From IMG/VR virus record IMGVR_UViG_3300042945_000786, positions 1-52,740 of that record: 52,740 bases of DNA. The stretch is one strand, 5' to 3'. A model generated the notes under the pieces. It was given only the letters and a program-made list of their open reading frames with translations. It ran no database searches and was not told the DNA's origin. Within the stretch, counting starts at the first letter, position 1. Every line of letters begins with the position of its first letter. Of the stretch, positions 1 to 52,740 are shown one piece after another. Source of the DNA: a virus. Its lineage: Duplodnaviria; Caudoviricetes. The translations under genes and the position numbers were made by a program.

Positions 1-97
1 TCATCTTCTCCAGAAGCTCCAAGTCCCTCAGTAGTGCCTCCCTCTCGGAGACAGGCACAGATGACAGACGCTTCAGGATGTCTTCCAGTTTCACCAT
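1..97 (-). CDS. 5' fragment of probable terminase large subunit (runs off window)
   Basis: ATG at 97 with GAGG upstream; reads MVKLEDILKRLSSVPVSEREALLRDLELLEKM; downstream of terS on the same strand; no catalytic motif within the window. Confidence 0.45.
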   Translation of the reverse strand, partial: MVKLEDILKRLSSVPVSEREALLRDLELLEKM

Positions 98-230
98 GGA
101 ACCTCAGAGAAGGTAAGGGTGGATACAAGCGGGGGAGCGACCAGTATCCACCCCGAGATCACAAAGACCTCTGTGATCCAACATAGCTTCTGTGTGCCTG
201 TGAGTCCAGTGCGTTCGAGAAGCGAACGCT

Positions 231-481
231 CTCTATAGTATATATAGTATATATATATATATAATATAGTATGTAGTATATATATTATATATATATACTA
301 TATAGTATGTAGTATATATAGTATGTATTATATGTATTATGTATTATATGTAGTATATACTACTTCTATTAACAAAAAATAAATATACTACAATTACTAC
401 ATATATACCAATTATATATATATATAATATACCTATATAGTATCTACTATATAGTAGTAGTAGTATATATATACTATAGAG
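231..481. repeat. AT-rich low-complexity block bounded by 16-bp perfect inverted repeats
   Basis: CTCTATAGTATATATA (231-246) and TATATATACTATAGAG (466-481); internal 21-bp direct repeat at 264-284 and 300-320; almost pure A/T in a GC-rich genome. Confidence 0.9.
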
Positions 482-604
482 GGATGTCAAGTAGCAGGCA
501 CTTCAGACAGGGGGTGTGGAACATGGTGATCAATGGTGTGGAATATGAGGATCAAGTGTGCGGAACATCATGTACACGCGAGCACGGGCACCCGGCCCGA
601 ACCC

Positions 605-625
605 GGGGGGTGGGGGTGGGTGGGG
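605..625 (+). other. Potential G-quadruplex motif G6-T-G5-T-G3-T-G4
   Basis: Four G-tracts of at least 3 G separated by single T. Confidence 0.6.
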
Positions 626-868
626 TCAGCGCGTTCCGCTTCCGTCGTCGACCGGGGCACCCCGACCGCCCAGCAGCCAGAGGCGCTGAGAGCCACGGCA
701 GAGGCCCGACCTGATCGGCAGCACCCTCGACACCCGGAGACCAGACCCTGCCGTCTAGCAGGCCTCCCAGAGCCTCCCAGAGGCATCCCAGATGAGAGAG
801 GGGGGACGCCCTGCGAAGAGCGCCCCCCCATCCCCTTTTACGGGATTAGTGCAATTGCGCTTCTGCGG

Positions 869-1459
869 TCACACCGCGATGCCGAGACGACCCAGTCTCT
901 CGGCGATCCTGCGCTCCAGATCGGTGGACGACGAGGGCGTCTTGTCCTCGACCTCGACCCGCTCGATGAAGACGCCGCCAGCCTTGGCGAGGAGTTCAGC
1001 AGCGCGGATGCGGGCGCTGTCGCTGTCTGCCTTCTCTGCCAACTCTCGGAGAGTCTTCAGTGCCAGAGAGGCATCGGAAGAGGCCAGCATGCGCCTCTCC
1101 CTCTCCCTTTCAGCCGCTATCGCTTCGCACCTTGTCCTGATCTTGGGCTCCTGCATGAGCAGGCAGGCTCGATGGTGGATGGTCGCTGGTGCCATGTCGT
1201 CTGTGACGTAGGCCTCACGAAAGGCATCTGAGAAGCTGAGACCACGCATGACCCCTTGCACGAAGGCTTCCTGCTTCTGGGTAAGACCTGTGATCGGGTC
1301 TGCTGCGGATCGTGTCTTGGTCTTCCGCTTCTGGGGGCTTTCTGCCCCCTTGTCCTGTCCTGTGTCTTCCTCCCTCTTGTCTCTCTCTTGTCCTGTAGGC
1401 TGAGGCACCACCCGGAGGTATCGCTTCGCTCGGGGGGCGGTCGGGGGGAGATCAGTCAT
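869..1459 (-). CDS. terS: Terminase small subunit
   Basis: LTQKQEAFV..G..SDAFREAY...A..LMQEPKIR HTH and ARIRAAELLAK motif typical of TerS; ATG at 1459 with AGGTGA RBS. Confidence 0.75.
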   Translation of the reverse strand: MTDLPPTAPRAKRYLRVVPQPTGQERDKREEDTGQDKGAESPQKRKTKTRSAADPITGLTQKQEAFVQGVMRGLSFSDAFREAYVTDDMAPATIHHRACLLMQEPKIRTRCEAIAAERERERRMLASSDASLALKTLRELAEKADSDSARIRAAELLAKAGGVFIERVEVEDKTPSSSTDLERRIAERLGRLGIAV

Positions 1460-1630
1460 CTGGATCACCTGAGGATGCGGGCGCTCGGCCCGGTTGCGGA
1501 TGGCGCACATCCTACCACAGGCAGGCCCCAGCACACCAGCACCGCAAGGGCGCGGCACCCGTCCTGTCAGTAGCCTGTCAGCAGAGGTGCGACATTTTGT
1601 CAAAAACACCATCATGTCCGAAAATGGTGC

Positions 1631-1659
1631 TTGATGTCCTCGGATGATTGATCTATCTA
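1631..1659 (+). promoter_or_regulatory. Candidate sigma70-type early promoter
   Basis: TTGATG-N17-TATCTA upstream of the early gene cluster. Confidence 0.4.
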
Positions 1660-1848
1660 CGTCCTCACCGGACGGCACGACGCGGCGACGACGCCCCCTC
1701 GGCCCCAGCCGGAAGCAGACGCCCCCGAGGGGGACAGCGCGAACGTCCAGTGCCTAGCACGGATACCCACCCGTTGAGGACGACTTAGACACGGGGGGTC
1801 TGGCGAAGGCGGTCTCTGGCGGCAGGGAAGAGAAAAGCCCCTGCACCA

Positions 1849-1898
1849 TGCTGAAACGAGAAGCGCAGCCTCGCGGGGCTGCGTCACTGGGTTCAGCA
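1849..1898 (+). repeat. Conserved intergenic hairpin, copy 1
   Basis: TGCTGAA/TTCAGCA lower stem, internal loop, CGCAGCC/GGCTGCG upper stem; GAGGAG RBS follows. Confidence 0.8.
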
Positions 1899-1912
1899 GA
1901 GGAGAAACAGAC

Positions 1913-2173
1913 ATGCACAAGACCCTCATCGTCCGCGAAAACAAAGCCGATATCGTCCTTCGCATCTGCGTCAAGACCAGCAATGGCGCGTCCACCCGCG
2001 AGATCGCCCGCTTCACCAAGTGCGGCATGGGCTATGTCGCCCTCGGCGCTGCTGGCCGCGCCATCACCAGCGGCGTCGGCTCGGTCGATGCGATCAAGTT
2101 CAACGGGCGCGGCTGCACCTACGACATGCTGGTGCATCTGGGCGTGATCGAGCCGCAGCAGGCCGCTGCGTGA
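1913..2173 (+). CDS. Early hypothetical protein (86 aa, ends QAAA)
   Basis: GAGGAG RBS, GC3-rich codons. Confidence 0.8.
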   Translation: MHKTLIVRENKADIVLRICVKTSNGASTREIARFTKCGMGYVALGAAGRAITSGVGSVDAIKFNGRGCTYDMLVHLGVIEPQQAAA

Positions 2174-2216
2174 CATTCCGGTGCGCAGCCCTGCGGGGCT
2201 GCATCACTGGATTTCA
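2171..2216 (+). repeat. Conserved intergenic hairpin, copy 2
   Basis: TCCGGTG/CACTGGA plus GCAGCCC-TGCG-GGGCTGC. Confidence 0.85.
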
Positions 2217-2232
2217 GCTAGGAGAGACAGAC

Positions 2233-2418
2233 ATGCGCCTTCCCATAATCGACCCGACCCGCACCTACAGCATCGGCTCTGATCTGATCTGGACGGATGA
2301 CGGAGACCTGATGGTCTGGGTGATTGTCGAGGATTGCCCGGTCAATGGCATCTACCTCGTCAGCTACCATCAGACCCGCGAAGAGGCCGTCGAGGCCCTC
2401 AACGCAATGTTCGCCTGA
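2233..2418 (+). CDS. Early hypothetical protein (61 aa)
   Basis: AGGAGAGACAGACATG start context. Confidence 0.75.
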   Translation: MRLPIIDPTRTYSIGSDLIWTDDGDLMVWVIVEDCPVNGIYLVSYHQTREEAVEALNAMFA

Positions 2419-2430
2419 GGAGAGACACAG

Positions 2431-2583
2431 ATGACCAAAGAACTCGCAGATCAACTCGCCGCCGCAGGATACACTGAAGCGCAGATTGCCAAAGAGGCAA
2501 ACTATCTCGCCCGTGTTGCCCTTGAGAATGACCGCATCCGCGATGATCGCGCTTGGGGTTACGGGTTCCACCGCGCAGCCTGA
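2431..2583 (+). CDS. Early hypothetical protein (50 aa, ends HRAA; not in ORF track)
   Basis: GAGGAG RBS; MTKELADQLAAAGYTEAQIAKE...GFHRAA. Confidence 0.75.
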   Translation: MTKELADQLAAAGYTEAQIAKEANYLARVALENDRIRDDRAWGYGFHRAA

Positions 2584-2595
2584 GGAGAGACAGAC

Positions 2596-2856
2596 ATGCA
2601 CCGCATCTATCGCTTCGTCGCCATCCACTGCCCCGTCCACGACGGCGTGATCGGCACCCGCGCAGAACCGCTGCCCATGACCTACCGCAGCGCTGCGCTG
2701 GCCAAGAAGCTGGCCCTGCGCCTCGAAATCCAAGAAGGCCTCTACCTGAGCGACGAGGTCTGGTTCGAAGCCCACACTGACGGCCAGCCATACGAGCGCA
2801 GCAAGCCCGCCATCTGGGAAGCCCCGGACTACGGCACCGACGAAATCCCCTTCTGA
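2596..2856 (+). CDS. Early hypothetical protein with SSB-like C-terminal tail DEIPF
   Basis: Strong RBS; ends APDYGTDEIPF. Confidence 0.8.
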   Translation: MHRIYRFVAIHCPVHDGVIGTRAEPLPMTYRSAALAKKLALRLEIQEGLYLSDEVWFEAHTDGQPYERSKPAIWEAPDYGTDEIPF

Positions 2857-2900
2857 CCTTCCGGTGTGCAGCCCTGCGGGGCTGCCATCCCGAATGCCAG
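2853..2900 (+). repeat. Conserved intergenic hairpin, copy 3
   Basis: GCAGCCC-TGCG-GGGCTGC core, imperfect lower stem, AGGAG follows. Confidence 0.85.
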
Positions 2901-2915
2901 CAAGGAGAGACAGAC

Positions 2916-3000
2916 ATGATCACGGCAGAACAGATCACCGAGGCACACCGCAGCGCAGGCATCGACCCGCGCCGTCATCGCCAAACGCAAAGCAGCCTGA
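2916..3000 (+). pseudogene. Small early gene with an apparent internal indel
   Basis: Starts MITAEQITEAH after a strong RBS; the natural-looking end AVIAKRKAA-stop plus RBS junction (TGA 2998-3000) is in another frame. Confidence 0.45.
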
Positions 3001-3011
3001 GGAGAGACGAC

Positions 3012-3212
3012 ATGATCACCAAGGCACAAGCAAGAAGCCTCGCCATCCGCTACCACGCCTACATGGAAGCCCGTCTGGCCGACGACTACATGGGCGTCCT
3101 CGTCTGGGGGCCGATGCTCGAAGAAATCCAGAAACAGGTCGATTACGAGATGGTCAAGAACATCCCCGAGGCGGTGCAGTTCGCCCGCCTTCAAGTGAAG
3201 CAAGCAGCCTGA
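3012..3212 (+). CDS. Early hypothetical protein (66 aa, ends KQAA)
   Basis: GAGGAGAGACGACATG start. Confidence 0.8.
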   Translation: MITKAQARSLAIRYHAYMEARLADDYMGVLVWGPMLEEIQKQVDYEMVKNIPEAVQFARLQVKQAA

Positions 3213-3223
3213 GGAGATACGAC

Positions 3224-3394
3224 ATGTCCGCGATGATGATCCTTGAGAACGCCGCCCGCTGCCTGCGGGCAACCTATCCCGGCGCTGCTGATCGCTGCGC
3301 TGGCCTCATCGAAGCCTACGCCATCAAGGCCGGTGTGTCGCTGGCCGAGGCAGAGCGTCGGGTGATCCTGCTCGACCGCGCCATCCACGCCTGA
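3224..3394 (+). CDS. Early hypothetical protein (56 aa)
   Basis: GAGGAGATACGACATG start. Confidence 0.75.
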   Translation: MSAMMILENAARCLRATYPGAADRCAGLIEAYAIKAGVSLAEAERRVILLDRAIHA

Positions 3395-3395
3395 A

Positions 3396-3443
3396 CTGAT
3401 CCTCTGGTGACCAGCCCTGCGGGGCTGGCATCCAGACGACCAG
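3396..3443 (+). repeat. Conserved intergenic hairpin, copy 4
   Basis: TCTGG/CCAGA and CCAGCCC-TGCG-GGGCTGG (compensatory G-C to C-G change). Confidence 0.85.
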
Positions 3444-3459
3444 CACGAGGAGAGACGAC

Positions 3460-3591
3460 ATGCAACGCACCGCACCTAAGCCGCGCGACCCCTTCGTGCG
3501 GCACATCATCACCCGCAAGCAGGGTGCCCACGGCAAGAGCCGCAAGGCCCAACGCCGCGCCGACAAGGTCAGCCTGAGGGCGGAACGATGA
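3460..3591 (+). CDS. Small Arg/Lys-rich protein (43 aa; not in ORF track)
   Basis: GAGGAG RBS; MQRTAPKPRDPFVRHIITRKQGAHGKSRKAQRRADKVSLRAER. Confidence 0.75.
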   Translation: MQRTAPKPRDPFVRHIITRKQGAHGKSRKAQRRADKVSLRAER

Positions 3592-3686
3592 TCCGCCACC
3601 TGCTCGCCGCCATCATCGCCATCGCCTCGATCTACATGATCGGCGCGATCACCGCCGCCGCCTACGCCTACCTCTTCATCCTCTGA
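3588..3686 (+). CDS. Small single-TM membrane peptide (32 aa)
   Basis: ATGA overlap with upstream gene; MIRHLLAAIIAIASIYMIGAITAAAYAYLFIL. Confidence 0.6.
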   Translation: MIRHLLAAIIAIASIYMIGAITAAAYAYLFIL

Positions 3687-3729
3687 ACCCCAAAAAGTGC
3701 AAACGCACTTTCCAAACAGGAGAACGACC

Positions 3730-4371
3730 ATGACCTATGCTGCCAATGCCACGACCTATGCCACGATCCACGCCGCCGAGAAGGTCATCAACGACCTGAA
3801 GGGCGAGGCCAAGGAGATCACCAAGGCCCGCAACGACCGCAAGATCGACGCCTACGCCGCCCTGATCTCCGAGATCGCAGGGGTCAAGCTGGTGAAGGGC
3901 AACCTTCCCCGAGCGGTCGGCAATCAGGTCCGCAAGGCCCTGCTCGAAGATGCCGGGCTGAAGGACGGCACCGCCAAACGCTACCTCGAAAACTCGGTTG
4001 GCGCTCTGCGCGAACTGGACATCCCGACGCAGGCAACCCCCAACCTCGTGCGCGATATCCTGCTCTCCGAGAACATCGACAGCGAGAACAAGCTGGCAAA
4101 GCGCGTGTCGGGAGAGAGCGAGAAAGACCCCATGCGCGAACTGGCCGAGACCCTGATCGGCAAGTTCACCAACCGCAAGGACGACGAGGGCAAGAAGGTT
4201 AAGGGCGTGTTCAAGCCCAGCAAGTTCGAAGAAAGCGATTGGGATCGCTTCGACGACATCGTCCGCGAATTGCGCGCCGCCCGCATCAAGGGCAGCGAGG
4301 CAGCAGCCGACACGGCGGAAGAGGTCGAGCGCCAGAACAACCTCGCCAATGCCGTGTTCGGCCAGATGTGA
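3730..4371 (+). CDS. Hypothetical protein, helical and charged
   Basis: AGGAG RBS, strong codon bias. Confidence 0.85.
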   Translation: MTYAANATTYATIHAAEKVINDLKGEAKEITKARNDRKIDAYAALISEIAGVKLVKGNLPRAVGNQVRKALLEDAGLKDGTAKRYLENSVGALRELDIPTQATPNLVRDILLSENIDSENKLAKRVSGESEKDPMRELAETLIGKFTNRKDDEGKKVKGVFKPSKFEESDWDRFDDIVRELRAARIKGSEAAADTAEEVERQNNLANAVFGQM

Positions 4372-4414
4372 GCATCGAAGGGCACCCCTGAGGGGGTGCC
4401 TCACCATGCCCACA
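4367..4414 (+). repeat. Conserved intergenic hairpin, copy 5 (diverged)
   Basis: TGTG-GCAT/ATGC-CACA lower stem, GGCACCCC-TGAG-GGGGTGCC upper stem, GAGGAG follows. Confidence 0.75.
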
Positions 4415-4428
4415 AGAGGAGAGACGCC

Positions 4429-4701
4429 ATGAACATCATCGAAGACGACATGGACTACGAGGAAATCCTCATCACCCTCGAAGAGATGCGGGATTGGAAC
4501 ACCTTTGCCGACAGCCTGCTCGATCAGTATGCACTGCGGGGGGAACTGACCCACAGGCAGTGGGACGCAGCCGCGCGCATGATCATCAAGTGCCGCACAG
4601 GTGAGGCCAAGCGCGAGAAGAACCGCCGCCCGGTCGATGTGTCAGGCACTGATGGGCCAGATCGGCGAGCCTGCTGCCATCGATTTCATGGGCTACCTTG
4701 A
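4429..4701 (+). CDS. Hypothetical protein, probably 3'-truncated near 4645
   Basis: Strong RBS; protein-like up to VDVSG, then an atypical tail overlapping the AAA remnant. Confidence 0.6.
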   Translation: MNIIEDDMDYEEILITLEEMRDWNTFADSLLDQYALRGELTHRQWDAAARMIIKCRTGEAKREKNRRPVDVSGTDGPDRRACCHRFHGLP

Positions 4702-4981
4702 GAACGCCAAGGAATGCCCAGACCCTGACATGGTCATCGCAGACCCGGACAAAGCGCCCATCCCGACCAGTTCCGCGATCCGGTATGCCCTGTGTGCTTC
4801 CCTCTCGAACCGAGCGACAGACAGGAACGTCTCGAAGATCATCGCCTACCTCAAGCGACTGCCCAACCGCGAACTGGCAGCGTTCACGATCAAGGACGCA
4901 TGGTCCCGTGATCCCAGCCTCAAGAAGAATGCAGCCGTCCGCGAGTGGGCGCTGCACGATGGTTCAAAACTCGTACTCTGA
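4643..4981 (+). pseudogene. C-terminal remnant of a MoxR-like AAA ATPase
   Basis: GQIGEPAAIDFMGYL..P.PD.VIADP..APIP...YAL resembles the lid/C-terminus of AAA ATPases that precede DUF2201-vWA genes; no Walker A/B and no RBS. Confidence 0.55.
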
Positions 4982-4988
4982 GGGCAAC

Positions 4989-6084
4989 ATGACACCAGAA
5001 CTCAAGGTCAGCCGGGCTATGACCCGGCTCGTCCTGCATCACCCCTTCTATGGTTCGCTCGCGATGGGCTCCGACGTTAGCCGCGACGACACCATGGGGA
5101 CAGCAGCAACGAATGGCGACTGGATCAAGTGGTCCGGTCCCTTCATCGACACCCTGACAGAGCCGAAGACCCTCGGCCTCATCGCGCACGAGGTTCTGCA
5201 CATCGCCCTGCGACATCATCTCCGCAAGGGCAACCGCAACCACGACAAGTGGAACATCGCCTGCGATGCGGCGATCAACAACATCCTGAAGGCGGATGGT
5301 TTCGAATTGCCGGATGGCGGCATCGATATGCCGCTGTTCGCGGAATACTCGGCAGAGAAAATCTACGATCTCCTGCCGGACGACATAGCCCCCCCCAGCA
5401 TGGGGCTTGGTGTTCGAGCCTGAGATGTCCGAAGAGGAGAAGAAGCAAGAGGAAATCAAGGTCCAGCAGCGCGTGATCATGGCGTCGGCAATAGCCAAGG
5501 GTCGCGGCAAGCTGCCGGGGTGGGCGTATGAAATGATCCGCGAGATGCAAGACCCCGAGATAAACTTCGAGGATGCGATCCGTCGCCACCTCACAGGCGA
5601 CCAGCCAGACGACTACAGTATGCGTCGACCCAACCGGAAGATGTATCACCTCAGCCGGATCATCGCCCCCACCTCAGACCGCAAGGGTGTCGGGCACATC
5701 GTCATCCACAACGACACCAGCGGCTCGGTGAGCGACAAGGCACTGACCTACTTTCTCGGTGCCATGAACGCACTGGCAGAGGAACTGCGCCCCGCCAGCA
5801 TCACAGTCATCGCCTGCGACTACTCGATCCAGTCGGTCACCCGATACGAAGAGGGCGAACCGATCACCATGCTCAACGCCAAGGGCCGGGGCGGCACCCT
5901 CGTCAGGCCGGTGTTTGACTACATCGAAGACAATCAGATCGAGGTCGATCACTTCATCAGCTTCACCGACCTTGAGATCAACGACTTCCCAAAAGATGCG
6001 CCCGACTACCCCGTCCTCTGGGTGTCGTGCGGCCTGCGCCATGCGCCGTTCGGTCAGGTCATCAAGTTCAACATGAAAGGATAG
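4989..6084 (+). pseudogene. DUF2201-type metallopeptidase-vWA protein, frameshifted at a C8 tract
   Basis: PFYGSL, TAATNG, HEVLH, WNIACDAAIN in 4989-5423; DTSGS MIDAS, GRGGT, FTD in 5407-6084; deleting one C at 5389-5396 fuses them. Confidence 0.75.
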
Positions 6085-6087
6085 CGG

Positions 6088-6846
6088 ATGAGAAAGAAAA
6101 CCAGAGAGGAATTGGTCGCAACCTACAAGATGGTCAAGGTGCAATGTGCCTTGACCGCTCAGATGATGGGCATCATCAAGCAAATCTGCGGAAGATACTT
6201 GTCTCCAGATGAGGTGGAGGCAATTGCATATAACCGATACGACATACCGACCGAGTTGAAGGGGAGTTCAGCAAAGATAAGAAGCACAATGGGATCGCAT
6301 AGCATCGTGAACACAGTGCGATCCTCGATAGTCAGCATCAGAGACAGAAGAGACGACATGTGCTATGATGATGGCGGCATGTCTGGCGTCCAGATAGCGA
6401 TGAACAAGGTTGTGCCTGATATAGTCGAGACCATCAAGACCTTCGTCAAGACGGTCAGCATCAAGGTCACGTTCAACAGGCACGAGGAAGCCATCGTAGC
6501 CAAGACCCCTGTCGTCTATGTCTCTCCCAACTGGACCCGGTCTGTGAAGAAGGCTGGGCTTGAGTTCGCCAGCGATCCGAGGCGAAACTACGCCATCACC
6601 AAGGCGCGCCGCATCCAGTCGGCTGCGGTTGAGGACGTAAGGATGCAAGCCTTCGAGGTCGAGGCGCTCTACTACTACAAGAAGCAACTGCTGAGGACGA
6701 AAGGCTATGTCTTCGCCCAGACCTTCATGAAGGATGGCAGCGTTCACAACACATTCGAACCCTCGTTCGCAACGGCATTCGATACAGGGTTTCGCAGGGC
6801 GCAGGAGCGCCTGTTCAAAGTAATCGCAGCACAGATGGAGGGCTGA
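6088..6846 (+). CDS. Hypothetical protein (252 aa)
   Basis: Long ORF, operon spacing. Confidence 0.8.
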   Translation: MRKKTREELVATYKMVKVQCALTAQMMGIIKQICGRYLSPDEVEAIAYNRYDIPTELKGSSAKIRSTMGSHSIVNTVRSSIVSIRDRRDDMCYDDGGMSGVQIAMNKVVPDIVETIKTFVKTVSIKVTFNRHEEAIVAKTPVVYVSPNWTRSVKKAGLEFASDPRRNYAITKARRIQSAAVEDVRMQAFEVEALYYYKKQLLRTKGYVFAQTFMKDGSVHNTFEPSFATAFDTGFRRAQERLFKVIAAQMEG

Positions 6847-7038
6847 ATGGCAACGAAGAAGATGGTGGGCGTGAACAAATACATCGAGTGCGCCAACGCG
6901 GGGATGAGCAAGGCAGAGGCAGCGGCTGCTCTCGGCGTCAGCATTCAGGCAGTGTTCAACGCAGCAAAGAAGTTCGGCATCACATACCGGGATGGCCGAC
7001 TGAAGAAAGTGCAAGGGAACTTTTCTGATGCAGCGTGA
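6847..7038 (+). CDS. Small HTH protein
   Basis: GMSKAEAAAALGVSIQAV HTH pattern; ends DAA. Confidence 0.75.
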   Translation: MATKKMVGVNKYIECANAGMSKAEAAAALGVSIQAVFNAAKKFGITYRDGRLKKVQGNFSDAA

Positions 7039-7195
7039 TGAAGACGAGAACGCGATCATGCGGAGCAAGCTAGCCAAGCAACGGAGCGAACTGGCTAGGA
7101 TGACAGAACTGATCAAGCAGCTTTCCGAGGACAAGAGGAAGCTGGTTCTGGACTTGGAGCGACTGAGAAAGATGATCGGAGGGAGCAATGGCTAA
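7028..7195 (+). CDS. Small coiled-coil protein (55 aa; not in ORF track)
   Basis: MQRDEDENAIMRSKLAKQRSELARMTEL...; overlaps both neighbours. Confidence 0.6.
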   Translation: MQRDEDENAIMRSKLAKQRSELARMTELIKQLSEDKRKLVLDLERLRKMIGGSNG

Positions 7196-7379
7196 GTGGA
7201 CTGAACCGAATATCAAAGACCTGTTCGCTACGCTGAACCGCATCGAGCGGGTGGCTGAACTGATCGCCAATGACAAGACGGCAAGCACACACTGGAACGT
7301 GCAGCGTGCCAACGAGATCAAGACCCTCGCGCAGATCGCGGCGAGGATAGTGCAGGAGCCGATCAACAATGGAGAATAA
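7188..7379 (+). CDS. Hypothetical protein
   Basis: GGAGGGAG RBS. Confidence 0.7.
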   Translation: MAKWTEPNIKDLFATLNRIERVAELIANDKTASTHWNVQRANEIKTLAQIAARIVQEPINNGE

Positions 7380-7380
7380 G

Positions 7381-7548
7381 ATGACGTTCAAAGAAAAAGC
7401 AGCAATCGCAGCGATGAAAGAACTTCTTCGTCACTTCGATTTTGAAAAACCCGACGAAGACGCGGAGGCCGTGTCGTTCTGGGCGTGGTGGGTAGCTGAA
7501 CACCTCGACGCCAGACGGAAGGAGGCGAGTGAAGATGGCGACGCATGA
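7381..7548 (+). CDS. Hypothetical protein (55 aa; not in ORF track)
   Basis: GGAG RBS; MTFKEKAAIAAMKELL... Confidence 0.65.
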   Translation: MTFKEKAAIAAMKELLRHFDFEKPDEDAEAVSFWAWWVAEHLDARRKEASEDGDA

Positions 7549-7687
7549 GGAGCCGCTGCCCAAGTGGCTGGAGCAGGAGCTGCGGGCGCAGGCCCTAGCT
7601 CCGAGGCCCGTGGTACAATCACCGAAGCAACCGAAGCGAGAGCCGTCGAAGGCGGCCTATGGGAGGGGAGAAGATTGTCCTTACTGA
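7535..7687 (+). CDS. Hypothetical protein (50 aa, ends EDCPY)
   Basis: GGAGG upstream; MATHEEPLPKWLEQELRAQ... Confidence 0.55.
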   Translation: MATHEEPLPKWLEQELRAQALAPRPVVQSPKQPKREPSKAAYGRGEDCPY

Positions 7688-7926
7688 CTGTGACTGTTCT
7701 CAGCGTGACGCTGTCTCCGATGTGGAGCGGGTACGTTGGGATGTACGCTGACCCGGCGCACTGCCGAGCGATGCAGGACCTGATCGCCGAGGATGACCCC
7801 GGCGCTGTGGTTCGCTGTGAGAATGTGGTGCTGCACGAGCCTGTGCCCGTGCCGCCGCCGAGACCTGACAACCTGAAACCGCGCTACGTTCCCGTGCCGG
7901 TGCCACCGATGAGGCCGATGAAATGA
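7675..7926 (+). CDS. Small Pro-rich protein, possibly exported
   Basis: TTG start after GGGGAG; two Cys; PVPPPRP/PVPPMRP tail. Confidence 0.6.
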   Translation: MSLLTVTVLSVTLSPMWSGYVGMYADPAHCRAMQDLIAEDDPGAVVRCENVVLHEPVPVPPPRPDNLKPRYVPVPVPPMRPMK

Positions 7927-8126
7927 CAAAGAAGAAAGACCCAAAGCCGCGCTTGGCGTTTGTCGAGACGCCGTTGACTGCGGAAGAGGAAGCCGAGCGC
8001 GTGGAGTTGATGCGCGAGTTGGGTTTCGACACGAGCCCGCTTGCTGGAAACAGGAACTGGCTGCGGCAGTTCCGGCTGTTCAAGGAGTTACGTGATCGGA
8101 TCGCGGCGCTGGAGGGGAAGTCATGA
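7923..8126 (+). CDS. Hypothetical protein
   Basis: ATGA coupling. Confidence 0.7.
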   Translation: MTKKKDPKPRLAFVETPLTAEEEAERVELMRELGFDTSPLAGNRNWLRQFRLFKELRDRIAALEGKS

Positions 8127-8206
8127 TCACCGAAGAAGAAGTCGAGCGCGCCGTGACCGAGGCTTTCAAGATCGTGTTCAGGAAGTGGAAGAGGGAGGAG
8201 AAGTGA
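8123..8206 (+). CDS. 27-aa peptide MITEEEVERAVTEAFKIVFRKWKREEK
   Basis: GGAGG RBS; ATGA and TGATG coupling on both sides. Confidence 0.55.
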   Translation: MITEEEVERAVTEAFKIVFRKWKREEK

Positions 8207-8568
8207 TGACCGACGACCCAGTGGAGCAGGCTCTGGCAGAACTTCAAGACCTTGTGAAATGCCGTTGCCATCCAGCCTACACAGGCAGAGGTCTGCGCGA
8301 TCCTGACTGCGAGTGTGACAGTGCCGAAGCCCTGAAGGTATTAGCCGACCGCATTGAAGCCCAAGCCGCGGAGATCGAGAGGCTGGAGAAAGCGTGCGCC
8401 GAGTGGGCCGAAGTGTCGCAGTCGAATTATCAGCGAGCAAAGTCGGCAGAGGCCAAGCTGGCGATGGCGTTGGAGGCGGGAAAAACGATGGATGACGGGT
8501 GCGACTGTGAACGGTGCAACAAAGCCCGCGCCACCCTCGCAGAACTGAAAGGACAGGACGATGACTGA
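8206..8568 (+). CDS. Ead/Ea22-like modular protein with Cys clusters
   Basis: ADRIEAQAAEIERL and ARATLAEL modules; CRC, CEC, CDCERC. Confidence 0.7.
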   Translation: MTDDPVEQALAELQDLVKCRCHPAYTGRGLRDPDCECDSAEALKVLADRIEAQAAEIERLEKACAEWAEVSQSNYQRAKSAEAKLAMALEAGKTMDDGCDCERCNKARATLAELKGQDDD

Positions 8569-9031
8569 CATTACACACGAAGCGCCTGAGCGGATATGGG
8601 CTTGGGGTTGGCTGGCCGACAGTGTTTGGCAAGAGCAGACTTGGCAGCATGAAGATGAGCCGATGAGCACAGTGGAATACGTCCGAGCCGATCTGGTGCA
8701 GGCAGCGGAACAGCGGGGCTACGCCAATGCAATGGAAGCGGAGCGCAAACTGCACGAAGACCTGATCAAAGCCCAAGCCGCCGAGATCGAGAGGCTGCGG
8801 GGTGCGCTGACCACCTGCGAGAAATACCGTGACGCCTACGACGAGATGGGCAGGATCGGGACGCAGGCAGTGCGTGATCTTGAGGACAAGCTGGCGAAGG
8901 CGGTAAATGTCATTGATTGGGCTTTGATTTGTTGGGATGACCACAACAAGCATGGATACAACATGCAAGGCGATTGGGTTTCTGATGCCCGCGCCACCCT
9001 CGCAGAACTTACAGGAGGCAAGGATGAGTGA
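8561..9031 (+). CDS. Ead/Ea22-like modular protein
   Basis: APERIW and VEYVRADL motifs; AQAAEIERLR; ARATLAEL. Confidence 0.75.
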   Translation: MTDITHEAPERIWAWGWLADSVWQEQTWQHEDEPMSTVEYVRADLVQAAEQRGYANAMEAERKLHEDLIKAQAAEIERLRGALTTCEKYRDAYDEMGRIGTQAVRDLEDKLAKAVNVIDWALICWDDHNKHGYNMQGDWVSDARATLAELTGGKDE

Positions 9032-9335
9032 TAACGACCTGATCCGCAGGGGCGATGCGATTAATGCCTGTCGCCAGTCCGTGCATCGTTATGAAGCGCA
9101 CGACGCCATCGACGCTCTGCCCGCCGTAAAGCCGCCTGCGCTGGATGCAGCTTCCGACAGCATCGAAGCCCAAGCCGCCGAGATCGAGAGGCTGCGGGGT
9201 GATATTGAACGCGGCCTGTCTGTGGCGAAAGAGATTGAGAAGGCGTGTCGCGGACTGCGAGATGAAGCCCAACCGATGACTGCCAAGGATGCTACGCGCT
9301 TGATAATCGCGGCCCTGAAAGGAGCCACGCAATGA
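9024..9335 (+). CDS. Ead/Ea22-like modular protein
   Basis: DLIRRGDA...IDALPAV N-terminus; IEAQAAEIERLR. Confidence 0.7.
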   Translation: MSDNDLIRRGDAINACRQSVHRYEAHDAIDALPAVKPPALDAASDSIEAQAAEIERLRGDIERGLSVAKEIEKACRGLRDEAQPMTAKDATRLIIAALKGATQ

Positions 9336-10027
9336 CCGACTACACCACCGACCACCGCTTCAATCTTGAGGCTTACCTTGCGACCCACACCCTGCCCAAG
9401 GGCTTGGGCGACACGGAAAGCGCCTGCACTCTGGCCGCTATCAATCTCGCCATGTCTGGAGATTTAACGGACGACATTCCAGACTGCATGTCGGAGGTCT
9501 TGGGCAGGGCCGCAATCGGTCTGCAAGATGCCATGCCCGACGAAATGCGTAATGGCCAGCGATACAAGCGGCTCATTCCCGACATGCCCGGCACTGGTCG
9601 GGCGCAAGAGCAAGAGCGCCTTGCAATCATGCTCGATTGGGTGTGGACGGCAGTGTTGCCTCACCTCCAGCCTATCGCGGATAAGGACGGCTTTGGGGAG
9701 CAGTGGCGGCTGATGTGCAAAGAGCGGACACCCGATGCCGCCGCCGCTGCCTCCGATGCCGCCGCCCGTGCCGCCGCCGCTGCCGCCAATGCCGCCCGTG
9801 CCGCCGATGCTGCCGCCAATGACGCCCGTGCCGCCGATGCCGCCGCCGCTGCCTCCGATGCCGCCGCCGCTGCCGCCAATGACGACGCCTATGCCGCCAC
9901 CTATGCCGCCAATGCCGCCGCCTATGCCGCCGCCGCCCCCTCCGTCGCCGCTGCTGACTTCTGGGCGACTGTAGACCCCATCGGCGTATTGGAACGCATG
10001 ACTTATCTGACAGGAGCCAAACCATGA
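9332..10027 (+). CDS. Hypothetical protein with Ala-rich repeat tract
   Basis: N-terminal L.KG.G....AC..AAI..A.....TD..P.C domain followed by GCC-rich repeats at ~9735-9955. Confidence 0.8.
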   Translation: MTDYTTDHRFNLEAYLATHTLPKGLGDTESACTLAAINLAMSGDLTDDIPDCMSEVLGRAAIGLQDAMPDEMRNGQRYKRLIPDMPGTGRAQEQERLAIMLDWVWTAVLPHLQPIADKDGFGEQWRLMCKERTPDAAAAASDAAARAAAAAANAARAADAAANDARAADAAAAASDAAAAAANDDAYAATYAANAAAYAAAAPSVAAADFWATVDPIGVLERMTYLTGAKP

Positions 10028-10245
10028 CCGACGACCTCCGCGTCCAACTGCAAGAGCAGGCGCGACAGGCAAAGTATTGGCAGGAGCGCGCCGAATACTG
10101 GCGAGACCTATGGTCACGGACCGCGAACCGCCTGATGCAGGTCGACCCAGAGTTCAACAAGCCGAGCGAGACCGTGGCCGACGAACTGAAGAGGCTTGAG
10201 CGCATTCTGTCGAGCGACAACCCAAACCCGTGGAAGGACGTGTGA
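10024..10245 (+). CDS. Hypothetical protein
   Basis: AGGAG RBS, ATGA coupling. Confidence 0.75.
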   Translation: MTDDLRVQLQEQARQAKYWQERAEYWRDLWSRTANRLMQVDPEFNKPSETVADELKRLERILSSDNPNPWKDV

Positions 10246-10658
10246 TGCCCGTCGAAATCATACTACCAGCCTACAACATCAATCCCGTGCTGGCTCGCAA
10301 GCATGAGGCGAAGATCGCCACCTTCATGCACCGGCAGAGGAACGTCGAGTTGAACAGAACGGCGGACTTGCCAGACGACTCGCCCATGAGAAAGGCCCCG
10401 CGCCTTAGGTCGGAGTCGAAGCCGACCCAATCCAACAGAGACAAGCCTCTTGTCCCAACTGACAGGGTTCTCCTTGCCCTGCTGAGGGGGCAGAAGCTAA
10501 CATCAACCGAGATCATGCGCGCGACTGGGCTTAACAGGGATACCCTCAGGGCGGCGCTGCTCAGGCTTTCCAGCCGTGGTCTTCTCATCAAGGAGGTGCG
10601 CGGCAATCACATCACATGGCACACAGTAGGGGAACAGACGCATGTCGAAGAAGCGTAG
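10245..10658 (+). CDS. Protein with C-terminal winged HTH
   Basis: LTSTEIMRATGLNRDTLRAALLRLSSRGLL. Confidence 0.7.
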   Translation: MPVEIILPAYNINPVLARKHEAKIATFMHRQRNVELNRTADLPDDSPMRKAPRLRSESKPTQSNRDKPLVPTDRVLLALLRGQKLTSTEIMRATGLNRDTLRAALLRLSSRGLLIKEVRGNHITWHTVGEQTHVEEA

Positions 10659-10890
10659 CGCCGATGTAGGCATTACCGAAAAGCAGTTCGACAGGATCAT
10701 GGAGTCGATCCCGAAGCAACTCCGTCCTGTCGATGTGTCGAAGCTACTGGCCTCGATCATCTACTCATACGACATGGTCGAGGAGACACCGGCCATCCTG
10801 TCCTACGCCGTGATCCTGCTGCGCGAGGCTGGCGTGGTGATTGATCCCAGCACCGGCACCATGACGCGCGAAAAAGTTCAAGTGCACTAA
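10642..10890 (+). CDS. Hypothetical protein
   Basis: Last gene before the convergent terminator. Confidence 0.75.
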   Translation: MSKKRSADVGITEKQFDRIMESIPKQLRPVDVSKLLASIIYSYDMVEETPAILSYAVILLREAGVVIDPSTGTMTREKVQVH

Positions 10891-10917
10891 AAAATGGGGG
10901 GTGGACAGCCACCCCCC
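10889..10917 (-). terminator. Intrinsic terminator between convergent operons
   Basis: GGGGGGTGG-ACAG-CCACCCCCC with an A6 run 5' (U tail on the minus strand). Confidence 0.75.
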
Positions 10918-10986
10918 TAAGTCCACTGTCAGATGTCAGGTCAGGTCAGAGAACCAATGTCCTTATAGGAGTCTTTTAGACCATGG

Positions 10987-11355
10987 TCAACCACCTTGTC
11001 CATGTCTGTCTCGTGACATCCTGCATTCATACGCTATGGCCTCATAGGCAGCAGCATCAACGTAGTTGTCCTTGTGTGTCCTGCCTTGCATGGTCCTCAC
11101 ATCCTTGACCATCGTCATCATCTTGGCGATGTCCTCTCCGTCGAGCGGCACATTGATGCGATACTTGGCCTTGATCCATGCGGAGAACAGGATCGCTGCA
11201 TTCTCCATGTTCCTGACCACATCGCCATACTGAACTTCTCTATGTATGCCAGTGATCTTGATTGCTTCAGCAAGGACAGAGACCCTGTCAGACAGCGGGC
11301 GCTTTGGCCCGCCGTTCTGCTCGATCCAGTCCTCGAGGTCAATCTGTTCGGTCAA
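10987..11355 (-). CDS. DUF6378-type phage protein
   Basis: EA..I.G..RE.QYG...N.....MM...K..R....HKDNYVDAAAY pattern. Confidence 0.7.
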   Translation of the reverse strand: MTEQIDLEDWIEQNGGPKRPLSDRVSVLAEAIKITGIHREVQYGDVVRNMENAAILFSAWIKAKYRINVPLDGEDIAKMMTMVKDVRTMQGRTHKDNYVDAAAYEAIAYECRMSRDRHGQGG

Positions 11356-13133
11356 AATGGCAACTCCTCCTCCTCGTCCTCTTCTGATTCCTCGACCTTC
11401 ACTGGCAGCAGACCAGAGAACGGATCGTCTCCGTTCTCGCTGTAGGTCGACGTGGCCAAGCTATAGATCAGCGCTGCCTTACCCTGCTTCCCGATCCACG
11501 AGAAGCGGCACTTCCATGAGTGGATTTCCGACACGGGGGAGTGAGCAGGATCGGGGCGATGAACGCTGATGCCGCAGTCTGCCTTGGCCCACCATGCGGC
11601 AGAGCCAGAGATGTCATTGCCGTTCGGCACTGGCAGCTTGCCATCTGTGCCGCGCATCATCTTCGTCGGGTGGGCGACGAACCAGACATGAACCTCATGT
11701 GCCTGCGCGAAGAGCCTGACCTGAGACAGCATGTTGGAAATCCAATCTGTCTCGGCAACGTCCTTCGGCTTGGCAATGTAGTTGTAGGGATCGATGACTG
11801 CCCCCCTGATCCCATGCCGCATCACCGCTACGCGCAGCCGCTCCAAGATACTGTCGAGCGATGCTAGGCTTCCGTCTGCTTGGTAAAGGAAAGAGAAGTT
11901 CGATTGAACAAACGACTTGCCTTGTTCAAGTTCCCGCTTGGTCATGCGAGGCGTAGGCCCGTCAAAGAACGGCTTGCGCATGTACTTGCTGACTAGCTTC
12001 GCGATGTGGAGGCGGGGCTCGTTTTCGAAGGAGCAGATGGCGTGCCGCCATCCCTTCTCTTGCGCGAGGTTGACCATCAACTGGTCAACGAACTCTGACT
12101 TGCCGGATGATGGATGACCCGTGACGATGGTCAGTTGGCCGGGTGCGATAGTGTAGATTTCGTCAACTGTCGGGTAGCCTGTTGTCTCGCCTCTTCCTAT
12201 GCCCTTGTCGTATATGTCGTCGAGTTGCTGGAAGAAGTGGGAAGAGTCGTAGAGGCCTGAGATCGGCCATGGCTTGCAGTCGGATAGCAACCTGTCGATG
12301 CCCTCCTGACCGTACTTGAGCCATACGTCATTGGCATCCTTGCATCCATCTGGGTACTCGACGTACCAGCAGCGGTCCTTGCCGATGCGTCTGGCTATCT
12401 CCTCGGCAGCGGCCTGCCCCGGACCATCGGCATCCGTTGCGATGACGATCCTCTCAGCCGCATCGATCTGCTTCTTGGCGTCCCATACGAACTTGAACTT
12501 GCCATCCTCCTTCGGATCGACGGCACCATCCACCACCTTCATCGGTGCCCCATTGGGGATCGACACGGCACTGCAATAGCCAGCCTCGACGAAGGTTGCC
12601 GCATCGACCTCGCCCTCGGCGATGATCATCCAGTCATTCGGCTCGACGTTCTCAATGTTGAAGAAGGTCTGCGGCGCGCCTTGGCAAGCAAAGCCTTTGG
12701 AGGCAATCGCTCGAACCTTGGCTGCGTACTCGTGCCCGTTGTTGAAGTAGGGGAAGACGACGCAGTCCGTCTCTTCGTTAACCGCGCGGATGAATGCCCG
12801 CGTCTCCTTGATCCTCAGCGTCTCAGCAGTCTTCTGGGATAGACCCCTACTCTTTAACCATCCAAGTGCTTGTTCCGAAAGGGTATTCCAGTTATGCTTC
12901 GGCACTGCGTTCACGATGACTCTCCTGACATGAGATGCTCTTTCCTCGAGGGGCACGATCCCCTCTTGCCCACAGTGCCAGCACTTGAACAGTGCCCGCT
13001 CTGTCTCGATCTGGATGGAGAGGCTGCGCTCTCCCTTCTTGCGGCGCTCCGGGCCACATGATGGGCAGACGATCTTGTGCTGTCCGGTTCCCAACCTGTG
13101 AGCCTCGCCGCGAACTTTGTGTTCGATCAGCAC
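11352..13133 (-). CDS. Primase-helicase (T7 gp4/Twinkle-like)
   Basis: Zn finger CPSC..CWHC, TOPRIM EGEVD and DADGPG, Walker A GHPSSGKS, IDPYN, VAHP; GTG start after GAGG; acidic tail EEELPF. Confidence 0.92.
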   Translation of the reverse strand: MLIEHKVRGEAHRLGTGQHKIVCPSCGPERRKKGERSLSIQIETERALFKCWHCGQEGIVPLEERASHVRRVIVNAVPKHNWNTLSEQALGWLKSRGLSQKTAETLRIKETRAFIRAVNEETDCVVFPYFNNGHEYAAKVRAIASKGFACQGAPQTFFNIENVEPNDWMIIAEGEVDAATFVEAGYCSAVSIPNGAPMKVVDGAVDPKEDGKFKFVWDAKKQIDAAERIVIATDADGPGQAAAEEIARRIGKDRCWYVEYPDGCKDANDVWLKYGQEGIDRLLSDCKPWPISGLYDSSHFFQQLDDIYDKGIGRGETTGYPTVDEIYTIAPGQLTIVTGHPSSGKSEFVDQLMVNLAQEKGWRHAICSFENEPRLHIAKLVSKYMRKPFFDGPTPRMTKRELEQGKSFVQSNFSFLYQADGSLASLDSILERLRVAVMRHGIRGAVIDPYNYIAKPKDVAETDWISNMLSQVRLFAQAHEVHVWFVAHPTKMMRGTDGKLPVPNGNDISGSAAWWAKADCGISVHRPDPAHSPVSEIHSWKCRFSWIGKQGKAALIYSLATSTYSENGDDPFSGLLPVKVEESEEDEEEELPF

Positions 13134-13162
13134 GGCTTCCTCTTTCTGACTCTGACCGAAGC

Positions 13163-13192
13163 AGCCTACATGACCACCTCTGAAAGTGTCAA
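13163..13192 (-). promoter_or_regulatory. Candidate promoter for primase-helicase
   Basis: TTGACA-N18-TAGGCT on the minus strand. Confidence 0.45.
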
Positions 13193-13235
13193 TAGGGTTG
13201 TGCCGTGCGACACATTGACCACACATGTCTTACAC

Positions 13236-13383
13236 AAGTAGTATATGTATGAAGTATATACATGAGGTATCTACATGTAGATAGTACTATGTAGTTCTAT
13301 GTTGTTCTATGTAGTACTATAGGTTGGGTATACTTATACCTACCTATACTAGAGTAGGTAATACTACCTCTTCTATACTAGAG
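13236..13383. repeat. AT-rich palindrome and tandem-repeat block, candidate replication origin
   Basis: 16-bp palindrome TATCTACATGTAGATA (13268-13283); four 10-bp units ~GTAGTACTAT (13281-13320); CTATACTAGAG twice. Confidence 0.6.
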
Positions 13384-13727
13384 ACTCTAATGATTGACCT
13401 TGGATTGTTCTTATCTAGAGACCAGTAGATGTGTTTGATCTTCACCTGTCTATCGTTCTGGTAAACGATACCCTGCATACAATCCAAAATTACACTCTCG
13501 TCTAGGTCAGGTCTTCTAGAACTGTAGTAGATGACCGCCTCGACCTTAACGTCGCCCTCGATCATCGCCTTCACTTGGGCGGCACACTGAAGCCGGAAGG
13601 CGTCGGCATACGACCTCGCCTTGGCAGACTTGATGATGGCAGGCCTGCCGCCGAAGGTGACAATCTTCCGGCTGTTGGCCTTCGACGCTGGTTCACCGAG
13701 GACAGTGAACGTGACATGTTGAGACAT
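13344..13727 (-). CDS. rusA: RusA-like Holliday junction resolvase
   Basis: GEPASKAN, RRPDLD...ILDCMQG.VYQNDRQV acidic catalytic pattern. Confidence 0.85.
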   Translation of the reverse strand: MSQHVTFTVLGEPASKANSRKIVTFGGRPAIIKSAKARSYADAFRLQCAAQVKAMIEGDVKVEAVIYYSSRRPDLDESVILDCMQGIVYQNDRQVKIKHIYWSLDKNNPRSIIRVSSIEEVVLPTLV

Positions 13728-13730
13728 GTA

Positions 13731-13759
13731 TTGACCTCTCTGGACTAAGAGTATATGAC
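13731..13759 (+). promoter_or_regulatory. Candidate promoter for recombination operon
   Basis: TTGACC-N17-TATGAC, upstream of an AGGAGGAG RBS. Confidence 0.4.
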
Positions 13760-13779
13760 ATGGATCAGGAGGAGACTCT

Positions 13780-14673
13780 ATGAAGATCACAAACAAGCAC
13801 GGCCTTCCGAAGGCATTCGTGGACTATGCCACGGCTGACCGGTACAGCAAGGGCAATGCTGACATCTCGGTGACCTCTCTCATCGACAGCCCGAGGGTTC
13901 GCCTCCTCAAGGACAGGCACTCAAACGACCTCGAGTCGGATGCTGCCGATATGATCTGGCCGTTGCTCGGCACCGCCGTCCACAACATTCTGGAGCAGTC
14001 CACCTCCACGGGGAACGTGGTCAAGGAGGAGCGGCTGTTCATGGAGGTGCAGGGGTGGACCCTGTCCGGGGCCATTGACCATCAGGATATCGTAGACAAC
14101 GTGGTCCACATCACGGACTACAAGGTTACCTCGGTGTGGTCCGTCATCTTCGGCAAGGAAGAGTGGGAACTCCAGCAGAACGTCTATGCCCACATGATCC
14201 GCAAGGTGAAGGGCATGGAGGTTGGGTCGATCAGTATCTGCGCCATTCTCAGGGACTGGAACCGCAGGGATGCTGCGTTCAAGCCTGACTATCCGCAGTC
14301 ACCGGTGGTGACAGTTCGATTGAACTTGTGGGCCCACGAAAGGGCAGAGGCCTACATCAGCGAGCGGATATCGGCACACCAATCCGCGCAGATGGACCAC
14401 GACCTCAACGAGAACTTGCCTGACTGCACCGACGCGGAGCGGTGGGCGAAAGAAGACTCTTGGGCTGTGAAGAAGCCCGGAGCCAAGCGGGCCATCAAGG
14501 TGCTCTGGTCGCATCAAGAGGCGATCAACTACGTCGCCACGCTGCCAGCGAAGCACGAGATCGAGCATCGCAAGGGTGAGTACACACGCTGCGCGAACTA
14601 CTGCGCCGTGTCCGAGTTCTGCAACCAGTGGGCCATGGATCAAGTGTCTTCGGCGGTAGACGGGGAGAATTAG
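13780..14673 (+). CDS. PD-(D/E)xK exonuclease (Cas4/RecB-like)
   Basis: GTAVH, EERL, GAID, DYKVT, QQNVY and C-terminal RC..YC....FC. Confidence 0.88.
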   Translation: MKITNKHGLPKAFVDYATADRYSKGNADISVTSLIDSPRVRLLKDRHSNDLESDAADMIWPLLGTAVHNILEQSTSTGNVVKEERLFMEVQGWTLSGAIDHQDIVDNVVHITDYKVTSVWSVIFGKEEWELQQNVYAHMIRKVKGMEVGSISICAILRDWNRRDAAFKPDYPQSPVVTVRLNLWAHERAEAYISERISAHQSAQMDHDLNENLPDCTDAERWAKEDSWAVKKPGAKRAIKVLWSHQEAINYVATLPAKHEIEHRKGEYTRCANYCAVSEFCNQWAMDQVSSAVDGEN

Positions 14674-14675
14674 GG

Positions 14676-15011
14676 GTGAGGGATGGCGTTGATGTCGCAG
14701 ATGAAGACGACCTGAAGAAGCGATGGTGGTCTTGGCACAAGAAGAACCCGCACGTTTGGAGGCTCTTCGAGAAGTTTACCATGATCGCCATAGGCAGGGG
14801 GCACAAGAACCTGAGCGCTTGGCTGATCGTCAACAGGATACGATGGGAGACAAGCATCGAGACGGAGGGCGAGGACTTCAAGATCAGCAACGACTTCATC
14901 GCCCTCTATGCGCGGTACTTCATGCACAAGCACCCGCAGTACAGTGGGTTCTTCAGAACCAAGCAGATGAAGAGGGCAGACCTGCCCGGCAACACAGATA
15001 CAGAGGAATGA
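14676..15011 (+). CDS. Conserved-looking phage hypothetical protein (start uncertain)
   Basis: WHKKNPHVW..FEKF...RIRWE....FKISNDFIALYARYF. Confidence 0.7.
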   Translation: MRDGVDVADEDDLKKRWWSWHKKNPHVWRLFEKFTMIAIGRGHKNLSAWLIVNRIRWETSIETEGEDFKISNDFIALYARYFMHKHPQYSGFFRTKQMKRADLPGNTDTEE

Positions 15012-15013
15012 CG

Positions 15014-15733
15014 ATGTCAGAGAAGATGCCAGAACCTTGGGAAGTGCTGTCGAAGATCGACGTATCCCAGCACATCGAAAAGAAGAACGGCCTATCCTAC
15101 CTGTCGTGGGCATGGGCATGGGGTGTGCTCAAGCAGCACTACCCCGGAGCATGGTTCCGCAAGCACGAAGACATGGGTGGCCTGCCCTACTTCAAGGACG
15201 AGCATGGCTACTCGTTCGTGCGCGTCACTGTCGGCCTTGACCACAGCGGAGACAACGATGTCACCGAGACCATGCCGGTTCTCGACCATCGCAACCGCGC
15301 GATCCAGAACCCGGATAGCTTCGCGGTCAACAACTCGCTCCAGCGGTGCCTGACCAAGGCCATCGCCTATCACGGCCTCGGGCACTACATCTACGCTGGC
15401 GAAGACCTGCCGCAGCAGGATGCCCCGCAGAGCCCCGCAGAGGCCCGGCAGACCGGCAACCAGTCTGCTCAGGTGTCAGGGGTGCAGGCTGGGGCAACGG
15501 CCTCTACCGGCGCTCCCAAAGCCTCTGCTCCGGTAAGCACGGATCAGGCGCCAGAAACTGTTGCCGCGACATTCATGGCGTTCATCCCGACATGCAATGA
15601 GATGAAGGAACTGAGCGGCTTCTACACCAAGAACAAGGCGGCGATTGCCTACTTGGAGTCCACCAAGCCAGACCTCCACGCGCAGGTCATGGCGGCATTC
15701 TCAAAGCGCAAAGCAGAACTGAAGGAGAATTGA
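15014..15733 (+). CDS. Sak/DUF1071-family single-strand annealing protein
   Basis: IDVSQHIEKKNGLSYLSWAWAW, MPVLDHRN, QRCLTKAIAYHGLGHYIYAGEDLP. Confidence 0.88.
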   Translation: MSEKMPEPWEVLSKIDVSQHIEKKNGLSYLSWAWAWGVLKQHYPGAWFRKHEDMGGLPYFKDEHGYSFVRVTVGLDHSGDNDVTETMPVLDHRNRAIQNPDSFAVNNSLQRCLTKAIAYHGLGHYIYAGEDLPQQDAPQSPAEARQTGNQSAQVSGVQAGATASTGAPKASAPVSTDQAPETVAATFMAFIPTCNEMKELSGFYTKNKAAIAYLESTKPDLHAQVMAAFSKRKAELKEN

Positions 15734-15734
15734 G

Positions 15735-16070
15735 ATGAACAACCAGCAAGAGCGTGAGGGCGGCGTCCTCTTCGTGAACAACCGCAAGCAGCAGCAGAAC
15801 CACCCTGACTTCACCGGCAACATCCGCCTGTCGAAGGAGGCGGTACAGAGCATCGCCGATCAGGTGCGCTCCGGTGTTGAGTTCCCTGCTCTCGACCTCT
15901 CTGCATGGAAGAAGATCAGCAACGGCGGCAGGCACTTCATCTCCGTAAGCGCCAAGAAGCCGTACGAAAAAGGTCAGCAGGGCGGCGGCAACAGCAACCG
16001 CCGCAGCCCGCAGAGCACGCCGTTCTCGATGGGGTCTGGCAATGACCTCAACGACGAAATCCCTTTTTGA
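15735..16070 (+). CDS. Single-stranded DNA-binding protein
   Basis: LFVN.RK....PDFTG, SAWKK, acidic DEIPF tail; follows the annealing protein. Confidence 0.75.
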   Translation: MNNQQEREGGVLFVNNRKQQQNHPDFTGNIRLSKEAVQSIADQVRSGVEFPALDLSAWKKISNGGRHFISVSAKKPYEKGQQGGGNSNRRSPQSTPFSMGSGNDLNDEIPF

Positions 16071-16076
16071 AATCAA

Positions 16077-16361
16077 ATGCTTATACCGAAGCACATAGCA
16101 ATCAGAGACGAGGCATACCTCAATACCGTGAGGGGTTTGCCTTGCCTCATCTGCGGCAAGCCGGGAGAGGCGCACCATGTCAACCACGCAGAGGCGCGCG
16201 GTGTGTCCCTCAAGGTGGGTGACAACTGGGTCGTTCCCCTTTGTCACCCATGCCACATGACGCTCCATCACTACGGCAATGAGTCTGTGTGGTGGGCGCT
16301 AGAGGGTGTTGATCCCATAGACTGGGCAAGCAAAAACTGGAGGAAGTACAATGACGCATAA
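16077..16361 (+). CDS. DUF968/HNH-like Zn-binding nuclease
   Basis: CLICG...AHH...PLCHPCH..LH. Confidence 0.8.
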   Translation: MLIPKHIAIRDEAYLNTVRGLPCLICGKPGEAHHVNHAEARGVSLKVGDNWVVPLCHPCHMTLHHYGNESVWWALEGVDPIDWASKNWRKYNDA

Positions 16362-16812
16362 TCACAACGCTATCTGGTCGCGTGCCGACTTGGACAAGAT
16401 GTTGAAGATGGCAGAGGCCGGGTACGGGAGCGCCCGCATCGGGCTCGAGCTTGGCAGGACGAAGGCCGCTGTGTCGGTAGCCCTGTGCAATGAGCGCAAG
16501 AGGATTCGCAATGCGGAGCTCGATGCAGCGCCAGAACAAGACCCCTCTGGGGGCACATCGCATCTCGGTGAGGTCGTCAAGAAGAGCGCTGTTCCGGGTG
16601 GCACCGAGCGCATATCGTACCGCATCGACGAGGCTGTGAAGATGACCGGCATCGGCAGGACTACCATGTACAAGTTGGTTTCCGATGGAAAGCTCAGGGT
16701 CGTTCGTGTCGGTGGGTGTACCCTCATTCCCGCTGATGAACTGAAGGCGCTTTTCGCCCCCGAGAAACCCAATGACGGTTTCATCTCAAGGTTCTTCAAA
16801 TGGAAGAAGTGA
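16351..16812 (+). CDS. Dual-HTH regulator (GcrA-like N-terminus plus excisionase-like wHTH)
   Basis: WS..D...L..M...G.....IG.ELGRTK.AV; YRIDEAVKMTGIGRTTMYKLV.DGKL. Confidence 0.7.
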   Translation: MTHNHNAIWSRADLDKMLKMAEAGYGSARIGLELGRTKAAVSVALCNERKRIRNAELDAAPEQDPSGGTSHLGEVVKKSAVPGGTERISYRIDEAVKMTGIGRTTMYKLVSDGKLRVVRVGGCTLIPADELKALFAPEKPNDGFISRFFKWKK

Positions 16813-17255
16813 GGAAAGCCGCGATCCACTTCGAGGCAGTCAAGGTCTCGATGAACCAGAACAAGGAGGGGATGGCTCTGCGCCTCAGCATCCACCCCAA
16901 CGACTGCCCGCAGGAACTGCTGGCTGACTGGGTCGGGACGCGGTACATGGTCGCCATGGTCAAGTTGACGGACGACGATCAGCCTGACATGCGCGACGAG
17001 CAGAGACGTATAGAACGCATGATCGCATCCGCTGGGATGCTGTGCAGGAACGAAGAGTTCTACGAGTTCCTGTTCGAGCACGGCATGTGTGACTTCGCAA
17101 CAGAGGCTGACGCGATGGAGAAAGAGAGCACCAGCGCGGTCAAGTCGTTCTGCAATATCAAGAGCCGGGCCGATCTTCGCGATAGCCCAAAGGCCAGAGA
17201 GATGTTCGAGTCGCTCAGAGACCGTTTCAAGGAATGGAAGAAGGCACAACCATGA
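16800..17255 (+). CDS. Hypothetical protein
   Basis: ORF in operon; FEAVKVSM.Q..EG pattern. Confidence 0.8.
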   Translation: MEEVRKAAIHFEAVKVSMNQNKEGMALRLSIHPNDCPQELLADWVGTRYMVAMVKLTDDDQPDMRDEQRRIERMIASAGMLCRNEEFYEFLFEHGMCDFATEADAMEKESTSAVKSFCNIKSRADLRDSPKAREMFESLRDRFKEWKKAQP

Positions 17256-17443
17256 GCAACCCGGAACTCCTAGACATGGGCGAGATCGCAGCGATGCTGT
17301 CCGTCCACAAGAAGACCCTCTATCGCTTCATCAAGGACAACAAAGACCCCACGTTCCCAAAGCCGATAGTGTTTGGACCGAAGACACTGAGGTGGGTGAA
17401 GCAGGATGTCGAGCAGTGGCTGTCGAGCAGGGCCACCGCATGA
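17252..17443 (+). CDS. AlpA-family HTH regulator
   Basis: EIAAMLSVHKKTLYR......FPKPI.FG....RW...DVEQW. Confidence 0.85.
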   Translation: MSNPELLDMGEIAAMLSVHKKTLYRFIKDNKDPTFPKPIVFGPKTLRWVKQDVEQWLSSRATA

Positions 17444-17469
17444 AAGAAGAACCGGGCAGTGCCCGGTTC
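17443..17469 (-). terminator. Hairpin terminator between convergent arms
   Basis: GAACCGGGC-AGT-GCCCGGTTC followed by TTCTTT on the minus strand. Confidence 0.65.
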
Positions 17470-17494
17470 CTCTACAAGAAGTTCATCTGAACTT

Positions 17495-20400
17495 TCAGAT
17501 GTCCCTCATGAGTTGGTTGGCGCGAGCGGTGAGTTGCTGCCTCCGCTCGTCCAGCCTCTCCAAAATGAGACGCTTCTGGTCTTCAGGTAGTCTGCCTTCC
17601 CTGACCTGACGCATCTGTCTGGAGAGTTTCCTGAGAGCATTGTCAATCGCACGAACGGCGCCAGAGACTTTCAGTTCATCAGAGAAGCGCTCACGGGCAT
17701 CAGCAAGGCGCTCCGTGTTGCCCTCCTCTACGGCAGCCTTGACCTCATCAAGGGCGGTCAGGACGCGGTTCCTCTTCTCGACGTAGGCGCCTGTGTCTTC
17801 CCTTGTCGTGACGGTGCCTATGATCTTCCCGAAGATCGGAACATTCCTGACCACATCTTCAGAGAAGCCCTCATCATACGCCCTGAACGGCGTCTCTGCC
17901 GTCCTGATGACAAAGCGACCGACGCCACCTGTCAGATACTCAAACCAGAAGTCGATGAGATCAGGTGACACATCGACCATACCCTTCACTTCTGTCGTGC
18001 CGCCGGTGACAGAGTTCATGGCGTTGGCCAGCCATACAGCCGGAACACTTGTGGTTGACCAGTAGAGTTGGCTGGAGGGAGTCCTGTCGCCGGGGAAGCC
18101 TTCCTTATAGACAGGCTGGTTGGCAAAGTTCTCGTTCTGCCAAATGTCGATGAACGGATCGAGCACGGTTGGGGAGGCCGCGTTGGCAAAGCTCTCGCTA
18201 CCGCCAATCGGGTTAACCGTATCCAGCATGGTGCCGACAATGCTCCCGGCAGCCTCGCTTGGCTCATACGCTCCGCGCGACAGACGTCCCATGGCGCGGC
18301 CCAAGTTGTGCGCCATGTTCAGGCCGTAGGGCATCGGGATGGAGATGTACGAGCGATCAGTGAAGCCGAAGACATCAGGCAGGATCAGGTTGTGCTCGAG
18401 GACGTACTCAGGAATCTTGTCGTAGAGCTTCTCGCCATCCTCATCGTCTCCCGACATTATGGCATTGAGGTAGTCCTGCATGATGCCAACGCCGATTGCG
18501 GCAGCCCAGAACTTCTGAACCTTCTTTGACCTGAGTGCCGCGTTCAGCATGGCGAAGGAGCCCTGAAGCGAGGCGTTGTAGAACAGGTACATGGCGTTCA
18601 TGAACGTCTTGTAGTCGCCGCCCTTGGCAAAGTTGACGGTGATGTTCCGGGCAGCCTGAGCCGCACGCTGAGGCGTGAAGCCCTTGTCGAGTAGGGCCTT
18701 GTAGGTTGTGACGCGGATGCCGTTCTCGATGACCGTGTTGTAGTCCTCGACGAAGCTAAGGAGGGACATCGCCCCCTTGCCCACGAAGCCGTTCTTCACG
18801 CGGTTGAACTGCTTGCGCGCACCGCTGTCGGCGATGTCGCCGATGATGCCGCTGATGTTGTTCATCTGGTCGGCAACCGTGTTGACTTGGTTCGTCGCGT
18901 TCTGGCCCCCGTTCTTCACGAAGTCACGGTAGATTCTGGCCCACTCGGAAGAGTTGTCGTTGTTGCGGATGGATTGCTTGATGCCGCGAAGTGCACCCGG
19001 AACATCCCTCACGATCTTCCGCGTCAGGCCATCGATCTCGTACTGAGCCACGTTCACGCCCGCAGTCTGAAGGTCGCGGAACATGTTGGTGATGAAGAAG
19101 GCCGGGTTGAGAGAGGTGTTGATGCTAGCCAAGTACCGGTTGATTGTCGCCAAGGCACGGATCAGCCCGTTGTTGTGAGTGGGCGACATGCTCCCCTTGA
19201 GGGCGGATGCGATGGCATCGCTCTCCAGTTTGACGATGACCTCCTTGCCGTCCTCCTTCACGACAAAGATGTCTGGCTCGTTGCGGAAGTTCGGATCGAG
19301 CACGGTCTGGACGGTCTGGACCACCGTGCCGTCAGCGCGCTTGCGCTCCACGAGGACGCGCTTCTGCACATCCTTCATGTCGCCCGGCTTCAGGATGCGG
19401 CCATAGCCCTTGGTCTTGGCGGGGTCGGAGCGCAGCAGTTGCAGGAAGGACTGGCCCACCTTGTTCCGCTCTGCCCTGATGATCGCGTTCTGGTTCTGCA
19501 CGAGCAGGTTCGGGATGATATTGTCAGCGTAGTCGTAGCGACCCAGAGAGCGCCGGTCCTCCCTGCGGCGGGCACCGTACATGGGCGAGCGATACGGCCC
19601 CGTGGCCTGCTCATCCACCGGCTCTCCAGAAGGGTCGCGCTTGCCACGCAGGGGGACGTAGTTGTCGTACTGAGGAACATCGACCGTGTCCCCGGTGGTG
19701 GGGTCTGTGTACTGGAAGAACTCCCTCGGGATCAGGCCACCCTCAAGGCGGACATCGTTGGTCGACTGCACGATCCTCTGCGTAGCGTCGGCGATCTTCT
19801 GCATCGTGCTGGCGTAGGGGCTGCTTGCGAACCAAGCGAGGATCGCGTCGGCCTCACCGTCAGTCATGCCAGAGCCAGCATCGTTCTCTGGGTCGATGCC
19901 ACGGATGTACTCGTTCCGCTCCTTGGCATGGCTGGCGTAGAGGAAGATGTCAGCCATCGAGAGAGCGTTGCTGCGTGTGTCATTGAAGGCCACATCGGCG
20001 AAGCCACGGCCAACAGATGCAGAGTTGGACGCCGCGATGAGTTGCTGCTTGGCTTGGTCAGTGACCTTGAGGCTGCCGACGAGGTCGATGAGCGGGCGGT
20101 ACAGGTTGGTCTGTGCCTGCTCCACCTTCTCCCCAACCACGCCGTGGTAGAGTTCCTCCTGCATGTAGGTGTCCATGGCGTCGGTGATGTTCAGGCCATT
20201 GGCCCGAAGCTCATCGATCATCCGACCCACGGGGATCATGCCGTCTTGGAACTTCTTGATGATGCCGTCAGCGATCTGCTTGGAGCGTGCATCGTCTGCC
20301 CCGATGCCGGTGATGCGAAGGCCTTTTGCCAACAGGTCAGCAGCCTTCGAGTAGACCACGTTGGTCTGCTTCTGTGCCGTCTGGCGCTGGACCTTTCCGG

Positions 20401-23400
20401 CAACAGAGTTCCGCGTCGGCACCATGGACTGCCGCACCAGAGGCGTTGGAGATGGCGCTGAGGTGGGCTCTTGGGCTGGCATGTCGCCAGCCCTGCCCTC
20501 AGTCCATGTCCAATCAGGCATGAGGCCAGTCTTCTGATCCGCGAAGACAGTGTCCTCGACCTTGGCATTCCGGTTCGAATCGCCATAGGGTCCGTAGTTC
20601 AGCCAAGAGTTCTGGCCACGAGTTTCCGATGTGATTGCCCCAACGGCAGAGCCGGTGAAGAGGCGCACATGCGCCTGCCAAGCGTTCTCTTCGCCACGGG
20701 CGCGGAAGCCAGAGCCCTCTAGGCCGTGGCCGAATGCGTCGTGAACGGCACGGAAGAGGTCATTGGCGAGGACTGGCGCCGTCTGCTCGCTATCGGGTGA
20801 TCCAACCGGCCAGCGAAGACCGGTGTCCTCGAGCATGGGGTTGTCTTCGACATTCAGTTCGGTCGCGCCAGAGCCAAAGCCTCCCGCTGTTGGGAAGACG
20901 CCCATCTGCTTGTTCGCCCTGATATCGCGCAGTGCGTTCCAAGGGGATGACAGATATGCCTCGTTGTCAGGGCGAGACAGATCGGTGAACCAGAACTGGT
21001 AGCCATCCTGCGCCAGCGCATTGTACTGCGCCAATGTCTGGCGAATCAGGTTCTGGTATGCCTCCCTAACCTTGGGGTCTTGCGGCGCATGAGGCATGGC
21101 GTCGTACGCCGCAGCAATGCGCGCCGCTCGCTCGGGATCGACATCGACGTACTCTGACTGGCGGCTAAGATCGAGCCCGATGCTCTTGGCGTACTTGTCG
21201 GCGATGCGAACAAGACTTGGGTCAGGACCAGTGAAGCCCTCGACGCGGGGCGCTCCGGGCAGCGGCTCTAGCGGCGAGAGAGCAACTGCTCGTTCTGGTG
21301 CTGCCAGCGTGCGAGCCTCAGTTTCCCGAGTTCCAAGTCCTCCGACTCCTCGTCCGGGGACGGCTGAATATCGATCCGCTTCGCGACCTCCGGTAATTCT
21401 TCTCTGGCGCGGACGTATTCCTCCACCGGCAGCGCCTGCCCCTCGTCCAATTCCCTCAACTCTATCGGCATATCCGACAGAAGCTCCGCTTGCTCGTCTG
21501 CCGACGGATCGGTCGAGGCGTACGCCAGCCAGTTCTCCCTCGTAAGAGGAAGGCGCAATTTTACCAGCAGCCCCACCACCGGGTCCAAACCAAGTAGGCT
21601 CATTGATACCTCCCATGAACCGTTCAACATCGTCCCGCGCGGATTCGACGGAACGCTTCCCCTCGTTAACCTCACGCCAGATGCCATTAACTCTGGCAAC
21701 CTTCGCCTTGCTGCGCTTCTCCTCAGCAGGGAAGAGACCGCGCACAGCCTCCCAAGTGATCGACTGAAGTTCACGCGCCGTGATCCCAAGCGACCCAGCC
21801 GTCCTCCTGTAAGCCTCAGCGTATATACCATAGACACCGATAGCGCCAGTGTCTCCAATGCTCTTTGCTGCAATCCAGCCTTGCGGCTGCTTAGCCTTCG
21901 CCGGGCTGGACCCAAAGTTATGATGAACTTCTGCGCTGCTCCCAGATAGCGGGCGGATCAGTGCTGCGGCAACAGCGTGGGTATCGATGGTGACATCGCC
22001 ATGGGGCGCATCAGGGGCGAGGATGTTGTTGAAGAAGTTCCTGACCTTGTGCTGGTCGCCCATCGCAAGGCTCGTGGCCTCACGGCTCTGGTGCGTCAGG
22101 ACATAGATGGCCTTGGCGATTTCAACATTCGACCCCCAGCCAACCTTGCCTGACGGATCGCCGATGAAGTCACCCTCAGCGCTGACGGTGCGGTAGCCTC
22201 TCGGGTTGTAGGTCTCGTCGTATAGGCGAAGCCACATGGCCTTCAGGACCGGGTCTTCCAGACCGGCGTAACTGTTGGACATGACAATGCGGAGGGCGGG
22301 AGCGTATTGCTCCTTTCCGTAGATGCGCTGTGCCGTCTCGGCCATCTCCACGGTCGGCGTGAACGCGATCATGTTGCCGCGAGAGAAAGTCTGGTGGATG
22401 TCGATCAGGCGCTCCGCCAGAGAGACGTTCTGATACCAGTCCTTTTGAGGCGACAGAGCGGCGAGAACCCCAGCGACCGTAAAGTCTGGAATCTGGTACT
22501 GACCAGACATCCGCTCGGCGATCTTGCGAGCGCCGTTGTACCACAACTTGGACCGCTTCCTGATCTCTTGAGGCACGCGGTTGTGGAGCCACAGCAGGTT
22601 GTCGGAGACAAACTGGATGAAGTCTTCTGCGATCTGGTCAGGGTCTTCAGATGCCGTCACGAACCCCGGATAGCCCTTGATGACCTGCATGTTGTGAGCA
22701 AAGGCCTGCGGGCTCTGCTTCATCGCGTTCAGGTCGACGATCAGGTTCTGCGTCAGCGGGTCTTCGGTCGCCCTCTTGGTGTAGGGCTGCCGAGTAGAGA
22801 TGCGATCTTCAGTATCGCCAGACGCCATGATCCGAGTAATGGCTTGGCCCTCGGCCCAGTCATTGAAGTCAGCGACCTTTTCGCGGTCATACACGCCGTC
22901 TGTCTTGAACGCCCCCTCAGATGCAAGCACCATCGAGAACCGACGATACGGCTTCGGCCCGCGCTCGTAGACGCGCGTCTCTGACGGGTAGAAACTGTGG
23001 ACATAGTGGAACGGGTCTGGCGTCAGCCTGTTGTTCTCGGACAGGACGAGACGTAGACGCGGTGCCTTGAGCGGGCGGTTGTCGATCCACTCGAGCGCGA
23101 ACTGATCACCGTCCTTGCCGCCGATGACGGAGTCGCCGTTCCTCATCCCCTGCTGCTTCCAGACCTGAAGCATGTCGAAGATGGCCTTGTTGACGTCCTT
23201 GTACTTGGACATCTCGTAGAGTTCTTGGTCGTGCTTGCGGGCAATGATGTGCTTCAGCCCGTACCCGGTATCGACACCACGCTCACGGAAGATGTGCTCG
23301 CCGACAGGCAGGATGACCGACTGCTTCCTGCCACGGTAGTCAATGATATTGCCGTAGGAGTAGGAGTCAGTGCCGTCCCTGTTCTTCACGGGAGACGGCA

Positions 23401-26400
23401 CAGGCATGAACGACTTGCGTTCGCGGGGGTCAGCCGCGATTGCGACGGCAAGGTCGTCAAGTTGCCGGTTCAGGTCGGCCAGTTCTTCGGGGGACAACTG
23501 GTCATCGACAGAGACATCAGCCTCTGCCGTCGGGACTGCGGCGGGAGCGGCGGCTTGAGCGGCAGGAGCGGCGCCACGCGGCCTTGCTCCGATCTCACCG
23601 TAGCGGATGCCCTCGAAAATCTTCTCGACCGAGTCGAAGCCACGCTCGGTGTGTACCCCGATGATGGCCTTGAAGAAGTTCTTGAGGCGCTCGAAGATCG
23701 TCTTCTGCGGTCCTTTGACCGTGGTCTTGCCATCAAGGTAGTCGCGGAAGAGTTCTGCGACAGCCTCCTCCTGAATGACCGCCTCATCGTACCCCATGGC
23801 ACGGGCGCGCTCTTCATAGGTGTAGCTGCGCTCGACAGGTTTGCCCTGCTTGATCGCGACGTACTTCTTGTTCTTGGCGTAGGCGGTGAGTGTGTTCCAC
23901 TCTGCGTCAGTGATGACACCCATCAGGCGAAGGGCGTGGATCACCTCGTGGTTCATGACGCTGGCGATGGAGTCGAACAACTCCTGATCGGTCATGCCCT
24001 TGCGATAGATACCCATCGACAGGCTGATGATCCGCTTGACAGGATCGTACTTGCCCTCGGCAACACCCATGACCTTGCCAGACTGGTCGCGGGCCAGCAT
24101 GGCCTGAGCGCCCTCAAGGCGAACCTCCTTGAGGCCGAGGTTGTTGAGCCGCTTGCGCAGGGCTGCAAACACATTCTGCTGCTGTGCCGTGAAGATCGGT
24201 GTGTAGTTCACCGGCTCCTTCATCGTGGCAGCATTGAAGCGGGCCTGACCTGCGGCCTCACGCTCCTTTGCGGCCTGCACCGTGGCGGAGGGGTCGCGGA
24301 GTCGTGCCGTGGCTGTGTCGCGCAGTTTCTTCAGATCGGCTGCTGTCTGCTCCAGTTGCTGAAGCCGTGCCTTCTGAGCATTGTTCAGTTGAACTTTTTT
24401 CTGCCGCTTGCGGAGATTAGCAGCCTGTTTCTCCGCATCACCGATCTGCTGGTTATAGCCAGCGATATTCTGCCGCAGCGTCTCCATCCGCTGCTGGATG
24501 GCTGGTGCCGTCGCTTCGGTGACAGGCACAGCCACCTTGGCAGCATCCAGCGCCACACGCTCTACGGACGGGATGGCGCCAGCCTGCTTCGCGTTCTTGA
24601 TCTCGGTCTCAGCCGCAGCGACGCGAGCCTTCGCTGCCTCGATTGAGGCATCAAGGGTGTCGAGCTTCTGGTTGAACAGGGCGGGATCGGCCCTCTTCCC
24701 GGTCGAGTCCTTGCCGGTCTGCTCTACGCGGCGGACTTCCTCGATGAGGTTCTTCCGCTCCTTCTGCGACAGATCGATCTGCTTGTTCAGCCCGTCGATC
24801 TCCTGACGCAGGCCGGTCTCGATGCTATCGGTGCGGGCGATGGGCTCGAGACTGTAGCCAGTGCGAGACTTCGTGTCAGCGCGTATCACGCCGCGAGACA
24901 CCATCTCGTCGCGGATGTCGCGGACCACCGTGTTGGGAACCTTCGCCTTGGTGATGTCCCTCACAGCCTTCTGAATCTTGGGGAAACTGACGCCCTTGTC
25001 AGCCTTCACCTGTTGCACCGCGCGGTCGTACTGCTCTTGGGTGAAGGTCTTGTTCTCCACCGGGCCGAAACGAGCAATGCCGCCAGTGACGGGCTTCTGC
25101 TTCTTCGCCTCGCGCTCGGAAGCGGCAGTGCCGACGATGGCTTGCAGTTCCTCTAGCGTGACTTGAGGGAACGGTTCCTGACCGGCGTTGGCACGCGCCT
25201 GAGAGATGGCAACGCGCTCTTCCATGGGGAGACTTGTGAGGGCCACAGGGCGGGTAGGTGTGATAGCCTCCATACCCGCACGACCACGCAGCGCTGTCTC
25301 TTCCTGAGGCGTCGTACGGGCCGTGGATGGAGCGGGTAGGGCAAGAGGCGCAGCCTCCGGGGATGCGACCTTTTCAGCGGCTTCTGCTGCCCGGCTCTCT
25401 CGTGCGTTCTGGATGTACTGGTCGCCGCGAGCGCCCAGTTCCTCCATGTCCTCGTCGAGTTCTCGCTTTTTACGCTCCGCTTCTTCCTTGCGGCCAGTGA
25501 CAAGAGCGCCGCCCGCAGCGCCGATACCGCCACCAAGGACGGCGGCTCCGAGTGCAGCCTCGCCATAGCGTTGAATTGCCTCCTCGCTGAGAGGGTCTTT
25601 GCCAGCCTGAAGAATGCCGAGCAGTTCCTGACCAAGTTCAGTCGGCACCTCAGTGACAACGCCACCCGCAGCACCTCGCGCGGCACGGGTGAAGAGACCG
25701 CCCTCAGCGGCCTTCTTCAGGACGTTTGCGCCATACTTGGCTCCGACAGCAGACAGGACACCGTCGAGCAGAGATGCCGGTGCAGCGGCAAGGGCAGCAG
25801 CGCCTTCGCTCACCTCAACGGGGCGACCCGCCTCGATGTCAGCCTCCTTCTGCTGCTCGCGGAAGTCGCCATAGAAGTACGGTAGAGACGCGAGGGCAGC
25901 ACCACCGAGGGCACCAACCGTCCCGCCGACAACGGCGCCTACCGGCCCACCGAAAGCGCCAATTGCAGCACCGGCCTTTGCGCCAGCGTAGCCACCAGCA
26001 AGTGCGACGGCGGTCTGCGGCGCAGAACCACCAGCAATTTCGCCAACGTAGCTTGCGGCACTGCCGATTGCGCCCTGAGCCTCGCGCTCCTTCTCGAGGG
26101 CGGCAGCCTCAGCCAGACGATCAAGCTCAAGACCCTGACGCTCCGCGATACCAGCGCCGTATCCAGCAAGGCTCTCGAGCCCAGTGACGGTGCCGATGCC
26201 CTCCAGAGCGGAGCCGTATGCTCGGCCTAGCCCGGCTAGCCCTACGTCGATGCCGCGACCGAATGCGGTGGTGTCTTCAGGGGGAGCGGCTTCAGTCGCG
26301 ACCGGAGCCCCGAACATCGACTCATACCGCGACTGGAACGCAGACTCTTGCTGCGCCACATACTGATCGATCCGGGCTTGCTCTGCTGGGGTCGGTACGT

Positions 26401-26464
26401 CCCCCGCGATGTTGACAGCATACTGCGTGCCGCTGAAGGCACCGGGGACGTATATGACGGCCAT
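17495..26464 (-). CDS. Large polyvalent internal virion/ejection protein (2989 aa)
   Basis: Gly/Ala-rich N-terminus, coiled coil, HEVIH+EEAVAE zincin, GYGLKHI..KH BECR-type nuclease-like domain, HhH-glycosylase-like domain, RAVHDAFGH domain, LPD38-like C-terminus; last gene of the ejection cluster. Confidence 0.85.
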   Translation of the reverse strand: MAVIYVPGAFSGTQYAVNIAGDVPTPAEQARIDQYVAQQESAFQSRYESMFGAPVATEAAPPEDTTAFGRGIDVGLAGLGRAYGSALEGIGTVTGLESLAGYGAGIAERQGLELDRLAEAAALEKEREAQGAIGSAASYVGEIAGGSAPQTAVALAGGYAGAKAGAAIGAFGGPVGAVVGGTVGALGGAALASLPYFYGDFREQQKEADIEAGRPVEVSEGAAALAAAPASLLDGVLSAVGAKYGANVLKKAAEGGLFTRAARGAAGGVVTEVPTELGQELLGILQAGKDPLSEEAIQRYGEAALGAAVLGGGIGAAGGALVTGRKEEAERKKRELDEDMEELGARGDQYIQNARESRAAEAAEKVASPEAAPLALPAPSTARTTPQEETALRGRAGMEAITPTRPVALTSLPMEERVAISQARANAGQEPFPQVTLEELQAIVGTAASEREAKKQKPVTGGIARFGPVENKTFTQEQYDRAVQQVKADKGVSFPKIQKAVRDITKAKVPNTVVRDIRDEMVSRGVIRADTKSRTGYSLEPIARTDSIETGLRQEIDGLNKQIDLSQKERKNLIEEVRRVEQTGKDSTGKRADPALFNQKLDTLDASIEAAKARVAAAETEIKNAKQAGAIPSVERVALDAAKVAVPVTEATAPAIQQRMETLRQNIAGYNQQIGDAEKQAANLRKRQKKVQLNNAQKARLQQLEQTAADLKKLRDTATARLRDPSATVQAAKEREAAGQARFNAATMKEPVNYTPIFTAQQQNVFAALRKRLNNLGLKEVRLEGAQAMLARDQSGKVMGVAEGKYDPVKRIISLSMGIYRKGMTDQELFDSIASVMNHEVIHALRLMGVITDAEWNTLTAYAKNKKYVAIKQGKPVERSYTYEERARAMGYDEAVIQEEAVAELFRDYLDGKTTVKGPQKTIFERLKNFFKAIIGVHTERGFDSVEKIFEGIRYGEIGARPRGAAPAAQAAAPAAVPTAEADVSVDDQLSPEELADLNRQLDDLAVAIAADPRERKSFMPVPSPVKNRDGTDSYSYGNIIDYRGRKQSVILPVGEHIFRERGVDTGYGLKHIIARKHDQELYEMSKYKDVNKAIFDMLQVWKQQGMRNGDSVIGGKDGDQFALEWIDNRPLKAPRLRLVLSENNRLTPDPFHYVHSFYPSETRVYERGPKPYRRFSMVLASEGAFKTDGVYDREKVADFNDWAEGQAITRIMASGDTEDRISTRQPYTKRATEDPLTQNLIVDLNAMKQSPQAFAHNMQVIKGYPGFVTASEDPDQIAEDFIQFVSDNLLWLHNRVPQEIRKRSKLWYNGARKIAERMSGQYQIPDFTVAGVLAALSPQKDWYQNVSLAERLIDIHQTFSRGNMIAFTPTVEMAETAQRIYGKEQYAPALRIVMSNSYAGLEDPVLKAMWLRLYDETYNPRGYRTVSAEGDFIGDPSGKVGWGSNVEIAKAIYVLTHQSREATSLAMGDQHKVRNFFNNILAPDAPHGDVTIDTHAVAAALIRPLSGSSAEVHHNFGSSPAKAKQPQGWIAAKSIGDTGAIGVYGIYAEAYRRTAGSLGITARELQSITWEAVRGLFPAEEKRSKAKVARVNGIWREVNEGKRSVESARDDVERFMGGINEPTWFGPGGGAAGKIAPSSYEGELAGVRLDRSVGRRASGASVGYADRVEGIGRGAGAAGGGIRPRQRRITGGREADRYSAVPGRGVGGLGTRETEARTLAAPERAVALSPLEPLPGAPRVEGFTGPDPSLVRIADKYAKSIGLDLSRQSEYVDVDPERAARIAAAYDAMPHAPQDPKVREAYQNLIRQTLAQYNALAQDGYQFWFTDLSRPDNEAYLSSPWNALRDIRANKQMGVFPTAGGFGSGATELNVEDNPMLEDTGLRWPVGSPDSEQTAPVLANDLFRAVHDAFGHGLEGSGFRARGEENAWQAHVRLFTGSAVGAITSETRGQNSWLNYGPYGDSNRNAKVEDTVFADQKTGLMPDWTWTEGRAGDMPAQEPTSAPSPTPLVRQSMVPTRNSVAGKVQRQTAQKQTNVVYSKAADLLAKGLRITGIGADDARSKQIADGIIKKFQDGMIPVGRMIDELRANGLNITDAMDTYMQEELYHGVVGEKVEQAQTNLYRPLIDLVGSLKVTDQAKQQLIAASNSASVGRGFADVAFNDTRSNALSMADIFLYASHAKERNEYIRGIDPENDAGSGMTDGEADAILAWFASSPYASTMQKIADATQRIVQSTNDVRLEGGLIPREFFQYTDPTTGDTVDVPQYDNYVPLRGKRDPSGEPVDEQATGPYRSPMYGARRREDRRSLGRYDYADNIIPNLLVQNQNAIIRAERNKVGQSFLQLLRSDPAKTKGYGRILKPGDMKDVQKRVLVERKRADGTVVQTVQTVLDPNFRNEPDIFVVKEDGKEVIVKLESDAIASALKGSMSPTHNNGLIRALATINRYLASINTSLNPAFFITNMFRDLQTAGVNVAQYEIDGLTRKIVRDVPGALRGIKQSIRNNDNSSEWARIYRDFVKNGGQNATNQVNTVADQMNNISGIIGDIADSGARKQFNRVKNGFVGKGAMSLLSFVEDYNTVIENGIRVTTYKALLDKGFTPQRAAQAARNITVNFAKGGDYKTFMNAMYLFYNASLQGSFAMLNAALRSKKVQKFWAAAIGVGIMQDYLNAIMSGDDEDGEKLYDKIPEYVLEHNLILPDVFGFTDRSYISIPMPYGLNMAHNLGRAMGRLSRGAYEPSEAAGSIVGTMLDTVNPIGGSESFANAASPTVLDPFIDIWQNENFANQPVYKEGFPGDRTPSSQLYWSTTSVPAVWLANAMNSVTGGTTEVKGMVDVSPDLIDFWFEYLTGGVGRFVIRTAETPFRAYDEGFSEDVVRNVPIFGKIIGTVTTREDTGAYVEKRNRVLTALDEVKAAVEEGNTERLADARERFSDELKVSGAVRAIDNALRKLSRQMRQVREGRLPEDQKRLILERLDERRQQLTARANQLMRDI
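21268..21603 (-). CDS. Nested +1-frame gene inside the polyvalent gene (111 aa, acidic; candidate immunity protein)
   Basis: GGGAGGT-ATCA-ATG at 21603; MSLLGLDPVVGLLVKLRLPLTRENWLAYA...; host frame is Gly/Arg low-complexity with many A/T-ending codons here. Confidence 0.7.
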   Translation of the reverse strand: MSLLGLDPVVGLLVKLRLPLTRENWLAYASTDPSADEQAELLSDMPIELRELDEGQALPVEEYVRAREELPEVAKRIDIQPSPDEESEDLELGKLRLARWQHQNEQLLSRR

Positions 26465-26490
26465 GAGGCGATCTCCGTAGTACTCAGGAG

Positions 26491-26519
26491 ACTATACCTC
26501 ACCCAATGGCGTCAGTCTA
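26491..26519 (-). promoter_or_regulatory. Candidate promoter for the polyvalent gene
   Basis: TAGACT-N17-TATAGT in the 60-nt intergenic gap. Confidence 0.45.
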
Positions 26520-26524
26520 CAGAG

Positions 26525-28306
26525 TTACCCTTCCTCGCCAACTGTCGCGTCAAATGGGGCGGACGTTGCTGCGGCGAACGCGCGCTCAAGCGCTATAAGT
26601 TCTCGCCGGTAAAGCTCCTTTGTCTCTTCATCGATAGCCTCGCCCATGTTTTTTATGATCTCCGCCCTCTTGCCATAATAGGTGGCGATGTCACTGGGCT
26701 TCAACACCGGGGCTCTGGTCTCAGCCTTGACGGTAGCTGCGCCACGGGCGCCAGCAGCGGCGCGTGCCGCACGGAGCCTCTCCTGTGCCGTCATCAGGGA
26801 TAGACGATCCTCTTCGTACTGGTCCCGAGCCTTGCGGAAGCCCTCGACGCCAACGAGGCCAGCCTCTCCAAGAGCGCCTGCGAACGTCGGCTGACGAGAA
26901 GACATGAGTGCCATGCCAGCCTGAGCCAGAGCCAGCCACTTGTCTTGCTCTGCGCGCTTCTCGCGCTGCTGGAGAATGTTGCCGATCTCCGTCTCAAGTG
27001 GAGACATGGCAGCGGCAATGCCTCCTCCCGTGCGGTCAGCGGAAGGTGCAGCGACAGGCCGAGAGACACCTGTGCCGGTGTAGGTACCAGCGGGAGCGCG
27101 GTCATCGCGAGGCATGGGTGACGCCCCTGCCGGGGTCGTAACGACGCCGGGCTCAACAACCACTTCTTCTGCCTGTGGCGCATTTGCCGGTGGCGCAATA
27201 TACTCGGGCAGTACACCCGCCTCGATCTCGCCAAGGCTCGGCGGAACCTCATCAGGGGGTCGCCTGCTGGCCATAAGGGCCCCAAGACCCCCCATGGGCA
27301 TCGAGAATGGCGGCATCGCTCCGGGGATGCGTAGTCCTGAGCGGGCCAGTATGTCGCCCCTGTTCCTCAGCGTTGCGGCTTCTGCTGTGTCCATGCCGAG
27401 ACGCCCTGAAAGCGCCTCCTCGCCAAGCGCAGCCCTAGCAAGCTCCATCTCCATCCCCTCAGGGACAGCGGGCGGAATCGGAGGATAGGTATACTCATCA
27501 AGGCGATTTCTCATGGCGGCTTCGGAACTCGTATCCATGCCAATACGAGATTGCCGCGCTTCCCTAGCGGCAGCGGCTCTTGGGTTTGTTGGCAACGGTG
27601 CCGTCGAACCAGCAGCGGCGGCTAGAATCTCCTCTGCCGTCATTGATGCAGGGCTGTAGCCAAGGTCGTCGCTGGCATCAAAGATACCGCCAGCAACACC
27701 GCCTTCCAAAGACTCGAGTCGGTCCGCACGTTGCGGCGCCGCAGGAATAGAAGGTCTTTCCATGAGCGGTGAGATGCCGCCAATTGGTGCAGGTGGCGCA
27801 GCAGGGAGGAACGGCCTGCGAGTAATGCCAGCCGATCTGGGAGAACCGTCCACATTGTGTGTTTCGCCGTAGCGGTCGAGCCACATGTTCTGCTCTTCGC
27901 TAGAGCCGCCAAGAGGGTAGGGCGGGGCAACTATCAAGCCGCCACGAACCACAGGCGCCCCATCCCGCATCTTCTGCACATACCCGCCGTCAGCCATTCC
28001 CTGCACGGGTGCCTGTGGTGTGGTGGCGGTGTTCATGGCCATGTCTGTTTGAGGGGCCATGGCTCGAGCGGCACTGGCAATGCCCTGCTGCGGGACGCCT
28101 GCTGCTGTCACGGCGTCTTCTGCGACCGTGGTCTGCGGCTGACCCTGCCGCTGCGCGAACTCCTGCTCCATCTGCTTCCGGCGCGCGATTTCGCCGAGAA
28201 CGAGGAACTGAGGCGCTTGCCCTGACGGCATCTGCATCTCGCGAACGAGTTGATCGAGCGGCATACCCTTCAGAGCTTCCTGAATCTGGATGACGTTCAT
28301 CATCAC
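26525..28306 (-). CDS. Internal virion (ejection) protein
   Basis: Ala/Gly/Pro-rich, MADGG motif, position in the ejection cluster. Confidence 0.7.
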   Translation of the reverse strand: MMMNVIQIQEALKGMPLDQLVREMQMPSGQAPQFLVLGEIARRKQMEQEFAQRQGQPQTTVAEDAVTAAGVPQQGIASAARAMAPQTDMAMNTATTPQAPVQGMADGGYVQKMRDGAPVVRGGLIVAPPYPLGGSSEEQNMWLDRYGETHNVDGSPRSAGITRRPFLPAAPPAPIGGISPLMERPSIPAAPQRADRLESLEGGVAGGIFDASDDLGYSPASMTAEEILAAAAGSTAPLPTNPRAAAAREARQSRIGMDTSSEAAMRNRLDEYTYPPIPPAVPEGMEMELARAALGEEALSGRLGMDTAEAATLRNRGDILARSGLRIPGAMPPFSMPMGGLGALMASRRPPDEVPPSLGEIEAGVLPEYIAPPANAPQAEEVVVEPGVVTTPAGASPMPRDDRAPAGTYTGTGVSRPVAAPSADRTGGGIAAAMSPLETEIGNILQQREKRAEQDKWLALAQAGMALMSSRQPTFAGALGEAGLVGVEGFRKARDQYEEDRLSLMTAQERLRAARAAAGARGAATVKAETRAPVLKPSDIATYYGKRAEIIKNMGEAIDEETKELYRRELIALERAFAAATSAPFDATVGEEG

Positions 28307-29472
28307 TGAAGACCCCTGTAGAGACCGTATGCGGAGATACCAGCACCGAGAGCTTGCTGAAGCGGACTAGGCTGCGGCTGATAGACTGTCGAGGAACCGG
28401 CAGCGGCAACTGGAAGGCCGCGAATGAACTGGGAGTAGGCGCCCAGTTGCTCCATCGGGTAGCCCTGTTGGCGCAGGAAGTCCTGATAGGCCACGTCGAG
28501 ACCTGCCTGCCTGCGGGACAAGTCTCCAAGACCCTGAGCCTCAAGAAGTTGCGCTGCCTGAATGTCCCCGGCGCGGGCGCGCTCACCAAGATCGGCGGCG
28601 GCACGAGCCTGCTCGGCGCTGAAGCCCATAGCCTGAAGTTGGAACTCACGCTGGCGCATCGCCTCATCAGCGCGAGCGGCCTGCACCCTTGCCTGCTCTG
28701 CAATGTTGATGCCCTGAGTCCTCGCCTGCTCGGCAGCACGAGCCTGCTGGACGCGAGCAGCCTCTTCGAGGGTGATGCCTTCAGCCCGTGCGAGCTCCGC
28801 GATCTGACGCTGCTGCGTCTCCATCTGCGCGGCGCGGTCGGCACCGAACTGGGCGGCAGCCTGCTCATAAGCGCGTTGGGCGCCACCAGCCTGAATGTCG
28901 CCGATCTGCTTGGCCAAGGCTTCTTCCGCAAGGCCCTCCTGCACAGCCTGACGAGAGCCACCAAAGGCGCCCGCCCCGATAGCACGGGCCGCACGAGAGC
29001 CACGCTGGCGCTCGAACTCCTGCATGGCGGAGGCCTTCTCACGGTCTACGACCGCCTGCATGTAGGGTGACATGTAGGTCGAGACTTCCTGACCGCTGAA
29101 CTGACGAGCAGGGTCGTATTGTTGCGCCCGCGCAACTCCAGCCTCGAATCCTGTAAACGGCGTTGCCTGCCCTGCGGTGAACTCAGCGGGACGCTGCTGT
29201 CCCAGTTGCTGCGCCTGCGACCCGAGGGACGAGAGCGTGCTCATGGCCTCACCGAGACCAGCGGCAGGGCGACCCGCGATGTTGCGGATCATCTGCTGGG
29301 ACGCGGTTATGTCCTGCCCAACTTGCGCCAACCGCTGCCCGCCGTAAGGGACGTAAGGCTGTTCACTTGCCGCCTTGGACTTCTTGAGGATGTCTTCGTA
29401 GTACGGCTTCGCCCACTCTGGGACATCCTGCACCGTCGTCTGGGTCGCTGTTTGACCGCCGCCCTTACCCAT
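28303..29472 (-). CDS. Internal virion DNA-transfer protein
   Basis: MGKGGG..T...P.W.KPY, YMSPY, GAFGGSR, Gln/Ala-rich helices. Confidence 0.75.
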   Translation of the reverse strand: MGKGGGQTATQTTVQDVPEWAKPYYEDILKKSKAASEQPYVPYGGQRLAQVGQDITASQQMIRNIAGRPAAGLGEAMSTLSSLGSQAQQLGQQRPAEFTAGQATPFTGFEAGVARAQQYDPARQFSGQEVSTYMSPYMQAVVDREKASAMQEFERQRGSRAARAIGAGAFGGSRQAVQEGLAEEALAKQIGDIQAGGAQRAYEQAAAQFGADRAAQMETQQRQIAELARAEGITLEEAARVQQARAAEQARTQGINIAEQARVQAARADEAMRQREFQLQAMGFSAEQARAAADLGERARAGDIQAAQLLEAQGLGDLSRRQAGLDVAYQDFLRQQGYPMEQLGAYSQFIRGLPVAAAGSSTVYQPQPSPLQQALGAGISAYGLYRGLQ

Positions 29473-29893
29473 CGCTCAACTCCATCTTGTAGCAGACGTA
29501 CTCGGGTTCCCAACCGGTGCCCTTGAGAAGTCTGCCCCATCCCTCGCGACCAGTGAACTCTATGTGCTTGCAGCCGTTGTGCTTGGCGTGCCGCTGCATT
29601 GCGTCGATGGTCTCGTGCATCCACGATGATATACCAGAACCACCGATCCAGTCCAACACCATTGCCTTGCAACCGGGATACCTTGTTACTCTGGTCGTGT
29701 AGTAGCCGACAGGCTCCTCACCTTGCCTGACCATCCACAAGACGCTGTGCCCTGCCTCTATGTCCAGATAGGTATCAGAGATACTGGTCCTACCATTCGA
29801 ACGGTCAACGGCTGGCTTCAGCCAGCGGCAGGCATCTCCCCATACCGCGTTGAGCAGTTCCGGCGGTACGGCGAAGACCCTGACATCGGACAT
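29465..29893 (-). CDS. GNAT-fold virion assembly protein
   Basis: LW....YP.......IGG....AK..GC..IE..GR.GW pattern typical of podoviral genes before ejection proteins. Confidence 0.6.
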   Translation of the reverse strand: MSDVRVFAVPPELLNAVWGDACRWLKPAVDRSNGRTSISDTYLDIEAGHSVLWMVRQGEEPVGYYTTRVTRYPGCKAMVLDWIGGSGISSWMHETIDAMQRHAKHNGCKHIEFTGREGWGRLLKGTGWEPEYVCYKMELSDG

Positions 29894-31054
29894 TTACGCT
29901 TCGACCATCTCACGCACTGCTTGAGGGGCACGAGACCCGGCGCGGTTCAAGCGATCCATGAATCCAGAACCGAACTCGTCCTCGAGCGCATCCGTCGAGT
30001 CCTTGCGGACCACGAACTCTCCATCGCTCAGGAGCACATCCTGCTCTCCGTCGATTGTGGCAGGCACCATGTCATCGGTCCCAGAGCCATCCCCGGGTCC
30101 ACGGACCTCACCCTTCTCGCCGTTGGCGAAGCGCTCGACGGTCTCATCGAACTCGCCAGACTGGACGCGGTCAACAAGGTCACGCAGCGCATCCTCGCCA
30201 TAGGTCTGCACGAAGGCGGCAAGTGCGATCTCAGGCTGCGGGTGCATCTCTTTGATGGCCATGATGGCGTCGGTGATGACGGTCTTCTCGTTGCCACCAG
30301 CCGTGCGAGACTCCTCGATCTCGAACTCACCATCTTCAGGTTCGATCTCTGTCTCCGCTTTCTTCTGCGCCATGATGGCGGCAAGACCGCCCTCCTGCAT
30401 ACGCACCAGTCCGCCATTGGCGTACCCACGGGTGAAGTACTCAGAAGTGTACGGGTCGCTCAGGCCGTAGTCGAACTCAGCATCATACCCGCCACGGTAG
30501 CCAGTGGGCGGCGCTCGAAGAGTGCGCACCATCGACTTGATCTTCGTAAGATCGGGGGCCTCTCCCTTGGGCGGGCCTGACGCTGCTTTCTGAGGAGACG
30601 CAAGCACAGACCCCATAGCAGCGCCAAGACCTTGAGCGGATGAGCCGAATTGCATACCCTGAGCAAACACATCCTTAGCCATGCTGTACGGCGGTAGGGC
30701 AGGGGGCATCAGTTCGCCAATTCCACCTGCTGGCATCTTCAGCATCGGGCCGGTTGTCATCGCGCCAGCGCCAGCGCCAACAGTTGATTGCCCCGGAAGA
30801 GGCGTTGCCATAGCCCCGCCACCACCGATGGCATTGCCGATGGCTCCGAGTGCCGTGCCGCCGAGGAACGAGCCAAAGCCAGCCTTGACGCCCTCACCCA
30901 GATCACCGGTCTCGAGGGTGCGGCCAAGACCAGCACCGACAGAACTCGCGATGAGAGGGTTGGAGAGGAATGTCCCGAGGGAGCCAAGGCCAGCAAGAGC
31001 GCCAGACTTCGCGAGTCCAGCGCCCAAGAAGCTCAGAAGCATCGGCAGTGCCAT
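29894..31054 (-). CDS. Internal virion protein
   Basis: Gly-rich N-terminus, YANGG/MQEGG, GPGDG..DD.VPA...LSDGEFVV. Confidence 0.7.
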   Translation of the reverse strand: MALPMLLSFLGAGLAKSGALAGLGSLGTFLSNPLIASSVGAGLGRTLETGDLGEGVKAGFGSFLGGTALGAIGNAIGGGGAMATPLPGQSTVGAGAGAMTTGPMLKMPAGGIGELMPPALPPYSMAKDVFAQGMQFGSSAQGLGAAMGSVLASPQKAASGPPKGEAPDLTKIKSMVRTLRAPPTGYRGGYDAEFDYGLSDPYTSEYFTRGYANGGLVRMQEGGLAAIMAQKKAETEIEPEDGEFEIEESRTAGGNEKTVITDAIMAIKEMHPQPEIALAAFVQTYGEDALRDLVDRVQSGEFDETVERFANGEKGEVRGPGDGSGTDDMVPATIDGEQDVLLSDGEFVVRKDSTDALEDEFGSGFMDRLNRAGSRAPQAVREMVEA

Positions 31055-31064
31055 GGTGGTCTCC

Positions 31065-31982
31065 TTACGCCAGTAGCTTGGCGAGAGTCTGGGGGCCTGC
31101 TACCCCATCAGGCTTCAGGCCTTGGGCTTGCTGCCACTCTTTGAGGGCTTTTTCGGTGCCGGGGCCGAAGCTACCGTCGGCTGTGATGCCGAGGGCTTTT
31201 TGGAGAGCGGCAACTTCTCCGCCACGGCTTCCAACGCGGAGGCTTTTATTTCCTCCACCTTGTCCTGCACTGCGTCCTCCAACTTGTCCTGAACCTTGTC
31301 CAGCACCTTCCCCGCCACTGCTTCCATCACCATCCCCTGCGGGGTTTTGCCCAGTAAGGACCGCAAGACCTTGAACATAACGCCGTCTCCTGTCTTCGAG
31401 GCCGATGTCGCCTCCGTTGATGATCTTGGTGACACGAGCAACATCGCCCGTGTCAGCCACGTCGTTCAACTTGCGGCTGTCCCAGAACCACAAGGCAGAC
31501 ACCAGAGCGCCCTCTTTGGTCTCCAGATAGGCGGCGACCTCTTCCGCACTCTTGCCAATAGCCTTCCCGAACGTCGAGTAGTTCGAGCGACCAGTGACCT
31601 GCTTCAGGCCACGCCCACGGAAGCGCCAGCCATCGCCCTCTTGAACGTTGCCGAGAGCGCCGCCCTTCGAACGGAACTCGTCCATGTAGACGTAGTTCGC
31701 GATCTTCTCTGGCTTGCGGGCATACTCGTTCGCATTGCGCTTGTTGGCACCGAAGTACTTCGGGAACACGCGCTCCAGCGATTCCTTGCTGTAGTTGAGG
31801 TTCTCCTCCAGCAATTTGAAGTCCGCGCTTTCATGCGCGCACTGGCTGATGAAAGAGGCGATCCTCTGCGGCGTGGTGATCCCGTACTTCGGGAGCATGT
31901 CATTGAGTGTCTTGCACCACTCCGCAACCTCAGTGTTGGTCGGGATCATCTTGGCAAGTTGTGCCTCAGTCAGGAGTGCCAT
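31065..31982 (-). CDS. Endolysin, GH19 with C-terminal peptidoglycan-binding domain
   Basis: Q.AHES, EENLNYS, GDGWRFRGRG.KQ.TG, INGG..GL.DR; DG.FGP.T...Q...GL.PDG..GP.T. Confidence 0.93.
   Translation of the reverse strand: MALLTEAQLAKMIPTNTEVAEWCKTLNDMLPKYGITTPQRIASFISQCAHESADFKLLEENLNYSKESLERVFPKYFGANKRNANEYARKPEKIANYVYMDEFRSKGGALGNVQEGDGWRFRGRGLKQVTGRSNYSTFGKAIGKSAEEVAAYLETKEGALVSALWFWDSRKLNDVADTGDVARVTKIINGGDIGLEDRRRRYVQGLAVLTGQNPAGDGDGSSGGEGAGQGSGQVGGRSAGQGGGNKSLRVGSRGGEVAALQKALGITADGSFGPGTEKALKEWQQAQGLKPDGVAGPQTLAKLLA
31115..31378 (-). CDS. Nested +1-frame gene inside the endolysin (87 aa, amphipathic)
   Basis: AGGAG-N8-ATG at 31378; MFKVLRSLLGKTPQGMVMEAVAGKVLDKVQDKLEDAVQDKVEEIK...; explains the Gly-rich lysin linker. 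Confidence 0.65.
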   Translation of the reverse strand: MFKVLRSLLGKTPQGMVMEAVAGKVLDKVQDKLEDAVQDKVEEIKASALEAVAEKLPLSKKPSASQPTVASAPAPKKPSKSGSKPKA

Positions 31983-31990
31983 GGTATCTC

Positions 31991-32443
31991 CTACTCACAC
32001 CACGAAGACTTCTTCTCACCCTTATACGGCCTTGCGTGTCCGTTCTCAATCAGCATGTCGGACAGGCTCTTGCCGTCAAGGAAGACGTAACCCAGCACCC
32101 TGCCGCCGTACTTGTCCCATTCCTTGATCTGCACGTCGATCACCGTGGCACTGGCGATTGCGGCCTTGGTGAACGCACTCGCTTCAAGCGCCTTGCCAGC
32201 CTCGGCGGGGCACAGAGCCCTCGGCGCCTTCTCTGGAGTGTCCACACCCAGCACACGAATGGAGAGCTTAGGGGGCAGGGGGGCTGGCAGGAACCCCACT
32301 GCGATCTCTATCGTGTCGCCATCTATGATGCGGTTGACCTTGTACGACTCAGCAGACGCGCTGAAGCCGAGGAAGATGAGTACCACCGCCTTGGTCAGGA
32401 TGGCGATGACCGCTATCCAGTGGGGTATCCAGTTAGCCATCAC
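31991..32443 (-). CDS. Thermonuclease (SNase-like) with N-terminal signal/TM
   Basis: IIDGDT, IRV.GVDTPE, DKYGGR.L. Confidence 0.9.
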   Translation of the reverse strand: MMANWIPHWIAVIAILTKAVVLIFLGFSASAESYKVNRIIDGDTIEIAVGFLPAPLPPKLSIRVLGVDTPEKAPRALCPAEAGKALEASAFTKAAIASATVIDVQIKEWDKYGGRVLGYVFLDGKSLSDMLIENGHARPYKGEKKSSWCE

Positions 32444-32718
32444 TCGGAGCCGCCAGCCGGGGGTTCGGGCGCCTTGTCCTGCCCGCGACGTGTGGCGAGC
32501 ATGATGCCAGACAGCGTGCCGGTGAGGAATGTTGCGATGGGCTGGATCAGTTCGAAGAACTTCTCGTCGTTCGGCGCGCTGCCATTCATGGGCTGCGTCA
32601 CGAAGATCAGGCTGTAGAGAACAGCGAAGATCGTGCCGGTCAGCGTCAGCGCAAGGCAGATGCCGACAAAGAAGCGCAGTTTGGCTTCCAAGGCATCAGC
32701 GTAGTCATCAACCTTCAT
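32440..32718 (-). CDS. Two-TM membrane protein (holin candidate)
   Basis: Two hydrophobic segments, located in the lysis cluster. Confidence 0.6.
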   Translation of the reverse strand: MKVDDYADALEAKLRFFVGICLALTLTGTIFAVLYSLIFVTQPMNGSAPNDEKFFELIQPIATFLTGTLSGIMLATRRGQDKAPEPPAGGSE

Positions 32719-32947
32719 TTGTCACTCCTCCCCTCTCGATGAGGTAATCTGTGCAGGTTCCTGATGCCTCGCATACTGGAGGCAGGCACTGTTGGTCAGA
32801 CCACATTGCTGGGTCTTGGCATTGATAGCGGTAGAACCCGTCCCCCGCCATGTAAACCATGTAGGCAAACAAAGCCACGGCAACGGCCAAGGCAACGAAT
32901 GGGCCGTAGGTAATCACACCCCAAGCCGCTTTGATCATGCGTCTCAT
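32708..32947 (-). CDS. Membrane-anchored Cys-rich protein
   Basis: TM followed by YRYQCQDP..W....C.PP.C...G.C. Confidence 0.7.
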   Translation of the reverse strand: MRRMIKAAWGVITYGPFVALAVAVALFAYMVYMAGDGFYRYQCQDPAMWSDQQCLPPVCEASGTCTDYLIERGGVTNEG

Positions 32948-33423
32948 CAGTAGCCCTCATTGTTGGCATAGTAGAGGAAGATGATCAGGCCAATCATGGC
33001 TGAAACGGACGAGATGATCAAGAAAATCAGGAGCCCGCTGATCAGCATCTCCTTCACCTCGGCCTTGCGGTGCTCATGGGCCTGCCTGCGTTTGCGGATG
33101 TCGCCCTCCATGCGAAGGAACTCTTCCCATCCGCTCTGGCCGTACGAGAATTGGATGTACGTCCTCAACTCGTTGCGCTGCGCCTCGATCTTCTTCTTGG
33201 CAGCGAAGACCTCCATGGCCTCTGCCTGAGCGCTGCCGCTGAACGCCTTGTACCAAGGCGGGTCTTCCGCCTTCTTCTCGAAGTACTCGAGGTCGGAGAT
33301 GGCACTGGCCCATTGGGACAGTTGGCCACCCATGTCTTGAAGCTCTCTGCCGAACTCAATGCCCTTCTTGATGGCATTGTAGGCGCTGCTGGCTAGGGCT
33401 ATCGCACTGACTGGATCGAGCAT
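32947..33423 (-). CDS. Membrane protein with C-terminal TM
   Basis: MLDPVSAIALA N-terminus, coiled coil, hydrophobic C-terminus. Confidence 0.75.
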   Translation of the reverse strand: MLDPVSAIALASSAYNAIKKGIEFGRELQDMGGQLSQWASAISDLEYFEKKAEDPPWYKAFSGSAQAEAMEVFAAKKKIEAQRNELRTYIQFSYGQSGWEEFLRMEGDIRKRRQAHEHRKAEVKEMLISGLLIFLIISSVSAMIGLIIFLYYANNEGY

Positions 33424-33427
33424 GGCG

Positions 33428-33670
33428 TCATTTCCCTACTCTCTCCATGAGGCGGTCGATCTTCGCGTCGAGCGCTTCCAAGCGCGTGATGACGCTGTTG
33501 ATGTTCAATTGAACTTCTGACTTCGTGACGTAGTCCCTTGCGACCTCCTCGCGGGTCCGGTTCAGCAGAATCTGCAAGCGAGTGATCTCGTCTGACCACC
33601 CCTTGAGCACCCAACCTGCGATACCAATCGCGGTTGTCAGAGCAGCGCTCCAGATCGTTTCAAGCTCCAA
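33428..33670 (-). CDS. Small TM/coiled-coil protein
   Basis: TTG start after GGAGG; TREEVARDYVTK...LDAKIDRL. Confidence 0.7.
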   Translation of the reverse strand: MELETIWSAALTTAIGIAGWVLKGWSDEITRLQILLNRTREEVARDYVTKSEVQLNINSVITRLEALDAKIDRLMERVGK

Positions 33671-33736
33671 GGTAGACCTCCGACGCACTCCTGACGCTGG
33701 AAGCTTACCAGAAAAATGGGGTAGTCGAAAGAAGTC

Positions 33737-33946
33737 CTACATAACTTTTCCGCCGAGTGGCGCAAGTGTCGCGACGGTGATGTAGGTGTGGCGCGGCTCC
33801 TCACCGGTCCACACATTCCCGCACTGCGGGCACTTGCCGGTCGGATAGGATGCGATCTCTTCCGGCGTGTCCACGAGGTTGTCGCACGAGGCGCACTGGA
33901 TGTGGTCCACGGACTTGGCGGGCGTCATGCCTTCAGGTGTAGCCAT
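33737..33946 (-). CDS. Zn-ribbon protein
   Basis: CASC...CPQCG; GAGG RBS. Confidence 0.7.
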   Translation of the reverse strand: MATPEGMTPAKSVDHIQCASCDNLVDTPEEIASYPTGKCPQCGNVWTGEEPRHTYITVATLAPLGGKVM

Positions 33947-33947
33947 T

Positions 33948-34472
33948 CTATCCTCTTGCCATTGTGACCCAGTATGTGCCGTCACTCACGAGTGTCACCC
34001 AAGAGCCAACGGTCGCCGGAAGGATTGCTGTGCCGGGTGAGCCAGAGCTTATTGCTAGCACATTGGACGAGGCAGACACGACCGTCTGTGCCTGAAAGTT
34101 CTTGATACCCAACTCACGGCCAGTATTCGTGGACGCCGTCGGCAGGGTGACCACACAAGATGAGCCAGCCTTGTTGACGATCAGCCATCTGTCGCTGTCC
34201 GCTACAGTAAAATCAGTCAGTTTCTCAACAGGCACACCGCCGTTTCCGGGGGTGATGTAGAGTTGACCGTTCCTGACCCACACCGCCCCATCCTCTTGGC
34301 CGATGGGCGTCGTGGGGGGATTGGTGATGGTGATGGTCGTGAACCTGCCGTCGCCGGGGTTCTGAATCTGCTGTGCGTAGACAGCGAAGGAGCGGATGAT
34401 CTGCGCGAAGTAGCTCTGGTTGTACTCTCGCGGTGGGGCCGGGAAGTATGGGACGATTGTCTTGCGTGACAT
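33948..34472 (-). CDS. Tail-associated protein
   Basis: P.PP.EY N-terminus, VTLP.A, LVSDGT.W beta domain. Confidence 0.7.
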   Translation of the reverse strand: MSRKTIVPYFPAPPREYNQSYFAQIIRSFAVYAQQIQNPGDGRFTTITITNPPTTPIGQEDGAVWVRNGQLYITPGNGGVPVEKLTDFTVADSDRWLIVNKAGSSCVVTLPTASTNTGRELGIKNFQAQTVVSASSNVLAISSGSPGTAILPATVGSWVTLVSDGTYWVTMARG

Positions 34473-36331
34473 CAGCGCCTGCCATCAGTGCGCATGTCGA
34501 TGCGCGGTGTTCCCAAGCGCCAAGCCGTACCCGTCTGGTTTGACTCCACCCTGAAGGTTATCGCCCTGCCGCGCAGGCGCACGAACAGTTGGTCCGTGTA
34601 CAACTCGACAGGCACAGACTGCGTCCTTGTCGTTGTCTCCGGGTCAGCGCCGTATGTTGCTCCACCGGGGTAGTTCTTGGCTGCCATGGTCATCGTGACT
34701 TGCGGCGAGGGGTTGCTCGAGTCACGGAACGTCAGGTCTGGGATGACCCTCGTGACGAACATGAACTGGTTTCCGTCACTGATGTCTACGGAGCTAGACT
34801 GCACATAGGAGTTGATGGGCGAGAACGGGTTCGTCTCTCCGTTGCTGAAGCCATACTCGTGGAAGTAGACGTAGCCATCCAGCCCTGCGGCAATCGGGTA
34901 AGCAAGAACGTTGCGGTCCTGCCAAGCATTGCGAGAAAGGGTGCCGTAGTACCAGACGTCAAGCTCGTAGTTGTAGACGACGTACTTGTCTACCTCATTG
35001 CTCGAGGAAGACGGGTAGAACCACCAGACCTCAGAGTAGGCTGCGTTCGCGGCACCGAAGACCTTGGCCAACTGGTTGGTGTTCAGGTCGTCAAAGACGT
35101 ACTCCTTGACCGTGCAGGGGAGCGCCCTGACGGCTCCGTCATAGGCATAGAAGTCGCGCTGGCCCATCCAGTAGACAGCGTCGCCAACAGCGGTCGGTGA
35201 GTTCGGGGAGATGATCGAGATGTTCGACGAAATCTCAGAGATGCCGAACGTGAAGGGCGGTCCGACGAATTGCATCGCGTGAACGGATGTATCCGTGAAC
35301 ACGAGAATCTGTTGCTTGGTCTGGACGGCACCAACGATCTGGCTGCCCGTGCCAATGCGCAACTGGCCAGCCGTGTTGTCTGGGCGAGACTCCCAGTCTG
35401 TGATGCTCTCCTGATCGGAGAATCGGATGCAGAGGCGATCCTGAATACCGGGCGTTGCCTCGGGGTCGCACCCGAAAGCGATGACATGCCGGTCGCGCTC
35501 AGAGACAATGACCTGCCGCGCGATCCTCGGTGTCATGTTGGCACCGGCTAGGTTCTGAAGCTCAACTGCCCTGAAGCCTGTGCCAGCGCTCGTATCCCAG
35601 CGATAGAGGCCGCCATCGTAGACGGAGATGACCAAGTCCTCTCCGAAGTTGTCCTGCGACCAGAGACGCAGTTGGGCGCCAGTGACGGTGGTAGTAGCGG
35701 CGGAGCCCCATCCACCACGGCTCCATACGCCAGCGCCCCAGCCGGTTCCCACGACAGTCGTAGAGAGGCCGACGCTGATCTGGTATTCCGCCAGCACTGC
35801 CGCGCCACCGCCAGACACAGAGCCAGCGGTAGCGGAACCACCAGTGTCAACTTCGTAGACGCTGCCGCTGACTATGGTGGTGATGACATGCTCTTTGTTG
35901 ATCTGCCCGGTGGTCAGACCATCAAACGCTGTGGCCCCTGAGATGGTGACGTAATCTCCTTGGCTTGCAGCGTGACCGGGGTCCGTAATCCTGACTATGC
36001 CGCTAGACGCTGCGGTGGTTTGGATCGGGTTTGCGCCAAGGGTGACCGACCTGCGGATGGGTGTAATGTCATACGGGGCACCGCCGTCGATGATGTAGTA
36101 CTTCGATGTCGTTCCGGCGCCAGTGTAGATGTCATTGTTGAGCGCCGTCCAAGTGTGGAGGGAAACACACAGACCGATCATTGGGGAGTTGGTGAGCTTC
36201 TCCCAGCCGCCAATGGACTCAGGCAGGCCGAACCTGAACCTGATCTTGTTGCCGTCCACCCAGCCGCCAGAGTTCGTGTAGTCAGTCGTCTCGCGGTTGA
36301 TGCCGGGCCGGAACTGGAGCTTGGTGAGCAC
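34472..36331 (-). CDS. Tail nozzle / packaged DNA stabilisation protein (P22 gp10-like)
   Basis: F.PGINRE.T, IRFSDQE, EVWWFYPS, GRA..FRV.S....WRLG; beta-propeller character. Confidence 0.75.
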   Translation of the reverse strand: MLTKLQFRPGINRETTDYTNSGGWVDGNKIRFRFGLPESIGGWEKLTNSPMIGLCVSLHTWTALNNDIYTGAGTTSKYYIIDGGAPYDITPIRRSVTLGANPIQTTAASSGIVRITDPGHAASQGDYVTISGATAFDGLTTGQINKEHVITTIVSGSVYEVDTGGSATAGSVSGGGAAVLAEYQISVGLSTTVVGTGWGAGVWSRGGWGSAATTTVTGAQLRLWSQDNFGEDLVISVYDGGLYRWDTSAGTGFRAVELQNLAGANMTPRIARQVIVSERDRHVIAFGCDPEATPGIQDRLCIRFSDQESITDWESRPDNTAGQLRIGTGSQIVGAVQTKQQILVFTDTSVHAMQFVGPPFTFGISEISSNISIISPNSPTAVGDAVYWMGQRDFYAYDGAVRALPCTVKEYVFDDLNTNQLAKVFGAANAAYSEVWWFYPSSSSNEVDKYVVYNYELDVWYYGTLSRNAWQDRNVLAYPIAAGLDGYVYFHEYGFSNGETNPFSPINSYVQSSSVDISDGNQFMFVTRVIPDLTFRDSSNPSPQVTMTMAAKNYPGGATYGADPETTTRTQSVPVELYTDQLFVRLRGRAITFRVESNQTGTAWRLGTPRIDMRTDGRR

Positions 36332-36337
36332 CGAGGG

Positions 36338-36742
36338 TCACTCCGGTTTAGTGGGCCACACTACATTGTGCGGAAAGCCTGCCTGTTGCGGAACATCGAG
36401 AAGTGCCTGACGGTACGCTGTCCACTCACCCTGCTTCTCGGCGGACATAGAGGCCCAGCGGAGAGGGTTGGAGACGAGGGGGTCAACCAGCGCCGTCAAC
36501 AAGCGGTTGCGTTCCACGCGAACAATGGCCGCTGCCTCTGCGTCGAGTTCGGCTTGCGACGGCGGAACATACGCGGCGGTGGCGGGATCAGCGTCCATCT
36601 GAGCATGGAGCGCAGCGGCATCAAACTGAGCGCCAGCATCGTTCGGGTCACAGGTGAAGGGTATCCACCCGTAGGTGGGGTGTTCGATCTCGCAATCAAT
36701 GCGACCGCCAGAGATGCGCTGTGCGTTACGGTAGTTCATCAC
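36338..36742 (-). CDS. Tail fibre assembly chaperone
   Basis: [33 protein letters not shown]....WP.KP. Confidence 0.85.
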
Positions 36743-38196
36743 GAAATCCTCACAAACACGGACCCATCATAATCAACCCCATAGTTTATAAGTGTACCCA
36801 TGCACTGCCATGTGCCAGAAGGAACCGGCGTAGAGGCGCTGTTTGTGGGCGAAGTACTACCTGCATACCTTAAAGTGCTGCCAGCCCTAGTACCGCCGGG
36901 AGCAACGGCTAGATTGTTTGTGGTCGAGTTGAGGAGTGCATATGTCCCTACAGCACCTAGTGTAGTATTTACAGCAATGGTGCCGCTGGTAGTAATGGTT
37001 CCTCCGGTAAGGCCCGTACCAGCCGTGATTGATGTAACGGTGCCGGTCGCCGTAGAGGAGATGGTCGGGTTCCCGCTGACGCCGTCGCCGTTGGTGATGG
37101 TGATTGCCGTACCTGCCGTGAGTGTTCTGGCAGCAACGGTACCAGAACCTGTGCGAGCGATCAGGCCAGTGGAGGCAAGGGCCGCTAATGCCGCAAGGTC
37201 TGCGTCATAGGCCTGCACGTTAGTGCCAATGGCAAGGCCTAGGTTGGTGCGGGCCGTTGGTGCATCAGATGCGCCAGTCCCACCATCGGCAATGGCGAGG
37301 TCGGTGATACCTGTGACCGACCCACCTGTGATGCTGACGCTGCTGGACGCTTGGGTCGCCATGGTCCCAAGGCCAAGTGCAGTGCGCGCGCCACTCTGCG
37401 TGGTCGATCCTGTGCCGCCATTCGCGAGGTTCAGCGTACCGGCGATGGTGATGGTGCCAGAGCCGACGATGGGGCCACCACTCGTGGTCAGGCCCGTTGT
37501 GCCGCCAGAGACATCAACCGATGTGACAGTGCCTCCGCCACCACCGGAGACCGTGATGAACGAAAGAGTCCCAGCGCCGTTCGTCCCAAGAACCTGACTC
37601 GCCGTTCCATCTGTCGTCGGAAGTGTGAAGGTGTTCACGAATGACTGAAGGTTGGCATCGTAGGCAAGGACGTTCGTCCCGATTGCCAGACCAAGGTTGG
37701 TGCGGGCAGTCGATACGTTCGATACGTCCGAGAGGTTGTTCGCTGATTGCAGTGTCCCCGTCAGGTTGAAGGTCGACGAGATGTCCACCACAGCAGCGCT
37801 TACGCCTGCGCCAGTGCAGTAGACCATGGCAGACTTGCCGTTGGCAATCGCCACAGTTGAGCCGCTGCCCTGCGCCATGGTGATGCTGACGCCAGAGTTG
37901 TTCTTGACCACATAGACATGCTGCGCGTCGTTCGGGGTGACGTTGACCGTCAGGTTCCCGCTCGGGCTCCCAGCGAAGACCAGAGCAGTGTACTGCCCCT
38001 CAGAGAGGGTGCCGTCAGACGTGGTCAGGGAGTACGGTAGCGCGGGTCCGTAGCCGGTCAGAGAGATGGTGCCGACACCCATGGTGAGGCGGTCAACAAT
38101 GTCCATGTTGACGTTGACGGTCTGGCCCCAAGTTCCAGACTGCTCACCATCGCCGGGTTTCTCGATGCCAGTGTTAGTTGCATAGGTACTCGGCAT
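36739..38196 (-). CDS. Tail fibre protein
   Basis: [14 protein letters not shown]-terminus; repeated [18 protein letters not shown] and GTVTS motifs. Confidence 0.85.
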
Positions 38197-38205
38197 GAAG
38201 TGTCC

Positions 38206-39372
38206 TCACGCTGCCATATCTACCCAAGGTGACGTAGGAGTCGGATCGACGTCGGTCCAGACGGACGCTGTCCCGTTCGCAGTATCGGTATAGACCGAGT
38301 TCTGGTTCGGAACGACATCGACCCAAGGACCAGCGACCCCCGGAGTGACGGGAGTATAGACTGAGTTCTGATTCGGAACAATATCAGTCCACGAGATGCG
38401 GACAGTCCCGACAGACATTGCTGCGCTGACGCCGGTAACGAAGACCTGCGCGCTACCAGAGACGGTAACGGAGCCGACCTGAGTCGATCCAGATACGCCG
38501 AATACACTGACATCTGCGCCAGCCTCTGCCTCAACGGAGCCGACAAGGCCGTTGGCGGCAACACCGAGCAAGAAGACATTGGCGTCACCGATGGCATCTG
38601 CATTACCGATGGCGCCGCTGGCCTGAACGCCGACGACGAAGACATCAATGCCGGTTACCGCCTCGGCAACGCCGATCTGGGCTGTGCCCTCAACGCCGGT
38701 GAGTTGAACGTTGGCGTCCCCGGTGACCGCCACAGAGCCAATCTGGCCTATGGAGGAGACCTCGGTTACAAAGACGTCGCTACCGGACTCTGCGTCTACC
38801 GTGCCGACCAGCGCGCTGGCCTGAACACCGATGACGAAGACGGTGGCGCCAGCCTCTGCTGTGGCGTTTCCGACGAAGCCCGTAGCCTCGAGGCCGGTGA
38901 CGTTGACGTTCGCATCGCCAGTGACATCTGCGTTGCCAATGACGCCGGTCGCCTCGACGCCAGACGGGAAGACGTTCGCATCACCGATGACCTGAACGGA
39001 GCCAACGAATCCATTGGCCTCGACGCCAGTGACAGGGACAATCGCCCCCGCCTCTGCGGTCGCATTGCCGACAAAGCCACTCGCCTGATTGCCTGTGACG
39101 TTGACGTTGGCGTCGCCGGTAACCGCGACAGAGCCGACTTGACCGGTGCTCGGCGGGGTCTGGACATCCACCCCAGCGCCAGCCTCTGCCTGCACAGTGC
39201 CGACGAAAAGGTTAACAGCAACCCCTGTTACGTTAACTATGGCACCGGCTTCTGCCGTGGCATTGCCGACCAGAGCAGTGGCTTCTACGCCGGTAACGAG
39301 GACGTTGACGCTAGGTATCTCGGCGGCGTCATCCGCGAGAGGCGCACCCGTTAGTGGGAAGAAGCCAAGCAT
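38206..39372 (-). CDS. Virion structural protein with 22-aa repeats
   Basis: About 14 units like AEAGAIVNVTGVEATGFVGNAT, followed by 11-aa W/Y-T repeats. Confidence 0.8.
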   Translation of the reverse strand: MLGFFPLTGAPLADDAAEIPSVNVLVTGVEATALVGNATAEAGAIVNVTGVAVNLFVGTVQAEAGAGVDVQTPPSTGQVGSVAVTGDANVNVTGNQASGFVGNATAEAGAIVPVTGVEANGFVGSVQVIGDANVFPSGVEATGVIGNADVTGDANVNVTGLEATGFVGNATAEAGATVFVIGVQASALVGTVDAESGSDVFVTEVSSIGQIGSVAVTGDANVQLTGVEGTAQIGVAEAVTGIDVFVVGVQASGAIGNADAIGDANVFLLGVAANGLVGSVEAEAGADVSVFGVSGSTQVGSVTVSGSAQVFVTGVSAAMSVGTVRISWTDIVPNQNSVYTPVTPGVAGPWVDVVPNQNSVYTDTANGTASVWTDVDPTPTSPWVDMAA

Positions 39373-39400
39373 CGGTCACGCCGCCCCTGAGACACGGTGG

Positions 39401-40060
39401 CTATGCTAGCACAAGCTCTGGGAAAAGGCACTCCTCGATGAACCGAGACACCTCTTCGGGGTCTAGGCCCAGTGCCGCCATCACCTTGGGCGTGTGTGGG
39501 TTCTGCTTCTGGTAGTGGCAGTAGCGGTTGTGCCGATCAGAGTAGTCGGCGCTGGACTTCTCGCCAACAGAGGCGAGGTAGTGCCGCAGGTTGTTGATCA
39601 CCAGCGTCAGAAGGCGGGTGAGTTCGGCCTCTGTCTGGATGTTGCCTGCGGCGATCATGTGCTCGCTGAATATGGCCTTGGCCCAGTCAGGTAGCTCTCT
39701 GGTCTTACTCCACTCGTAGAACGAGGCGCGATTGGCGAAGGTCTCGAGAAGGTGGTGCTTGGACACCACCGGGCTGAAGTCATGGAATGCGCCCGTGACC
39801 TTGTTCGGCCCCGCGATGATGTCGAATCCTAAGATCGGGGACGGGTCGTTGACATGCGGCATCACCGTCAGGTGGAGCATGTAGAGCTTCTTGGTGTCTC
39901 TCGCGTCCACGATATCGAGGTGGGCTCGGCGGAAGTTCTTTCCCGTGAAGACGTAGTTCGGCCACGAGAAGCGGTGGCCCTCGTCCACCTCTTGGTACCG
40001 GCTGAACTCCTTGAGGATGTCGTGGTGAGCGGCCTCAAGCGATTCGAAGATTGTGGGCAT
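39401..40060 (-). CDS. pcyX: Ferredoxin-dependent bilin reductase, PcyX type
   Basis: FRRAHLD, MLH, P..GFDIIAG..K.TGAFHDFSP, RELPDWA..IFS, YC..QKQNPHT, LFP; adjacent heme oxygenase. Confidence 0.88.
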   Translation of the reverse strand: MPTIFESLEAAHHDILKEFSRYQEVDEGHRFSWPNYVFTGKNFRRAHLDIVDARDTKKLYMLHLTVMPHVNDPSPILGFDIIAGPNKVTGAFHDFSPVVSKHHLLETFANRASFYEWSKTRELPDWAKAIFSEHMIAAGNIQTEAELTRLLTLVINNLRHYLASVGEKSSADYSDRHNRYCHYQKQNPHTPKVMAALGLDPEEVSRFIEECLFPELVLA

Positions 40061-40571
40061 CGGCTACCTCATCGAACAGTGCGATGGCAAAGTCGAACAC
40101 CTTGTTGGCCTCTTCCGCAAGGTCGTCTGTCAGCCTCTCTCGGACTTTGGCTATGAGAGCGGAGCGGTCGTTGAAGTGGTACATGCGGCAGGTGCCGGGG
40201 GCCACGCGCTTGATCAGTTGCCCGCCATAGAGATCGGCGAAGTGTCTGCCGTAGATGTGAGCCCACAACAAGTTCGATGGAACTTCTTTGACGTAGGAGA
40301 CGTAGCGCTGCGTGGACGGTGAGAGTGCCGGGCCGTAGTGGTCGCCCAGTAGCTCCTTGGCATCAAGCTCGATGAGTTCTGCCCTGCGAAGGCCCGGCAG
40401 GTCTGCCATGTGCTCCTGTGCCACAGCCTCGAGAGCGCGGTAGCAGGCTGCCTGATTGACGAGGTAGGTGGCGTAGACCTCTGGCCGCATCTCGCCAGAC
40501 AGAAGTGACACAACGAAGCAGTGCTTCTCTGCCTCGTTGTGCTTGTCTCTTACTGCTTCACGCAGGGTCAT
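40035..40571 (-). CDS. hemO: Heme oxygenase
   Basis: LRE....H..AE proximal His, Y..LE, AHIYGRHFADLYGGQ distal helix, EA...F. Confidence 0.92.
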   Translation of the reverse strand: MTLREAVRDKHNEAEKHCFVVSLLSGEMRPEVYATYLVNQAACYRALEAVAQEHMADLPGLRRAELIELDAKELLGDHYGPALSPSTQRYVSYVKEVPSNLLWAHIYGRHFADLYGGQLIKRVAPGTCRMYHFNDRSALIAKVRERLTDDLAEEANKVFDFAIALFDEVADAHNLRIA

Positions 40572-40916
40572 TCAGAGGCTTGCGGCTTCCAAGAAGAGGG
40601 CGTCGATGTCAGCCTCTTCGTAGCCAATGCCGCTCATGATAGTCAGGAACCAAGCCGCCTCACGCTCCACAACCGTGTTGTAGTCCCACTCGGTCTGGAC
40701 CTTGGCCTTCTCCGTGGCATCAGGGATGGCCTTGATGGCGTCTGTGACTGCGGTCACCTTCTTGCGGTCGATAACCGCCAGACGCATCTGGCGCATGGAC
40801 ACAGACACAGGCTTCGGCTGGGTGAGGGATGCCATGGCGCTGAGGTGCGCTTCGTGCTCCTCTTCTGTCATCTCACGGACTGTTCCGTTGACGTAGATGC
40901 TGGGACGCTCTGTCAT
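40572..40916 (-). CDS. Tail-associated hypothetical protein (chaperone-like)
   Basis: VNG.VREMT.EE, RQMRLA, EWDY...VER, IDALF..A. Confidence 0.75.
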   Translation of the reverse strand: MTERPSIYVNGTVREMTEEEHEAHLSAMASLTQPKPVSVSMRQMRLAVIDRKKVTAVTDAIKAIPDATEKAKVQTEWDYNTVVEREAAWFLTIMSGIGYEEADIDALFLEAASL

Positions 40917-41584
40917 GATATGGCATACCCGTAGATTTCACAGTTCAGGCCAACACCTACACGAGCGGTGGAATAGCGCGCAGCAGTAAAACTGGGATTA
41001 CCGGTAGTTCCAAGCGTCACACCCGGATATGATCCAGTCTCAATGGTTGAGAGGAATTCGCTCGTGACGGTATAGCTAGCGGTCGTCGTAATGATTGATC
41101 CTGTGGGGAGAGTTGTGCTGTTCCCAAGGCGGATATCGCAATCAAAACCGGTTGGGGTCATCAGGACGTCCCACCTGTTTACCCAGACGTTAGCGGCGAC
41201 AAGACCGCCAGATGTTACTGTTATAGTTGGGCTAGCATTGTTGTTTACCCAGCCAGTGGTCGTGGTGGCGGTGATCTGATTGATCTGATACCAGGTATTA
41301 CCCGGCACGGTTAGGCCCTCTCTGCGCGGGGTGACTGTAAGGTCGGACGCTGCGGAGGCAAAACCGATCCCAGAGAACCTGAACAGGATAGCCCTGTACT
41401 TCCTGAAGTCGGCATCACGAGGCGCATCAACCGTGATGGTGGTTATAGATGGGGGGTTGACGACGTTAGGAGCAATGATGTTGGCGCTCTTGATGAGAAC
41501 AAGCCCCGGCACTGGCCCAGAGGGAGAGGGGCCAATGGCGGATAGCTCAGACGCCAGAGAGAGCCTTGCCGAGGCAAACCCCAT
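40913..41584 (-). CDS. Tail-associated beta-rich protein
   Basis: Thr/Ser-rich, ends IYGY; GAGGAGG RBS. Confidence 0.7.
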   Translation of the reverse strand: MGFASARLSLASELSAIGPSPSGPVPGLVLIKSANIIAPNVVNPPSITTITVDAPRDADFRKYRAILFRFSGIGFASAASDLTVTPRREGLTVPGNTWYQINQITATTTTGWVNNNASPTITVTSGGLVAANVWVNRWDVLMTPTGFDCDIRLGNSTTLPTGSIITTTASYTVTSEFLSTIETGSYPGVTLGTTGNPSFTAARYSTARVGVGLNCEIYGYAIS

Positions 41585-41585
41585 A

Positions 41586-44354
41586 TCACACCTCCTCAAC
41601 CACAGTCAGCATTGCTGACAGGGAACCCGCGAGCGTCGAACTGAGTTTGACCGAGTAGTTGTTCGGGATCAGGTACACGTCGGTGTTGCGGTAGGAACTA
41701 GCCTTCGACGTGTCGATGGTCTGCCCGTTGACAGGCAGAACGTAGAAGTCGTTGCCGCCACCACTAACCGTAACGACAAGATTCGAAGTATCAGGACCGC
41801 TCACAGTATAGCGAGAGTTGACGCCAGTACCGAAGACCTCAAGTTGAGCGCCGTTCGGCCTGTCGAGGGTCGTCCAGCCATTCCCGCTTGTGGCCGTGAG
41901 GGTGTAGCGCGGACCAACAGCGGGATTGATGGCATCGAAGACATAGGCAATCTGTGCCACAGCAGATGTGTTGGTGCTGCACGGAGACACCACAAACGCA
42001 TACTTGCTGGCGATGCTGTTCATGAACTGCATCGTGTTGGCGCCAGAAATCAGCAGACCGGTCAAGGTTCCGAACAGGCGACCGCCGATCACGAAGTAGT
42101 AGCGACCAGCAGAACGGTTATTGTCGTACATAGACACGGACTGCGTCCGAACCGACTGGGACTTCACGGCGGAGTAGACGTTGGCAACTGTACTGTTAAG
42201 CGTAGTGCCCACGGCAATACTTGTGATATTGCCGTCGGAAACAGAGGTTGTAGAGATTGCTTGATACGCCATGTTCAATGCGCTGTTTGCACCGACAGCG
42301 CCGACACAACGCCACAGTCCTGTCGGGTAGAACGTATTTGCAGGCGTGTCCTGCATCAGGACGAAGTTTGGGCGGGCTCCAAAGTGGAAGCTAGAGTTCA
42401 GAGCGGTTGTGTTTATGCTTGTATTGCCAGCGGCGCTCCAAGAACCTCCGTCAAATCTGGCGGCGGCAATGTTTGCGTTGGTCGATGCGTTGACAAACAG
42501 AGCGAGAGCGCGCTCAAGACCAGATGCGTCCGTGTACGACGTCAAGTCCACTGCGACGTGGTAGCTAACGGCCGTAGCCGAAAGCAGCAGGGCACCGGCA
42601 AGGTCAGTCGGCTGGGACACCACATCAATGGCAAGGCCATAGGAGTTGCCACCGACGCTAGCCCAGTACATCCCGTAATAGCTCGCGCCAGTCCCCATCG
42701 AGTCGGTGATGAAAAAGACCTTGCCTGATGGCGCCACATCGACAGACTTGATAGAGTAAAGGAAGGTGTTTGACCCAAGCCCCGGCACCAGATCGTAGAT
42801 GCCAATCTCACTGAGAACAACACCATCATTGCTGAGAGCATAGAGCTTTCCGCCCTGAGCCATGAACCAGCACTGAGCCTTGTGTGACCAAGCGCAACCC
42901 TGACCATAGTTGTGGCCGTAGGGGAGGTAGTTGCCGTAAAGATTTGACACGCCAACAGAGATGGAGGTGTCCATGCCGGTGCGAGCTATGAACTGTGATA
43001 GCTTACCGACAGTGACGCCGCCGTCATCGTGATATGTGTAGAGTGGGCGCGAGTTGAACGGATACCAAAGCGGTAGCGTGACAGTGGTGGTGGTTGCGTC
43101 TGTCGCAGTAACAAGGGGGGTTGCCGTTCCAGCGTTGTCGAAGACGACAATCGCATTGATGGTACCAACGAAGACAGCCCTGTCTGTACCCCAGTTGAAC
43201 GATGTCCTGAGAGACCTCGAGGCAGAACTTGACGGAAGGGTAGCAGTGGTCACGGAGTTCTGAGCCTGCGTCAGGTTCGTCTGGCGAAGGAACCGAAACT
43301 GCTGGGCATTTCCAGTGTCAAAGAAACAAACAACGGCATTCGCCGTGCCATCCGTTGAAAGTGGGCGAGCGGCAACGCCGAGTGTGTTGCTGTTGGTAAC
43401 CGTTACAGCCGACCCCACGGCTGCGAAGGTCGTCGTCGCAGAATCATAGGAAAAGTTCTGCACCGACAGCGTTACGCCAGTGCTGGTATTTGCTGCAACA
43501 ACGTAGGTAGTCGTTGTGCCAACGGCAGTGCCGTTGAGGGGGGCGATTGCAAAGTGGAACGTGGTGTGCGCAAGCGCGGTATTGAACAGCGTAGAGGCGA
43601 CCGTAATGGCTCCGCTGTCAGGAACGTTGAGCGATTGCAGGGACCAGTTGGTACCATTCGAGCCACCAACAACAATCTGCGTCGTGCTCCCGCGAACAAG
43701 TGCAAGATCGAACGCGAATGCGGTGGTGCTATTGAACGACGTGGCGCCAGCAAGGTCAAAGTTGACAACGTTCGCCTGATCAAGTGAGTTGCCGCTGATG
43801 TTGAGGCGAAGGAGCTTGAAGAAGGTGGACGAGCGGTAGGCAATCACAACCTTGGTGGTGGTGACGGCAAGGCCTTTTAGAAGGGACTGACCGGTACCGC
43901 CCATGCCACCCGGCGTTGTCCATACACCAGTCGTCTGTGAATTGAAGACGGCATCAGGCAGAAGCAGGTTGACGATGGGTCCAGCGCGGTACTTCGTGCC
44001 AGTGTACTCAACGATCTGGGTGTGCAGAACCGTACCGCCAAGGTAGTCGTTGCCTCCACCGGCGTGCATGTTCGCCGGGGTCCAGATGAGAAGGACGCGA
44101 TCAGCAGAGAGTTGAATGGAGAATGGATGCGTGTTGCCAGCAGTGGCGGGGTTGGGCCCGGCAAACGTGACAAGCGGACTGCCGAAGTACATCCACTCAT
44201 CAGCGGTCCCGGTGTCCACCGTCCAGACGTTGGGATCGCCAATCCCAGTCGCGTTCACGGCTTTTAGTGTCGCAGAGGCGCCAGTGGTGTTGGTGTACGC
44301 CGATGTAAGGGTCGTGCCTACAGTCGGGACAATGACGGACTTGACGGTTGTCAT
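41586..44354 (-). CDS. Large beta-rich receptor-binding or tail appendage protein (922 aa)
   Basis: Thr/Ser/Asn/Gly-rich, low charge, located in the tail cluster. Confidence 0.75.
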   Translation of the reverse strand: MTTVKSVIVPTVGTTLTSAYTNTTGASATLKAVNATGIGDPNVWTVDTGTADEWMYFGSPLVTFAGPNPATAGNTHPFSIQLSADRVLLIWTPANMHAGGGNDYLGGTVLHTQIVEYTGTKYRAGPIVNLLLPDAVFNSQTTGVWTTPGGMGGTGQSLLKGLAVTTTKVVIAYRSSTFFKLLRLNISGNSLDQANVVNFDLAGATSFNSTTAFAFDLALVRGSTTQIVVGGSNGTNWSLQSLNVPDSGAITVASTLFNTALAHTTFHFAIAPLNGTAVGTTTTYVVAANTSTGVTLSVQNFSYDSATTTFAAVGSAVTVTNSNTLGVAARPLSTDGTANAVVCFFDTGNAQQFRFLRQTNLTQAQNSVTTATLPSSSASRSLRTSFNWGTDRAVFVGTINAIVVFDNAGTATPLVTATDATTTTVTLPLWYPFNSRPLYTYHDDGGVTVGKLSQFIARTGMDTSISVGVSNLYGNYLPYGHNYGQGCAWSHKAQCWFMAQGGKLYALSNDGVVLSEIGIYDLVPGLGSNTFLYSIKSVDVAPSGKVFFITDSMGTGASYYGMYWASVGGNSYGLAIDVVSQPTDLAGALLLSATAVSYHVAVDLTSYTDASGLERALALFVNASTNANIAAARFDGGSWSAAGNTSINTTALNSSFHFGARPNFVLMQDTPANTFYPTGLWRCVGAVGANSALNMAYQAISTTSVSDGNITSIAVGTTLNSTVANVYSAVKSQSVRTQSVSMYDNNRSAGRYYFVIGGRLFGTLTGLLISGANTMQFMNSIASKYAFVVSPCSTNTSAVAQIAYVFDAINPAVGPRYTLTATSGNGWTTLDRPNGAQLEVFGTGVNSRYTVSGPDTSNLVVTVSGGGNDFYVLPVNGQTIDTSKASSYRNTDVYLIPNNYSVKLSSTLAGSLSAMLTVVEEV

Positions 44355-44365
44355 CTTGTAGCTCC

Positions 44366-47008
44366 TTACATCGCTAGGTCGATATACTGCCGGAATGTGT
44401 ACTTATTGTCCACATAGGTCTTGACGGCAAACTCTGTGGGGACTGCGGAGTTCGAGTTTCCGCCCAGCGTCGGGTCAGATGAGAACTCGTTGATGGTCTC
44501 TCCAAGTTGCGCGCCGATAGAGCCGAGGCGCAGCGAGGTGAGACCGGAGAGGTTGAAGGCGTTTGCGTTCAGCGTGGCTGTACCGGTGGCCTGATCGACC
44601 CGGAAGTATTCACCGACACGGAAGTTGCCGTCTTGGTCAGTCGAGACGTAGTAGACACGACCCGGAAGGTCTTCGTTGACCTCATTGCCCTGAGCGGCAG
44701 GCTGAGTCGGCGCGTTCGGGTAGTTGGTGGTAGTAACGCCACCAGTGCCGATGCTCAGGAAGTCATGACCGGTCAGACGAACTTGGCTGTAGTTGTAGCG
44801 GATCGTCAAGGCTGCGTTGTCAGGCGAGCCGGTCAGTTTCTCCTGAGCGAGGGCAATCGCCAGAACGCTCGAGGAGTTGACGTAGGTGCCGCTCACGGAC
44901 TGGATGACGTAGGCCCCAGTATCGCCAGCAATCTGGATGCTCGCACCCGGAAGAGGAGCCGAAGAGAAGCCATCCGCAACGAGCAGGAAGCCCTTCTGCT
45001 GCGACACACCAGCGGGCGCGATGGTCAGCGTGTTCGTGCCGTCGCTGATGACTTCGTTGTTCTGGAACGGAGTGCCGGGCGAGGTGCTGATGTAGTAGAT
45101 TTTCCCAGCGGAAGACTGGAGGTTCGTGACCGTACCGGTGGCTCCAGAGGTCTGGCCGGTGATGGTGCTGCCAGCAGCAAAACCCACAGTGATGGGATCG
45201 GTGGTGACGGTCAGTTGCTCGCCATGCAGAGAGCCAGTATGCGGCGTCTCAGAGGCAAGGAAACCAAATGAGGTAGAACCCCAAGTTCCGTAGGAGTTGT
45301 TGCCGTTCAGTGAGCGGATGATGCCGCCACCAGAAGCGGCGTAGCCGAAGTAGGCATAGTAGGTGAAAACGGAGACGACCTCAGTCCGGGCGCCATCCTT
45401 GGCCCAGATGCCGACGCCATTGTCCATGATGCAGGTATAGTTGCTGAACACGACCGACTTATAGCCGGATGCGTGGACGCTTCCGTCGATCAGTGCGCCG
45501 ATTGCACCAGACCCGAAGGCGGAGCACTCGATGACATAGGGCGACTTCGTCGTGATCGGCGATGCCGAGTTCAGAGCAACATAGATACCCTTGGGCGTAG
45601 ACGTCGTGATGTTTCCGGGGGTAGAACCCGGAACCCATCCAGTCATTCCACTGAACGACATCTTGTGAAGAAGCGATGCGTTCGAGAGGCGCCACATCGT
45701 GGCTTGGTTGTTCGGTGTTATTCCATCAGCCGCCAAGCCAGCGGCGGGCGTGACGAAGGTATTCCGCAGGCTGTCTCCAATGATCGACACACCGGGCGGA
45801 ACAACGATGGGAAGCAGCGCCTCCTGATAGGTGCCGTTCTTGACGTAGATAACAGCAGACTGACCGCCGGGGACAGCAGCAACAGCGTTCTGGATGTTGG
45901 CGAAGGCAAAGCCAATCGTCTTGCCGGTGTTCGCGTTGTTGCCAGTCGGGGTGACGTAGAAGACGTTCGTGGATGCCGTGGTGGGAGACCAGATGACCGA
46001 TGTCCCAGCCGCGTCTACCGTCAGAGCAGAGCCTGCATCCCCGATTCCATAGGACGGGATGACTGCGTCACCTGCCATGAACTGCCACTTGCCAGCCGCG
46101 AGGTCCGTGGAGAAGGTGCCAGAGGTGTGATCGACCAAGCAGATGTAGGAGGAACCAGCGTTCCTGACGATGTCATTGACGAGATAGACGTACGCGGTGA
46201 CCCAAGCACCCGCCCAGCGCACGCCGCTGTTGAAAATCTGCCACTTACCAGCGGCCAGATCGGTGGCAAAGGTTCCAGACGTGTGCCCGACCTGACATGT
46301 GTAGGCGTTGGCGCCGTACTGAACGATGTCGTTCAGATAGTAGACTGTGGCCGTTGCCCAAGCATTGCGGTTCTGGAACGCGGAGACGAACAGGGACCAG
46401 TAGGTCGCATTTGTCGGAAGGTTGCCGGTGGTGTTAGCAATGCAGAGGTACAGGTTCGCGCCGTACGAGACGATATCGTTGGGCTGATACGCAGTCGCGT
46501 TGTTGTACGCACCCTCGGGCGAGATGCCGGTGACGAACTGATCCCAGTAGGTGGCGTTGGTGGGGTCATTGCCGACTGTGGTCTGCTTGGCAATGAATGT
46601 GCTTCCACCGTACTTGACAACGTCATTCGCCTGATAGGTCGTTCCAGCGCTATAGTTGCCTTCCCACTGGATGCCCTCAACGAACTGAGACCAGTCTGCC
46701 GGGAAGAGGTCGGGCTGTTTGTTGAGGTTGTCGGTCAGGGCAATGTAGACAGTCGAACCATAGGCCACGGCATCGCCAATGCGATACTGCGTGGCAGCGC
46801 TCCACGTCCCAAGGAAGTTCAGGCCCTCAACCATCAGCGCCCAGTAGGTGGCGTTTGTCGGTGCGTTCCCGGTCGTTTTTACGACGTTGATGTAGACATA
46901 GGCGTTACCGCCGTACTTCACCACGTCGTTGAGTTCATACTCAGTCGCGGCGCTGTAGTTGCCAGCCCAGTAGAACCGCAGTTTGCCGAGATCAATGACA
47001 GTAGTCAT
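44366..47008 (-). CDS. Tail appendage with six CBM5/12-like repeats and a pectin-lyase-like domain
   Basis: Six ~50-aa W...T.Y..NDxV.YG..Y repeats; YV...G......G.....AF..I..A...IYVKNGTY.E; VPTE.AVKTYVD C-terminus. Confidence 0.85.
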   Translation of the reverse strand: MTTVIDLGKLRFYWAGNYSAATEYELNDVVKYGGNAYVYINVVKTTGNAPTNATYWALMVEGLNFLGTWSAATQYRIGDAVAYGSTVYIALTDNLNKQPDLFPADWSQFVEGIQWEGNYSAGTTYQANDVVKYGGSTFIAKQTTVGNDPTNATYWDQFVTGISPEGAYNNATAYQPNDIVSYGANLYLCIANTTGNLPTNATYWSLFVSAFQNRNAWATATVYYLNDIVQYGANAYTCQVGHTSGTFATDLAAGKWQIFNSGVRWAGAWVTAYVYLVNDIVRNAGSSYICLVDHTSGTFSTDLAAGKWQFMAGDAVIPSYGIGDAGSALTVDAAGTSVIWSPTTASTNVFYVTPTGNNANTGKTIGFAFANIQNAVAAVPGGQSAVIYVKNGTYQEALLPIVVPPGVSIIGDSLRNTFVTPAAGLAADGITPNNQATMWRLSNASLLHKMSFSGMTGWVPGSTPGNITTSTPKGIYVALNSASPITTKSPYVIECSAFGSGAIGALIDGSVHASGYKSVVFSNYTCIMDNGVGIWAKDGARTEVVSVFTYYAYFGYAASGGGIIRSLNGNNSYGTWGSTSFGFLASETPHTGSLHGEQLTVTTDPITVGFAAGSTITGQTSGATGTVTNLQSSAGKIYYISTSPGTPFQNNEVISDGTNTLTIAPAGVSQQKGFLLVADGFSSAPLPGASIQIAGDTGAYVIQSVSGTYVNSSSVLAIALAQEKLTGSPDNAALTIRYNYSQVRLTGHDFLSIGTGGVTTTNYPNAPTQPAAQGNEVNEDLPGRVYYVSTDQDGNFRVGEYFRVDQATGTATLNANAFNLSGLTSLRLGSIGAQLGETINEFSSDPTLGGNSNSAVPTEFAVKTYVDNKYTFRQYIDLAM

Positions 47009-47238
47009 ACGAACACCATCTCCAGATGACCCTTATTGCCCCACCGGAACTGATAAGTGTCAGTTGACCAAACCCAGTTCACATACTCGTTCGGGCCAGT
47101 GATGTAGCCCGTCTGAGGCAGGCTGACCGTAGACCCATCGTTGATGACGTCCACATTGAGATCGCCCGTCGCTTGGATCAGTTTGAAACCGTAGAAGGTT
47201 TTGTCGGCCAGATCGGTGCCGGTATGAAACCCCGCCAT
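47005..47238 (-). CDS. Small structural protein
   Basis: Coupled ORF; FYGF, GHLEM. Confidence 0.7.
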   Translation of the reverse strand: MAGFHTGTDLADKTFYGFKLIQATGDLNVDVINDGSTVSLPQTGYITGPNEYVNWVWSTDTYQFRWGNKGHLEMVFV

Positions 47239-47567
47239 CAGTCGACTCCTTCCAGAACGGACACAACGCAGTCGAAGGACGAGTTCACGGCAGAGATGAC
47301 GCGAAGCCGTTCATTCGCCTCCATGACCAACTTCTTACCACTAACGAAGTCGTTCGTCATCCCTCCATTGATGCGAAGGGCACCAATCAGGCGCACAGAC
47401 GTCGTGTCAGCCTTGATGAGGTTGATGGTGACGGGTAGCTCAGAACCCGTGATGTTCGACAGGTTGAGCCCGATCACGATGGACTTTGTAGCGGCAGGCA
47501 CGGTGTAGACGTCAGAACCGCCGGTGCCGATGTTCTTGGTCGTGTAGTTCTTGAAGGTGTTCGCCAT
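47238..47567 (-). CDS. Small beta-sandwich virion protein
   Basis: MANTFK, YTVP, KLVME....L.V, D..VS.LE pattern. Confidence 0.8.
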   Translation of the reverse strand: MANTFKNYTTKNIGTGGSDVYTVPAATKSIVIGLNLSNITGSELPVTINLIKADTTSVRLIGALRINGGMTNDFVSGKKLVMEANERLRVISAVNSSFDCVVSVLEGVD

Positions 47568-47570
47568 GGA

Positions 47571-47921
47571 TCACCCCAGAGCTATGACGAGGGCCAAGGC
47601 GATGTTCGTCGCCTGTGCCGGTGTGGTGACATCTTGGGCCGCTGCCGTCAGGTAGACAATCGAGCCGCCTCCAAGATTGAGCGGGGAGCCGCCAGTCGAA
47701 CTCTCGATGACCGACCGCGTCATCGTGGGGCCGCTCGAGGAGTAGACGCCGGTCCCGATCTCCCAGTCGTTGCCCGCCTCGATTGTGTAGCGGACCTCAT
47801 CGCCATTGCTGATCCCGCCACTCGCGAAGTTCTGAAAGCCAGTGACCGCCGGTCCAAGGGTGATTGTCCCCGTACCAGTCGTCGCCGTCTCGACCTTCAC
47901 TCTGTTGGCGAGAACAACCAC
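47571..47921 (-). CDS. Tail fibre anchor-like protein
   Basis: LANRVK..T.TTGTGT.TL, WEIG.G, AL.IALG end. Confidence 0.8.
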
Positions 47922-47930
47922 TTCTTCTCC

Positions 47931-48389
47931 TCACGCGATGCGGATGATCGCGTTGCTGGCATCAGCCACCGGGAAGATGATGGTGAACGTGCCGGTCGTG
48001 GAAATCTTGGCGCCGCCAAAGTCGAGCACGCAGACCGATGGGTTGGTCAGAGGACCAGCGACACCGTTCGCCGAGGGCGTGGTGTTGTAGATGAGCGCGC
48101 CATATGCGGTGATCGTCGCGGAGGTGAACGACAGGTCGGCGAAGTCGCAGAACGCTGTCGTGCCAGACGTGGCGGGGTCACCATTCGTCAGCGCGCCACC
48201 ACCAGCAACATAGGTTCCCGTGTTGGGAACTTCGTTCGTCGCGGTGTAGGTAGTCGTCGCGGCTGTGAAGGAGGCGCTGTTGTCGTAGAGCGCCAACTTG
48301 AAGGTGTCTCCGCCATTGCGGAAGTCATGCACGGCAAGCAGAAGCTCCTGCTTGAAGGACGTGCACATGTAGTTCCCGGTGAACGCCAT
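47931..48389 (-). CDS. Virion structural protein
   Basis: CTSFKQELL...HDF, FKLALY, GALIYN, VLDFGG, AIIRIA. Confidence 0.85.
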   Translation of the reverse strand: MAFTGNYMCTSFKQELLLAVHDFRNGGDTFKLALYDNSASFTAATTTYTATNEVPNTGTYVAGGGALTNGDPATSGTTAFCDFADLSFTSATITAYGALIYNTTPSANGVAGPLTNPSVCVLDFGGAKISTTGTFTIIFPVADASNAIIRIA

Positions 48390-48664
48390 CAGATTCTCCT
48401 TAACTGCTCGGCGAGATCGGGGAACCCTGCCTCGCGGACCGTGTTGCTCACAGTGTGACGATCCTCACTGACCGCCATTGTAATGTAATACCGCACGACG
48501 TTCAACATTTGCGCTCGGAACGCGCGGGCCTGCTGCTGAACTTCCGGCGGGGCCGTATCGGAGACGCTGATGATCTTGTCGACGCACATCTCAGCGATGG
48601 TGTCCGGGGAATGTCCGCCATTGGACGACGCGAACACCTTCGCCATGGGGGAGCCAAGCATCAT
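48389..48664 (-). CDS. Hypothetical protein
   Basis: Coupled ORF; KII.VSD.APP...QA.AF. Confidence 0.75.
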   Translation of the reverse strand: MMLGSPMAKVFASSNGGHSPDTIAEMCVDKIISVSDTAPPEVQQQARAFRAQMLNVVRYYITMAVSEDRHTVSNTVREAGFPDLAEQLRRI

Positions 48665-49572
48665 GACGGGCTCCCAACCTTGTAGGTTCCGTCACGGTAG
48701 TCATCGCGCTTGGACCTGATGTCGATGCCGAAGAGGTTGGACATCGCCTCGTTGTACCGAGTTGTGTACAATTGCAGGATGTCGGCGTCGCCCTTCAGGT
48801 AGGTGTAGGCCTCGATAAGGCACCCGTAGAGCAGCACCGTCTCCGCGTTCTCACCGAACCAAGACGTGCCGTCAGCGTTGAGTACGGCGTTAACAGGTAC
48901 CGAGAAGAGCGAACCGCCGCCAAGCGTAACGTTGCTGGCCGCTAGCACGTCTCCAGCGACGTAGAGGGCTCCGGGATCGGAGATCGTCACGGCGGTCACG
49001 CTGCCACCAGAAACGGTGATGTTGGCGCGAGCGCCCGTCCCAGAGCCTCCTGTGAGGGGGATATCCCAGTACCGCCCGTTGACGTAGCCGCTACCACCAG
49101 CAATGGCCCCAAGGCCAGAGATGGAAGACTGCACAATCGACGGCGGGTCATAGTAGTAGTGAAGCTCAACCGTGAAGCCGTCACTGGGAGTGGGGGCGAG
49201 GATGAAGTTGCCCTGAGCAGACACAAGGCCATCCCCATCGAACTGGGCGTAGTACTTTGGCACACCGGCGGAGGACTGCTGCGGGTAGGCCTCACGGAGG
49301 AAGTTCACGTCCTTGTCGATGAGGTAGTTGTAGGAGTTGCTGGCGTCGATGACAGCAAGCGAGAAGACGGACAGGAAGTCCGTGGGGCGCTGGAGGTAGG
49401 GGTTGTTAGGTGTGAGGGTCGTCGTAGCGTTGCGGCGCAACTCAGGGATCATCACGGAACGGACGATCCGCTCCTCCGCCTGCCTGATGAAGCGGGGGAT
49501 GTTCTCGACGAAGGACGTCTCGAAGCTCTCCGTGTAGTTCTTGATCGCGTCCGCAAGCTCGATGTAGTTCAT
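48661..49572 (-). CDS. Head-tail adaptor-like protein with inserted GGSGY domain
   Basis: FI.QAE.RI, P.DFL, G.PKYYA, APTP, LLYG.L.EAY.YLKG. Confidence 0.7.
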   Translation of the reverse strand: MNYIELADAIKNYTESFETSFVENIPRFIRQAEERIVRSVMIPELRRNATTTLTPNNPYLQRPTDFLSVFSLAVIDASNSYNYLIDKDVNFLREAYPQQSSAGVPKYYAQFDGDGLVSAQGNFILAPTPSDGFTVELHYYYDPPSIVQSSISGLGAIAGGSGYVNGRYWDIPLTGGSGTGARANITVSGGSVTAVTISDPGALYVAGDVLAASNVTLGGGSLFSVPVNAVLNADGTSWFGENAETVLLYGCLIEAYTYLKGDADILQLYTTRYNEAMSNLFGIDIRSKRDDYRDGTYKVGSPS

Positions 49573-49585
49573 TTGAACTTCTACC

Positions 49586-49906
49586 TCACGATGTGGTCAC
49601 GGTGACTGTGCCAACGGAAGCAGTCATCTGCTGCACGGGGTTCCAGACTGGGTTCCAGCCCCAGATGGCGTTGGCCTCTGCCTGACTGGTGTCGGGGCGG
49701 GGGTCGCGCAGGGACTGCGGGTCGTTGATCTTTACGCGGCCAAGGAAGTTCTGCGGCTGATCGGGGTCGGCGACGTCCTTCCCCACACGGAAGCCGGTCT
49801 TGGTGCCGTTGTTGTACTCCCAGACAAGCTCGTTCAGGGGGTAGCGGAACCCCGTCTTGTCGCAGAAGCCGAATGCCTTTGATCCTCGAGCGTAGGCGGG
49901 CATCAC
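49586..49906 (-). CDS. Hypothetical virion-cluster protein
   Basis: GFCD.TGFRY, DPQSL.DPRPD. Confidence 0.75.
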   Translation of the reverse strand: MMPAYARGSKAFGFCDKTGFRYPLNELVWEYNNGTKTGFRVGKDVADPDQPQNFLGRVKINDPQSLRDPRPDTSQAEANAIWGWNPVWNPVQQMTASVGTVTVTTS

Positions 49907-50577
49907 ACACCGAACGTGTAGAAGGGGGCGAACTGGACGGAGGCGCGCTCTTGATCCTCACCGGAGGCAAGGGCGAACTGGTCCTCGTATATCTGGCGCA
50001 GCGGCTCAACACGCATCGCTGCATCGGGCTTCTTCATAGCGACGTGGTAGGCAAGCCCGGCCACGAGGGCTGGCACAAAGCGGGGCGGGATCGAGGCGGA
50101 GCCACTGATGCCAGACGAGAGACCGTCAATGCCCTTCAGCCGGTAGTAGACCAGCGTGTAGGGCGTGGTGTTGTCAGGCACAGGCCAGAGCGTGACCTTC
50201 GTCTCCGTAGCTAGACGCTGGACGTAGATTTGAGTGGGCCTGCCTTGGGTGTTCTTGTTGGTCTGCTGTGCGTAAGTAGATACGCTGATGCGCTCGAGGG
50301 CTGTGTCGATCTGGGAGGTTCCACTTCCGGTGCGTAGTTGGTGCTCGATGATGTCGATGGTATTGGCCGGAAGAGTATAGGTGTGGGTTCCTGCGGTGAG
50401 AGCCTGCGTACCAGCCTCGATAGTGAAGAGATTAAGCCCACGGTTCTGCCACTCCAGCGTGAGGATGTTGAGGCTGCGACGGATTGTCTTCAGGTCATAG
50501 CCAGAGCGCATCTCAAGGCCTGCGCGCTCGTAGGCCTCCTCGAAGAGTTCTGACAGGTCAGGAACGACGACTGGCAT
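49903..50577 (-). CDS. Head-tail adaptor / tail tubular A-like protein
   Basis: EEAYER.G, RRSLN....W.NRG.NL, GRP.Q, LWPVP, GLAY. Confidence 0.75.
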   Translation of the reverse strand: MPVVVPDLSELFEEAYERAGLEMRSGYDLKTIRRSLNILTLEWQNRGLNLFTIEAGTQALTAGTHTYTLPANTIDIIEHQLRTGSGTSQIDTALERISVSTYAQQTNKNTQGRPTQIYVQRLATETKVTLWPVPDNTTPYTLVYYRLKGIDGLSSGISGSASIPPRFVPALVAGLAYHVAMKKPDAAMRVEPLRQIYEDQFALASGEDQERASVQFAPFYTFGV

Positions 50578-50837
50578 TACTTGGTGCTCCTGTGTCTCGC
50601 TGTCTTCTTGGCGACGCTCTTCGGTTGTGCCACGAACTGCTTGCCTTTGCGAGTGCCTTCACGCTTCGCCTTGGTGGTTGCAGCGTACTCAGCGGGGGAC
50701 AGGGACTTGATGGCGCTCTCCGGCAGGTAGCGTTCCCCAGTGGCCCCTGAGCCCTGCGTAGATGGCTTACCAGACTTGGTCCGCCACTTCTGCTTGGTCC
50801 ATGCCTTGAGGCTCTGCTGCGGTCCCTTGAGCGGCAT
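50577..50837 (-). CDS. Small basic protein (DUF5872-like, C-terminal half)
   Basis: Q.SL..WT.Q.W.T, RYLP, AT...KR.G...GKQFV. Confidence 0.75.
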   Translation of the reverse strand: MPLKGPQQSLKAWTKQKWRTKSGKPSTQGSGATGERYLPESAIKSLSPAEYAATTKAKREGTRKGKQFVAQPKSVAKKTARHRSTK

Positions 50838-51019
50838 CAGTCCCTATAGCCCCCACCCTTGGCCTTGTATTGCTGTGCCAGCATCTGCGCCTTCCTCGCG
50901 CTCCACTGACCCGGCTTCCCACCCTTGCCGCCCGACTTGATGCTCTCGAACAGAGCCTTCCTCATGGAAGGCTTCGTGTAGTTCCCAGCCTCATTGACGC
51001 GCGACTTGGGCTTCTTCAT
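50837..51019 (-). CDS. Small basic protein (DUF5872-like, N-terminal half)
   Basis: YTKP..R, GGKPGQWSARKAQ, GGGY. Confidence 0.8.
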   Translation of the reverse strand: MKKPKSRVNEAGNYTKPSMRKALFESIKSGGKGGKPGQWSARKAQMLAQQYKAKGGGYRD

Positions 51020-51255
51020 CAGACCACACGCCCCTTGGTGTGACCCTTCATGCAGGCCCCATCACCGCGAGTAACCTTGCCGCCCATGGCCATCTTCTTG
51101 ACTTTACCACCGTAGCGCATGGCCTTGGCATCGCCGGTGACGTCGCCGACTTCCATGCCGCGCTCTTGAGCGGTCTTGTCTTTCTTCTTCATCAGGTTGC
51201 GGAGGGCCAGCGCGCCGATGCCGCCAGCAACGAGAGGGAGGATAGGGATTGCCAT
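51019..51255 (-). CDS. Small basic protein
   Basis: MRYGGKV, MAMGGKV, RGDG...KG.TKG. Confidence 0.75.
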   Translation of the reverse strand: MAIPILPLVAGGIGALALRNLMKKKDKTAQERGMEVGDVTGDAKAMRYGGKVKKMAMGGKVTRGDGACMKGHTKGRVV

Positions 51256-51265
51256 GTCCGATCTC

Positions 51266-51499
51266 CTACTTCGACTTCATCATGCACATGCCAGCCGCTT
51301 TGCACTTGGCTGGCGATTTACACATCGAGCAGGCCTTGAAGGCCTTGCCGCCCTTGGCCATCTTGCCGACACCGTCAGCGGCGAAGGCGGGAACCTTCTT
51401 CCCGTCCTTCTCGACCATCTTCAGTTTGCCACCGGCAGCCATCTTCTTGCTGGAGGGGGCAGTCGCGATCTGCTTGCCCATGTTCCCACGGCTCATCAT
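51266..51499 (-). CDS. Small basic protein with Cys motif
   Basis: MAAGG, VPAFAADGVGKMAKGG, C..C..P..C....C. Confidence 0.75.
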   Translation of the reverse strand: MMSRGNMGKQIATAPSSKKMAAGGKLKMVEKDGKKVPAFAADGVGKMAKGGKAFKACSMCKSPAKCKAAGMCMMKSK

Positions 51500-51636
51500 T
51501 TCTTCGGTCCCTTCTTGGCGACACCCTTGATAGTGCCCTTGTTCTCGGAGGCGTAGAACACACGCTCTCCGCGCTCCTTGCCATACTGCTTCTGCATGGC
51601 CTTCTTGATCTTCTCGCCCTTCTTCGTCAGCGGCAT
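51496..51636 (-). CDS. Small basic protein
   Basis: MPLTKKGEKI...M.KQYG...GE.VFYAS.NKG.I.GV. Confidence 0.8.
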   Translation of the reverse strand: MPLTKKGEKIKKAMQKQYGKERGERVFYASENKGTIKGVAKKGPKK

Positions 51637-51643
51637 GATACCC

Positions 51644-51904
51644 TCAGCAGTTCCAAGCCCGTAGGCTCTTGTTGATGCGAGAATCAGGATCGTTCCGAGT
51701 CTTCTCACTGGTGAGCTTCTTCTTCATCCCGGACATCCGGGCGCAGAAGCTCTTGCGCCGACCGGCGTCAGCCTTCGTCTTGGGGTTCGGCGCCGGGGGC
51801 TTGAGGTTCATGCCCTGAGCCTTGGCAGAGGCGCGGCCCTTGGCGTTGAGACCACCCTTCGGGTCTTTGCCTTCCTTGCGTGTCCATGCGGGAGACTTAG
51901 CCAT
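51644..51904 (-). CDS. Small basic protein (DUF6321-like)
   Basis: AW.RKEGK.P.GGLNAKGR, RRKSFCARM.G, SLR.W.C. Confidence 0.8.
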   Translation of the reverse strand: MAKSPAWTRKEGKDPKGGLNAKGRASAKAQGMNLKPPAPNPKTKADAGRRKSFCARMSGMKKKLTSEKTRNDPDSRINKSLRAWNC

Positions 51905-52673
51905 TTGACACCAGAAGGAGAATGAACATCGAAGATGCTTCGTTGTTGTTGGAGCTACCCTGCGCCGTCGCCTCAATGGTCGTCTTCTCTGGAATCCGCA
52001 GCGGGTACTCGAACACATAGTCCGCGACGCCATTGTTGACCGTAGTAATCGCGGCGGTCCTGCGGATGTTGTCTTGCCCTATCGTCAGAAGGCGACCAGT
52101 AACCTGCGCGCTACCACCGGGCTGGCCAGCCGAGAACAGACCCTGAGACACATATGCCGTGTACCCAGCCGGGACCGTGTAGCTACCGGTGATCCGTTGG
52201 TTGTAGTCGAACTTGATGAGGTCGTACACGGTTGCCGGTACGCCTGCGGTGACAACACCGGCGCCGAAGTAGATGTCCCCTGCGGCAGACAAGCCAGAAC
52301 CTGCGGTCGCGATGTGGGCGTTGTTGATGTGCAGGTACGAGTTCGTAGTGAGGACCTCTGTCTGACCATTCAGCGTCACAGTCTCACTGATCTCGGCATA
52401 GTTGGCATCAAGTCCAGACAGAAATACCGTGCGCGCACCAGTACCGTTGGCAGTGTCATTGGCATTGCTCGACGAAACCTTCAGTTGCGCAGCGGGGGAA
52501 GGGAACGTCAGAATGCCCGTGTAGGGCCACACTGTCACCCTAGTCGTGTCAACGTCCGGATTGTAGCCGAAGATAACGACGCTCCTGTGCCCCGTGATCT
52601 GTCCACGGGAGACTTGAAGATCAAATGGCTCGGTAAGCCCAAACCGAGAGATGGAAGAAAGTTCCCGAGCCAT
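51897..52673 (-). CDS. Hypothetical virion-cluster protein
   Basis: FGYNPDVD, GTGART....GLD.NY..ISE...LNG, EKT.IE. Confidence 0.8.
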   Translation of the reverse strand: MARELSSISRFGLTEPFDLQVSRGQITGHRSVVIFGYNPDVDTTRVTVWPYTGILTFPSPAAQLKVSSSNANDTANGTGARTVFLSGLDANYAEISETVTLNGQTEVLTTNSYLHINNAHIATAGSGLSAAGDIYFGAGVVTAGVPATVYDLIKFDYNQRITGSYTVPAGYTAYVSQGLFSAGQPGGSAQVTGRLLTIGQDNIRRTAAITTVNNGVADYVFEYPLRIPEKTTIEATAQGSSNNNEASSMFILLLVSNG

Positions 52674-52682
52674 CCTTGCTCC

Positions 52683-52740
52683 TCACGACCAGAAGATCGT
52701 TGCCGCTGTGACGTTGGTGGCAGTAGAGACATGCGGGTCG
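52683..52740 (-). CDS. 3' end of a gene entering from outside the window
   Basis: DPHVSTATNVTAATIFWS-stop, followed by the RBS of the next gene. Confidence 0.55.
   Translation of the reverse strand, partial: DPHVSTATNVTAATIFWS

What the first reader, a model, noticed from the sequence alone, without database searches (positions are those of the whole stretch)
21268..21603. Hidden gene nested out of frame in the giant virion protein, directly after a glycosylase-like domain: candidate embedded immunity system
Seen: inside the 2989-aa gene a strong SD (GGGAGGT-ATCA-ATG, 21603) opens a 111-aa +1-frame ORF that reads like a real protein (MSLLGLDPVVGLLVKLRLPLTRENWLAYASTDPSADEQAELLSDMPIELRELDE..., acidic, Leu-rich), unlike the Ser/Arg/Pro shadow ORFs elsewhere in this gene. 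Over this span the host frame becomes Gly/Arg low-complexity (GPGGGAAG..GRGAGAAGGG) with many A/T-ending codons, as expected if selection acts on the other frame. It starts right after the domain carrying AALSPQ..W, KV..F.NNI, VTIDTH and Y...YRR.A....Q..TW. Inference: a toxin-domain/immunity pair in which the antidote gene sits in the linker, so the pair moves as one cassette without breaking the polyprotein and protects the producing cell or phage DNA during late expression.
Basis: partly seen in the sequence, partly recalled or inferred. Interest (0 to 1): 0.88.

Follow-up and report, generated by a model that had tools for sequence, protein, structure and literature searches.

The report
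Real hidden gene inside giant phage gene
A small acidic protein is encoded out of frame inside a giant phage virion gene, right after a DNA-glycosylase-like domain that it is predicted to bind, and the same hidden gene recurs in dozens of related phages.

Summary
The 111-aa +1-frame ORF (21268-21603, minus strand) has GGGAGGT-ATCA-ATG. It is the only stretch of the 8970-nt giant gene where codon usage favours another frame (9 of 295 windows; main-frame GC3 0.35-0.42 against 0.73).

It belongs to a family of small acidic proteins with no Pfam or PHROG model. In 80 viral loci chosen only by the upstream DUF7178 domain, a profile of the small protein hits the +1 frame just after the domain in 75, and no other frame. 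One miss has it further downstream and one could not be tested, giving 76 of 79.

Selection switches from the main frame to the nested frame at the domain's last Trp. Own starts are supported by SD+ATG enrichment, stops directly before the ATG, and an ATG/GTG swap.

The upstream domain's predicted fold is most like HhH-GPD DNA glycosylases (Z 8.0, middling). A complex model scores 0.89 against 0.00 for the best control.

The inhibitor or "immunity" role is inferred, not shown. Residues about 84-111 are a second +1 module that travels with the downstream domain.

The parts
21268..21603 (-). Nested +1-frame gene: 111 codons plus TAG. It encodes a small acidic protein (pI 4.48) and is called X here.
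   Evidence: ORF. (coding signature in this frame). (homologous small proteins of 50-128 aa). (helical fold, pLDDT 77.9). (pI).
21608..21614 (-). Shine-Dalgarno GGGAGGT of the nested gene, 4 nt before its ATG. It is made from the Gly-Gly codons of the main-frame motif GGINEP.
   Evidence: Equivalent SD+ATG pairs occur in relatives: 44 of 69 distinct loci have an SD of at least 5 nt plus ATG within 20 codons, at 0.0319 per codon against 0.00074 background.
21439..21603 (-). Core module of X (residues 1-55: LG.DP..., PLTRENWL, MP.EL). It is the part conserved behind DUF7178 domains and the part predicted to contact the domain.
   Evidence: Alignments (invariant P19, T21, E23, N24, P46). Census. 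Selection. Interface residues 1-54.
21271..21354 (-). C-terminal module of X (residues 84-111: an acidic run, then G-K-L-R-L-A-R-W-Q-H-Q...). This is a second +1-frame element that travels with the downstream domain.
   Evidence: profile hits in the +1 frame upstream of the downstream domain in 62 of 70 distinct loci, none in the other frames.: +1 dN/dS 0.14 against main 2.07.
21590..22816 (-). Upstream domain of the giant protein (residues 1217-1625). It is Pfam DUF7178, and its predicted fold is closest to HhH-GPD DNA glycosylases. It ends with the motif GGINEPTW.
   Evidence: Pfam. (more than 1072 homologues). (model pLDDT 77.6, pTM 0.78). (3n0u Z 8.0; 20 of the top 21 rows are glycosylase-fold enzymes). 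(weak Ogg-HhH and AGOG leads).
21983..21985 (-). Codon of the invariant Asp (giant residue 1494, domain residue 278, motif VTIDTHA), a candidate catalytic residue. It lies in the predicted interface with X.
   Evidence: invariant column D278. (interface residues 278-279). (coordinates). The catalytic role is inferred from recall of EndoIII-type enzymes and was not tested.
21287..21589 (-). Main-frame linker of the giant protein (residues 1626-1726), Gly/Ala/Arg-rich. It is the out-of-frame read-through of the nested gene.
   Evidence: composition. (poor codon usage). (main-frame dN/dS 1.85 in relatives).
20450..21286 (-). Downstream domain of the giant protein, starting with the motif SPLEPLPGAP. 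It has no Pfam family, and its homologues occur in many other polyvalent proteins.
17495..26464 (-). Giant host gene, 2989 aa, encoding a polyvalent virion-type protein (LPD38 near the C terminus). It lies beside genes for a DNA-ejection protein, an endolysin and tail proteins.

Best explanation
The stretch 21268-21603 (minus strand) holds a genuine protein-coding gene nested in the +1 frame of the giant virion gene.

Shown:
- It is a member of a conserved family of small acidic helical proteins.
- In related phages the family is encoded immediately behind the DUF7178 domain, in the +1 frame.
- Purifying selection acts on the nested frame, while the large gene's frame drifts there.

Strongly indicated by sequence, translation not measured:
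- It is translated from its own SD and ATG, which are built from the Gly-Gly-Ile-Asn codons at the end of the domain.

Inferred history:
- The small gene was originally the next gene after a DUF7178 gene, overlapping only its last few codons. In 18 of 67 loci it still is.
- In polyvalent proteins such as this one the large frame reads on across the small gene. The out-of-frame reading serves as a disordered linker to the next domain, and the partner gene ends up fully nested.

Inferred mechanism:
- The core (residues 1-55) binds the glycosylase-like domain over a face that includes its invariant Asp. It most likely holds the domain inactive in the producing cell until the giant protein is packaged and ejected, acting as a cis-encoded inhibitor or safety catch.
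- The C-terminal ~28 residues are a separate module associated with the downstream domain.
For: Coding signature in the window:
- Main-frame GC3 is 0.35-0.42 against 0.726 for the gene.
- Codon-usage log-odds favour +1 in 9 of 295 windows of the gene, all at 21604-21245.

Family:
- 7 hits among 1.84 billion representatives, all 69-128 aa and aligned from residue 1 or nearly so.
- 24 proteins of 50-121 aa in the 5.8-billion set, including 85%, 97% and 99% identical 111-aa forms.
- No longer, fused form was found (weak evidence).

Census:
- 80 viral loci were chosen only by the domain (43-65% identity). The X profile hits frame +1 in 75, frame 0 in 0 and frame +2 in 0.
- L041 is cut 21 nt after the domain. 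L076 has X 460 nt further on, behind an inserted module.

Selection:
- In one clade of 6 distinct sequences, 10 of 10 changes in X codons 27-56 are synonymous in X and non-synonymous in the main frame.
- In 23 distinct ungapped sequences, dN/dS after the domain's last Trp is 0.25 in X, 1.85 in the main frame and 1.70 in +2. Before the X start it is 0.15 in the main frame and 1.10 in +1.

Own start:
- 66 of 69 distinct loci have an ATG between the last +1 stop and the conserved Gly. The other 3 have GTG or TTG with an SD.
- 7 loci have a stop at -5 directly before an ATG at -4.
- L095 has GTG where its sisters have ATG.
- SD (at least 5 nt) plus ATG occurs at 0.0319 per codon against 0.00074 elsewhere in the +1 frame.

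Fold:
- X alone models with pLDDT 77.9 and is helical.
- The domain model has pLDDT 77.6. Its best structural matches are HhH-GPD glycosylases: 3n0u Z 8.0, rmsd 4.3, 186 aligned residues. Of the top 21 rows, 18 are DNA glycosylases and 2 are Qng1.

Binding:
- The complex score is 0.89 (median of 3 runs) and the best of 3 controls is 0.00. This mark was reached by 58 of 80 solved complexes and 2 of 110 mismatched pairs.
- The runs agree in at least 76% of contacts and the partner pLDDT is at least 62. Own alignments were used, so the calibration counts hold only roughly.
- The interface takes in X residues 1-54 and 70-76, and domain residues including 123-124, 253-257 and 278-279.

Charge:
- Family median pI is 4.55, and 24 of 25 members are below 5.1.
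Against: - No translation or binding data exist. The complex score is a model's confidence only.
- The glycosylase assignment rests on a middling Z (8.0; the tool warns that Z under about 13 is common for helical models). There is no Pfam HhH-GPD hit at E up to 1, no PDB sequence or profile hit and no Foldseek match.
- The predicted interface is not enriched in invariant domain residues. By my count, about 11 of 66 invariant residues lie in it, which is what chance would give.
- X is dispensable in some lineages. The complete genome behind L086, zth2-2 (L012), and L101/L107 keep LSPQKDW, HKVRNFYNN and VTIDTHAVAA but have no X homologue at E up to 1 in the record. CRP-738 (L013) also lacks it.
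- For this exact lineage the only DNA relative is identical across the region (0 differences in 22603-20804). Frame-specific selection is therefore shown in relatives, not in the window's own clade.
- NG86 estimates in overlapping frames are biased and the sequences are related, so the ratios show direction, not magnitude.
Confidence: 0.6

Rival explanations
1. The gene is real and its product binds the DUF7178 domain, but it is not an inhibitor. It could be an obligate subunit, a folding or packaging chaperone, or an adaptor that travels with the giant protein. Alternatively it acts on a host target, for example as an acidic DNA mimic against host enzymes.
For: - The co-occurrence and predicted binding fit a subunit or chaperone as well as an inhibitor.
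- The interface is not enriched in invariant residues (my count).
- Phages with intact domain motifs live without X, which is easier for an accessory factor than for an antidote.
- The ORF is bipartite, with a second module tied to the next domain. This suggests a bridging or assembly role.
- Motif-bearing free-standing ORFs occur in unrelated contexts (integrase plus N6 methylase, DUF927, zf-HC2), although their homology is weak.
Against: - The predicted interface includes the invariant Asp278-Thr279 and Pro123-Gln124, as expected if the active face is covered.
- The small, acidic character resembles known glycosylase inhibitors (the comparison is from recall).
- No fold match to any known chaperone or subunit was found.
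Confidence: 0.28
2. Programmed +1 ribosomal frameshifting. There is no separate gene. A fraction of ribosomes translating the giant gene slip +1 near the GGI.xP.W codons and make a truncated protein whose C terminus is the X sequence.
For: - The frame under selection switches exactly at the domain's last Trp, and the X residues upstream of that point are not conserved in the X frame.
- An SD-like GGAGG a few nucleotides upstream is also a known stimulator of +1 shifting in prfB (recalled).
- The offset is +1 in all 75 loci.
Against: - 7 distinct loci have a +1-frame stop one codon before an ATG at -4, leaving at most 4 codons for a shift. 66 of 69 loci have an ATG and the rest GTG or TTG with an SD, including an ATG/GTG swap between sister loci.
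- SD+ATG is 43-fold enriched over the +1-frame background.
- In L076 the X gene starts at the end of an inserted module in a different relative frame.
- No slow codon or stop in the 0 frame is seen at the window's junction.
- No in-frame domain-X fusion appears among the hits.
Confidence: 0.06
3. Relic. In this genome the nested frame is only the fossil of a neighbour gene that the giant gene has read through. It is no longer translated or needed, and the stretch now serves only as a linker.
For: - Selection in this exact lineage could not be measured, because the only DNA relative is identical here.
- Some relatives have lost X, and L014 carries only a degenerate TQENYL remnant in +1.
Against: - The ORF is intact over 111 codons with a strong SD and ATG.
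- All family-invariant residues are present.
- Full-length 111-aa homologues of 85-99% identity differ mostly by conservative changes.
- The codon signature of the nested frame is still sharp.
Confidence: 0.05
4. Chance shadow ORF, or a by-product of conservation of the main frame or of an RNA element.
For: Long alternative-frame ORFs are common in this G+C-rich gene.
Against: - Codon usage flips to the nested frame.
- Profile hits occur only in +1, in 75 of 80 loci.
- Variation has a three-base period, with synonymous changes in the nested frame.
- The main-frame readings are not conserved.
Confidence: 0.01

Closest known systems
Rz1 embedded in Rz (phage lambda spanin genes), and the embedded genes of phiX174 (recalled, not tested here)
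   Same: A complete gene lies inside another gene on the same strand, in the +1 frame, with its own ribosome-binding site. The two products are thought to act together.
   Different: - Here the embedding gene is a 2989-aa polyvalent virion protein.
- The embedded gene appears to be the older coding frame.
- The host frame over the overlap is an unconstrained linker rather than a functional domain.
- The arrangement grades, across relatives, from a short terminal overlap to full nesting.
Phage protein inhibitors of DNA glycosylases: Ugi of PBS1/2, p56 of phi29 (recalled)
   Same: A small, acidic phage protein (pI 4.48) is predicted to sit on a glycosylase-like domain.
   Different: - The known inhibitors target the host's family-1 uracil-DNA glycosylase.
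- Here the predicted target is the phage's own HhH-GPD-like domain, encoded on the same mRNA.
- No fold match to any solved protein stood out (best Z 3.4).
- I recall no natural protein inhibitor of an HhH-GPD enzyme, and a search of papers for 'glycosylase inhibitor' + bacteriophage + HhH listed 8 papers, none on such a pair by title or abstract start.
Toxin-immunity cassettes of polymorphic toxins and colicins (recalled)
   Same: An effector domain is followed immediately by a small cognate binding-partner gene, and the pair travels together among different multi-domain proteins.
   Different: - Immunity genes normally lie after the stop codon of the toxin gene. Here the large frame continues through the partner gene.
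- Toxicity and neutralisation are untested.
- Some lineages lack the partner.
Polyvalent proteins of phages and conjugative elements (Iyer et al. 2017, PMC5512222; passages found by word search only)
   Same: A giant virion-associated protein strings together many effector domains. The LPD38 domain is present.
   Different: The main text of that paper has no occurrence of 'glycosylase', 'overlapping' or 'frameshift' (its supplements could not be seen). A hidden reading frame in a linker is not part of that description.

Membership tests
Embedded (fully overlapping, same-strand) phage gene | Complete ORF inside a longer gene, on the same strand, in a different frame | tested here: met
   21268-21603 lies inside 17495-26464 at offset +1.
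Embedded (fully overlapping, same-strand) phage gene | Own translation start | tested here: met
   GGGAGGT-ATCA-ATG. Relatives: an ATG in 66 of 69 distinct loci and 43-fold SD+ATG enrichment. This is sequence evidence only; translation itself is not testable with these tools.
Embedded (fully overlapping, same-strand) phage gene | Purifying selection on the embedded frame | tested here: met
   dN/dS is 0.25 in X against 1.85 in the main frame. 10 of 10 core changes are synonymous in X. This was shown in relatives; the window's own clade had no informative DNA.
Pfam DUF7178 (upstream domain) | Score above the curated cut-off | tested here: met
   95.9 bits against a cut-off of 27, E 3.9e-27.
HhH-GPD DNA glycosylase superfamily (upstream domain) | Two-lobed helical glycosylase fold | tested here: inconclusive
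   VIA-align: 3n0u Z 8.0 (rmsd 4.3, 186 aligned). 18 DNA glycosylases and 2 Qng1 are among the top 21 rows, but Z is in the range the tool calls middling. Foldseek found nothing at E up to 0.001. Weak Atlas leads to Ogg-HhH and AGOG at 0.77.
HhH-GPD DNA glycosylase superfamily (upstream domain) | Sequence match to the family (Pfam HhH-GPD or solved members) | tested here: not met
   No Pfam family other than DUF7178 at E up to 1. No glycosylase in PDB sequence or profile searches.
HhH-GPD DNA glycosylase superfamily (upstream domain) | Helix-hairpin-helix followed by a Gly/Pro-rich loop and a catalytic Asp, in register with solved enzymes | not tested
   An invariant Asp in VTIDTHA exists. Its equivalence to the catalytic Asp is from recall; no residue-level structural alignment was available.
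HhH-GPD DNA glycosylase superfamily (upstream domain) | Base-excision activity | not testable with these tools
   Needs an enzyme assay.
Protein inhibitor or immunity partner of the adjacent domain | Physical binding to the domain | tested here: inconclusive
   The model supports binding but does not show it. Score 0.89, best of 3 controls 0.00. The mark was reached by 58 of 80 solved complexes and 2 of 110 mismatched pairs. At least 76% of contacts are shared between runs and the partner pLDDT is at least 62.
Protein inhibitor or immunity partner of the adjacent domain | Strict co-occurrence with the domain | tested here: inconclusive
   Present in 76 of 79 testable loci. Absent from two complete genomes with intact domain motifs.
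Protein inhibitor or immunity partner of the adjacent domain | The domain is harmful alone and is neutralised by the partner | not testable with these tools
   Needs co-expression and activity assays.
Programmed +1 ribosomal frameshift site | No independent start; a shift site with a slow or stop codon in the 0 frame; a fused product | tested here: not met
   Independent SD+start in nearly all loci, and a +1 stop directly before the ATG in 7 loci. No 0-frame stop at the junction. No fused forms found.

The most novel reading that the evidence does not exclude
The linkers of giant polyvalent phage proteins carry a hidden second layer of genes. Each effector domain travels as a cassette with its own small partner protein, encoded in the +1 frame at the domain's edge. 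What looks like a low-complexity linker is the out-of-frame read-through of these partner genes.

In this window two such modules are fused into one 111-aa protein. One is tied to the glycosylase-like domain upstream and the other to the domain downstream. The fused protein could clamp or silence both neighbours until the protein is ejected into a new host.
Probability: 0.35. Interest if true: 0.88.

Novelty: new variant of a known kind. Interest (0 to 1): 0.74.

Why it matters
1. It adds a well-supported, widely conserved overlapping gene to phage biology, seen in 76 of 79 sampled loci. Gene callers that forbid nested genes will usually miss it where it is fully nested. The family has no Pfam or PHROG model.

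2. It gives DUF7178, a large family of unknown function with more than 1072 homologues in one search, two testable leads: a glycosylase-like fold and a dedicated small binding partner.

3. It shows a route by which multi-domain "polyvalent" proteins can grow. They can read through a neighbouring small gene in another frame, so the neighbour becomes both a linker and a nested gene. The intermediate stages are all visible among relatives.

4. If the partner is an inhibitor, it would be the first protein inhibitor of an HhH-GPD-type enzyme that I know of. It would also be an example of an enzyme delivered with its own safety catch encoded inside it.

Tried and rejected
Searches that found no named relative:
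- tblastn of X and of a short-form relative against 50,697 GenBank phage records: no match. No cultured, annotated phage with X was found.
- Pfam, PHROGs and PADLOC on X: nothing.
- PDB profile search with the X alignment: nothing.
- ESM Atlas on X: no usable hit.
- Fold search of the X model: best Z 3.4 in the PDB, and no BFVD match at E up to 0.001.
- Foldseek of the domain model against the PDB: nothing at E up to 0.001.
- PDB sequence and profile searches with the domain: only chance-level rows.

Attempts that were uninformative:
- Frame-specific substitution counting against the only close DNA relative failed. That contig has 143 differences over 8333 nt but none in 22603-20804.
- A search for longer, fused forms of X found none, but the tool calls that weak evidence.
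- Free-standing ORFs with the PLTRENYL-type motif (L016, L021, L022/L023) are not next to a DUF7178 gene and sit in unrelated contexts. Their homology rests on a pattern-seeded weak match, so I did not use them as evidence.
- A test for avoidance of main-frame stops inside X gave 0 observed T against 29.8 expected at 238 risky codons in 23 related sequences. That is only about 1.3 expected stops per sequence, and the sequences are not independent. The pooled Fisher test is circular for loci chosen as open, and I do not rely on it.

Literature searches:
- 'DUF7178': 0 papers.
- 'polyvalent protein' + glycosylase + phage: 2 papers (listing only).
- 'overlapping gene' + 'polyvalent protein': 1 paper, irrelevant by its passages.
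- 'glycosylase inhibitor' + bacteriophage + HhH: 8 papers (listing only).
- General overlapping-gene papers (listing only).

Full report
**What is there.**
The window is a 52,740-base virus record, 88% complete by CheckV, with about 60% G+C. The minus strand carries a 2989-aa ORF at 17495-26464. It has an LPD38 domain near its C terminus and a DUF7178 domain in the middle. Its neighbours include genes for a DNA-ejection protein, an endolysin, virion proteins and tail fibres.

Its ATG is at 21603, its TAG at 21270-21268, and it is preceded by GGGAGGT-ATCA. The 111-aa product is acidic, with pI 4.48.

**Is it more than chance?**
ORF length alone is not. This G+C-rich gene has other same-strand shadow ORFs of 116-177 aa. 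The coding signature is what singles it out.
- Across 21604-21245 the main frame's GC3 drops to 0.35-0.42 against 0.726 for the gene. Its GC1 and GC2 rise to 0.73-0.82 and 0.68-0.72. This is the gene's normal pattern shifted by one base.
- A codon-usage log-odds scan shows the same. An alternative frame beats the main frame in 9 of 295 windows of the whole gene, all contiguous over exactly this ORF.
- The main-frame reading is 64% Gly+Ala+Arg+Pro+Ser, against 39% for the protein overall.

**The nested frame encodes a real protein family.**
- A full phmmer scan of 1.84 billion representatives found 7 proteins. All are 69-128 aa and aligned from their first residues, with the best at 56% identity and E 6e-29.
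- A profile search of the 5.8-billion set found 24 proteins of 50-121 aa, including 111-aa forms 99%, 97% and 85% identical.
- None carries a Pfam domain. X itself matches nothing in Pfam, PHROGs, PADLOC or PDB sequences.
- The shared core is about 50 residues: LG.DP, then P-L-T-R-E-N-W/Y-L, then an acidic stretch and MP.EL. P19, T21, E23, N24 and P46 are invariant.
- Modelled alone it is a small helical protein (pLDDT 77.9, pTM 0.57) with no convincing structural neighbour (best Z 3.4).

**Position in relatives.**
Loci found through X itself are nested at +1 behind the same upstream domain in every lineage that holds a large gene: L007, L008, L009, L010/11, L017-L020 and L024-L027.

For an unbiased count I fetched 80 viral loci using only the domain, at 43-65% identity. 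I then searched all three forward frames around the domain's end with the X profile.
- 75 loci hit in +1, none in frame 0 and none in +2.
- Of the 5 misses, L041 is cut 21 nt after the domain. L076 has X 460 nt downstream, behind an inserted ~165-aa module. L086, L101 and L107 lack it.
- X is therefore present in 76 of 79 testable loci.
- The GenBank phages zth2-2 and CRP-738 have the domain but no X. LS06-2018-MD07 has only a degenerate remnant.

**Which frame is selected?**
- In a clade of 6 distinct sequences, the X block around the PLTRENYL motif is identical while the main-frame reading varies.
- Of 28 substitutions in that clade, the 10 in X codons 27-56 are all third-position and synonymous in X, and non-synonymous in the main frame. 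The 6 in X codons 7-12 are all non-synonymous in X, and 4 of them are silent in the main frame.
- In 23 distinct ungapped sequences of the ~33-kb phage clade, pooled Nei-Gojobori ratios switch at the domain's terminal Trp:

| Region | Main frame dN/dS | +1 (X) frame dN/dS | +2 frame dN/dS |
|---|---|---|---|
| Before the X start | 0.15 | 1.10 | not computed |
| X start to the Trp | 0.30 | 0.77 | not computed |
| Trp to the X stop | 1.85 | 0.25 | 1.70 |

- These estimates are biased in overlapping frames and the sequences are related, so I use them for direction only.
- The window's own clade gave no information. The one close contig (98.3% identical over 8333 nt) has no difference in 22603-20804.

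**Separate gene or frameshift?**
The switch of selected frame at the Trp would also fit a +1 programmed frameshift. The evidence goes against that.
- 66 of 69 distinct loci have an ATG between the last +1 stop and the conserved Gly. The other 3 have GTG or TTG with an SD.
- Starts cluster at -4 and -14 codons, each behind AGGAGG-type sites.
- 7 loci have a +1 stop immediately before the ATG at -4.
- L095 has GTG where its sisters have ATG.
- SD (at least 5 nt) plus ATG occurs in 44 of 69 loci within 20 codons, at 0.0319 per codon against 0.00074 in the +1 frame of the rest of the domain.
- In L076 the gene starts at the end of another module in a different relative frame.
- No in-frame domain-X fusion was found.
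- In the window the SD and ATG are made from the Gly-Gly-Ile-Asn codons of the conserved GGINEPTW motif.

**How the nesting arose (inferred).**
Among 67 distinct loci with a complete X, the large gene stops inside X, a few codons after the Trp, in 18. It stops after X in 38, of which 31 stop exactly 38 nt later. It runs on to the end of the locus in 11.

The simplest reading is as follows. X was the next gene, overlapping only the end of the DUF7178 gene. The large frame was then extended across it. In polyvalent proteins this read-through became the linker to further domains. That also explains why the nested frame has the normal codon usage and the host frame does not.

**What the upstream domain is.**
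- DUF7178 is a large family: more than 1072 proteins of 224-716 aa at E up to 1e-5, and every one of the 120 listed carries PF23802.
- The model (pLDDT 77.6, pTM 0.78) has no Foldseek match.
- An exhaustive structural comparison ranks HhH-GPD enzymes first: Tm1821 OGG Z 8.0, Qng1 7.6 and 7.4, AGOG 7.0, Mag1 6.7, EndoIII 6.1 and 5.7, then OGG1, MutY and others. Of the top 21 rows, 18 are DNA glycosylases and 2 are Qng1.
- The tool warns that such Z values are middling for helical models, and there is no sequence-level support. Two weak Atlas leads point to Ogg-HhH and AGOG at score 0.77.
- The invariant Asp in VTIDTHA (giant residue 1494) recalls the catalytic Asp motif of EndoIII-type enzymes. 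That comparison is from memory and untested.
- So "glycosylase-like" is supported as a fold-level lead, not as a family assignment.

**Binding.**
A complex model of the domain (28-row alignment) with X (25-row alignment) supports binding but does not show it.
- The score was 0.89 (median of three runs: 0.82, 0.89, 0.90), and the best of 3 controls was 0.00.
- That mark was reached by 58 of 80 solved complexes and 2 of 110 mismatched pairs.
- The runs share at least 76% of contacts and the partner pLDDT is at least 62. My own alignments were used, so the calibration counts hold only roughly.
- The interface uses X residues 1-54 and 70-76. On the domain it includes 123-124 (the SPQ motif), 253-257 and 278-279 (the Asp-Thr of IDTH).
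- By my count the interface is not enriched in invariant residues: about 11 of 66, which is what chance would give.

**A second module.**
The last ~28 residues of the window's ORF (an acidic run, then G-K-L-R-L-A-R-W-Q-H-Q) were not in the predicted interface.
- Similar sequences appear in the +1 frame just upstream of the same downstream domain in loci whose upstream neighbour differs (L004, L005), and in L007 after the X stop.
- In 70 distinct loci fetched only by the downstream domain (65-88% identity), a profile of 10 long-form tails hits +1 in 62 and the other frames in none.
- In 36 distinct ungapped sequences, the ~13 codons before the domain start give dN/dS 0.14 in +1 and 2.07 in the main frame. 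The first 60 codons of the domain give 0.14 in the main frame and 1.57 in +1.
- Start evidence is weaker here. An ATG lies within 30 codons in 34 of 45 loci matched by my motif pattern, and an SD-like 4-mer in 14 of those. Most of these ORFs run 41 codons into the domain.
- The window's nested protein therefore looks like a fusion of two partner modules, one for each flanking domain. I could not test binding of the second module.

**Function.**
- Shown: a conserved, selected, separately startable small gene coupled to the DUF7178 domain.
- Supported by a model: it binds that domain.
- Inferred: - Against a strict antidote: the complete genome behind L086 and zth2-2 keep every domain motif without any X homologue.
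- A chaperone, subunit or bridging role remains a serious rival.

**Novelty.**
Embedded phage genes and enzyme-inhibitor gene pairs are both known kinds. I found nothing in print on this pair, on DUF7178, or on hidden genes in polyvalent-protein linkers. I rate it a new variant of a known kind, with a bolder general reading (partner genes hidden in linkers) that the second module makes plausible.

Noticed in passing
window 21271-21354 (-); loci L109-L188, about 60 nt upstream of the match start: A second conserved +1-frame module (a P-E-T-E-E-D-G type acidic motif followed by L-R-x-L-K-x-R) precedes the downstream 'PLEGAP' domain in 62 of 70 distinct loci. Purifying selection acts in +1 only. 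It often starts at an ATG just after a +1 stop, and usually runs 41 codons into the domain.
   Followed up: partly
L076 2397-3001: An extra ~165-aa module is inserted between the DUF7178 domain and the small gene, which then starts at the end of that module in another relative frame. The module was not identified.
   Followed up: no
window 20804-22603 against L002: The near-identical contig differs at 143 of 8333 positions but at none in this 1.8-kb block, which covers the domain, the nested gene and the start of the next domain. This could reflect recent recombination or a sweep of this cassette.
   Followed up: no
loci of the ~33-kb phage clade (e.g. L030, L034, L036): The large gene reads on across the small gene as a Gly/Ala/Pro/Arg-rich tail and stops exactly 38 nt after the small gene's stop in 31 distinct loci. 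No main-frame stop was seen where about 1.3 per sequence would be expected. Why the tail is kept open is unexplained.
   Followed up: partly
L014 (GenBank OP947163.1), about 2600-2750 of the locus: The +1 frame after a diverged copy of the domain holds only a degenerate K-Y-T-Q-E-N-Y-L remnant of the small gene. The host CDS is annotated 'methyltransferase'.
   Followed up: no
L016 2782-3138; L021 1339-1761; L022/L023 2059-2493: Free-standing ORFs with the L-P-L-T-R-E-N-Y/W-L motif sit beside a zf-HC2 protein, a DUF927 protein, and an integrase plus N6 DNA methylase. No DUF7178 gene is in these loci. It is uncertain whether they are true relatives.
   Followed up: partly
window about 23800-23900 (-), giant protein near residue 870: An H-E-x-x-H motif (HEVIH) is visible in the translation, with only a weak Peptidase_M13 hint at E 0.053. 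It may be a processing protease domain of the polyvalent protein.
   Followed up: no
P0034: A 531-aa protein named 'DUF7178 family protein' comes from a 120,930-base contig of the bacterium Jannaschia seohaensis, at 58% identity to the window's domain. This suggests prophage or cellular copies of the domain.
   Followed up: no

Follow-up and report, generated by a model that had tools for sequence, protein, structure and literature searches.

In phage lambda, the lysis-cassette gene Rz1 lies inside Rz in the +1 frame, and genes of this kind are usually missed by gene callers, according to the available part of one account (PMC6139136). In the excerpted survey of Kongari et al., a spanin was not found in 91 of 677 phages. 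An out-of-frame gene within an endolysin gene has a precedent in phage 187, where the title of Loessner 1999, as cited in PMC3615230, describes a holin-like gene within ply187; besides this case, none was found for an endolysin linker in the literature searched, whose coverage leaves subscription journals largely outside. Two polypeptides can also come from one endolysin gene in a single frame, as for lysA of mycobacteriophage Ms6 and others, for which the accessible text describes an in-frame second endolysin product (PMC3111421, PMC9430671). Finally, the disruptin gp28 of phage phiKT is, in the available part of its report, a helical protein of 56 aa with a net charge of +7 and no transmembrane (TM) segment or signal; its gene stands between those of the holin and the endolysin, and no spanin could be recognised in the phage (10.1101/515445). 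The disruptin screen of Holt et al., likewise seen in excerpt, sought helical proteins of <80 aa with a net charge of at least +4 and no membrane signal in spaninless phages.

An open reading frame inside the endolysin linker

The window analysed here is the whole of an uncultured virus record, IMGVR_UViG_3300042945_000786 (Duplodnaviria; Caudoviricetes), 52,740 nt long and 88% complete. The features of its lysis cassette are as follows.

32708..33423, minus strand: g79 (N-terminal hydrophobic segment and Cys-rich part) and g158 (C-terminal hydrophobic segment), upstream cassette members
32440..32718, minus strand: g92, 92 aa, holin-like, two TM segments on reading the sequence without a program; phrog_25359 (function unknown), E 7e-18; alignment A3
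31991..32443, minus strand: SNase-like nuclease with hydrophobic N-terminus, between g92 and the lysin; PF00565, E 1.6e-10; phrog_452
31065..31982, minus strand: endolysin gene, 305 aa; catalytic domain ~1-209, linker ~210-247, PG_binding_1 ~248-305
31386..31391, minus strand: AGGAGA, Shine-Dalgarno-like hexamer made by the lysin Arg codons AGG AGA, 7 nt upstream of the internal ATG
31115..31378, minus strand: embedded +1-frame ORF, 87 codons plus stop (31115-31117), wholly inside the lysin gene
31223..31378, minus strand: constrained core, embedded codons 1-52, with N-terminal cationic helix, GKTPQG hinge and long amphipathic helix
31251..31309, strand not assigned: 12-nt tandem repeat, 4.9 copies, 70% matches
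31118..31222, minus strand: embedded tail, codons 53-87, Lys/Pro/Ser-rich, overlapping the PG_binding_1 domain

Judged by its domain matches, the host gene is a GH19-type modular endolysin with a PG_binding_1 domain. The protein matches the endolysin family phrog_181 (E 7.6e-72); in Pfam, PF01471 scores above its cut-off (E 1.4e-14) and PF00182, with just 19.7 bits, under its own. Residues 4-209 match the solved endolysins 9eoi (E 1e-34) and 4ok7 (E 2e-28), the latter of which we take to be a GH19 enzyme, and in the same solved-structure search residues 245-303 match PG-binding domains. A blastn search against isolate phages returned no close relative; the closest isolate lysins are <50% identical to this one, and it has no cultured relative. 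Among the matches listed, 39 lysin clusters of 277-306 aa at ≥73% identity were found, chosen by length and identity alone.

A preliminary description of this DNA, made from the sequence alone, had claimed a second, overprinted gene here, started by a Shine-Dalgarno-like motif in the Arg run of the lysin. The sequence agrees: the lysin codons at the site read GAC AGG AGA CGG CGT TAT GTT, the AGGAG formed within AGG AGA CGG CGT starts at 31391, and a +1-frame ATG stands at 31378, 8 nt after it; the 87-aa translation quoted there was reproduced up to the stop at 31115-31117. In ten long genes AGA and AGG account for 4.8% and 16% of the Arg codons, respectively. The coding strand of the window holds 77 copies of AGGAG, 17 of which precede an ORF of at least 50 codons, and short-linker relatives have open, non-conserved +1 frames of 13-90 codons at the equivalent place, so the length of the ORF and its AGGAG alone lie within chance; judged from the sequences, the support beyond chance is in the comparison of relatives and not in one sequence. 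Codon composition in the linker fits the embedded frame (GC by codon position 0.63/0.27/0.81) and not the lysin frame (0.81/0.65/0.29), the reference for ten long genes of the window being 0.61/0.49/0.70. The third-position values of 0.81 and 0.29 bear out the earlier remarks that the embedded frame uses G/C-ending codons and that the lysin frame becomes a Gly linker coded by GGA, GGT and CAA.

The AlphaFold2 model of the embedded protein, which is of low confidence (pLDDT 58), has helices at residues 2-9 and 13-54 and a disordered tail; together with a net charge of +3 on residues 1-15, it upholds the view of a helical product with a cationic amphipathic N-terminus. The long helix has its highest hydrophobic moment at 93 degrees per residue instead of 100. 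Over the selected core, net charge is -1 to -3 in 13 of 14 variants, and it is -3 in P0125; over the tail it ranges from +1 to +7; for the whole protein it is +5 to +8 in 10 of the 14, +2 or +3 in three and -1 in one. The positive charge is thus mostly in the unselected tail. No signal sequence was found and no TM segment (best 19-residue mean 0.69 on the Kyte-Doolittle and 0.31 on the Eisenberg scale), a profile that speaks against a holin and implies that the protein would be made in the cytoplasm. Nor is there a lipobox, and Cys is found in none of the eight aligned proteins, which speaks against an o-spanin of the Rz1 type.

Set beside the described systems, the locus resembles Rz1/Rz of lambda, as far as the excerpted account goes, in having a lysis-cassette gene wholly inside another in the +1 frame, but the host gene there is an i-spanin and here an endolysin. 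Rz1 is moreover a Pro-rich outer-membrane lipoprotein with a lipobox, whereas the embedded protein is helical and without lipobox, Cys or signal, so that the earlier analogy to Rz1 in Rz stands for the gene architecture and fails for the product. As in the ply187 case, judged by its cited title, the whole of a gene is contained out of frame in that of an endolysin; however, that product is described as holin-like and comes from a phage of a Gram-positive host, the protein studied here has no TM segment and is encoded on the interdomain linker, and the support for it is evolutionary, not experimental. Genes of the Ms6 lysA type, in the accessible text, also yield two polypeptides, but these share a frame and are shortened lysins, whereas the embedded product is in another frame and unrelated to the lysin. 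Like phiKT gp28, as partly reported, the embedded protein is small and helical and lacks a TM segment or signal, the last two being traits of the disruptin screen (helicity being that of the pLDDT 58 model). In contrast, gp28 is the 56-aa product of a standalone gene, and the embedded protein has 87 aa, a net acidic core and a charge of -1 to +8; hhalign found no similarity to gp28, with a probability of 0.1% for the embedded protein and 1.7% for a standalone small protein of related cassettes, described below.

Conservation and the switch of the selected frame

We compared the best 80 of 333 viral-contig relatives and three further contigs, 14 of them with a long linker and 69 with a short one; at least two loci were contributed by a metagenome scan. 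The embedded ORF, its ATG and AGGAGA are kept in all 14 long-linker contigs, the hexamer being identical in every one while the two codons after it vary; neither AGGAG nor a similar ORF was seen at the equivalent place in any of the 69 short-linker loci. Conservation of ORF and Shine-Dalgarno motif among relatives, the check proposed in the preliminary description, is thus complete among contigs with the same linker, and the contrary cases it named (same-linker relatives without the motif or ATG, or with stops in the frame) number 0 among the 14. Over the ORF stretch, the lysin frame and the +1 frame alone are stop-free in all 11 distinct long-linker sequences; each of the remaining four frames has stops in 4 to 11 of them. 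Gene callers have recorded the protein as the 87-aa orthologues P0121-P0124 and the variant P0125 of 77 aa, and locus L082 encodes 83 aa. The loci with the embedded ORF form one clade in the lysin tree (SH-aLRT 99), whose root position is not fixed, and their linkers are ~12-20 codons longer than those of relatives.

Beyond this clade the family appears to be an orphan. A profile search of 1.84 billion representatives retrieved only the same embedded ORF (P0124, P0125) and three repeat proteins, P0126-P0128, judged to be artefacts. Matches in Pfam and PHROGs were sub-threshold (PF02912, E 0.051; phrog_32585, E 0.0066), and a sequence search of solved structures with alignment A1 gave coiled-coil and SNARE chains at non-significant values (E 0.1-0.84). 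The ESM Atlas gave no usable feature match; neighbours of a single long helix, such as a TatA-like cluster (TM 0.60/0.57), were not counted as evidence.

The distribution of changes reveals which frame is selected. Mean pairwise differences at lysin codon positions 1/2/3 are 0.12/0.08/0.44 in the catalytic domain, 0.26/0.14/0.06 over embedded codons 1-52 and 0.14/0.15/0.55 past the embedded stop. The minimum numbers of changes by lysin codon position, [69,46,281] in the catalytic domain versus [42,27,9] over embedded codons 1-52, differ with a chi-square p of 9e-22. The frame switch spans lysin codons ~202-205 to ~289, and over the embedded core lysin third-position variability is ~0-0.06. In the +1 frame, apparent dN/dS is 0.22 in the core and 2.2 in the catalytic domain; the corresponding values of the lysin frame are 3.9 and 0.07. 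An overlap-aware count in the core gave changes non-synonymous in both frames (NN) at 34 of 212 possible sites (0.160) versus changes non-synonymous in the lysin alone (NS) at 35 of 89 (0.393; p=2e-5), and amino-acid exchanges in the embedded core are confined to V/I/L, D/E and K/R. In the tail (codons 53-87), no +1-frame selection was detected (dN/dS 1.83; NN versus NS p=0.86), and it is the lysin frame that is under selection (dN/dS 0.26; p=5e-4).

When the embedded protein is re-coded synonymously, chance leaves the lysin frame open in only 4.9% of cases, and no in-frame ATG, GTG or TTG was noticed among the linker codons listed, which were read by eye. Taken together with the selected PG-binding domain downstream, these observations imply that the stretch is truly dual-coding. 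The conservation in 14 of 14 contigs and the switch of selection to the +1 frame strongly support the earlier claim of a second overprinted gene, and by this comparative evidence the embedded ORF is very probably a real, selected gene. Its translation, the cellular location of its product and a role in lysis are what we infer from here on.

The lysis cassette and the standalone small gene

The preliminary description saw no clear lipobox spanin, and the same result was obtained here: neither g79 nor g158 has a lipobox, and a loose lipobox scan gave 17 matches, of which none on the coding strand fell within the cassette or close to it, hence no o-spanin candidate there. As completeness of the record is put at 88% and the cassette includes the membrane proteins g158 and g79, the phage cannot be called spaninless.

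In the clade with the embedded ORF, the SNase-like gene abuts g92. In short-linker relatives, a standalone small gene follows g92 directly, its start overlapping the g92 end by 4 nt, an arrangement that suggests coupled translation; this gene is not found between g92 and the nuclease gene in the embedded-ORF clade. Its product (57-77 aa, for example L016:2359-2586) has an all-helical model of low confidence, no TM segment and a basic tail at its end, with a net charge of +4 to +7 in 14 of 15 aligned members; one match, of 147 aa on a 553-bp contig, is a longer fused form. Among 76 evaluable loci, 63 have g92 and the standalone small gene without the embedded ORF, 11 have g92 and the embedded ORF without the small gene, and two have another holin instead of g92 and neither of the two; g92 in these relatives is thus always accompanied by one or the other. 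Since the embedded-ORF clade represents one origin, the mutual exclusivity is essentially a single event. A more distant GenBank phage, with a lysin 49% identical, has both a g92-like ORF and the small ORF, which makes the small gene look ancestral.

The embedded and the small protein belong to the same cassette, are both helical without a TM segment and never occur together, but the latter is encoded by a separate gene and has a conserved LPDP break, absent from the embedded protein, and homology between them was not detected at the profile level (hhalign probability 12%, 13 columns); an HMM search with alignment A1 did not retrieve the small-protein family. Pairwise scores exceed those of shuffles weakly (p 0.03 to <0.0005; 0 of 2000 shuffles for the best pair), a modest excess that a shared helical periodicity could explain. 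Comparison with the GTA_holin_3TM holin of locus L057 revealed no profile homology to the embedded protein, and for the small protein just the first 12 residues align (probability 11%); both were set aside. A complex prediction for g92 (alignment A3) with embedded residues 1-56, run without controls, scored 0.00 and weighs neither way.

Origin and possible role of the embedded protein

In the lysin frame the 12-nt repeat encodes (G-Q-G-x)n, in the +1 frame (D-K-V-x)n; L082 carries a 12-nt (4-codon) deletion that preserves both frames. The coincidence of the embedded helix with this repeat points to de novo birth: most likely, the helix arose when the repeat expanded in the linker and so encoded (GQGx)n and (DKVx)n in its two frames. 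A move of the standalone small gene into the linker was discarded as the main scenario on three grounds: the first 12 embedded codons cover the conserved end of the catalytic domain, the linker exceeds that of relatives by just ~12-20 codons, and the embedded helix is built of repeats.

We lean slightly towards a separately translated overprinted linker gene, whose product would be an accessory replacing the small protein and would probably bind membranes, as judged from the sequence comparisons. The late cassette mRNA would have two readings: translation from the lysin ATG (31982) would give the GH19-like domain, the Gly linker and the PG-binding domain, and translation from the internal AGGAGA and ATG (31378) in the +1 frame a separate 87-aa protein. 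The latter would comprise a 9-residue cationic amphipathic helix, the GKTPQG hinge, an amphipathic helix of ~40 residues and a tail that is mostly basic and under no constraint. Almost any small or hydrophilic residue is acceptable in the linker, so that purifying selection there acts on the embedded frame, the lysin frame being only kept open. Made in the cytoplasm, the protein would most likely bind membranes via its amphipathic helices at or after holin triggering, and might then disturb the outer or inner membrane like a disruptin, or tune the g92 holin. A lysis role in place of the small gene is fairly probable; the earlier suggestion of a lysis accessory gains indirect support from the restriction of the ORF to cassettes that lack the standalone small cationic gene. 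A disruptin-like, membrane-disruptive mechanism is rather doubtful, the net acidic selected core, the variable whole-protein charge and the absence of similarity to gp28 counting against it. The more specific suggestion of a membrane-active protein or lysin regulator gains no such support: the protein has no TM segment, lipobox, Cys or similarity to gp28, and its positive charge is mostly in the unselected tail.

Among the other readings, it is unlikely, on balance, that the embedded gene is real with a product that acts from the cytoplasm as a partner of the g92 holin or a regulator of its timing (antiholin-like, as soluble antiholins are) and not as a membrane disruptor. The product has neither signal nor TM segment and would hence be cytoplasmic, the small gene overlaps the g92 end by 4 nt in short-linker relatives, g92 never occurs without one of the two while the holin-swapped loci have neither, and what is selected is a specific, highly conserved 50-residue core, not a generic cationic peptide. 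Yet the co-occurrence is equally explained by recombination of a whole g79-g92-small module (L045 adjoins L031 in the lysin tree), and de novo takeover of a specific protein contact is less likely than that of a generic membrane activity. A real gene with a role outside lysis, such as host takeover or counter-defence, might exploit the tolerant linker and late expression, and the orphan status of the family (no Pfam or PHROG family above threshold, and only itself among 1.84 billion representatives) would suit it; the location of the ORF within the lysin gene and its mutual exclusivity with a cassette gene whose product is about as large and also helical make this quite improbable.

Two further readings dispense with a separately initiated protein, and both are very improbable. 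Tandem rare Arg codons with an upstream Shine-Dalgarno-like sequence can promote +1 shifting, and a +1 ribosomal frameshift near AGG AGA, both rare Arg codons, would fuse the catalytic domain to the amphipathic helix instead of the PG-binding domain; indeed, the +1 frame is open for at least 20 codons upstream of the ATG in every long-linker locus. However, all 14 contigs retain the ATG, the switch of selection begins at the ATG and not upstream of it, the +1 residues between AGGAGA and ATG vary freely (GDGV, GENA, GESV, GERD), and no slippery motif was noticed on reading the alignment by eye. As for conservation imposed by an antisense gene, an RNA structure or a DNA-level repeat constraint, the predicted fold of the RNA from 31223..31400 is somewhat more stable than those of shuffles (z -2.37; 3 of 200 shuffles as good), but the covariation term of the consensus fold is -0.39, compensatory change is seen in 1 of 39 pairs and an Rfam search (E up to 1) found nothing. 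A low apparent dN/dS (0.38) was also obtained for the antisense codon-aligned frame; it can be put down to a mirror effect, likewise present opposite the catalytic domain (0.23), and that frame has stops in 4 of 11 sequences. Neither antisense coding nor RNA would explain the strict +1 three-base periodicity or the exchanges confined to V/I/L, D/E and K/R.

As an instance of overprinting in a dsDNA phage, the locus is unusually clean: selection changes frame for ~50 codons and then changes back, and the likely route of birth can still be recognised in a 12-nt repeat within an interdomain linker that tolerates change. The case suggests that new genes may find cradles in the flexible linkers within modular enzymes. 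Annotation overlooks such genes, just five clusters of the embedded protein being recorded. As the linker carries a second gene, 'synonymous' recoding or a linker swap in endolysin engineering would destroy it. A broader proposal, which we regard as speculative and somewhat unlikely, is that a de novo lysis protein from the 12-nt-repeat linker displaced an older, unrelated standalone cassette gene, a non-orthologous displacement by an overprinted gene, both proteins belonging to a new, widespread class of soluble amphipathic outer-membrane disruptors or holin co-factors of aquatic podophages without canonical spanins. The embedded and the standalone small protein would be two candidates for the unassigned lysis step in phages without recognisable spanins.

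Endolysin gene and internal start signals

The window is the record of an uncultured virus (52,740 bases, estimated completeness 88%), and the following features are at issue.

31065..31982, minus strand: endolysin (lysin) gene, 305 aa, assigned from solved endolysins, PF01471 and phrog_181
31378 (ATG) to 31115, minus strand: embedded ORF, 87 codons, +1 frame relative to the lysin
31251..31309: 12-nt tandem repeat, 4.9 copies, underlying the lysin linker

Solved phage endolysins match lysin residues 4-209 (E 1e-34 to 2e-28) and PG-binding domains match residues 245-303, with a Gly/Gln/Ser-rich linker of ~37 residues between the two; family matches are PF01471 (E 1.4e-14) and phrog_181, 'endolysin' (E 7.6e-72). 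The Arg run AGG AGA CGG CGT noticed in the preliminary description is indeed found in the lysin codons, with AGGAG starting at 31391, and the ATG placed 8 nt beyond it lies at 31378 and opens the 87-codon frame. The G/C-ending codons ascribed to this frame were also recovered: GC1/GC2/GC3 over the linker are 0.63/0.27/0.81 in the embedded frame and 0.81/0.65/0.29 in the lysin frame, the reference for ten long window genes being 0.61/0.49/0.70. Within a single sequence, ORF length, AGGAG and codon GC are not beyond chance, since there are 77 copies of AGGAG on this strand and since, in relatives, the +1 frame at the same site can be open for up to 90 codons without being conserved. In a consensus RNA fold (window 31364..31392), AGGAG pairs with the stretch just 3' of the embedded ATG, so that the ribosome-binding site could be masked; the pairs concerned are all invariant or show a one-sided G-C/G-U change only, so that covariation speaks neither for nor against this pairing.

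Lysin relatives were sought in viral contigs; 333 stretches were obtained, of which the best 80 were retained. The long Gly linker is common to 11 of these 80 (71-100% identity), and the other 69 have shorter linkers with Ala/Pro/Thr. A query with the embedded protein added two metagenome contigs and one viral contig, bringing the long-linker contigs to 14, and all 14 have an open +1 ORF, the same ATG and AGGAGA; relatives with the same linker that lack these start signals or carry +1 stops numbered 0/14. The ORF has 87 codons, or 83 in the relative L082, which has a 12-nt deletion, and the two codons between AGGAGA and ATG vary. Neither AGGAG at that site nor a similar peptide was found in the short-linker loci (0/69). 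Only five predictions of the ORF by gene callers are on record (proteins P0121-P0124, 87 aa; P0125, 77 aa). P0125 keeps residues 1-43 and then has a different C-terminus, a variant that implies a lysin with a presumably different region past the linker. In another contig, L088 (1-700), the catalytic part is 91% identical to that of L002, and the linker and embedded ORF resemble those of L005/L006; from this mosaic, the lysin genes are judged to recombine within the gene.

Selection on the two reading frames

Selection was examined in 11 distinct nucleotide sequences (10 for the catalytic domain, where L088 is cut). Mean pairwise differences at lysin codon positions 1/2/3 are 0.12/0.08/0.44 in the catalytic domain, 0.26/0.14/0.06 over embedded codons 1-52, 0.16/0.16/0.26 where the embedded ORF overlaps the PG-binding domain and 0.14/0.15/0.55 past the embedded stop; minimum change counts are 69, 46 and 281 versus 42, 27 and 9 (chi-square p=9e-22). 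The switch sets in at lysin codons 202-205, where the embedded ORF has its ATG; from there the third position hardly varies through codon 246, and its variability is full again after codon 289. Over embedded codons 1-52 the apparent dN/dS of the +1 frame (0.22) is below that of the lysin frame (3.9), and over codons 53-87 the order is reversed (1.83 against 0.26). In an overlap-aware count for the linker, 34 of 212 possible sites show a change that is non-synonymous in both frames, against 35 of 89 for changes non-synonymous in the lysin frame only (p=2e-5). Applied to the PG-binding part, the count finds the lysin frame selected (p=5e-4) and no selection on the embedded frame (p=0.86). Together, dN/dS and these counts suggest that the functional part of the embedded protein is residues 1-52 and that the PG-binding domain determines the sequence of its tail. 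The proposal of a second overprinted gene is strongly supported by the conservation of ORF, ATG and AGGAGA in 14/14 contigs and by the selection switch at the embedded ATG; comparative analysis shows that this lysis gene contains a further reading frame that is under selection and has start signals of its own.

Other explanations for the conserved stretch were weighed. Of the six frames, only the lysin and +1 frames are stop-free in 11/11 sequences. An antisense gene could be suspected from the low apparent dN/dS (0.38) of the codon-aligned antisense frame, yet that value is the expected mirror effect, and the frame has stops in 4/11. RNA structure would accord with a fold slightly better than shuffles (z -2.37); however, the covariation term of the consensus fold is -0.39, compensatory pairs number 1/39 and Rfam gave no match. 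A +1 frameshift yielding a lysin isoform is most improbable, because the embedded ATG is strictly kept, the +1-frame residues between AGGAGA and ATG vary freely and selection begins at the ATG.

The linker itself is predicted to be truly read in both frames, since only 4.9% of synonymous re-codings of embedded residues 14-52 leave the lysin frame open, the linker codons inspected contain no ATG, GTG or TTG in frame, and the PG-binding domain 3' of the linker is under selection. The 12-nt repeat encodes G-Q-G-x for the lysin and D-K-V-x for the embedded ORF; it accounts for the four-residue hydrophobic period of the long helix, whose hydrophobic moment is maximal at 93 degrees, and for the 12-nt indel of L082. 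Embedded codons 1-12 lie over the helix that ends the catalytic domain and is conserved, and the long linker exceeds those of relatives by only some 12-20 codons. We infer that the ORF was born de novo through linker expansion. Insertion of a foreign gene was set aside in view of the repeat-built linker, the overlap with the catalytic end and the modest linker gain.

Lysis cassette and the small gene

The lysin is the last gene of a conserved module comprising g158, g79, g92, an optional secreted SNase and the lysin. The protein g92 belongs to phrog_25359, a function-unknown family, and its two hydrophobic segments read as holin-like. The SNase-family nuclease (window 31991..32443, inside the cassette) has a signal-like N-terminus, and its gene is present in some relatives and absent from others within both clades.

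L016:2359-2586, with 63 further loci; L095:1919-2086: small gene, 57-77 codons, between g92 and SNase/lysin in short-linker relatives
Window 32708..32947; L095:1468-1656: g79, an upstream cassette member
Window 32947..33423; L095:1040-1471; L024:1883-2314: neighbour of g79, in the window a C-terminally anchored 158-aa protein

The small gene starts in a 4-nt overlap with the end of g92. Its product has an all-helical model (pLDDT 57), no TM segment, a basic tail, a conserved LPDP motif, a net charge of +4 to +7 in 14/15 aligned members and no Pfam or PHROG family. Among 83 loci, many of them near-copies, 76 extend 900 nt or more upstream of the lysin, and in these the embedded ORF is present exactly where the small gene is missing: g92 is accompanied by the small gene alone in 63/76 and by the embedded ORF alone in 11/76, and two loci (L045 and L057) have other holins and neither. 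The holin of L057 (2603-2998) is PF11351 GTA_holin_3TM and that of L045 (2531-2983) is phrog_6637, both replacing g79, g92 and the small gene; the lysins of these two relatives are near-identical, and the replacement shows that modules upstream of the lysin are exchanged. The first seven residues of the L057 holin are the same as in many small proteins, but an hhalign alignment covers only 12 columns (probability 11%).

Because all loci with the embedded ORF fall into a single clade (SH-aLRT 99; tree root not fixed) and many loci are near-copies, the alternation is in essence one event. The small gene is likely the ancestral state, as a distant GenBank phage (MW202675.1, lysin 49% identical) has g92-like and small ORFs, neither annotated. 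Homology of the embedded and small proteins was rejected on a profile-comparison probability of 12%; their pairwise scores exceed shuffles only modestly.

The N-terminus of g79 contains a hydrophobic segment, and a further part of the protein is conserved and rich in Cys and Pro (GDGFYRYPCQDP motif), with no lipobox; elsewhere the neighbour of g79 is a 143-aa N-terminal-TM coiled-coil protein instead of the 158-aa one. The two might form an unconventional envelope-spanning pair; should they work as spanins do, the phage could not be called spaninless. Elsewhere in the window, a single 2989-codon ORF (17495..26464, minus strand) lies downstream of putative ejection-protein genes.

Embedded protein and its possible role

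AlphaFold2 (8-row alignment) returned the helical protein that had been expected, at low confidence (pLDDT 58), with helices at 2-9 and 13-54 and a disordered tail. The N-terminus is cationic, as described (residues 1-15, net +3); the long helix carries -2 to -6 and the tail +1 to +7, giving the whole protein +5 to +8 in 10/14 variants, +2/+3 in three and -1 in one. It has no TM segment by hydropathy and lacks both Cys and a lipobox. When 1.84 billion representative proteins were searched with its profile, the only matches were this embedded ORF itself and three repeat proteins judged to be artefacts. Nothing usable came from Pfam, PHROGs, solved structures or the ESM Atlas; we rate the product as a putative new orphan protein family.

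The pattern of occurrence suggests a lysis accessory that replaced the small gene. Its amphipathic helices would bind the membrane at or after holin triggering. In line with the earlier remark, no lipobox spanin was seen in the cassette scan of this 88% complete record, and we therefore favour, tentatively, a disruptin-like action on the outer membrane. Our estimate is kept low by a selected core that is not cationic, by the lack of similarity to phiKT gp28, the disruptin of a coliphage with no recognisable spanin, by the possibility that g158 and g79 are unconventional envelope proteins and by the incomplete record. The main alternative, that the product is a cytoplasmic partner of the g92 holin, seems unlikely.

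Lysis genes embedded in the +1 frame of another gene are known, as with Rz1 in Rz (PMC6139136); for Staphylococcus phage 187, a holin-like gene is reported to lie out of frame within the endolysin gene, and endolysin genes with in-frame second products are also known. A full-text literature search found neither a non-membrane protein encoded out of frame across the interdomain linker of an endolysin nor an overprinted gene alternating with a standalone cassette gene. Embedded lysis genes as such are known; what appears new here is a non-membrane overprinted linker gene together with its putative orphan protein family.
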